This document shows positions 1 to 64,000 of a stretch of DNA of 64,000 nt, piece after piece. The first letter of the stretch is position 1; every line of letters starts with the position of its first letter. This stretch comes from Rhina ancylostomus (Eukaryota). The stretch is from NCBI GenBank assembly GCA_030265395.1, contig JARFYF010000094.1, positions 14,867,019 to 14,931,018 on the forward strand. Reading direction: 5' to 3'. A model generated the notes under the pieces. That model worked only from the letters and a program-made list of their open reading frames with translations. It ran no database searches and was not told the origin of the DNA. Both the position numbers and the translations under genes were made by a program.

Positions 1-306
1 TCTGGGCAGGGAGGGTGAAGAGTGGTTGCACCTACAGCAGTGGCAGCAGACCCTCATTCCCGCTCTCCCAAAAGACCAGTAGCATCTTCTGCCAGCCCAC
101 TGGGTACTTGAAGGTAGCGTTAAAGTACCAGTTACCTGGAAGTCCTGGAGGCAGTAGATGTCCTTCAACTCAAACTTGCAGCACTCCAGTAGGACCTTCT
201 TGATAAAGAGGTCCCTGGTGTTCCCCTCGCTGAGGCCCTTCACCATCACCCTGACAATGTTTCGGATCCTGAGTCCTCCTCCCGAGGCACTCGTCTCTGC
301 AGCCAT
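1..306 (-). mobile_element. Tx1/L1-clade LINE ORF1 (ZCCHC3-like) 5' fragment, degenerate
   Basis: ATG at 306 reads MAAETSASGGGLRIRNIVRVMVKGLSEGNTRDLFIKKVLLECCKFELKDIYCLQDF. After an apparent 1-nt frameshift it continues GNWYFNATF...LLPLL*VQPLFTLPAQ. Resembles ZCCHC3-like Tx1 ORF1 from recall. Confidence 0.65.
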
Positions 307-544
307 CCTAATGGAGCTGATTGGTTATAGCAGGTAATTTGCTGGAAAGGGGTGTTAGATTGGTTTCCCAATCCGCATTATGATCCACTGCTATGTCAGC
401 AGGTTAAGATCTCATCAGGTAGCCACTTTATTGCAAAGAGTCATCATTGCCTTCCTCCTTCTTCAACGTCAATGTTTGAGTTCTCCCACAAATCTATCTC
501 CATGATTACCATTCTGGAACCTCGGCCCTCCTGAGCATCGAGGA

Positions 545-705
545 TTCCCTGCCAGATAAGTATCCCATCACTGATGAAGGAATGGCAATACATTTCCAGG
601 CAAGGATGGTGTTTGAAGATGGAGACGTTTCCATGTCCCTGCTGCCCTTTTACTTTGAGGTGACAAGAGATGAAAGTTTTGGAAATTGATGTCCATAACC
701 AAACC
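545..705 (-). mobile_element. 3' fragment of the CR1/L2-clade LINE family also seen at 45400-47335
   Basis: Minus strand AAGGGCAGCAGGGACATGGAAAC...CACCATCCTTGCCTGGAAATGTATTGCCATTCCTTCA parallels 47090-47190. Confidence 0.5.
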
Positions 706-920
706 ACTGAATGAATAAATAAATCATTTTGCAAGGAACTGTTGAACCATGATATCAGCTTCTGTTTTAATTAGCAGCTATTAAAACAAAATCTTGCAAG
801 TATTGATGCAAATAAAATCATTCTGCAGGGTCATAGAATATCCAAATAATATTTTGTGTAACTTTTTCACCAGAGCAAACTAAAACCTCAGCGAAGTGTT
901 GCAAAGTAATAAATTCTCAC

Positions 921-1065
921 CATGGAAGTGAAGATCCTTGCAGAACGCATTACGGTGGCATTGATCATCCATTTCAAAGCAACGATCTACAGGAGGCTTC
1001 ACATTTAACAGACACTGGATGCCATCTCCTCGGAATCCTTGCTTGCATTCACACCTTCGTTTGTT
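921..1065 (-). CDS. STAB1: Stabilin exon, EGF before Link domain: [48 protein letters not shown]
   Basis: ctgcag| 145 bp |GTGAGA, phase 0-1. Confidence 0.95.
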
Positions 1066-4000
1066 CTGCAGCAAGAGTAGTTTTTTTTAAACGTGTGAAC
1101 CAACTAATTTCATAAACATTAAATACGGAAGGTTTTAAAAATTATCAACATTATAGTGGTTTCAAATGTATCTTATTCTTTATATGTTGATCTTTAAAAA
1201 AAACTAGAGAAATGCACTGCAAACTTGATAGACATTAAAATGCAGCAATAAATTAATAACTTTAGAAAATTAAAACAAAAATCACAAAATATATGCTTTG
1301 TAGTAAAAGAGAGAACCTCAGTGCCAGCCAACCGAAATCAGTTGTTAGAGGCAGCCACTCCACACTAAGCTGTAGATGGTCCATTGCTGTGCAACTTCCC
1401 AGCTAGGAGCTCCAGGTTCCAGGCACTGCAACTGGAAGGGCAGGAGTTTGCACCAGGTTCCCAACAGACCCCTTTTAGCATCAGTGCTCTCATTCCTGGG
1501 AATGCATCCTGGCTACTATGTGAAGCACCAGTGCACTGTAACCAACATTAATGCCTTTTCTACACAATGCTAGTAAATTAACTCTAACCCAAGAATTTCA
1601 GTTCCAGACAGAGGTGGAAGTAAGCCAGTACAAACCGCTAGGTGTACTGGTAAAAACGTGGCCGATGCTATATTTACCAATACAGTCAAATTGTAGACAA
1701 AGTTACACCACTGAACTTATAAGAAATTTAAATTATTTTCATCCCTGGTTAAGGAAACAATCTATTACACTTGTTTGCACCTACTGGACCAATGAAGAAA
1801 CATATTGCATGCTCATGGCAACCGCCATTTCTGCCATCGAGACACCTGTCCTTAGGTGTGCAGATATTGCCATCTCCCTCGTAGTCTGGTTGACAGGTNN
1901 NNNNNNNNNNNNNNNNNNNNNNNNNNNNNNNNNNNNNNNNNNNNNNNNNNNNNNNNNNNNNNNNNNNNNNNNNNNNNNNNNNNNNNNNNNNNNNNNNNNN
2001 NNNNNNNNNNNNNNNNNNNNNNNNNNNNNNNNNNNNNNNNNNNNNNNNNNNAAGATAAATCTTATTGCAGGACTTGTAACTTGCACAATTCTATCCAAAA
2101 AAAAATCAGTCCTGAACATTCATACTAAGATTCTAACAGGGTTAGATATCCTGAATCATGTCCAGTGAAAACTTAGTACATTCAAATATCATCTGAAATT
2201 CTTCTCTCTTTTAACCAAGATATTTGCATACTTAAAATTCAACAAAGTACAGAAGAGTTTTCTCATTCATTCTCTGGCATCACAAAATATAATTCAGGGC
2301 CCCGGAATCTCAACTGAACATAGTGCAAAAATTCTAGACAACCACAGATTTGACATTATTTTTGTCATGCTTCTCTTTACCTGTGCAATTTCTTCCATCG
2401 CCTTCATAGTATGGATTACACTCACAATTGTTGTCTCTTCTGCAAACAGCATTGCTATCACACTTTGGGAAACATGCTGGGACTGCATCTAGTTTTAAAT
2501 AAGCAGAAAAAAATGATGTTAGTGTTTCAAGTTTGGAGAATTCATGATGTATATAATATAGAATATTCTTCAGTCCATCAGTGGGTGCCAATTATAATCA
2601 GTGGAACAAATCTCTATCCAAGATGATACTTTCTATGCATTAATATATATAACTTACTCAGTGAGACTTTTAAAAAAAATTACACATACAGATTTTGCCA
2701 GTTCATTTTAGTTTTCTTATGCCTTGTTCAGACAGAGACAAAAGTGCACTGCACTTTCTCTGTAGCTGTGACACTTTACTCTGTACTGTTATTGCTTATA
2801 CCTGTACTACCTCAATGCATTCTGTACTAACTCAATGTAACTGCACTGTATAATGAATTGAGCTGTACGATCAAGTTTTTCACTGTACTTCGGTACAAGT
2901 GACAATAATAAACCAATACCAAGATCTGAATTCCAGAGATGAGGTGGCACTAAGGCAGCATCTGACCAAGTCTGACATCAAGTTGCCTTGATAGAGTTAA
3001 GCAGAATCAGAGGAAACCTCCATATTGGTTGGAGTCTTACCTAGTGCAAAGATCATTGTGGATGCTGGAGGTCAATTGTTTCAGCCCCAGGACATTACTA
3101 CAAAAGTTCCTCATGGCAGTGACCTAGCCAAAACTATCTTCACCAAATTCATCTATGAACTTTCCCTCCTATCTTAAGGGAAGAAGTAGTTCATTGATTG
3201 CCATGTTCGATTCCATTCATATGTCAAATGACAATGCAATGATCATCTCAAACTGGAGAAAATCTAACCATCTACCCCTGACATTTAACAGATTTATTGG
3301 TGTTGGATCCCCCATTATTAGGCATCTTCAATGACCGGAAGCCTAACTGGATCAACCAACTCAATTCTGTGGATACAAGGGAAAGTCAGATACTAGGTAC
3401 TCTATTCAATTTTTGCCTCTCCACAACCCTTCCACCATGACAGGAGTGTGATGGAAGATTCCCCACTGGCCTGGATGAATGCAACTTTTAACAACAGCTA
3501 CAAAAATCAACAACCAGGACAAAGCAATTTGTTGGTTCTAAGTATCCATGAGGTACAAATTTATCCAACCTTAAATGTATGTGCATGTTTCTCTTTAAGA
3601 TCACACCCTGATGCATGAAAGTTTGATCATCATCTGGGAGAAAAAGAATGTAATGATGTGCATTTATGAAGGGTTACATCAAGATATTTTTCTCTTGTTG
3701 CTGTGTATTTATGGCATTTTCAGGTCTAATTTTTAATTTTTAACATTTTAACCCATATTATCCATTAATATTTAGATGCCAACGTTCTGTCTACTAATGT
3801 TAACAACTACGCCTGTGCAAGTACGGTTTGGAAATCAAGTTGGCTTTGTTGCTTGCTTGCGTTAGTAAACAATAAAAACCATACTCTTTATTTGGTACAT
3901 CTAACAAATAAAATAAGCTTTCAATTCAATCAGTGTAATTCATCCCAAAACAGTTCTATAATTATACCACATGATTTTCTTCACCAATAAATTTAATTTA

Positions 4001-7000
4001 AGCAAATGCATTTTTACTTAATTTGTCAACTAATTGAATTATTTATTTTGCCCTTTGATTCTGCTGGTTATTAACTTAATTGTATTAAAAATTGGTTTGT
4101 CTAATATACATTACAACCATCTAGAAACTTTAGTCAAACTGACAATATGTTGTGAACCAAATACCAATCCCAAAATTAATTATGTAAAATTACTTGCCAG
4201 ATTGTGATTCACAGTATTTCCCAGTCCAGCCTTCTTTACAGAAACAGGTTCCATCACCAGAAATTCCTTCATCACACTTTCCATTTTCTGTGCAGTTACA
4301 TTCTGCATGATTTTAAAAAGTAATTTTTAAGTAATTGGGCTAAAATGAAGAGTAGCCAAACTTGTACACTGCGAAATCAATAGATCAGGCACATTCACAT
4401 TCAAGGTAGTAAGCTGTTTCTTTCTGCTGCCCCCAAAATGGAACACAGCTTTATCACAAGGCAACCCTTGCATAGAAGCTAAAATGCCACTAGGAGGCGA
4501 AAGAGCTACATAAATCAATGCATTAATCGCCCATTGAGCAGTACAAGCAAACCTTCTTAATTCTGTAGGTTTGAAATAGTAGGTTACAAAGAAAATTATC
4601 TTGTTTGTACAAGTAATTTTGAAACTTCAATTGTAATTTGGAACAGTTGTGAGGTGCACAATAAAAGCTACCAATATCTTACAGTAGGTTAGAGGGCATT
4701 GAGTTGGTTGCAAAACATACTTTTACAGTCTGATCCATATCTTCCTGATTCACACAGTTCACAGGCTGTTCCCCTGAACCCTATTGAGCATTGGCATGTT
4801 CCATTTCCACGTCTTCCTTCACTACACGTTCCGTGTAAACTACAAGGGTTGTCTATTCCTCCAGGACACTCTAAAATTATAAAATCGCAAGAGTTATTCT
4901 TCTGTATTACAGAGGCATTTATAGAGCTGGGCCATGAAATAGTGTGGCAATCTTAATTGAGAGAGGTCTTTTTAGGAGAAATTATGATTCTATTGTTATC
5001 AACTCCCTCCAATGATTAGGTGACAGCACAAAATGCACACAGGGAAACACATATGGGAAGGTTCTATTTGGATATAGACGGCAGACCATCAGCTAACTTA
5101 CCAACAATTAATAGTAATAGAAATAAAGGAAGAAGCAATTGGAATACGTGTATGGTAATGGATCTAAGTAAAAATATACACAAACATATAGAAATTGTTT
5201 TTCATGGGTAGCATGAAATGAGCTCATACAACTTAGTAGCTAGATTTCCATTCTAGAATGAGGAAACGGTCACAGCATTCCCATACCAACTCAATATAAA
5301 AGCAATCCAGCTAGTACCTCTCCCGCTAGCCTTACAAATTCATTTCTTTCAGATACTTATTTAACTCCCTTACAAAAACTACAATCAATTCCGCTTCCAC
5401 TAATCCCGACATTGAATTTGCTGCCAAAGAAGTCATGTCACTATCGGTTCTTTTGTCAACCTTCATTCTAAGTCCCCTGCTACCTGATTCTTCAGCCAAG
5501 GGGAAGCATTTCTAGCTGCTGAAAAATATTTTTCCCCCTTTCACTTTTGGTTCCTTTGCCAATCACCTACATTATGTTCCAGGACACAGATGATCTTACA
5601 TATGTGCATCGTGGAGTTGGTTTTAGAGAGTGCTCCGACAGCTCATTGAAACTNNNNNNNNNNNNNNNNNNNNNNNNNNNNNNNNCTCCTGGTGGACAGT
5701 TTGAGAATTAACACCTGTGATGAGTGTAACTTGGATGAAGTTGTATTTGAACCCAGGGCAGGAGCAGCAGATACGGCTCCCCACCCTGATCCATCAATCA
5801 ATACGAGTATGGCTGTTCTGATATTTGGCCTCTACTCCAGTTTCTTGTCCACTTCTGTAGATAACCTTTGATTCCTCTGTAGGGCAAACCTCTATTTATA
5901 ATCAATTACAAATATCTACAGTTCATTCTAAATATTACAAACATTCTAAAGATTCACAACATTAGCCATTAAATTCCTCCTCATCTCAAGTCTTTAGTGG
6001 GCAACTCCTTATCCTAAGCCTTATTCTCAACATTTGTCCCATAACTAAAAAGAAATCTAAACTTCCTCATCAAAGAAGCATTTTCACAGCATCAGAATTA
6101 AATGAATTTCAATGCAATCACTTCTTTCTTTTTAACTCCATTCTGTTCTATCTTCTCTCATAAGACAATGCCCTTCTGCCAGGAATCAATCCAGAGAATC
6201 TTCATTTCACCACCTCTAAGGCAAACAAATCCTTCTTTGAATAAGGAGCCCAAACTATAGACATTATTCCAAATGTGGTCTCACCAAAACCCTGTAGTTG
6301 TAGAAAGATTTCCTCATGCTTATACTCCATTCCCCTTGTAACAAAGGCCAACATTCCACATGCCTTCTCAATTACTTGTGGCATCTGCACACTAATTTTC
6401 TGGGTTTCTTGTACGAGTCTCATACCATCTAAGTAAATAGTCTGCTTTCCTGTTCTTCCAACCAAGGTACTCCAATTCCCTTTTTTTTGCCTTAATCTAT
6501 CTATGCATCCAGAATATACTGTGCTGTTACTGTTTCTCAGACTGGCAGTGCAATGTAATCTAGAATTACAATCCAAAATAAAATTAGCTTTCAAAAGACA
6601 TTCTCCAATCCTTTTCCAAAGGCTGACAGAAATACCTGGTCAACATTTCACAGTCATTATTGTTTCTTCCCTCAACCGAACAAAGAGATAAATAGTTTTT
6701 AAAATCAGGAAATAAGTTGCAAAATCTTTCTGTTTCAAAACTGGAAATAACTTTACACATCAACCAAAGCAGCCAACACAACCTGAATAATAATGTTTCT
6801 GAAACACAAAGGCAATCAGTGGCATCAAAGATTGGAGTACAAGCACCTTCCTTCCATGTCTTTGAGCACTCTCCCAGAACAAGCATATAAGTACGAAGCT
6901 GAAATCATTACTTGCAATACTAGGAAATGGTCTTGTATCATAGAACCACACCATTGCACAGCAAAGGAGGAAGCCACTGACTCCATCATGCCAGTCCCAA

Positions 7001-10000
7001 CTCTTTGAAGGAATGACCTAATTAGACACACGGCTCTTTACTTTGACAATAAATGTCCAAATGTTTCCTTTTTATTTATTACATTAACTTTAGAAAATTA
7101 CTTATGAATCTGCTTTTGCTACCCTCTCATGCATTGCATTCCAGATCATAGCACCTCACAGCCTAAGAATACAATGCCACTGGTTCTTCTACTAATTATA
7201 AATTGGTGTCCACATATCTGTGGCATTTTTCCCTGATCCTGCCGGAAATATTTGAGCACTTTGATTAATCCCTTCACCTGAGACAAACAACCCCAGCTTC
7301 TCAAGTCTCTACATAATAAGAAAAAAAAACTTGTCCAATGTTTAATTTCAAGGTTCAATTCCTTGGCCTGTTGCTGACTGAGAGAACAACTTATTAANNN
7401 NNNNNNNNNNNNNNNNNNNNNNNNNNNNNNNNNNNNNNNNNNNNNNNNNNCCCCCCCAAAAAATAAACAAGACCAGGATCTACATCAAAATGAATGCAGT
7501 TTCTAGGATTACCTTGGCAATGAGGGCCATAATGATTTTTACAACACTGGGGAATCCATAAAGGATTGACACATTGTCTGCTGCAGCCACTTATGAGACC
7601 AGTTTGACCTGAATGATGCCAAGTTTCTCGTGCCATGCTGTAGGGATATTCTAGGTTTTCTCGCCATTTGCTGTAGAAGCCAAAAATGCGAGGCAAAATT
7701 TGATCCAAGCTGAGTTTTCTGTAGTAGCACAATTGGTAATCTGCACCATCCTTCAAACAGAACACAGAAGTAGTGATCTCAGAGACTTAACCTTAGCATA
7801 TGGTATTAAGCTTAGCATTGATTGCAGAATACTCATTATTTTTCACTATGAAAACAATTTATAACTAGGCTTATAATTCTATTGTAGTTATGCCTTGCCG
7901 AGACAAGGTACTTCTCAGTAAATAAGAACATATGAAAAAAGAGTGCACCATTCAGCCTCTTTAGCTGCCAAACATCAAGATCATGGCTCACCTTCTACCC
8001 CAGTTTCATGCCCTATTCCTACACCCCTTGATTCCCTTAATATCTGGAAATATGTCAATTTCTATTTTGAATGCAGTCAATGACTGAGCTTTGACAGATC
8101 TTGAGGGTGGAGAATTTTAAAGATTCACCCACTGACTGAAGGAATTTCTCCTTTTAGTTCTAAATGGCCAACACCTTATTACGAGACAATACTCCTCAGC
8201 CAGGGAAATCTTTTCCCCTCATTTACCCTGTGAATCCCTGTAAGACTTCTGTGCATTCATCTCTTATTCTTTTTAACTCTAAGGAATACATGCTTGGCCT
8301 ACTCAACGTCTTCTAATATGACACATCTGCCATTCCAGGCACCAGTCTGGTGAAACACACAGGATGCTGGAGGAACTCTGTGTGTCAGGCAGCATCCACA
8401 GAGGGAAATGGACAGTTAACATTTCAGGTCAAGACCCTTCATCTGGACTGCTCTTTTACCACATTCAGTCCAGACGAAGGTCTCAACCCAACGTCTCCCT
8501 CCACAGATGCTGCCTGACCCACTGAGATCCTCCAGCATCTTGTGTGTTGCTCCAAATTCCAGCATCCACAGTCTCTTTTGTCACCAGTCTGGTGAAGTTT
8601 GGTTGCACCACCTTTAAAGCAAGTACATCCTTTTTTATAATAAGTCCAAAATTGTACACAATATTCTAGGTGCAGTCTCGTGGATGCCCAATATAATTGT
8701 GCTACTCAAATCCTCTTGCAATAATCTCCAACATACCATTTGTCTTTCCAGTTGCCTGCTGCATCTGGCTAGATTTGACTGGCAGTACAGAGCAGGAATG
8801 AATTGTATTGCTTCTTGATTGGTGTTCTAGTTTCAGACCAGAGACTACACTTACTCTTTAGACAGCCTGCCATTAGATTATCTCAACTTTACTTTCCCAA
8901 CTATTCCCGATATACTCAGGATATCCCAAAGTACCTTATTAACAATGGAAAAAATTGGCATGTACGAATCTTAATAATGGGTTAAAGGAAACACTGACAG
9001 TGACTGAGGAATACTGAGGATTAATCTGTGACCATCATGGACATAAGTAAACATAATCTATTGAGAAATATCTCCTGTAGTTATTGTACTGGATTACTTT
9101 CAATTACTTCCTTTAGGTAAACCTTTTATAAAATTGCATTGGTTCAGAAATTTAATGCAAACTTTCCACATAAAGCAAGTCTTACCTGAGGTTTAGATCC
9201 AGGAGGACAAAAAGGAGGCTCCAAACAGCTACCACATTTACCCTAAACATGAATAATCCACAATAAGCCAGAAGCATTTTTTATCATAAAAATTGCATGG
9301 AATCAGAACTTCCTTCTCCTGTGTTTGGGTCAATTGAAAGACTTGGATGCATTCATATAGGAGACTTGGATAGAACAGATTCCATGATCGTAAGTGGGCT
9401 GCCTGATTTTGTCCATTTAAAGCAATAAATGGGAAATCTGGTGGGCTTCTTCATATTATCACATTCACTCTTTTCTCATTGATCCATTATAGCCAGGGAG
9501 CAAATGGAAGAACATTTGTCCCAAATGTTTCGCAAGCCCATTGTTGTACCAAGAACAACAAAAACAGTCAATCTTAAATCAATTTTCTAAAGAAGAATAA
9601 GAGATTTTACTTATTACAAACTTTTTGAACCATGAAGGTTAATGATTGCCAACCATGCCACAATTATAAAGAAGATGTAATGAAAACTGGGAAAAGAACT
9701 TGAACAGAAATTACAAATGATATTGTGATGTATCATTCCATAAAGGATACTATAAAATCAAAAGAGAACAGGGTAAAGCAAGTATATATTAAAATCAATT
9801 TGAAAAGAAATACATCACAAAGCNNNNNNNNNNNNNNNNNNNNNNNNNNNNNNNNNNNNNNNNNNNNNNNNNNNNNNNNNNNNNNNNNNNNNNNNNNNNN
9901 NNNNNNNNNNNNNNNNNNNNNNNTGTCAAAACCAATTCCATCTGGGCCACATGCCCTTGCCGACCCTCCAATCAGTCCGTCCAGGCTTTGGTTAATTGGT

Positions 10001-13000
10001 GGGCAATTGTCCCTTTGAACGATCCGGATCAGCTTTGTGATCAGACACTCTTTCAATTTGTCCAATCTCAATGGTCATGGGCCAGGAAATAGAACAGCCT
10101 AGGTTTGGTAAGGAACGGTAGGTTATTCGGAGGCGGTGATGTTCCCGCTGATAAAAGCTGGGGCTTACTGTGAGTCGTTCAGTTGCTCGTTTGCTGGGCC
10201 AAGAGGCGGGATGGGCCAAAGCAGCTGAATTTGACATGACAGGTATTGCATGGATTGACTTCACCAGCTTCCCCACTGCAGACTTCGAGCATGGGTGCTG
10301 TGCAGCGGGCGCCCCGCTGGTTAAACCGAGTGTAACATGTGCCATCCCAACTCTTGAACAAAACACTGAAAGAACATGCGCCCCCAACACTGAGAAAATA
10401 CTGCCATGCGGCTCAATTGCAAAGCCAGAACCTAAAATAATTCCTGTTCACATATTATATTGTCATCTCCTCTTCAGTAAACTGCCTATTCCGCAGGAGG
10501 TTTCAACCAGTTTTTCACTTTCAATTTGTGAGAAAAGGAACTATGTAGAAATGTGAAGGCTGGAGAGTTTCATGAAGATAAGTATGGGCACAACACTGCG
10601 CAAAGTGTTCAACGAAATATATTTAGAAAGCCCCTTTAACTTAAAATTCATCAAACTTGTCAAATGGCGAAATAATACTGCAGTTCAAGGGAGAAGACGG
10701 AATGTGTATAATAAAAGCAGGGAAAAAATGCAAAAAATAGACATGCAACCAAAACTCATCCACACAATCGTTCTTTGTAAGTACCGCCATCGAACAGAGC
10801 AAACACTTTAAGCATTGATTCGGCAATGCTTTGTAATGTTACATTGTAAATTTGATGGATTCATGCCATCAACAAATGACTCACTTGGAAGAAGTATGGC
10901 CTGGGAATTGATGTTAAATTCAATACTCTGTGGTCCTTTTCCTTATTTATTCCCATTTTAAGCATTTTAGTGTTTAACTTGAGTATGGAAAAAAAATCAA
11001 ATTCACTCTAAATATGCTTAGTAACATGAACTTAGATTCCAGTCAGATAGATTGTAAAAAAAGTACCTCTCATTAAGAAAAGTTAGATAATATACCATTA
11101 GTATACCATGACATCCTGTCTCATCAACCCAGTTTCCCCTCACCAGTGAAACAATAGGAAGTAAAATGTTAGTGATACTTACAACAGCAGGGTGCATTGT
11201 AAGTGCATCACACCGAGCTCCTACATGCGGAGGTTCCAAGAGGTTATTGATGCCGTAAGCAATTCCACCATCAAACTCCAGGTGTCTTTGAAAAATCCGA
11301 GCACTTCCATCATTGACAATCAAATCCCCCTAAATCAAAGATAATACTGTATGAACAACATTTTATGCACTGGATGGTGATGGCATTATTAGGAGGCCAA
11401 GCTGTTGCTCCTGTCTTCCAACCTACCACTAAACTATCTTTTAATATTTCCTGGCCTCCATCCATTGCCTGACTCCATACTTGCTTGAAACTTATCCCAG
11501 AATTTGCAGTATTTCACTTTTATCTCAGCAGCTAAAATGGAATAAGCCACCAACTAAAAAAATAGTATAAACATTTAAAATTATTATTAAATACATATTT
11601 AAAGCATTAGGGTTGAGGAGGAAAGGTTCAGTTTGTGGAATGGTTTATATGGAATGGGTGATAGGAAATTAGTGGTAGGCTTTAAGACATAACTGATTTT
11701 TTTCAAATCATGTGGAAACAGATTGCCAATTCACTCATCTTGTGATCTCTATGAAGTGGGCTTCCCTTTTCTAGTGCTTGCTCCAAGGCATAGTTCAAAA
11801 GAATCCTTCAACCAACAACTGTGGGAACACCAACCTGGCTGAAGAGCCAATCACATCGAGCAATTCTTACAGATATGTAACCAAGAGAGAAAATGTATGA
11901 TTCTTCAGCAAATACTCTAAAAACTATGCAAAGCTACTACGTAACAGTTGTAATATACATACAAGATGGAAGCAAAAATATAAAAAATAGATATTTTATC
12001 ACTTTTTTTCCAAATATTTATGTAAGGGAATTACAATCCAATTACATAAAAGTGACGCTTTAGGTAGGTTGATAAAATTTGCTGAGCAGTATGATTTGAT
12101 ATGGTATTAAAATCTCATCTGGACCTCACATAACAAGATAGGAATTTCAGGGTTATTTCCAAAGTAGGATTAGTACATGNNNNNNNNNNNNNNNNNNNNN
12201 NNNNNNNNNNNNNNNNNNNNNNNNNNNNNNNNNNNNNNNNNNNNNNNNNNNNNNNNNNNNNNNNNNNNNNNNNNNNNNNACATAACAAGATAGGAATTTC
12301 AGGGTTATTTCCAAAGTAGGATTAGTACATGATTAGTACATGAATTTGTACCTGATTTTTTTTTGTCAATTCAACTGACTTCTCTCAAATGCAATAGAGA
12401 AACTGCTAAACAGCACGTTCTCTGATGTAATGCTAAATACAGATTGCAGTTTCAGGGTTTCCCATGGAATAGACAAGCATGAAATCCAAGAGTAAGATGC
12501 TATTTTCATGGTGCAACACCAATGAAAACTGATAATTTTGCTGTCATTACAAGCACAAAAGTTGGGCCATAATCATGAGTTCAATTGTTTTTCTTTTGGC
12601 CCTAATTTGGTTTATTTTCCTCACCCCAGGTTTCTGCTCTTAAGGTATTGGGGTCTTGTTCCATTTGCACTCTGAATCCTCCAGCATTTTATCTCATAGG
12701 CCACTTCTGTGAGCTGAAGCAGTGCCAATGTTTGTGAATGGGGAGTAGAGTCATGGTCAATCCAGATTCTGTCCTCAAGTGATATTCATGTCTATTTTTC
12801 TTCCAGAAGTCCAAAAAAAAGCCTTTGGCTGTGGCCAAAATAGAGTGGCCACTGCTGTTTCTGTACAACCAATAAACCCATAACAGATCATGTTTGAAAT
12901 TGGAAATAAAAACAGAGGAAGGAAATATTCAGCAAGTCAGGTGTCAAAGCAGAGCTACTGCTTTAAGGCAACAACCTCTCATCAAGTCACCAATCTGAAT

Positions 13001-28400: not shown

Positions 28401-31400
28401 AACATGATAAAAGAATAAATATTTTATGGTGATCTGTGAACTCAATAACAAAGAGAAAGAGTTTACAGTTTTACAGAACCTTACACTGAGTGGATCAGCA
28501 TCTTGAAATACGAAAGTACTTTAAAGTGAGCTAACTTAGCCACGTTTGAAAGATTTTTTAAACACTAAATCACAACAAAAATGAAGCAAAGGCTGATAAG
28601 AATTTTAACTTGGATACTTAAAATAAAAATGTTTAATATAGCAAGAGTAGTATTTGAAGAAGAATGTTGCAGAAGCAGCCAGTCTACAATACTGTCTACA
28701 TTAGAGGATCATGGCTCAGGCTTATTGTGATGGTTCATACAATTTTGAAATATGAATGAAGCAATGAAATTAAGTTATTGAAAGTTCCTTAATTTGATTC
28801 CTTTAAGCCTTCCCACTAAGGTGAGTATATGATTTAATTTGGATGTTGATATTGAAATGTAATCCCACCAAATTACAAGCAGAGTGATTGCGGCATGCAT
28901 ATGACATCAGATCACTCCCCACCATCTTGAGTAAGGCATTGAGCTGGGAGGCCACATGCAATAGGCAAATCACGGGCCACAAGCCCATTTGTTCAGGCTT
29001 TGCCATGGCAACAGTGGGTCAGGCAGCAAGTGAGCCCACCCACTTTTGGCCCTGCCATGTCTTTTTGAAGGCAGCAACTGAACTAGGAAAGTTGGCCTGG
29101 ATGGTGGGGAAATCCCAATGCTCTTTGTAAATAGTGTCATTACTGGTGGTGAATTGTGTCACTACTGACACTGAGCGTTGAGATGCTCAAGAGCAGGACT
29201 CACAAGGGGAGGATGGGATAGGAAAGGGATGTGTCACGATGATCACGAGCAGCAGGCTTCAATATTTTAGTGGAGCCAACAGAAATACATTTGCTCATTT
29301 TCTGGACCATTTCTTGAGCACCAAACCCCAAGCTTCCCTCCATAAAATGAAATGTTTAAGTTGCTTCACAGCGTCAAGTAGCAAAGGTAGTCTTCCTCCT
29401 CAACCTTCAACCAGCAGCTACCCTTCTCAAAAGGTGAGAAGTGGGCTGTCAGTGCTTGAAAATCATGCCTGGGATCTTGATTGTTTTGAACTACAGGATT
29501 AAGGCAGGCAGGGGGAATGGAGAGGAAAGAGAAGACGTAACAGTCAGGGTGACACAAGAAATTATTAAATATACATTTCTGAAGAGAATTCTACACATAC
29601 AAGCACACACATAATTATTGAATACTACCTGAAAGATATCACCTCTGCATGAAAATCCAACCTTTTTGTAGCCATGATAACAGCTGCATGTTCGAGTACC
29701 TGGTCCTGTTTCTCGGCAATGAGCGAATAAACCACAGCCTCCATTGTTCTTCAGTGGAGGGTAAAGGCAGAAGACAAACAAGTATCATAGTTATTTTTAG
29801 ATTTAATGTCAGAAATGAATTTGATTTGCTGTAGAAATATTTGTTTTGAAGTCCAAAGTTTGTTCCTAACCTTCCTGCAAGGATTTTCAGGTTGACAAGA
29901 GATCCTGCCATCTCCGATGTAACCTGAGAGACAGTTGCATGCAACCTAAAAAGGGGAACACATCAAAGAAAACACGAGTTGCACACAAACATTTTGTACA
30001 GTTCACCACAACCAGAAAATCACAAGCTGCAGTTTTGAGGTTGTATTATTAATGAGCATTGCCAGCAGGATCTAGAACTGTTTTGGTCTGTGAAGACTGA
30101 CATGAAGAATTCATTCAACACAGCTGTCAGATTTTACCTAATGTATGCATCCAGCTTAACTCTTAAAAGATCCAGCTGTTGTGCAAGCTTAATTAACTCC
30201 ACACATTGTTAAAAGTCAGTTATTTTGATTCTGATCTTTATGCTACTGACAGTCCAATTCCCCTTCCTCCTCAACACTTCTAAAATGTTGAAGAATACAA
30301 CAACACGAGAAATCAATTACATAAAGCAGACAGATATTCTGAAAGAGAATCCTTGCCTTACCATATTTGGTCCAGTTTTGGTGCATTCTGCATTTTTATG
30401 ACAACCTCCATTTTGTTCTGCACACCCATCAATTTCTGAGAAGAAAACAATAACAGTGAGTTTTTAAAAAAAATTTTACTTACAGCGTGGTAACAGGCCC
30501 TTCCGACCCAATGAGTCCACACCGCCCATTTTAAGCCCATGCTAACCTACTCATACATCTTTGGAATGTGGGAGGAAACCAGAGCACCCGGAGGAAACCC
30601 ATGCAGACACGGGAGAATGTACAAACTCCTTACAGACAGCGACGGGAATCGAACCCCAATTGCTGGCACTGTAATAGCGTCACACTAACCGCTATGCTAC
30701 CGTGCCGCCATTAAACATATTAGGAATAATTGACAATATCTTCCAGTGGTCACTTTTTTTCTTCCATTGAGTTAGTTATGCTGGATGAAGGAGGAATTGT
30801 TCACCTTCATTTCTTTATGCTCTCAGGCCGATGTTTTCCACCTGGGTTGCCTTTGGACCAGAGATGACAAAGACTGAACTCTGTCCCTAAGCTGCATTCC
30901 ATCAGGAATTTTATTGGAAATAAGGTGCAGTATTGTGCAGGAAAGATTGAAGTGTTGTCACAACTCTTCATGATGCTTCAGTGTATTCTCTACTGCCATC
31001 AAGGGCACCTACAGCCCAAATACCTAAGGCCCCATCCCAATGAGAACTAAGAATGGAGTCAAATTTTCAAGAACAGAGAGGCAGTCATTTCCTGCAAGAA
31101 GAAACATTTCAAAGACTCCTCAAGCTGACTCTGCCCTTGACAATGAAAATCTTTGACCTCATTCCAAAGAAAGCAATTTGGTTCAGGCTTAACACCACCC
31201 CTGACAGGCAAGAAGTCAAGATGGCTAAGTGAAGAACAGAAAGGCCTTAGGGTCAGATGGAATCCCCAGTGAAGTTCTAAAACCTGGTGCAGAGGACCTT
31301 CAGTCACAAATTCACAAGCTCAACTCCACAACTGTGAAGAGGAGACTATGTCTGGGGACCTCAGAGATGTGGTGCTCGTGACTATCTGCAAGAAAGGAGA

Positions 31401-34400
31401 CAAATCTGATTATGGTAGCTACAGAGGGAGCTCCCTGCTGTCTGCCATAAGGAAAACTATTGCCACAGCTCTCCCAATGGCTGAAGAGTTGCTCCCCCAA
31501 ATTGCTGTGTGTTCTATCTATCTGGAGGCAAAATAGACATGATTTTCACCTTGCATCAACTCAAACAGAAAACCACTTTGAGCTGACAGGGATCATGGAG
31601 AGTCTTCTCAAATATGGCTGTCTGCAGACATTCATCTCCTCCTTTTGCCTGCTACCTGATGGCATGTAAGATATGAATTTAACCAAAGGGCCCACAACGA
31701 ATCCCAAACTGGAGTCAAGCAAAGCTGGAGATTTGTATTGGATAGGGAACTACACCATTAGCTCCACATTAGCTGGTGCCCCAAGCATTAATGTGGAACT
31801 AATATGCTGATCAGCAAGAGCTACATTAGACAGGAATCTCAGATCAGGGATCAGATTTGTAACACTGCACCTCTTGACACTGCTCCTCAGCAGACTCAGA
31901 GCCTCTCTCTCACCAGTCTGGAAGGAAAGGTGACAATACAGCATCTGGTGATTAAGTTCACAAAATTCCAAATGCAAGTGGCAAGGTCTTGGAATGCTTA
32001 CCATATAGGCAGCCAGCAGCTTTTAATCCCTGGATATACCCACTATCCCAACACTTCTGCCATTCCATCAGACGGGCATGCCATAAATAGTGTGGAACAC
32101 TTTAAGCAATGGACAAGCACAACAGAAAACCGATAATACTACGGTTAGTCCTTAGAATTAATCCAGATGGCTTGGCATGGTCTTTTACTCTGGTCCTCAC
32201 CTAAACAGATGAGTCCATCCCCGACGTAACCGTCCCAACAGGTACATGTTCTCTCTCCTGCAGAAACTTTGGTGCAGTTGGAATACTCTGAACAGCCGCC
32301 ATTTTTAATCTCACAGGGATTGATTTCTGTAAATAGAAAAACGGTGCTTCAATTTTGTGTTACAATTCCCTTCTCTAAACCATCTGACATTCAGACATTG
32401 AAAGTAAAGCTAATTTTCACAGCTGTTTTTTTAGCTGTCAAGTTAAAGTAGGATTCTAGTGGACAGCACCAGCCTAATCTAGCTTCAACCACAAGGTTAC
32501 CATGTTCCATGTAGTGACATGCCACTGGTTTTATCATCAGGGAGTGAAGAAAATTGTTATTTTTCTTTATTGTGTCAGTTTCTTTTAGTTGGCCAGTGCG
32601 TTCGATGCCAGACAACGTGAATGTTGAAACTGGATATTGAGCTTTGATGACTTGTGGACTGGCTTGGTCCTTCCATGATACAAATTCAGGGCAGGAATTT
32701 ACAATGCCTTTACTGACTGCACCTTGCTGGATATGCAGTTTGTCCAGTGAAGTCTGAAGAAACAATGAGAGAGATCCAGAGAGAAAGGCAGGCCTAGATT
32801 TGGCATTTGTCCTGCTGAACCAAATGCAGAATAGGTCTGTCTGCCCTCTCAGATAGGCTAATAATTCCCTGGCACTTTCTTCGATGAGGAGCTTGTGATG
32901 TCTCCCTCCCACCCCACCCCCAAGTCATCCTATCCCTTCTACCAACCTCATTTAAGGAAGAGATATCTGGCCATTATCACTAAGAGATCGTGGGAGCTGG
33001 CTGTTCATATGTTGGGAAGTCTCAGCGTGGGTGAAAGTGGGGAATGGTGAAAGAGGAGAAAACTCTCATGTGGATAGGAGCTCTTCTGAGTTGCATGTGC
33101 AAAACAGGCCACATAGCAGTGTTAGCGCGTTGCACCCTTCCTTGGCCTGAGTTCCTTGACTGAGGCATACTTGGGTCAGCTTCAGTCATGCTAGATACTC
33201 CTGAGATCACACAGCTTGTAGGCAAGTCCATCAGAGAGGGTGGTGTTGACTGCCCCACCTCTGACATCAGGATATTCCAGGAGTGAATGCTGGCAAGCCT
33301 CACCATTGAAGCTCCATCCAAGGGCAAATCTGCCGTAAAGCAGCACAATGAGTTGAAGAGCAGAGAGAGAGAGAGATCAGGCACGAGAGTTTGTTCTGCC
33401 CGTTTCTTGGTCTTAATGTGTTGCACGTTGCGTGTGATAGACAAGTGCCGCCTTGCAGCCCTATATGACCTCTCACCACANNNNNNNNNNNNNNNNNNNN
33501 NNNNNNNNNNNNNNNNNNNNNNNNNNNNNNNNNNNNNNNNNNNNNNNNNNNNNNNNNNNNNNNNNNNNNNNNNNNNNNNNACAACATTTTGACTTGTTTC
33601 CATGCACAGATGAATTGCTAGCCAAACATCTTTCCTTCCAACAATGAGAGGGGACACAGTGTTAAGTCATACCTGAGCAGTAAGTTCCGTTTCCACTGTA
33701 ACCAGCAGTGCATAAGCAAGAGGGCAGAGAGCCAGGTGACCCTAGAATGCAACTAAAACATATAAACGTTAAGCCTTTTATTTTAAATCAACAATGTTCA
33801 CATATTACTTTTTTATTATTGCCTTTCACCACTGGACAGCAGTGATTACAGATATAATATGGAATGCTGAGTGGTGCTTCTGTGGATCTGTACCAGGACA
33901 CACACTGTGTGTGGTAGATACTCAGTAGACGTAATCCAATAATATGACCAGATGTTTCTTTCATCAGCATGATGCAAGCATTTAAGAATGTTACCTCACT
34001 GCTACCTCTGCAATCAATTAACATCTGCATGAGCTAGAAAATATGGACCCATTTTAACTTAATAGACAAACAATAACACTTTAACTGCTTCTATTTGAAT
34101 TTGCCATCAAAAAATGAATTACAAGATAAACTGAAATTAAGTTTGTTTCACTCACTTAGCTTTGGGATGGCATGTTCCATTGCAGTGATCAATTACAATT
34201 TCTGAAAAAGAGAAAAAACAAGACATCTTGTCATAATTCATTTTGTTCATGAAAAATTAGAAATTTACAGAGCAGCATATTATTCCAATTCCTTCTTAAA
34301 TCAATCCCATGTTTGTACCAAATAGGCTTATAATTTGGTTCAGTTTAAAACTCCATGAAGAGGGTAAAAACCATTAGTGCTGCTATTGCATATAACCCCA

Positions 34401-37400
34401 AGTAGTGGAAAACAGTAGAAAAGATAAAAACAATAAGGCTGCTTCTCTTTTTAATTGGAATAAAAATTCCCCAGAGGCACTTTCCCCCAGTTGTGGAGGC
34501 TAGAAATGGGGCTGGGCCACTTAGGACTGAAATCTCACTATTTGCACAGTGAGATCTTTGGAATTCTGTAACTCATGGCTGTGTATGTCCAGTCACTGGG
34601 TTATTCAAAGTCAAGGAAACAAAGTGAATCAGAGGGTAAGTGAGAAATGAGCCGCAGGATTGGGCATAATCCTGTGGAATAGGAAAACAGAAAACAGAGG
34701 CCATCGAGCTCCTCCTGATTCTTATTTCTTACGTTCTTAAACTAGAATAAGAACTTTATTTTATATGAAAGCGATCCAGTTTCACAATCATGATGGGAAT
34801 AGCAGCAAAACTACAATAAATATAACACAGAAAATGGACCACGATAATGAATCAGTCATTGAGGAACAATCACTGTAACAAATTACACTGACGTCTACCA
34901 TAATGCAACACATTTGGGCGAATTTTCAACAGAAGATGCCAAGTACATGAAAGAAATTCATTTCAAAATAACTACAAGTTTCTCAGCGGAGTCAAACATG
35001 AAGTCAATATGTAGGGAGCAGGCATCGAGGACCAAATGCACTGCGAATCAAAAATCTCAGTCTGCCAGTGATGAAATAGAAGGATGTTAACTCTCTCACT
35101 GTCAGCCATCAAAACAAGGGGATGTTAAACAACAAAATATAACACAGCGGGAGAAGTCTTTTCTGTCCATTCTCAAAAAGCTTAAGATTGATACTTCAAG
35201 GAAAAATATAATTAATTTTTAAAATATATTTACAAACTACTTTCTGCTCAATATATTTGCTTTTTGTTTAATTCAACATTCCACTTACCTTTATCACAAT
35301 TTGTACCTTCCCACCCTTTGAAACAGTTACAGCTTCCATCACCATCCAGTCCATCATTGCAGTTCCCATTTACACACAAGCATTCTAAACACACATAAAT
35401 AAATACCTGGTTAATTGGACTGTAAAACGGGAAAAGGGGGAAGAAGCATTCAGATGTAAACTGATACACCATGACAACTTCTGATTTTAGTTATACTGTG
35501 GGAAGACTAGAAGAGCAAGTCAGGTCAAGCCATCAAACAGCTGCTTCCAAGCAACCACTTATAAAGTGGCATTAACAAATCAGCATTTATAATTCAACTG
35601 CCTACTCCTGAAGTTGAAGTAATTTAGTGGAAGAACTGAAGTGGAGGTGAAGATATTAACAAAATTATGCAAACATGTCTATAAATGTATACATATGTAG
35701 TTTATAAAATTATGAGAGACATAGATAGGGTAGATCGTCAAGATTTTTATCCCAGGGAAGAAATGTCAAATACCAGAGAACATGCATTTAAGGTGAGAGG
35801 GGGAAAGTTAAAGGAGATGGGCAGGACAAGTTTTTGTTTAAAACACAGAGAGGTGGGTGCCTGGAATAGGCTGCCAGGGGTAGTGGTGATACAATAGTGG
35901 TGTTTAAGAGGCTGTTGGATAGACACATGAACATGCAGGGAATGGATGGACATGGATCATGTACAGGCAGAAGAGATTTAGTTTAATTCGGCATTGTGTT
36001 TTCTGCAGACATCATTGGCTGAAGGGCCTGTTCCTGTGCTGTACTGTTCTATGCATGTACTTCAAATAATAAAAACCTAATAGCAAAAGTTAGTACAATA
36101 CTATCTCCAAAGTCAGTGCGACACTAAACACCACTTATGTATAAAACAAATATGAGGTGTACGCTCTCCTCTCTAGTAGTTAAAGAAGGCTGAGCAGGGT
36201 GTGGTCACTTACACCAGCACATTCTCCTTCACATTGAACACAATCATATTTGCTCAAAACTACTTACAAACACAGTGATATGCCAAAATGATGGGACATC
36301 TTCGAATTGCAATCAAATTTATAGCCCTCAATTATAGAAATAAAACAGGAAATAAATAATTCAAGAACCTGTGAAGGTTGGTCCTCATTGCTTATTGATG
36401 AGTACAGTAAGCACATTTACATCAGGAATAACACAGGTTATAATGCCTATTTATCCTTGAATCAAAAAAATGAATATTACTGAATCATTAATTACTATTC
36501 TAATTCAGTCATAAATTGAGGTGTGTATAGTCCATACCAAGTGTGCAATTTGTTCCGTATCTTCCAGCTTCACAAGATTCACAGGCAGTGCCTTGAAATC
36601 CTTCATGACACAGACACTCTCCAGTTCCATTAATACCATCCTGACAGATGCCGTATTTGGAACACCAGGCATTTGGCTTTCCAGGGCACATCTGGCACCT
36701 TGGTCCAAAGTATCCGAAACAGCAATCTACAGTCTAAAACAAGCAAATATAGCAATGAAGTGTGAATAAGGAAACAGATAAAGGAGCTGCTTTAAGACAG
36801 ACCTTAATTAGACTTCCTTTGAATCCAATGCCAAACCAACACCAGCACCTCTCCTGGGGCAGCACCTTCACCATAAAAGCTCTGGTCATGCACAACCTCT
36901 ATGAATGTGGGCAGACAACATTACCCACATTCCTGACACCAGACTCCTGAAACAAGCCACATACTGAGAGCGTCATTGCTGTCATTATTTTCCACGAGGA
37001 CAGAGAAAATGCTTCAGGGAAGTTCTAAAAGTCTCCATAGCAAAACATATCATTATCACCAACTCACGGGAATCCCAGGCCTGGTAGAAATGGAGAAAGA
37101 GCATGCAGGGAGGTATTGAGCACATCGACTATCTACACAGGGAGCACAAGAAGACAATGCACAAACAGGGGGAGGAGTATACAACATTCCGAACAATCCA
37201 CCTGCCCATCAAACACCATCTGCCTCATCTGTGGCAGAGTATGCAGATCTCACATGGGATTCTTCAGCCACCTCAAAACCCAGCAGAACTGGAGTGGAAG
37301 TCAGTCATCCTCAGGCCCAAGGGACAGCCTCAGAAGAGGACAAGGAGAAAAAAGGTCTGCTTTGTGTTGATACTGTAAGATCATCTCATTTTCAATCTTG

Positions 37401-40400
37401 CATTTATGGACGATAATGATGCTGGCCTAGAAGATATTATCTTTACTGGTATGCATGAAGCCAACTAAATCCAAAATAAAATTTAGTGAGAGACAACAAA
37501 TATTCCATTGGTGTTCAGAATACTCTTGCAATTTTTGAAGTTTATTGTCTCAAGTACTTTATTTTATTCAAAATCTGAAAGTGTGTAAAAACAAACTACC
37601 ATTCTGTAAAACAATGCCATGCAAACAAGGCAAATACTCACAGAGTTGCATGTTAAATAACTACGATAAAGCAGTTGTTACATCTTAATGTAACACATGC
37701 ACCCTTTGGATATTCTTCTGATTTCCACCTCCTGTAGTGGATATAATTTATTACCCCTTCCTTTCACAGCTAGGATGGCAGCTCAATTCATCAAATGGAG
37801 TGTCCATTTTTAAAATAAGGATTGGGACCTCAGCCCATGGATCAGCTTGCATTTTGCTTAACATTTTAGTATTGCTTTATATTTCTGTTTAGATATTCTT
37901 TACAACTCCAATATCAAAATATCACAGGCGTATTCCAATTGGCAATTTTCACACTCAATTATTATTCCATATCTATTGCCTCTGAACATTCAACAGCAAC
38001 ACAGCACTCATCTGTAATGACCATCACAGCAAAATAGCAAAGAGACTCTCACTATCCAGACAAAGAAACAAAATTAACACTTGGATCCGTCTGTGCCTCA
38101 AGAAGATAGAGGAAAAATTAGGATTGGAAACAAGACATAATGGCAGTGACATGTGGAAATTAAACTTACAATTGTTACTTGCATGCAGCTGGGTCTGCAG
38201 CCAGTACGCTTTAAATTTCTGCCATTTCTGAATTGTTTATAAATGCAGTTTGGTGTTCTGACTTGGCCAGGAAATTCCTAAGCACACAAAAAATGTGTAC
38301 AACTCAATATGACATACTTCATTGACTTTGAACCTCAACATCCAACAGAATTACATTAAAAATCACCATGTGAAATACTTCATGATTTATGACAATGTTA
38401 AAAACATAAATTTATCAAGTTAAGGAAATTACATAAAAAATAAACATTTATGCACATATGTATCATGCTCAGCCTTTGTCAGAGATCCCCACTATTATAG
38501 ATGCCAGATCGATTCAATGCATGTGACGTCAAGAAATGGATCTATTTTACTGAACATAGTGAACTGAGTGGTTCCTGACAGAACCTTAGCCATATAGCTT
38601 ATGATTTTTAGTCCAGAATTGGCCATGCCACACACTAAGGTGATCCAACATAGTTATAACACTTATTTGTCAGATAATGTGGAAAATTGCACTGGTATGT
38701 CTTGTTCACCAATGGTAAGGAAAATCCAGCCTAACTAGTTACTGCTCTATCAATCTATTCCCAATTNNNNNNNNNNNNNNNNNNNNNNNNNNNNNNNNNN
38801 NNNCTGCTCACCGCTGTTCAGTTTAGTTTTCTCCGGGGCCAGATGCTTCAGTAGTCTCTATAACCTTGGTAAAATGTGGGCCTGATTTCTGAAGGTGAGA
38901 TGAAAACAAATGCCTTGACAACAAGGTAGTATTCATCCAGGTGCAGTGATACAGGGTCGCAGTGGAAGTGATATCAGTGGAATTAGATGAAGGATGGTAT
39001 GGTTATTGGAAACTTTCAGCTCAGCTCAAGACATCGCTGTATTCTGTGTCTTGGCGGAATTATTTTCAACTACTTTATTAGAACTTTGCCTCCAGCATTA
39101 AGTCAAGAATGGAGCCGTTTGGTAATGATTTCACAGTGTTTGCCCTTTGCAGTTCTGCAGATAATTAAAGAGTTACATCTACATGCAGCAGGACCTCTAC
39201 ACTATTTATACGGCAGCTAATAAGTGACAAGCAACCTGCATGTCACAAATTAAAAGGCAATGATGAAGTCTCACAAGAGAGAACTGAGCCGCTCTCTATT
39301 ACATTCAATGGCATGACCAACTCCAAGTATCCCATCAATAAAAACACTGAGAAATCAAAAAGACACTGGCCCTGGTAAAATGGCAAACATTGTGCTGAAT
39401 GCTTAAGCTTCAGAACCAATCATGTCTCTATCCAAGCCATTCCAGCAGAGCTACAGCATTGGCATCTACCCAACAATGTGTTAAAACAACTCAATTATGT
39501 CCTGACAAAGCAGAACAAATCCAAATCAATTACTGCGCCTTCACTATCGTCAATCATCAGTAAAGTGATGACTGGCATTGGTGTTCCTGAAACTCAGTTC
39601 GGATTCAGCCTGAAGCACTTGGTTCTAAACCTTACTCTAACTTGAACAAGGGAACTGTATTCAAAAGGCGAGATGAGAGTGACGGTCCCATTGATTCAAG
39701 ACAGCATTTAACGGAACGTGGCGTCAAGAAACCCTGGGTAATCTGAAGGCAATGGGAATCATGAATCGAACTCTCCCACTGGCTGGAGTTTTATTTGGCA
39801 TAAAGGAAGGTGGCTGTCACTTTCACCTCACCCATTGGCCTCAGATCTGCTGCTGTTGATGGTCCACAGCATTTTCTAAATACCATGCTTTGAGCTGCTA
39901 GCTCAGCCATAAATATGTCCTGTTTAGCTTGCTGCTACTAAACATGTTGGAGGGAAAGCTCAGTGTGAAGGCAGGATTTAGACATCACAAGGACTGCACA
40001 CTATAATGTCATGGACAGCTAAATTAATGAGATTGATTTTGGTCTTCACTCATGTTCATTCTCATATCTTTGGTGCAGGATTTGCAATGTACTTCATGCT
40101 TCATACAGATGAGACAGTGGTGGCACTGAAGTCACAGAGGATATGACGTGTTCTTACTTTCCTCAGTGCCTATCCTAAGGAGGACTGGTCCATCATCTGC
40201 AAGTGAGCAGTAGGTGTAAATCAGCAAGAGCTTTCTCTTGGTGGCCATTGTTTTGATTACACCTGTAATATTTGATCTCCTTACCTAATAAAGGTGCTAC
40301 TTGCTGTGGAGGGAGTGCAGTGAAGATTTACTAGATTGGATCCTGGGATGACAGGTATGCCATAGGATTGAGTAGGTTCTCTGGCGTTTAGAAGAATGAG

Positions 40401-43400
40401 AGGGGTCCTCACTGAAATGTATAAAATACTTAGAGTCTTTGACAGGGTAGATATGAGAGAATGTTTCCCCTACCCCTCTAAATAACGGGTAGACCACTTA
40501 GGATTGAAATGAGGAGAAATTTCTTCATTGGAGAATGAATCCTTGAAATTCTCTATCCCTGACAGCTGTGGTGGTTCAGCCATCAGCTTCATTCAAACCT
40601 GACATTGATAGATTCTTGAATATTAGCAAAATCAAAAGATGTGGGGAGAGGGCAGGATAATGCTTTTGAGCCAGAAGATTAGCCACGATTTTGGTGAATG
40701 GCAAAGCAGGTTCAAATGGTCATGTTCTTATGTTCTTAAGTTCTCATCACGTCAGATCTGATGATGAGACATGGCAACTCCAGTCTCAACATAAAGAACT
40801 CCAGACGTACTCCTGCTAGCTGCACTCCTCAGTCCCGCCACCTCTAGGAAGTCGAGTATTCAGGTGGTGTCCTTACCTAAACAGAAGTTATATTTGCTGT
40901 GGAGGGAGTGCAGCAGAGGTTGGTGCCTGGTTTGGCAGATCTGTTGTACGTGGAAAGATTGAGTGAGCCGGGTCTCTATTCTTTAGAGATTAGAAGCATA
41001 AGAGATGACATTATTGAAATGTATAAAATTCTTTGAGAAATCATTATGAAGGAGTCAGGAACATTTTCAGTTTTCGGGGGCAAAGAAATCTGAACTGTGC
41101 AACATAATAATAGAGTGGAACCCAGCATATGCATTCATTATTGATACATCTAATGCATTAAGCATCAGAAAGCCAAGTCAAAATTACAAAGTCTATCGCC
41201 GAATAAAGCACTCCAGTCTTAGACACATTTTATGTATTAGAATTTTTACATTTTCTTCTCACTTTGTAGTTTGCACAGTTTCAATGGGATGAGTAGACAG
41301 CCAGTTCAGCTCATCAGCACAATATGCAACCTCAAAAGAAGCCACAAATTTGTGACAAGGACTTCTAAAGCTCTTATCTGCACAAGTGTTCAGACCTTGG
41401 CTGAGTTATTAGATGATTCACTGTTCAGAAATTAGATATTCCTTCAAATCATGGAAAAACTGGAATCCATTTATATTCAAATTCCCTGCCAACAAAGTCA
41501 TTCACTGACAACATTTTACATCCCTTGCAATAAATCATTTATGGAAAGTTGGAATTAATCTCTTTCAGAATTATTTTGCAAAGAGAGAAATGTAAGGGCT
41601 CAAGGGATTACGTTGGGAAAGAAGAGCAAAACCAAAGATGGCTTCAGAATCTTTACTTACCATAAGGGTAGTCCCTTCAGGACATATGGGGTTAAGATCA
41701 CAGCTGCCACAAATTCCCTTAAAAAGAAAAGACATTAACTCTGATTTGTGTTCTGTTACACTGGCATGTGATTATACACAATATATAATCAAGCTAAGAT
41801 CTAAGAAATTTTTCTCTTGATGTGACATGAAAATAACACAAATAAAAAATACTTTATACAAAAGATATTCAATCCTCTATTGAGCAATTTGACTATGGGA
41901 AAACAACATGCAATGGTTGATAAAAGTATTTTACTTGATGCTGTTCAGAACTACATTAATCACATCAAGTCATGTGCATAATGTGAAAATTTTTTTTTAA
42001 AAACTGGATTTAAAACAGAAAATACTCAACAGCTCAGGCAAATTCTGAGGAGAGAGACAGAGACGATGTTTACGTCTCAGGTTGATGACCCGTCCTCAGT
42101 TCTGATACAAAGCCATTCCCCCATTGCTGCTTGACCAGTTCAGTATTTCCAACGTACCCTGATTTTGATTCATATTTCCAGCAACCAGTATTTTGATTTT
42201 ATAGAATCACTCAGAGCTTGAATCAGGATTTTATACTTAAATTTATGATGGATTAGGGAATTTTTTACAATAGCAACAAATGGAATCATTGGATTTTGAT
42301 GCCTAGATCTGTAGGTCTGTGTGGAGTAGAACATCTGTCCCAGTTGCACTAAACACTATATTGAGGGCTATAAAATCCTCAAAGCTCACTCTCCAAACTG
42401 TTGTGTCATGGAACAATCAGATATGTGCCTGCACCTGCAACTCCCCACAATTTGTAAGTGCCCCATTTCAACCATACCACTTGGAGTGGTTACAAACAAG
42501 AGGCAGCATAATAAAGGATTAGTTTAAGCAGCTGCTTTCAGTTGTTGTAAGAAAAACAGAAGCTTCCTGGTGATATTTCTTCAGCCTCCTTTGTTTGGAA
42601 GCATGTAAAGAAGTTAAAGGGAACAATACTGAAGCTGCCTTCATCAACGTATCACATCCAGACACGTGCATTGCAGATCCAGGTATCAAGTTCCAAAGGC
42701 ATGATGTTTGGGAGGTAATTTTGGTTACTGTAAAAAAATAACGTAGTGTTGATGGATGACAGGAGAATCAAGGTGGAGATGGTGAGCATGTGAAAGAGAA
42801 TTGGTCACAGGGAAGTAAGTGAGGCAATGGGATTAATAACTTCTTTCTGAAGGCTGGCATAGTCTCCATGGACCTCCTTCCTCCTGATGAGAAATTCCAA
42901 TGATTCTGTTTGTTACTCTTCCATAGTGTACCTAATCCATTACAAATTTAAGTACTAACTCCTGATTCAACCAATGAGTTATTTCTATAAATTTAAAATA
43001 TTCTGACTGCTGGAAATCTGACAGAAAATCAGAATATACTAAAGATACTGAGCAGGTCAGGAAACATCAGTGGAAGAGAACAGAGCTAATTTTTCAGGGT
43101 GATGACCTTGCAGCAGGATTTATGAAACGTCATCAACCTTAAAGTCAAGAGACACAAACCACCAATCTATGCATACACACACATTGTAGTATTTCGTACA
43201 TACCTCTACAATTACAGTCTCGTTAGTGTCACATCTATTCTTCTGTAATTGGAGGACTTGAGTTGTTCCCAGCAATATCCCATGTCTTGTCTCATTGTGA
43301 AATTCATTTAGTGGTACATTATTAACAAAAATCTGGAAAAATTATTGTATTTTCTGTCAATAATAATGAAATAACAGCTAAGTTTTTATGTGAATTATCG

Positions 43401-46400
43401 ATTTTGATATAACATAGTAATTATTCTCCTTCATAAAACACAGGACAACCTAACTCATGTATTAAGTAGGAGATTGACATTTAATAAGGGATGATTTTTT
43501 GCAATGCAGCATAGACAAGTGATATGAAGAGCTGAGTTTAAATGATGTCATGGTACATAGCTGAACAGAAAATCAATCTGGAATGAAAAACTGGGGTTGT
43601 AACAGTAACTAGACAGAAAAACTCAAAGTAATCAGGCAAAGTCAATGCGGTTTCTGAAAGGGAAGTCATGTCTGCCCAAGTTATTGTAGTTCTTTGAAAA
43701 GTATCATGAGCTGATAATAAAAGATGACCAATAGATATACACTGCTTAGATTTTCTATGAAGGTAGTTTATAACATGCCTCATTAAAGGTTAATGTGGAA
43801 AATAAAAGCTCACAGTGTAGCAGATAACATACTTGTGTGGATAGAGGTGAGCTGGCTAATAGAAAACAGATAGTAGGCATACTTTTATTTTCTGGTTGGG
43901 AAGCTGTAACGAAGACCCCAACTTACAAATTTATATAAATTACTTCGATGGTCTGATTGGTAAATAGTGACACAGAGATGGGTAGGAAGTAAATTCTGAA
44001 GTGGACATAATGAGGCCACAAGGGGTTGCAGTTAAGTGAATGAGCAAAGATCTGGTAAATGGAGTACAATGCGGGAAAATGTGATTTCATTCATTTTGGC
44101 AGTAAAACGTGTATATCCAAAAAGGTAAGAGATGAAGAATACTCCGAGGTGCAAAGGGATTTCGACGTCCTAATGCATGATTTGGAAAAGTTTAACATGC
44201 ATGTACAACGGGTAATTAGGAAAGCCAACAGAAGTGTTTATTGCTCAGGGAATTTAATACAAATACTTCAGATATATAGGATACTGGTGAACTCATAATT
44301 GGAGTACTATGTATGGTATCGGTCTCCTTATTTAAGGTAGGATGTATGTGATTCAGAAGTAGATTAGAAACAGTTACTAGACGACACCTGGAATGGGCAA
44401 GGTGCCTTAAGTAGAAAGATTGGATGGCTTGTTTAAAGTCCAATGCTATTCAGGAGAGGACTCGATTGAAACATACAAGATCCTGAGAAGGTCTTGACAG
44501 GGTGAACATAGAAAGGACATTTCCTCTTGCGGGTAAATCTAGAACTAGGGATTATCCATCTAAGACAGACGAGATGAATTTTTTTTTCTCTCGGATGGTT
44601 GTGACTTTTTAGAAATCTCTTCCTCAAAGGGTAATGGAAGCAGAGTCTTTTCTTATCATGTATCTATCTACCTCTGCCCTAAAATTAGTCAAAGTAGTGA
44701 AAGCTTACTGTGGGTGGTCAGGAATGTGAAGTTAAGGTCTCAGACTGAAAGCCACAAAATGAATTGGTGGAGCAGACTCGAGAGGCCAAGTAGCCCACTC
44801 ACGTTCCTGATATGTTCACAAGGTTATACAGATTTTCCGGATTGTTGTAAAAATTTGGTTTATTTCCAAATGGGGCAGTTTCAGAACAAATCTAACAGCT
44901 AAAATTTGGACAAATGTGGAGACCTGCAGACTACTGGCAGAAGTAGAATGGTAATCCACCACAATTGCCATCCTTAATGTATGGCATGAAAAACACAGAG
45001 ATGCTGGAGGAACTCAGCAGGCCAGGCAGTAGCTGTGGAGAAAAGCAGGCGGTCAACGTTTCGGGTCAGAACCCTTCTTCAGGACTGAAATTAGGAAAAG
45101 GGTAAGCCCGATATATAGAAGAGAAAAGCAAAGCAGTGATAAGTGGACAAAAGGGGGGAGGCAGGGTGGGCAAAAGACAGTGATGGGTAGATGCAGGTGA
45201 GAGATAGTGATAGGCAGACCCCTCCCCCACTTTTCTCCACGGATGCTGCCTGGCCTGCTGATTTCCTCCAGCATCATAGTGTTTTTCATCTAGATTCAAG
45301 CATCTGCAGTCCTTTGTTTCTCTTGATATATGGCATATCCCTCAGTCTACCAATACCGCATCAAACCAATGAGGTGTGTAGTTGGTCATGACAGAACAAC
45401 ATTAGGTGCCACACTGGTGAAGCCACAGCAGAGAGCTACATGCGTGCTAAACAACAGAAGCAGACAAAGCTAAATGAGTCCAAAGCCAATGGATCAAATC
45501 AGAACTCGAAACTTGTCACATCTAATTGTGAACGTCTGTATGTAAAAGAAGAAAGGGAGTAGGGGAATACCTTTGGTGACAACAGAGCTCAATAAGTCAG
45601 TGCAGGAAATAAGGCTGAATCACTTGCAAGCATGTTCAGCCAGATGTACCTGCTGAACAATCCATCTCACTCTCCTCCTGAGGTCTGCAGGATCACAGAA
45701 GTCAGTCTCAGGACAAGCTATTTCACAAGGTATGAGAAATAGCTGAGGGCACTGGATAGAGCTGAGGCTATGAGACCTGTAGTATTGAAGGCATGCTCCA
45801 GAACTAACACCACCTCTAGTCAGTAATTCTGGTACAGACACAATGCTATCATTCTCTTGATGATATGAAAAATTTTCCAGGTACGCTTTACCATACAAAA
45901 AGGGACAAATACAATATGGATCATTTCCTCCTTATTAGTTTACCCTCAATCATCAGCAAAGTGACGAAAGGAGGCATTGTCTATGTTTTCTAATGGCATT
46001 TAGTTTCTAATAACCCACTCACCAATGCTCAGCTCAGGATCCACCAGGACCAGTGGAGTCCAGACCCCATTTCAGCCTTGGTTGGGCAAGGACCAGAGCT
46101 AAATTCCACAGGTGAGTAAAGGTGACTAAACTTGACATCAAAGCAGCATTTGATCCAGGATCCCCAATAAAACTGGAAATAAGGAGAAAAATTCTCCAGT
46201 GGTGAAAGTCGCATCTGACACAAAGGTCGCTGGTTGCTCGTCTTCAAGCCCAATCACCTCAGCCTCTGGAGATTGCTCCTGATATTTCTCACAGTAGCAT
46301 CTTTGGATCAGTCATTTTTAGCTGCTTCATCCAAGGCTTTCAATCCATCATAATGTCAGAAGTGAGGATGCCAGCTAATGGTTGCTTAGTATTGAGTTCC

Positions 46401-49400
46401 TTTTGCAGCTCCTCATTTCAAGGCTAAGGTTCAAGCAATAAGATTTGGATAATTCTCAGGCATGGGCTGATCAATGGCTCCAGAACTAGTATCATGTATA
46501 GTCAAGTACTTCTGCTAGAGTTACAAGGCTGTTGTCCTCTCAACGATATTTTTAAAAAATCCTAGATAGGCCTAAACACAGAAAAATGGACAATTCCAAT
46601 AAAAGGTCATTTCCAGCTTATTGGAAAGAAGACAATGATCAACATCAGTCATAGAGGTCTAGCTACATCCCCTGACCATCAATGCAACAACCCCTCACCA
46701 AAAAATCCTGGTAGGGAATCATAGGGATGAAAGTTTGGACTTAGGGGTGGGAGAGAGATTCACTGTTAACCAGAAACTGGACTAGCTACATAAATCCTGT
46801 AGTTACAAGGGCAGAACGTAGTTTATATCCAATGGTGAATGACCTGCACCTCAACTCTCCTAAACCCTTCCCCCATCTAGAAGGTGAAATTGGGTGTATG
46901 GCAAATGCAAATCTAAATACATTAAAGAAGCTCAACATCATCCAAAACAAAGCTGTCTATTTAATTAACATCCCATCCACCACTTAAATATTCTGGCAAC
47001 ACACTGTTCTGCATTGTGCACCGACTACAAATGGCATTGGAGCAACTTGCCAAGGCAACACTACCTCCCATACTCTCAACCTCTGCCACCTAGAACAACA
47101 GCAGTGTCACAGTCCACAAGTTTCCCTTCACATCAAAACTATTCTGGACACAGAACTACATTGTTCCTTCATTGTGGCTGACTCACAAACATGGATCTCT
47201 GACCTTGCAACATCACCACCACCACCAGATGGAATGCAGTCATCCAAGAAGATGGCTCACCACCACCTACTACTCAAGAGCAGTTATGGAATACTGGCCT
47301 TGGCAATGATGCCCACTAACTGAGAATGAGTAATTGTTTTTTCTTAAATAAATCTTGACAAATGTGCTTGATTATCTCTGGAGTGCCGAAACAGATTAGC
47401 AAACTACTCGGGTAAAGCAATCTGCCACTAATATTTTAATTATTCAACAAGAAGCCCCTGAATGAATTTCTCTGGGCAACTGAGGACAGTACTAAATGCG
47501 AGCCTTGTTGCCGATGTACACTTGAGGAATGGGGAAAAGAATAACTTCAAACAACATCAGCTTCAAATGCTTTGTAGCAGTTCATCGGCTAATAAACTCC
47601 AGAGCATCAGTAACACAACTCACTGTTTAAAATGTTATTCCTAAATTCTCATCTGTACAAAAGAGAAGTGATCGAACACATCAGCTCAACCACAGAGAGT
47701 CTCCTGAGAAAGCAGCTGCAAGGATAAAACCAACCTCCTCTATGTTAAAGAACAGCTGCCTTCTCTTTTGGGATTTTAATAGATGTGAACCAAACAAAAA
47801 AATACAAATGCAGCAGGCTCAAAAATGCATGTATGGCCTCAACAGGAAACGATAAAGGGCTAACATCAATTAATGTGATCNNNNNNNNNNNNNNNNNNNN
47901 NNNNNNNNNNNNNNNNNNNNNNNNNNNNNNNNCATCATCTAGATATGCATTATGGCATGAAGAACTAAACTCTGTTAGAATGTGTTCGCAGCCAACACAT
48001 AACTAGGTTATAGAAGGTATTAAATCCCAATCTTAATGACTTTGTTTTAAAGAAAATACACAGATCAAGTTTGCATTTACAAGGGCTCATTTTAGAATTA
48101 GTTGAGCATTAGCACATCTTTACCAACTGCCAAAATGCCTCCAGGAACCAAATCAATTTTTAAAGCCTGTTACACAAGCATAGCACTGATGTATTTTTGG
48201 CTTGTTGACAGCTGAATAGATCCCAAACACAGATGAAATTTTAAGTATTCCTGTTTGTCCTCTAGTTCTGATCAAATGGTTGGTTGGAGTGAGTGAAACA
48301 AGTTGACAGAGTTGCAGCAACGAACCAAAAGTGACTTGTAGTAAACCATAACTCAATGCCTTTAGTCTACACAGTAGCATGGATGTATCACCTTTGGAGG
48401 AGGAGGATAATGAGGTAAAGTGCACCAGAGGAGAGCAAGGTCATAGAATGACAACCATCAACATCCATTACTGTTCTAGGGACCACGTCTTCCACGTGAT
48501 CTGCCTGAGCCTCAATGAGGATCAAAGTAGTTGGAAGCAAAAGTCACAGCATTAAGATAACTGGCAGGAAATCCAGAGAGGGTTCGGGTGTGAGCAGAAA
48601 TTTTTTTTATGCAATAAGTTGTAATAATCAGGAATGCACAACTTGAAAGGATGGTGGGCAAAGATTCAACAGTAGCTTTTAAAATGAAATAGATATATAC
48701 CTACAAAAGGAAAAAAAAATGCAGAGCTATGGAAAAGGATTCGATGAATGGTATTAACTGGATAGATGCATGACTCTATAATTCCACATTGCAGACGTAC
48801 ATATCACACCTGTATTCCTGCAAATGATGTAACAGTGGAAAAGAGTATGCCATGTAGATACAAAGCACGTTCCATACCTGACCTTTCCTCCTGTAGAATA
48901 TTACTTGATACAATGATCCCAGCATAGTTCTTCTTTGAATTCCATCTTTGATTGTATCGTACAGAAGCTTCTCCCCAGGAATAATATGATACTTCACCTG
49001 TTAAAGAAAGAGCAATTTCACTTAAAGGACCTCAAATTATCATCAAAGAAAAATTTTAATCCAATAGGTTTATGGTTACTTTCAGCACAGCCAGTTATCC
49101 TCTCCTAATATACGCTAGAGAATAATGGCACAACCACTCCTACAAGGCAGAGTTTCAGCTAATGCAGCAACATTAGCACATTATTTTCCAGAGACAGAAG
49201 ACACTGCAGATGCTGGAATCTGGAGCAGCAAACAATGTGCTGGAAGAACTCAGGAGGTCGAGCAGCATCTGTAGGAGGAAAGAAATTGTCAACATTTCGG
49301 GTCGAAACCCGGCATCAGGGCTGGGTGTGGAGAGGTGAGATGGACAGCTTAGATAGGAGAAGGGGAGAGGCAAGAAAGGATATCCAAGGATATCCGAGAT

Positions 49401-49534
49401 GATTTGGTGGACTGGTGGGGTTGCAAAATGACAGGCACGAAGTGCCAGTAGGGGGTGGAGATAGAAGACTGCTGGAAGGAGTTGTCTCCCATCTTCACAC
49501 TCTCCTCCCCTCACTTTGCTCCACCTGTTTTTCC

Positions 49535-49571
<37 letters not shown>

Positions 49572-52500
49572 CCATATAACATTCACCTGCCACAGTCTTC
49601 CAACTCCACCCCCACTCACATCCCCTACCTCGCACTTCCTGCCTGTCATTTTGCACCCTCCAATGCTTCCCCCCACTNNNNNNNNNNTCCACCAATCACC
49701 TCAGAATCCTTTCTTGCCACTCCCCTTCTCCTCTCCAAGCTGTCCATCTCGCCTCTCCACTCAGCCCTGATGCAGGGTTTCAACCCAAAACATCAACGAT
49801 TTCCTCCCACAGACGCTGCTCGACCCACTGATTTCCTCCAGCAGATTGTTTGCTGCAGCACATGGTTTTATCACTGCTTGTCATGTAATCCCATTTCAAA
49901 TGCTTATCAAACTGGAACGGTGAAGAACATTCACCATCCATACTCTGGCCAGAATCACAAAGGTAAGCTCCTGGAGTGTCCAGAATTCCAATCTGGGTCT
50001 CTGTTGCTCTGCCTCCTTCAGTTTTCCCATCCAGAATCGGGGATACCTTCTCACCACCCTTTTGTGGTCCAGTGGTAAACTAGAAAGTAGGATATTATTG
50101 GTCCGGAGTTGGTGCGATGCCCTGGTCCATTTGCCTCAGGCCTTAATGGTCAATGACTAGAGACAAAGAGGTTTGGCTTTAAAATGAACCAGGCCTCATA
50201 ATTAGACTACAGAGAGTCAAACAGAGCATTCTGTAGCCAAACAGTTTGAAGTCCACCTGGAGGGAAAAAAGTCATGATGGGAATCAAGAAAACAGGAAAC
50301 ATACCAGCTGTTCAATATTTTCAGCTCTGTAGTACTCTTCGAGTACTGCATCTTCCGGTATTAATATAGTATACTGTTTGGAGGATTCTAGCTCATCAAT
50401 TAGACGGTATTGCTAAAAAAAAACACACAAAAAAAATCAGTGATTAATACCTGTTGTTCCATTAAAATTCAGGTTAAATATGATCAATTCTGCAGCACAA
50501 AGCAAGTTTACTCCACTGTAAAACTTTATCAAAAGTAGGTCCTTTGCCAACCTGAGATTTGGTTCCCGATCTGTGCAGCTGGCTGGATTGTTTGGGGAGG
50601 TGGCGCTTGGGGATTTGCAATTCATGTCAGGCTTCAGAAAAAAGTTCAAGGGTCAATGAATAAACTGGGCCTTGGACATCAGATCACAAGAGGTCTGCAC
50701 TAACGCCTTACATCACTGGGTGGGGAGACAGTACTCACTGTCAAGTTACTTCAGGTTTACACACCTTAAATGGTGTTTCCTCAGCAACACAGCTTGTTAC
50801 AATGCCAGGGGAGAGTCTCTCATTAGAAGTCATTAGAGGGTTACGAGCAGATACGAGTCACACACCACACCCTCTCTGCCCAGAGCAAGGTGCAGTAATC
50901 CAGCATAGGAAGCTGTAACTTCCAATCACAGTGTCTTTGGCCTGTCAGTGGGCACTGGCTACTGGATGCAGTCCCCATTTGCACCACACCCAAGGATTCT
51001 TTTAAGAGAACACAAGAAAATAGTAGGAGTAGGCCACTTGGCCCCTTAAGGCTGTCCTGTAATTCAGTATGATCCTGACAGACATGCCCCAGGACCCAAT
51101 TCCTCCTGTGCCAGCTGCCCATTGCTCTCAATTTCCTGATCTTTTAAACTTTTATCTACTTTCTCTTTAAATGTCCCCAGNNNNNNNNNNCTTCCACCAC
51201 CCTCTGGAGTAGGGAATTCAGCACCTCACCAAGAAGAAATGCTAACACACCTCAGTTTTAAATGACCACTCCTTTACTTTGTGACTATGTCTCCTCTCCC
51301 ACTACTAGAAACATCTCAGCATCTACTCTGTCAGGCCTCCTGAAGATCTGGTACATTTCAATAAGATCACCCTGATTCTTCTAAACTCCAAAGAATCCAG
51401 ATTTAACTTTATTAACTGTTCAAAATGGGACAAGCCTCTCATCCCAGGAATTAGCCTAGTGAATCTCTATAGGATACCATCAATGCTAGTAAAGCCCTTC
51501 TCAAAGAGGTAGGACATACTTAAATAATATTTCAGGAAAATTGCTCCAAAGTGATCGATTTTTCATCTCATTTCAGTCACATGGCATATTACAAAAATGT
51601 GCCATGCAACAGGGAAGTGTCGTGACTAGAGTCATATCTGTCTATGCACAACTTGCACAAGGTCATCCCAGGCTGTTCCAATGTGACAGGAGATTTCATT
51701 GATTGTTCTGCAGTTCTTGAATGAATCCCAACACCATGTGGGGTAAATAGTCATGGAACCACAGAGTTCTACGGCACAGAAACAAGCCCTTTGACCCACT
51801 ACATCCAAGCCAATCATTGCATCCATCTCCACTAATCCCATTCACCTGCATTACACCAATAGCCTTCTATGCTTTGGCAATTCATGTGCTTGCTCAGATG
51901 CTTCTTAAGTGTTATGAGAGTATCTGCCTCTACCACCTCTTCAGGCAGAGTATTCCAGATTCCCCCAGAACAATCTACGCAAAAGATGTATTTCACTGTG
52001 TGTTTTGATATACATGTGACTAATAAAGACATCTTATCTTATTCCAAACACTTTGTGTGAAAGCTTCCCCTCAGATCCCCTCTAAACCTCCTCCCTGCCA
52101 CCTTAAACCTACGTTCTCTCATCTTAGACATCCCAACCATCGAGAAAAGATTCTTGTTATCTGCCCTCCTCATATTACACAATGTCTGACTCAAAATTCA
52201 AGCAAGAGGCCATGCTCCAAAGACCCCAGGTAAAACTGGTACCAGCACCCCACATAGCACCATTTTGGTGCAAGATTTTAAATCATGATCAATCTCGAAG
52301 GAAGAATGGAATATCTGTTTTCACGTAACAACCTTAGGACATTTTTAAAAATTCTAAATTTTCATTTATATTTCTCAATAACCACGTGTTTAAAGCGGTC
52401 AGACAGCACACCTCCAATATTTTGCCTATGTTTTCAACTTACCTGTAATAACTGCTTGAAATGAGAGTACTGAGGCAACTGTTCTAGAAGTTCCAGCAAA

Positions 52501-55500
52501 CTAGGAGGAAGCACCGGCAAATCTTCCAAAGGAGGAATCAAGATCTACATGTAAAAAGTTGTAATAAATTAGACAGAGCAGCTTTAAGCAACTCACCCAT
52601 CTTTTGGGAAGCTTGTGATATTTATATAGAAAAATGTAATACTGTGCATCATGAGAAACAACAATGGCATTACACAGAGCCACAATGATTGAATTTTATT
52701 CCAAAATTGGGTGTTAAGTAGTTAACATTCAAAGTCTCTAACAGGAGCCTAGCTTGCTTCAAAACCACCCATTTCTGGTTTTATATGGATGTAGATCAAG
52801 GAGGGTGGTGACCAATCAGTTTGCTGGAAGCAGGCTGGCAGCATGCCTTCACATTCACAATCATTCCATTTTTAACTCTTATTCATTTCCTGGGCCTTGG
52901 AAAACCTGACAAGTGAAAGGACGAGAGAAAGGCTGAAGCTATAAGTGGATTTAACTCACTGCTTGTGAGCCAAAGAGACCAGAAATGTTTTCTCCAGGCC
53001 ATAACTTATGAGGAAACTTCCCTTTTCTCCTCTGCAATCTGTGCTTGCTGTGGCCCAAACCACACCACCACCACCACCGCCCCCCCACCCCAATCACCTT
53101 CTACCCCACCTCAAGTCAATCTACTTCTACAACTGACAGCTTCTCCTCCACCTACCAGACCAGGTCTTGACATAACTCAGATGCAACTTTATACTGTAGG
53201 AGTTCTTATTCCACAGCCTGCTAGCCTGTCAATCAGGCCAACTGTGGGAAAGAAACCTATAAAGAAGCAGGAGGACCCTGGAAATCTATGCTTCCTAATC
53301 TCAAGTCAACACTCACTCACCCCCTCACTTCCTACTCCCCCCCACAGAAACAAATTAAAATCTTGACTACCACACCACACAGAATAAACACAGCCAGTCC
53401 AGTCAGCTCATTCTGATGTTTGCAAGCCTCATCCAACTTATCCCACCATTTTATTTTTCCATTCCTTTCGCCCTCATCCACACATTGCTTCCCCTGAAAT
53501 GCTTCTGTACTATTTGCATCAGCTACACCACTTAATGAGGGGAGTATGAATGATAGACTGAATTTTAATAGTTCCATTCCTTTGATGAAACACTGTTGGC
53601 ACTTTTCAAGGTAATGGATTTTCAAAGATAGTTCTTTTATCACTGGAAGTTGGAGGTTACTGGGATAAATGTCTCTCTCCGAATACCAAATAGACCTTTT
53701 GTGATATGCTTGATTCAAGGAATACAGGCAAGTCCAAAGTCTCAAATATTATTAACAAATTTAATCAAAAAGGTTGCTATTAAAACTTGATTGGTTCACT
53801 GGGTGATACAAGTTTCACTTTTCCCTTAAGGATATTGTTAGTCAGGACAGAAGGAGCTTCACACTGCAGCAGCCAGAATGTACTTGGTGTGAGTTAGCAC
53901 TGAACAATGAATGTAGAAAAATATCTTGCCCTCTACTTCCAATTTCCCTCTCCCTTGAGGAAAATACATTTTAAATTTGAATCATGTGAAGTGAGAGAAA
54001 TGTGCAGTCAAGGCACCTACCATATATACACATGGAAGCGGAAAATATAAACCTTCCACTTCTCATTGACAGGTGATATCTGAAGGGCAAAATGTGTCAG
54101 TTCCGAGAAACCACTGGCCCAGTATTGTCTAATGCAGTTCCATTAAGCTGGTTTCAATTAGTCATGCACTTTTTATGACAAGTTGAATCTGTCCAAAAGG
54201 AATAATTATATATTTGGTTGCAAAAGAATGTTGACAGTATATGGGGGTGGGGTATGCCACATCTCCCTGCAGTGAAACCCAAAATCTCACAGCTGCCTTC
54301 CAATCTCGAATCATACCCTTTTGAAAAGTGTCTTGAAACTTTCTTTTAAACACAATTCTCTAAAAGGCAGACTTCCATCACTGCAAATTTTTTGCAACTT
54401 TCTGCCTAAGCACTTCCAAGCTATCCTTGGCAGATGACTTAAGAAACCATACTTTGAGATTAATATGCAAAATTCTATATTAAGTCATCCAAAAGTAATA
54501 AAACTTCATGGGTAAAGAGTGTACCTTATCAATAACATGGATGTAGCCATTCACTGCTGGGACATCAGGCGTTACAATTCTTGCCCCACCAATGATTAGA
54601 CTCTAAAAAAGACAATTCAATGTTTCAACTCTTTTTATAATTCAGAAATGATAAATTAGATCAAAGTTAGCAAATCCACTATTTCCCTTCCAACACAAAA
54701 AGAAAATGAAAATATAAAATCCATAACACCAACTGTGGAGTTGTTTTAAAGTTTTTCATTTTAACTGGATTCAATATCTTAAGAGCTGACATCTTATCCA
54801 TTTCCATCACAGGGCTGGTTTATTTCAGATGTTGCATGCACTCAGCTTCATTTTGCCAACACAAGTGGCTTTGCATGGTTTGGTGTGCCAAGTTCATTAT
54901 GCTATGCATAATCTACTCATGTGGACCAGAAAATGAGAGCAAGTTGCATGCCTGGGCAGTGTAGCTGGTGAGCCAGAAGCTCTTAAAGGGGAGCAACACT
55001 GGAGATAACTTCTTTTGGAACTATTTCTGTATTTTGTTGACTGGACAAATGTACACCATGCAGAATTAGGAAGGTTAAAATGAGCCCATTTTATTTAATT
55101 TGTATTGGACAAGTTCATACGGGATGGGGCAGAATGAGATAAAAACAGTGGAACATACTGAAGAGGGTGTGGGTTCAGATAAAGAGAGCATAACGAAATA
55201 GTCTGCTTGCCCTCTTAACCTAGTGGGCATGCTGGAGAATTTCCTGAGGAATAACATGCTTTATGCTCTTAATTCATGCCAGCTGAGAGGCCCCAAGGAA
55301 ATCCCCCTAATTCTCCCAAACTCAGGGTTGATTTATGCTGCTCAGGAGCAATTTTAATTGTCATCCCAACAAAGACTCAAATAAAACTGTTGTAGACTAC
55401 AAAAGCTGTTCTAGACTGTGTGCCACTAAATAATTCTTGCAGCCTTTGGAGGTCTACCTCATCATTCAAACCTCCACACAATTCAAAGTGGGATCTTCCT

Positions 55501-58500
55501 CTTCAGGAGTGGGCAGCCAGGAATTCTGCTCGGATCAATTTTCACCAGGGGAGCATGATTCCTGGAATTTCAGATGTTTCATGTTTTAAGAACAACAAAA
55601 AGAGGAATTACTTTTCACCTCTTTACTCCAAAGATTTGCTAACAAATACTGATGGTGAGTTATGNNNNNNNNNNNNTAGAGGTGAAAGACCCGTAATTGA
55701 TGAACATAATAGGCACCAGTGATTAATGAGGACTTCTGGCACAAGATAAAAATTCTCAAGGACCTTGTTGCTGGCTGGATGTTTTCATGAAGGCAATGAA
55801 ACTACTTCCACATTCATAATTATGTGGGCAATGAAACTGCTTACCACATTCTCTGAAATAAATCCTGCAACATTTAAAACTCATTTATATTGTGACCGGC
55901 AGACCTTTCAAATACTGTAAATACAGCTATCAGGATTGATGTAAATGCTTCAGTAATTACAAACTAATGATCAAAATGCACACAGACATAATGGGCAGTC
56001 ACGTCAGCCGGTGGAATCTTCCCGTTACGTGAACGTGATTCTGATTAGATTCCAAGTTCAAACATACACACAGTCCAAATGAATCAGTCACCCACACTAA
56101 TCCTCTTTCAGCAAAATATATCAAAGTACAATATGTGAAATAGTTTACCTTTTGTTATATTCTGCACTACACTATAGAAATTCTTTCTTAATATAATTTT
56201 ACCATTCAGGAATACTTTGAAATGTGTTAACAGTAGAAGACAGAGGTTGATCCATATCAGGAACCAGGAAGTACCATGGGAAGATTCCTGACAAGAACAG
56301 TTTCTTGGCGACAAGAAGTGCTCAGCAGATTGCATGGAAAGAAAGGTAAAATTAACATTTGCTGTTTTTACAAGAATATTTCTCTCTCTAACTTCACTTA
56401 AAATTATAAATCATGTTGTCTTAGTTTTCCTGAATTTTACACCTGAAACTTATACACAGTTGATAACATTTGTGCTGTTTACAAAAATTAACCACTGTAG
56501 AACAGCAACAAACAGCATCCTCTTTATTATAACTACTGCTTGCACTGAGTAAATTTAGGCTGCAGTTATTGCAAGTGGGCATTGAAACAACTGACCATCT
56601 TCACTAAAGTGAATCTTTAAAATTCTAAAACCCACTGATGCTGTGAACAGCCCATTTTTCAATACAGCTGTGGGGATTGATACAAATATATGAATAAATA
56701 CAAACTCAAATGCACATAGCCACAATAGGCATAGTCATGCCAGCCAGTGCAATCTTCCCATTAAGTAATCATTATTCTTATCAGATTCCAGTTATATCAC
56801 AATCACAGTCCATTAATTCTGAAAGTTGTTCTAAGTTTAAAATGACCAAAGTATGTGAGAGAGCTGGGGAGCAGTTGGGAGTAGAGGTGACAATGTGGCT
56901 GGGTGATACCTTATTGCCTTTCAAGGAAAGAATTTTCACACCAAATCACACATTAAAATATTAAATCCAAAAATCATGTACTCACCCCATTCTCATTCTT
57001 GATTGGTAAACTGATAATTATGTTCATTGTTGATAAATTATGTCGTTCTAACTCNNNNNNNNNNNNNNNNNNNNNNNNNNCCATAATAAAATGTGACCTA
57101 AAGATACCAAGTGCTAGAATTACAGCAGTCACAAATTTACCTGCATGGTTTGTTTCCTCCTTCTGAGACATAATTGAAAATAACCGTTTTAAATAGCCCA
57201 AAACACCAATAAAATATTTCAAATTAGCACTAAAATAAAACCCCAATTTTTTTAAACAGTTCTAGAATGTTCTTACATTCTTGTTTTTTTTTTGCTCTGT
57301 GTCGTTATTGTATTCACTTCTTCAGTTAAGAATATAAGTGTTTTGCCAGTGTAAACAGTCTTAGAACACTGAAATGGAGAAACAAGAGACTGCAGATGCT
57401 GGAATCTGGAGCAACAAACAATCTGCTGGAGGAAGTCAGCAGGTCGAGCAGCATCTGTGGGGGGAAAGGAATTGTCGACATTTCATGTCGAAACCCTACA
57501 TCAGGACCCTTTCAGTTAGAACACTGTGAATTATTGCTATTAAATCATGCACACAGCTATTTGCTTCATTAGATTACATCAAATTACTGTAAATGATTTT
57601 ATATTTCATTGAACAATGAATGCAAATTCTTAGTCCGAAGGAAAATTTTATTATGCACATTGAAACTATAATGCAATGCCTAAATTACACTCTCTCTAAT
57701 GCTTAAAATGTCTTACTCACTAATCTAGAAATTTCAGCAACAAATGGTAAGTGGCTTTGCCAGGATAATTTGATTTTAAATGTGTGAATGGGTCTGTGAA
57801 AGTTAGAGAGTTGCATTAGGGCGAAAGCTATGTAGATACTCATGTCAATTACATGGTTGCATGAACAGACCTATTCCTTTTAGAACAGTTAATCGTTTGT
57901 TTGAAACATGTCTTTATGCACTGGCATAGTCACTTTGCCAACAGAATACAGTACGTTAAAATGTTTAATCTAATTCATTCATTCAGATATCAGCATTGGT
58001 TTGAGAAGTGAGAACTTATAAGTTGTTAACTGAATCTTTGTTGATAATTCCAGTTGCCATAACTACCTGGTAAATGAAGTTCTGAATTAGTGTCATTTAT
58101 GTGGATGGACAGCAAAGCAGGTTTATTGTAAAAATATTGGTTGGATTAACAATTTAATTGCCAGTTTTATTCAACCAGTAACACACATTGCTATATCCTA
58201 TGTGTTTGAGCCACATTTAGGTATTTTCCTAATTAGTTTTTATTCTAATATGTTTAGTTTGAAATTTTCCTACTATTTTTGATTCGAATGCAACATTAAA
58301 ATCAAGTGTTTATCTTCATCTCTACTCTACGTGAAAAGAGCAAGTCTTTGTCAAGCTGGTGCTCTGGCAGTAGACGTGCATTAAGTTAGGTTTGGTCCAG
58401 CACAGTTCTGCAGTACCTGTGGCATCCCAGTGCCCATCATCCTTAATGCTAGGGGTGGAGAGAGAAATTAGGTAGATATTAGCAGTAAGTAGCATTTGAG

Positions 58501-61500
58501 ATCCCAGTAGCAGCTGCGTCAATGAAAATTTCTATCCAACAAACAGAGCTGCACTGAAATAGACCACTGTTTACACAGAGTATTGACGTAAGTATCTATT
58601 GAAACAAACCATTGACATTGTTGACTGTTGACATATTTGTTACTGAGAGTAGAGCTGTACTGCAGACTGTTACCTTGGAAGCATCACCTAAAGTGAAGGG
58701 CAGAGCTGCTATAATGGAAGGAATGGAAAAAGGATTAAGCAAATGGCTAGAAGGTCAGAATAAATGGCCTGGGATGATGACCCAGGAAAAAGATCATTAT
58801 TGCAAGAATTGAAAGAATTTGAAGGGCTGATGGGTCTCCCAAAGTGCCAATACATTCAAGTCTAGCCATAGCTGATTTGAATATTTCATAAAGTGCGCAA
58901 ACATGCATAATATTCATCCTGTGGGAGAAGGCAGCAGTACAGATACTGTGACAGATCTTCTAAAGGAGTTGAAATGAATCATTGAAGGAGTTTAATATGA
59001 ATGAGATAGAACATGGAACAGTACAGCACAAAACAGGAATAGGGCCTTTGGCCCATGATGTCTACACTAAACATGATGCCAAATTAAACTAAATCTCTTC
59101 TGCCTGCATGTAATCCATATCCCCCCATTCCCTGCATATTTAAGTGTCTATTGAAAAGAGATCATTGAAATCTGGAACATCAACAGACCAATGGGAATGC
59201 CTTCTGGATTTTAAGTTTTTACTTAAACAAATGTTTTCCTGGAAAATAATCCTTTCATAAATCATGGAATACCTGTATTCTTCACTCAGGATGGTGAGCA
59301 AAAGCCTTCCACCATCATAAAAGAAAGACTTAAAAATACACAAAATGAGAAATACTATCCATATGTTAAAATGAGCAGAAGCAAATACCACAAATTATTT
59401 CTCCAAATCACGTCGCACCATTGCTCGGAAATTGAATTTAGGTGCGATAAAATATCACTGCATACAATGATAGTGCCAGTTTGTAGCCCCTAAAACAAAC
59501 CTCTAAATTGGACTTAAAGTTCTTTGAAAGAGGTAGCAAATTTCTTGCTGCATGTTGGTTGCATGCTGCATTTCTTGTTGCATGAAAGGTTTGCAACTGT
59601 TGAATTATTCTTATACTGTTCAATGGGAAGAACTTCAGATCTTAAAGGACCTCTCTTCATGCCAGCCACTTTAAGATGCTGCCATGGAGAGGAGGGAAAA
59701 CATGAGGGGTATGAAATATCACAAATTTTGATGTGCATGAGCAGTTCCCATGATTATCAAATGGTCCCACATCACCACAAGCTGCTGGATGATCAGTAAG
59801 GCAGGAATCACTGTACTGACTGCAGAGATTGCACTGAGGTACATACAATCAAAAGGTTGGAATCATTGATGACCCAAATACTTTTCTCACTGCAAAATGA
59901 GGCTGGCAGATCTATGCACAACATTAGAATAAAAACCTTTAATTCATCCCTCATTGGTGATCTTCATCAAGTTTTTTTCCTTTTTTATTGCAAATTTCAT
60001 TCAACAGTCTTTCTTTTGACATGGGAGGTACAATTTTGGTTGATTGGGCGGGTGTGGTGGTGTAGGATTCAGAACATGTAATGTTATTTCATGGATATCT
60101 GATGATAAATAAAAGAAATATGCATTCCAATTTTGCAACAGTTATAATTTCACATGGAAATGATTGTTGGTGGGATATACTCAGATAAAGTGTGTGCTTT
60201 GCTAGCTTACTGATAAAAGATCATTTCCTCCAATGGATTAACATGCAATAAGATGTGTTGCATGGAACTAAACCATAGATCAGATGCTCTCAGTTCCTGG
60301 TCTGTGCTAATTTACCTGATCCCGTAATTTGGACATTTAAAATACCTTCAACCTGATTTGTAGATCAATCACTCATTGGATGAAGATGCTAAGCTGTTAA
60401 GAAAAGCAAGGGAATTTTAAAGTGAAATAAAATGGCAATTTTTGCAAAGGTGTCTTACTTTACTATCATTGGTAGATAATCTTCTCGTTCCCAAGATTCT
60501 ATTTCAGCCCTATCCATGTTGTCTATCGCTGCTTTTGAAGGCACGAGAACAGTCACATTAGCTCCTGCAGGGATTTCCACTCTTTCCTCGGATTTCTATT
60601 TCAGAAAGAAAATGGCAAGTAACTCAGCCTACATCATCTAATCCACAAAATTTACTCCAAGAACAAAGGTCAATTCCTACACTTTGACCTTTACTGAGAT
60701 ACTTCTCACCTTCTCATGTTTGGGCTCAATGACCTTTCCCATTAATGAGCCTTAGTTTCTTATGGACTGAAATATAATTTTACCCAGTGCAACCCTGTGC
60801 TCAAACTAAAAGCCTTGTGCTGTATTTAATATATAGGACATGTCACTTGCTTTCCAGTAACTTCTTGGAAACATTAGGAAAAGAAATTCAATCGAGGCTT
60901 GGTTTATTACAAGTAAGAGATCAGCAACAGCAATAGGCACGGTGGCAAACAAGGTAACAGATTATCTGTAACTAAATGCTGAGGATTACCAAGACTATGT
61001 CAGCCTTTGAGAATTTTCTCATGAATCGTAGGTCTAAAGAACATTACATAATTTATTCTAGTAAATGAAAATAAAGTATCAGGTATTCAAAAATGCACAC
61101 AGAAGTAGGTGGGGATGGCTTCAGGTTTGCCTAAGGCATCCATTGAAATTAACACTTAGGGTTATTGGATTTGCTCAACAGAATGGGACTGGGATCCATC
61201 CAGCTCACCTTCAGTAGTTTGGTGGTCACCTGATCCACATGTCTATCATAGGATCACAGAATTATTATGGAAGAGGAGGCTATTCAGCCAATCTGATTTA
61301 TACCTGCACCTAAACGAGCATCTATTCCTCCACATTTTCCTCACAGCCCTACGAATGCCTCTCCTTCAAACGCATATCCAATTCTCTTTTGAAAGCCCTG
61401 ACTCATTCTCTTTCTACCATTCTCATGGGCAGCAAGTTACAGATTATAACTACTTTCTGAATAAAAATGTTCTCGCTCACATCTCCTTTGCATCTTATAT

Positions 61501-63178
61501 CCCAAATTTTAAATCTCTGCCACCAGACACTGAATAATGCAAAAATGGGAACAACTTCCTTCTAAACCAGAGGAAGGAAGTTGTTGTGTATTTTTATATT
61601 TATACATTTTTTTGTTACCAAACCTTTTCCCTTTTTCATGGAACTATCCCAACAAATCTCTTCTGAACCATAACAAGGCCATTGACATTCTTTCTCAAGT
61701 TAGGTGAGCAGAATTGAGTCAATGCTCAGCTGGTGCTCAACCAGGATTTTATACAGGTTCAACAAAACTTCCCTGATTTTGTACTCAATATATATGAATC
61801 CCTGGATTGCACATTCTTTACTAACCACTTTCTTAGCATGCCCTGCCACATTTGCGCACATATACACTCAGGTCTCTCTTTTCCTATACACCCTTTAGAT
61901 TTGTGCCATTTAGCCCATATTGCCTTTCATTCTTTCTGCTAAAGTGCATCATTTCACAGTTCTCTGTGTTAAATTTCATCTGCCAGTGGAGTCATTGGTT
62001 CACCATGGCAATCAATCTCTAACAATTATTCTACAGGGTCTATCAGGACAAAAAAATAACAGTGGTCCTCCTAAGCAATCGCGCTTCCTGGATTGTAGGC
62101 AAATACAATGCCTGGTTTGAAGGGCTGATAGTTATGTATGCAGCTACATGAAATGCAGCAGGTTCAACATAAGTCGATTTGTCTCCTGCTTACTAGGACT
62201 TGATGGACTCAGAGAAATGCAGATGGCTAAACATGACGACTGTAAATGTATTCATAAATTATCATCTTGACTCGTACACAGACAACTTTATATTTGGGGG
62301 ATTCTAGGTGCTGTCAGAAATCAACTAAACCGGAGGGTGAAATTTAAACAGGATAAGCTAGTCCCAAAGAAACTTATAACAACCATGTAACTTACTTATG
62401 ACCTGTTATATGATGAAACAACCTATTCATCATGGGTTAAAGCAAAACAGCATGTTTGATGTCTTGCTATACTAGTGACTTCAATGGAGATTGTCCTTCT
62501 GCTCCATCAAGATTTAGCTTGTACTGAGAGTGGAGAGCAGAATAAAATTCAACTGCGACACGATAGGTAATAGTAGGTGGACTATCTTCTGCACACTATC
62601 TGGGCTGGGACATACAAATTTCCTCTGGCTGGCTCAGGGGGATTTGGCAAAAGGAGAGGAATGAATGAAAGCAGTTCACAGATTGGAGATCCACCACAAT
62701 ATCATTTAACAACTCACAGTAAGACAGGATCTTACCAAAAGATGACAAATCACTTTAATACTTGAAATACATAACAAGAAGTAATGTACAAGGCAAAGGA
62801 TTTTTAACTGTGAAGCCATACAGATTTTTAAAAAATCGGTTCAAGCTGTACTTCTATTTGTAGCTTGAAATTGGTTACGTACCTGGAGCCAGCTATTAAA
62901 CCCTGAAAAGTATGCACTGGATGCCAGCTCCTTTAAAATGAATGAAGAAAAAAGTCAAAATGGCAACATAAGTAAGGACACTGAAAATATGTACAAATGA
63001 GAGACCAAAAGATTTTGAGAAACAACTGTTCCAGTCTTCAAAATGAAACACTGTAGGGTATACGTATTGCCATTCTACTTACTGTTAATATATCCCCAAA
63101 GCACATAATCCCATCTCCAGCATAGCCTTGAGGGCAGGTACACTTCCGGTTTCCATTCTCAGTGTGTTTACATTCAGC
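921..63178 (-). CDS. STAB1: Stabilin-1-like scavenger receptor, partial gene (34 internal exons; both ends lie outside the window)
   Basis: 34 exons with AG/GT (one GC) boundaries and compatible phases give one open frame of EGF/laminin-EGF and FAS1 domains. From recall, [40 protein letters not shown] and the long non-EGF insert (exon 7513-7750) fit STAB1 rather than STAB2. Confirm by BLASTP or phylogeny. Confidence 0.88.
1785..1898 (-). CDS. STAB1: Stabilin exon, 3' part only (5' part in N gap): [38 protein letters not shown]
   Basis: Open EGF frame from the gap edge (N 1899-2051) to the phase-0 donor GTAGGT. Confidence 0.9.
2381..2488 (-). CDS. STAB1: Stabilin exon, EGF: (D)[35 protein letters not shown]
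   Basis: aactag| 108 bp |GTAAAG, phase 1-1; an in-phase CAG 6 nt further in is a possible alternative acceptor. Confidence 0.92.
2745..2922 (+). mobile_element. LINE 3' UTR fragment (L2/Rex-like tail)
   Basis: Ends in ...GTACAAGTGACAATAATAAACCAATACCAA, a typical non-LTR 3' terminus. Confidence 0.55.
2935..3545 (+). mobile_element. Degenerate CR1/L2-clade LINE RT fragment
   Basis: GGCAGCATCTGACCAAGT...TGGTTGGAGTCTTACCTAG...CAGCCCCAGGACATT; collinear with 46100-46980. Confidence 0.6.
4198..4302 (-). CDS. STAB1: Stabilin exon, EGF: (K)[34 protein letters not shown]
   Basis: atgcag| 105 bp |GCAAGT (GC donor needed for phase 1). Confidence 0.9.
4721..4870 (-). CDS. STAB1: Stabilin exon, laminin-type EGF: (E)[49 protein letters not shown]
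   Basis: ttttag| 150 bp |GTATGT, phase 1-1. Confidence 0.95.
5785..6470 (-). mobile_element. Degenerate CR1 LINE 3' region
   Basis: Minus-strand ORF remnant [27 protein letters not shown] is a CR1 ORF2 C-terminal motif. Confidence 0.7.
7513..7750 (-). CDS. STAB1: Stabilin exon: [79 protein letters not shown]
   Basis: ttgaag| 238 bp |GTAATC, phase 0-1; acceptor chosen to match the upstream phase 0 donor. Confidence 0.85.
7925..8790 (-). mobile_element. Degenerate CR1 LINE 3' region with a nested fold-back element
   Basis: CR1 3'-end features on the minus strand; insert at ~8354-8580 is flanked by duplicated CACCAGTCTGGTGAA. Confidence 0.65.
8354..8581. mobile_element. Fold-back (inverted-repeat) Penelope-derived element
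   Basis: Arms ACACACAGGATGCTGGAGGAACTC..GTCAGGCAGCATC and GATGCTGCCTGACCC..GAGATCCTCCAGCATCTTGTGTGT; 15-bp direct repeat at 8340-8354 and 8582-8596. Confidence 0.7.
9186..9242 (-). CDS. STAB1: Stabilin exon: [19 protein letters not shown]
   Basis: gtttag| 57 bp |GTAAGA. Confidence 0.92.
11183..11329 (-). CDS. STAB1: Stabilin exon: [49 protein letters not shown]
   Basis: atttag| 147 bp |GTAAGT. Confidence 0.95.
12895..13135. mobile_element. Degenerate fold-back element, same family
   Basis: GAAATATTCAGCAAGTCAGG ... CTGCCAGACTTGCTAAACATTTCCAGCATT. Confidence 0.55.
13232..13955 (+). mobile_element. CR1 (HER1-like) LINE 3' fragment spanning an N gap
   Basis: [52 protein letters not shown]...[11 protein letters not shown]; 3' tail GGGTCGAAGGGCCTG. 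Confidence 0.9.
14315..14890 (+). mobile_element. CR1 LINE 3' fragment
   Basis: [32 protein letters not shown]; tail GAAGGGCCTGTTCCCATGCTG. Confidence 0.9.
15126..15212 (-). CDS. STAB1: Stabilin exon, FAS1: [29 protein letters not shown]
   Basis: ctacag| 87 bp |GTAAGT. Confidence 0.92.
15503..15660 (-). mobile_element. V-SINE subfamily 3' portion
   Basis: Near-identical to 22325-22440 and to the reverse complement of 51964-52040; its end (GTACATCTTTG) matches the SINE body near 30550. Confidence 0.7.
18957..19133 (-). CDS. STAB1: Stabilin exon, FAS1: [59 protein letters not shown]
   Basis: tctcag| 177 bp |GTATTT. Confidence 0.95.
19793..19992. mobile_element. Fold-back element, same family
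   Basis: AAAAACAGAAAATGTTGGAAATGCTCAGCAGG..GCAGTATCTG and CAGATGCTGCCTGTCC..CCAGCATTTTCTGTTTTT. Confidence 0.65.
21599..21658 (-). CDS. STAB1: Stabilin exon: [20 protein letters not shown]
   Basis: ttgcag| 60 bp |GTAAGA; GYKIFS motif. Confidence 0.92.
22325..22440 (-). mobile_element. V-SINE subfamily 3' portion
   Basis: Shares GTGTTCTGGGGG(C/T)AGCCCGCAAGT..CGCCA.GCTTCCGGC.CCAACA with 15575-15622. Confidence 0.7.
23495..23850. mobile_element. Cluster of fold-back family fragments
   Basis: CAGATGCTGCCTGACTTGCTGAG...GCATTTTCTGTTTTTATTTCAGATTTCCAGC plus the opposite arm at ~23680-23750. Confidence 0.55.
23940..24077 (-). CDS. STAB1: Stabilin exon, FAS1 H2: [46 protein letters not shown]
   Basis: aaatag| 138 bp |GTAGGT. 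Confidence 0.93.
25340..26568. repeat. Degenerate ~31-32 bp minisatellite (consensus ~GGATATCCTGTAGTACAGACACACATCCTGTG)
   Basis: GATATCC-like anchors at 25756, 25787, ~25819, 25851, ~25883, ~25915 and onward. Confidence 0.9.
25408..25628. repeat. (CA)n microsatellite interrupted by an N gap
   Basis: Directly visible. Confidence 0.97.
26569..26715 (-). CDS. STAB1: Stabilin exon, FAS1: [49 protein letters not shown]
   Basis: caacag| 147 bp |GTATGT; LLRYHIVGC motif. Confidence 0.95.
28117..28197 (-). CDS. STAB1: Stabilin exon, FAS1 H1: [27 protein letters not shown]
   Basis: ttatag| 81 bp |GTAGCT; GPFTVFVP motif. Confidence 0.93.
28301..28348 (-). CDS. STAB1: Stabilin exon, FAS1 start: [16 protein letters not shown]
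   Basis: tgacag| 48 bp |GTAGCA; same size and position in the module as exon 62883-62930. Confidence 0.85.
29629..29748 (-). CDS. STAB1: Stabilin exon, EGF: [40 protein letters not shown]
   Basis: ctgaag| 120 bp |GTAGTA. Confidence 0.92.
29871..29945 (-). CDS. STAB1: Stabilin exon, EGF: [25 protein letters not shown]
   Basis: ttttag| 75 bp |GTTAGG. Confidence 0.93.
30362..30435 (-). CDS. STAB1: Stabilin exon, EGF: (E)[24 protein letters not shown]
   Basis: tctcag| 74 bp |GTAAGG, phase 1-0. Confidence 0.94.
30468..30709 (-). mobile_element. Full-length tRNA-derived V-SINE (HE1-like)
   Basis: Minus strand has GGCGGCACGGTAGCATAGCGG (A box), GGTTCGATTCC (B box), V-domain GGGTTTCCTCCGGGTGCTCTGGTTTCCTCCCACATTCCAAAGA and a CR1-type tail GGAAGGGCCTGT. 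Confidence 0.9.
30900..31800 (+). mobile_element. Degenerate RTE-clade LINE RT fragment
   Basis: [36 protein letters not shown] resembles RTE RT 'KKGDxxDCxNYRGISLLS'. Confidence 0.8.
32201..32326 (-). CDS. STAB1: Stabilin exon, EGF: (E)[41 protein letters not shown]
   Basis: ttacag| 126 bp |GTGAGG, phase 1-1. Confidence 0.95.
   Translation of the reverse strand, partial: KSIPVRLKMAAVQSIPTAPKFLQEREHVPVGTVTSGMDSSV
32500..33300 (-). mobile_element. Highly decayed LINE-like fragment
   Basis: Scattered RT-like residues ([16 protein letters not shown]) in ORF 32391-32912; weak. Confidence 0.35.
33673..33752 (-). CDS. STAB1: Stabilin exon, EGF: [26 protein letters not shown]
   Basis: ttttag| 80 bp |GTATGA, phase 2-1. 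Confidence 0.92.
34156..34201 (-). CDS. STAB1: Stabilin exon: (E)[14 protein letters not shown](N)
   Basis: tttcag| 46 bp |GTGAGT, phase 1-2. Confidence 0.9.
35289..35384 (-). CDS. STAB1: Stabilin exon, EGF: (E)[31 protein letters not shown]
   Basis: gtttag| 96 bp |GTAAGT, phase 1-1. Confidence 0.95.
35698..36052 (+). mobile_element. CR1 LINE 3' end
   Basis: [18 protein letters not shown]...[12 protein letters not shown]...VGAWNRLP; tail GGCTGAAGGGCCTGTTCCTGTGCTGTACTGTTCTATG. Confidence 0.9.
36538..36733 (-). CDS. STAB1: Stabilin exon, laminin-type EGF: [65 protein letters not shown]
   Basis: ttttag| 196 bp |GTATGG, phase 0-1. Confidence 0.95.
36800..37350 (+). mobile_element. RTE-clade LINE 3' end
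   Basis: C-terminal CCHH-like [20 protein letters not shown] followed by the GGAGTGGAAG...GGGACAGCCTCAGAAGAGG tail. Confidence 0.75.
38170..38277 (-). CDS. STAB1: Stabilin exon: [36 protein letters not shown]
   Basis: gcttag| 108 bp |GTAAGT; C..GC...C pattern of the stabilin Cys-rich linker. Confidence 0.88.
38985..39830 (+). mobile_element. Two decayed fragments of the CR1/L2-clade LINE family
   Basis: CCAAGCCATTCCAGCAGAGCTACAGCATTGGCATCTACCC...CAAGACAGCATTTAAC; collinear with 45800-46230. Confidence 0.6.
40278..41040 (+). mobile_element. Two CR1 3' fragments
   Basis: CCTTACCTAA..TTGCTGTGGAGGGAGTGCAG repeated at ~40280 and ~40872; TTGAAATGTATAAAAT-type motif in both. Confidence 0.7.
41661..41717 (-). 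CDS. STAB1: Stabilin exon: [19 protein letters not shown]
   Basis: tttaag| 57 bp |GTAAGT. Confidence 0.9.
43204..43332 (-). CDS. STAB1: Stabilin exon: [43 protein letters not shown]
   Basis: ttccag| 129 bp |GTATGT, phase 0-0. Confidence 0.92.
43640..44820 (+). mobile_element. Degenerate CR1 LINE, RT to 3' end
   Basis: LDF..(F)..MPH.RL..KIKAH; [16 protein letters not shown]; VQRVIRKAN. Confidence 0.85.
44991..45320. mobile_element. Fold-back Penelope-derived element with a hammerhead-like core
   Basis: ~55-bp inverted arms at 44991-45045 and 45230-45284. Confidence 0.75.
45052..45085 (-). ncRNA. Minimal type I hammerhead-ribozyme-like motif
   Basis: Minus strand GUC-CUGAAGA-A-GGGU(UCUG)ACCC-GAAAC-GUU-GAC. 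Confidence 0.55.
45400..47335 (+). mobile_element. Long degenerate CR1/L2-clade LINE, RT to 3' end
   Basis: [10 protein letters not shown]...LKACSRT; GTGACTAAACTTGACATCAAAGCAGCATTTGA (LDIKAAFD); 3' tail CTGGCCTTGGCAATGATGCCCAC. Confidence 0.8.
48878..48997 (-). CDS. STAB1: Stabilin exon, FAS1: [40 protein letters not shown]
   Basis: taacag| 120 bp |GTATGG; YH motif. Confidence 0.92.
49190..49860. mobile_element. Large fold-back Penelope-derived element with central (CT)n
   Basis: Arms ~49225-49410 and 49688-49857 are reverse complements; inner arms ~49415-49480 and 49590-49660. Confidence 0.8.
50305..50412 (-). CDS. STAB1: Stabilin exon, FAS1: [36 protein letters not shown]
   Basis: ttttag| 108 bp |GTATGT; YTILIP H1 motif. 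Confidence 0.92.
51005..51510 (-). mobile_element. CR1 3' fragment
   Basis: AGAACACAAGAAAATAGTAGGAGTAGGCCACTTGGCCC...TTCAATAAGATCACCCCTGATTCTTCTAAACTCCA. Confidence 0.75.
51752..52170 (-). mobile_element. CR1 3' fragment with a nested SINE tail (51964-52040, + strand)
   Basis: [27 protein letters not shown] on the minus strand; insert flanked by ATTCC duplicates. Confidence 0.8.
52443..52544 (-). CDS. STAB1: Stabilin exon: [34 protein letters not shown]
   Basis: atgtag| 102 bp |GTAAGT, phase 0-0. Confidence 0.92.
54525..54602 (-). CDS. STAB1: Stabilin exon, FAS1 H2: [26 protein letters not shown]
   Basis: ttttag| 78 bp |GTACAC; NGxIHVID FAS1 motif. Confidence 0.94.
56986..57097 (-). CDS. 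STAB1: Stabilin exon, FAS1: (K)SHFIM-[26 N][23 protein letters not shown]
   Basis: ctttag| 112 bp |GTGAGT, phase 2-0; frame is kept across the N run at 57055-57080. Confidence 0.82.
57376..57510 (-). mobile_element. Single arm of the fold-back family
   Basis: Near-identical to 49190-49321 (GACTGCAGATGCTGGAATCTGGAGCA.CAAACAAT..GCTGGA). Confidence 0.8.
59003..59160 (-). mobile_element. CR1 3' tail
   Basis: Reverse complement of the 35900-36050 tail (ATGCCAAATTAAACTAAATCTCTTCTGCCTG). Confidence 0.8.
60459..60595 (-). CDS. STAB1: Stabilin exon, FAS1: [45 protein letters not shown](K)
   Basis: aaatag| 137 bp |GTAAGA, phase 0-2; FAS1 H1-type TVLVPS motif. Confidence 0.92.
61245..62000 (-). mobile_element. 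Degenerate CR1 fragment
   Basis: CR1-like 3' end and TTAAATTTCATCTGCCA (minus strand WQMKFN). Confidence 0.6.
62883..62930 (-). CDS. STAB1: Stabilin exon, FAS1 start: [16 protein letters not shown]
   Basis: ttaaag| 48 bp |GTACGT, phase 0-0. Confidence 0.88.
63083..63178 (-). CDS. STAB1: Stabilin exon, EGF: [32 protein letters not shown]
   Basis: ctatag| 96 bp |GTAAGT, phase 0-0. Confidence 0.93.
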
Positions 63179-64000
63179 CTATAGATGGAAACAATTAACT
63201 TCCATGGCATGATATTAAATTGCTCTTTACACAAGTGACCAATTTTATTAAGCACATATGAAAATTAGGCAGATCAAGGTTCTAAGATTCTATGTTTCAA
63301 ATCCCAACCTTATTTTCATTTCCACGCTGCAACTCTTGTTGAGACATTTTCTTAGATCTTGGCTGAGTGATAAATGGTGAGGCTACACAATAATGTACTA
63401 TTTCTTTTCAGATGGAGTATAATGTGGACTGTCTTTTCTATAATGCTGTTCCTTACTACAGAAGCAATGGTACACTATAAGCTACAGACTCTGAAGGTCG
63501 CAGAGCAGGTAGAGAAGGTGGTCGAGGGCCTACAGAATACTTTATAGTCCAAGGCACGGAGTATAAGGAAGGTCAAGTCATATAACTTAAGCAGCAGCTG
63601 CAGTACTACAGAACTGTCTCACTTCACTGATTTAAGAATTAATCACAAATAGCCTACAAGGACAAAGTTAAAAAGTTCCCAGCTGAGCCTCCAGCAATTC
63701 TGCATTCTCACCACTCTTTGTCCCCATAAGTAAAGTGCACAGCTTTTGCTTGATATCTCATGATTAAATCACAATTTAGTCAAGAATTATTAGTTGGAGA
63801 TCCACTACTTACACATTGGGATGAATTTCTCAAAAGTCTCAACAAAAGCATTAAGGCCCCAGCATTGATTCTGGGGACTTTACTCTCAGGAGGCTATTTT
63901 GCAGAGAGAACAACGTGACTAAGTTTTCCTTGCAATCTCATACCAGAACGGAAAGGTTTCCAGCAACTATATTGTATCCTGAATGTTGAAATAATGAAGA

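Follow-up and report, generated by a model that had tools for sequence, protein, structure and literature searches.

The stretch analysed here, referred to as the window, is 64,000 nt of Rhina ancylostomus DNA (contig JARFYF010000094.1, positions 14,867,019 to 14,931,018). Its minus strand carries EGF and Fasciclin exons, which identify the host as a stabilin gene. A homologue search with the stabilin sequence returned one short fragment without a paralogue name. The tail-to-tail neighbour of the gene is NT5DC2-like, with an 85-96% match to ray and shark proteins. By synteny, NT5DC2 presumably pairs with STAB1 and NT5DC3 with STAB2, so the host gene is likely stab1. A second Fasciclin-domain gene lies beside a second NT5DC gene at G000:C29:41.04-41.12 Mb and is presumably stab2.

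The window also holds two other repeats. A degenerate tandem array with a 32-nt period lies within a stabilin intron (25356-26553), and a perfect 52-nt direct repeat occurs at 12128-12179 and 12280-12331, with the copies 152 nt apart. The direct repeat might stem from a recent duplication or from faulty assembly.

One intron of the stabilin gene contains a short retroelement insertion with a hammerhead motif. The features of the intron, the insertion and the motif are listed in Table 1, together with examples of variant motifs found elsewhere in the window.

Table 1. Features of the stabilin intron, the insertion and the hammerhead motif (window coordinates)
Feature	Position	Strand	Remarks
Host intron	43333..48877	-	~5.5 kb, phase 0, GT-AG; flanked by two stabilin exons of the Fasciclin region; inferred from exon translation
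Target-site duplication, left copy	44973..44987	.	15 nt, 2 mismatches, 2-nt overlap with element end
Arm 1, 5'-truncated 3' end of Penelope-like element	44986..45217	-	90.5% identical to subfamily majority
Minimal type I hammerhead	45052..45085	-	direct reading of sequence
Stem I	GUC 45085-45083 with GAC 45054-45052	-	3 bp
First box, CUGAAGA	45082-45076	-	
Extra A	45075	-	
Stem II	45074-45071 with 45066-45063	-	4 bp
GAAA box	45062-45059	-	
Zero-loop ACGU (stem III)	45059-45056	-	
U17	45055	-	
Predicted cut	between 45055 and 45054	-	
Pyrimidine run	45095..45102	-	predicted partner of 45080-45072; the pairing would mask both the CUGANGA box and stem II's 5' strand
Junction between head-to-head arms	45218..45229	.	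12 nt
Arm 2, inverted pLTR end	45230..45323	+	96.8% identical to majority
Tail of arm 2	45290-45323		34 nt
Target-site duplication, right copy	45322..45336	.	2-nt overlap with tail end
U4A example	8345-8450		
A9C examples	49186-49361, 49687-49856		

The hammerhead motif

Read from 45085 to 45052, the minus strand gives GUC, CUGAAGA, A, GGGU, UCUG, ACCC, GAAA, C, G, U, U and GAC. The CUGANGA and GAAA boxes, U16.1 and H17 are all present, as are an extra nucleotide between A9 and 10.1, a G10.1-C11.1 pair and a palindromic 15.2-16.2, and helix III is absent. An earlier note on this DNA had described a minimal type I hammerhead on the minus strand, and both the letters and the layout of the motif read exactly as it claimed. 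Its placement of the motif in a stabilin intron, in the orientation of the pre-mRNA, also stands, given the minus-strand EGF and Fasciclin exons and the GT-AG intron. The same note had called the core near-intact. All 27 of the constrained positions checked are retained, and this is the sole such copy among the 18 in the gene. One correction applies: GUU and a short stem I are normal for the subfamily (U17 in 14 of 16 copies) and do not reflect decay, and the 34-mer differs from the subfamily majority by a single C>U change in loop II.

A chance resemblance to a hammerhead would be in keeping with several measurements. The bare 34-mer folds into the 3-bp stem I and 4-bp stem II at -6 kcal/mol, which is not better than its shuffles (z 0.11). 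The two boxes alone match nine times within the window against 6.6 expected, a chance level, since at least nine matches appeared in 22 of 100 shuffles. Nine of ten tested stem pairs lack covariation, and an Rfam search returned eight matches with no hammerhead at E<=5, a scan that is uninformative for minimal motifs. We nevertheless consider chance highly improbable. The exact 34-nt pattern occurs 582 times in the 2.2-Gb genome and not once in the reversed control, so the motif is part of a repeat and not a chance match. In addition, its position in the end repeat (pLTR) of a Penelope-like element (PLE), the extra nucleotide at 9/10.1, the G10.1-C11.1 pair and the palindromic 15.2-16.2 fit the consensus given for PLE minimal hammerheads (PMC4209133).

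The motif in the stabilin intron belongs among the minimal hammerheads of PLEs. With the metazoan examples presented by Cervera and de la Pena (2014; PMC4209133) it shares the type I form without helix III and all of the consensus features just named, the extra nucleotide lying between A9 and 10.1; shared too are the predominance of single motifs in truncated copies and the presence of several families per genome. It differs from them in its 4-bp stem II (7-8 bp in Schistosoma), its 3-bp stem I and its GUU triplet. The text and supplement of that paper, as searched, contained no shark or ray example.

The parent element and its insertion

For upstream reading we fetched the 30 best of 40 DNA matches listed. 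Several of these 30 extend upstream into a 3'UTR and then into the end of an ORF, and the order in longer copies is RT, zinc-finger linker, GIY-YIG, 3'UTR and hammerhead. The ORF upstream of the same pLTR carries a GIY-YIG domain, a CX4CxxC linker and CCHH residues. Family copies also carry upstream the motifs DKG, PKIHK and YIDD, which we take to be PLE RT motifs, and an RT fragment matches HTH_animal/RVT_1 clusters at 0.96. In one copy (L049), RT, EN and hammerhead follow one another in a single stretch, again with the CX4CxxC linker. Pfam gave a relevant match for none of five decayed EN and RT fragments, and the longest RT-bearing copies translated are frameshifted. In 30 RT loci, none longer than 3.5 kb and many of them interrupted by stretches of N, we found no full-length element, no intact ORF and no upstream pLTR of the kind expected in a pLTR-ORF-pLTR tandem. 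The copy in the stabilin intron is a stub without RT and EN, both of which are present in longer copies of its subfamily. With 582 exact cores and a family linked to RT and GIY-YIG, the proposal that the motif belongs to an abundant Penelope-derived repeat of a cartilaginous fish is borne out.

By the criterion of Craig et al. (2021; PMC8557442), the CX4CxxC linker points to a probable place in the Neptune or Nematis clade. The family shares with the Neptune/Nematis EN+ PLEs described there the RT, a CX2-5CxxC linker and, at the C terminus, a GIY-YIG with CCHH, as well as 5' truncation, an inverted copy and a 30-40-nt tail at one end only. It differs from them in that the 30 RT loci contain no intact ORF and no upstream pLTR.

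Our search of the literature on shark and ray Penelope hammerheads returned no paper describing this family and a single preprint, which reports pLTR-derived retrozymes in one chondrichthyan genome and may include the family (bioRxiv 10.64898/2026.07.22.740005). The motif could on that precedent be a monomer of a non-LTR retrozyme, a tandem non-coding hammerhead repeat that makes circular RNA. This is extremely improbable at a locus that has inverted arms and no tandem array, in a family whose hammerhead is minimal and not canonical and whose units have same-strand hammerhead neighbours in only 3 of 202 cases. The upstream sequence in the subfamily moreover runs into an RT-EN ORF, and this linkage refutes a retrozyme identity for the stabilin-intron copy, which is a Penelope end fragment instead.

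The whole insertion is a 338-bp head-to-head stub. Arm 1 comprises 163 nt upstream of the cut site, the hammerhead and a pLTR end at +68, and has no tail; arm 2 begins 9 nt beyond the cut site and has the tail but no hammerhead. Young arms in the family have two fixed 3' ends (+68 and +102) with a tail on one arm only, and 14-17-nt duplications flank seven of nine inverted units tested. The stabilin-intron stub thus displays 5' truncation, an inverted arm and a one-sided tail together. We infer that the element's endonuclease would have nicked the target, that reverse transcription would have been primed by both target strands, at the +68 and +102 start sites of the pLTR, and that two truncated arms, one per target strand, would then have been joined head to head. 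A head-to-head layout with target duplication is described for EN+ PLEs in the legend to Fig. 2 of PMC8557442, and the two 3' ends agree with the pair of RT start sites that PMC11167929 shows for the anole element. Another inverted pair of the same Penelope family, at 19790-19981 of the window, forms a hairpin that gave the best Rfam match (MIR2118_2, E 0.016).

The 5' ends of the arms bear on the template. The sampled blocks contain 49 head-to-head pairs that abut, and 30 of their 98 arm 5' ends cluster at -38 to -30, where stem I starts, a pile-up that could be inflated by poor modelling of old upstream sequence. Ends within 4 nt of the cut site number 4 of 98, below the background of 6.6 per 9 nt. 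The templates were likely uncleaved RNAs that started, or stopped reverse transcription, just before the hammerhead. As described in PMC11167929, the PAc element of Anolis likewise has two RT start sites bounding the tail, a minimal hammerhead in the pLTR and no indication that ends fall at the cleavage site. PAc belongs to the Poseidon clade and was tested in vitro, whereas the family described here consists of decayed fragments known from sequence alone.

In a related organism, the final ~25 nt of the tail and the unique flank occur together on one 340-nt contig. This overlap is below our 31-letter bridging rule and only hints at a shared insertion. None of the contigs of that organism (run X2) spans the hammerhead motif at this locus.

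Subfamilies and the decay of copies

We sampled the family in blocks in four CUB-domain genes, oriented by exon strand and with nested genes possible, and in the stabilin gene, a total of 1.53 Mb of which 1.25 Mb is non-N. An iterated profile gave 302 matches over the sample and none in reversed sequence, and 133 of the matches span the entire hammerhead. Clustering by flank used the 120 of these 133 that had enough flank, and four clusters of at least 10 copies were analysed. The copy in the stabilin intron belongs to the youngest subfamily (~10% diverged), the majority sequence of which already has an A at N7 and a GUU triplet. At G000:C12:19.49-19.59 Mb, CUB-domain exons switch strands over 100 kb, which could reflect either inversions within a cluster of genes or faulty scaffolding.

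Core and flank decay alike among copies, with non-CpG divergence from the cluster majority of 152/1192 (12.8%) in the core versus 579/4542 (12.7%) in the flank. Per-column retention predicts that ~5% of copies in the youngest subfamily should be fully intact, and one of 15 is, namely the stabilin-intron copy. Its intactness is explained by chance retention.

Across the four subfamily majorities, invariant columns make up 9/11 of the core, 11/14 of the stems, 30/42 of the flank and 0/6 of loop II, N7 and H17, a comparison in which the core does not clearly surpass the downstream flank. One of the ten stem pairs is compensatory, a C-G to U-A change in stem I (23 copies versus 16.5 in shuffles, p 0.015) that represents a single event. 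These patterns suggest past selection on the source elements and none on the copies. The earlier note held that a lack of self-cleavage, together with boxes no more conserved than the flanks in the family consensus, would refute its proposal. On conservation our results speak partly against the note: core and flank decay equally among the copies; in the majorities, core and flank stand at 9/11 and 30/42, with none of the six free positions invariant.

Intron cleavage and core variants

The earlier note also proposed that this copy might cleave the stab1 intron co-transcriptionally. Our results argue against this on three grounds: no intact cis partner, suppression of the modelled fold by the native flanks and no depletion of sense copies. 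Because the ACGU stem III lacks a loop, the motif depends on a partner, and none of the nine other sense copies in the 131 kb of the gene, of which 9 kb reads N, is an intact same-strand dimer partner. In an equilibrium model, which ignores co-transcriptional kinetics and proteins, the probability of the hammerhead fold is 0.58 for the bare motif and drops to between 6e-6 and 8e-5 once the native flanks are included, a modelled suppression of ~7 kcal/mol. The model attributes the suppression to the upstream pyrimidine run, which pairs with the first box and stem II. On these grounds, cleavage of the intron by this copy is unlikely.

In the majority sequence of the youngest subfamily, N7 is an A, which is predicted to provide the last pair of a 6-bp hairpin formed with upstream sequence; this hairpin would occlude the first box. 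Together with the GUU triplet, this predicted hairpin suggests a self-silenced motif in that subfamily. GUU cleaves more slowly than GUC. It is listed as an active NUH site in PMC3138052. For Schistosoma, PMC4209133 reports no detectable cleavage by a single minimal hammerhead and little by dimers, and PMC11167929 reports that cleavage by the anole PLE hammerhead depended on PLE protein, whose insertion activity worked without cleavage. The present hammerhead would probably need a dimer partner, the element's protein or both, and the stub appears to have neither.

Strand counts are near parity. Intronic copies that cover the hammerhead number 69 sense versus 64 antisense in the sample, and intronic insertion units 50 versus 45. 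Introns thus show no depletion of sense copies, although all copies presumably had an intact motif at the time of insertion. Copies that are still intact are too few to test by strand (boxes, 7 sense and 8 antisense; stems, 4 and 3; strict, 2 and 0). The youngest subfamily has 4 sense versus 12 antisense intronic copies (4 versus 11 by a second definition), a post hoc difference in one of four subfamilies that is not significant; the other three have 23/14, 15/10 and 20/20.

Our preferred reading, to which we assign a probability of about 0.88, is that the motif is the pLTR hammerhead of a Neptune-type Penelope-like element and is probably carried along passively, decaying neutrally without cutting the pre-mRNA. 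It is very unlikely that the copy instead cuts the stab1 intron at a low rate, through a trans dimer or with the help of a protein (a host chaperone or one encoded by the element), and so dampens or regulates stab1. Its core is fully intact and in sense, and hundreds of intact partners exist genome-wide; the gene itself holds no cis partner, and the native flanks suppress the modelled fold. Protein-assisted cleavage has been shown for another PLE hammerhead (PMC11167929), but the longest RT-bearing copies translated here were frameshifted. The weak sense deficit of the youngest subfamily would fit such cutting, while introns overall show no strand bias and arm 5' ends near the cut site fall below background. 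Cutting of the intron by this copy would mean that a ribozyme of retroelement origin acts on a host gene; we found no report of host-gene action by minimal PLE hammerheads in the literature searched.

We regard as very remote the broader idea that intact intronic sense copies are latent ribozymes, which would cut pre-mRNA when a protein or a trans partner refolds them. Were it true, hundreds of Penelope stubs would form a switchable intron-cleavage layer in a cartilaginous fish, and the weak sense deficit of the youngest subfamily would be explained. The amniote intronic hammerheads, such as that of human RECK, are likewise intronic and in sense; as presented in PMC6155905 and PMC7229834 they are few, highly conserved and equipped with tertiary contacts, in contrast to the high-copy, neutrally decaying minimal motif described here.

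As a passive passenger, the stabilin-intron copy itself matters little, being one of 582 equally intact cores, and the family is more useful than this copy. PMC8557442 describes as unclear what hammerheads do in EN+ Penelope elements. In this genome there are natural subfamilies whose cores carry U4A, A9C or GUU, and the 5' ends halt ahead of stem I and not at the cut. Altered cores and such 5' ends fit the in vitro result given in PMC11167929 that cleavage is not needed for insertion.

The two core changes mark separate subfamilies. U4A is found in 19 of 37 copies of one flank-defined cluster versus 6 of 83 elsewhere, and A9C in 20 of 25 copies of another versus 8 of 95 elsewhere. Since both forms are found downstream of EN remnants, they were probably already present in coding source elements. 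Elements with altered cores were amplified.

These variants raise the possibility, which we rate somewhat below even, that the hammerhead-derived motif was already catalytically weak or dispensable in source elements and was kept as a structured end for starting or stopping reverse transcription. It is compatible with the reading of the stabilin-intron motif as a passive passenger and concerns the family rather than that copy. The conservation pattern among the majorities, with core 9/11 and free positions 0/6 invariant, is instead that of past selection for a ribozyme; stem I has its one compensatory change, and natural core variants can stay active, as documented in PMC3088659. The accumulation of arm 5' ends at the start of stem I speaks for a weak or dispensable motif, as do the GUU triplet and competing hairpin of the youngest subfamily and the fixation of U4A or A9C in subfamilies, some copies of which are linked to EN/RT remnants. 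The same two changes outnumber others at their sites: among the first 100 of 1236 pattern matches, tallied by eye, there were 11 U4A versus 3 U4C and 10 A9C versus 1 A9G.
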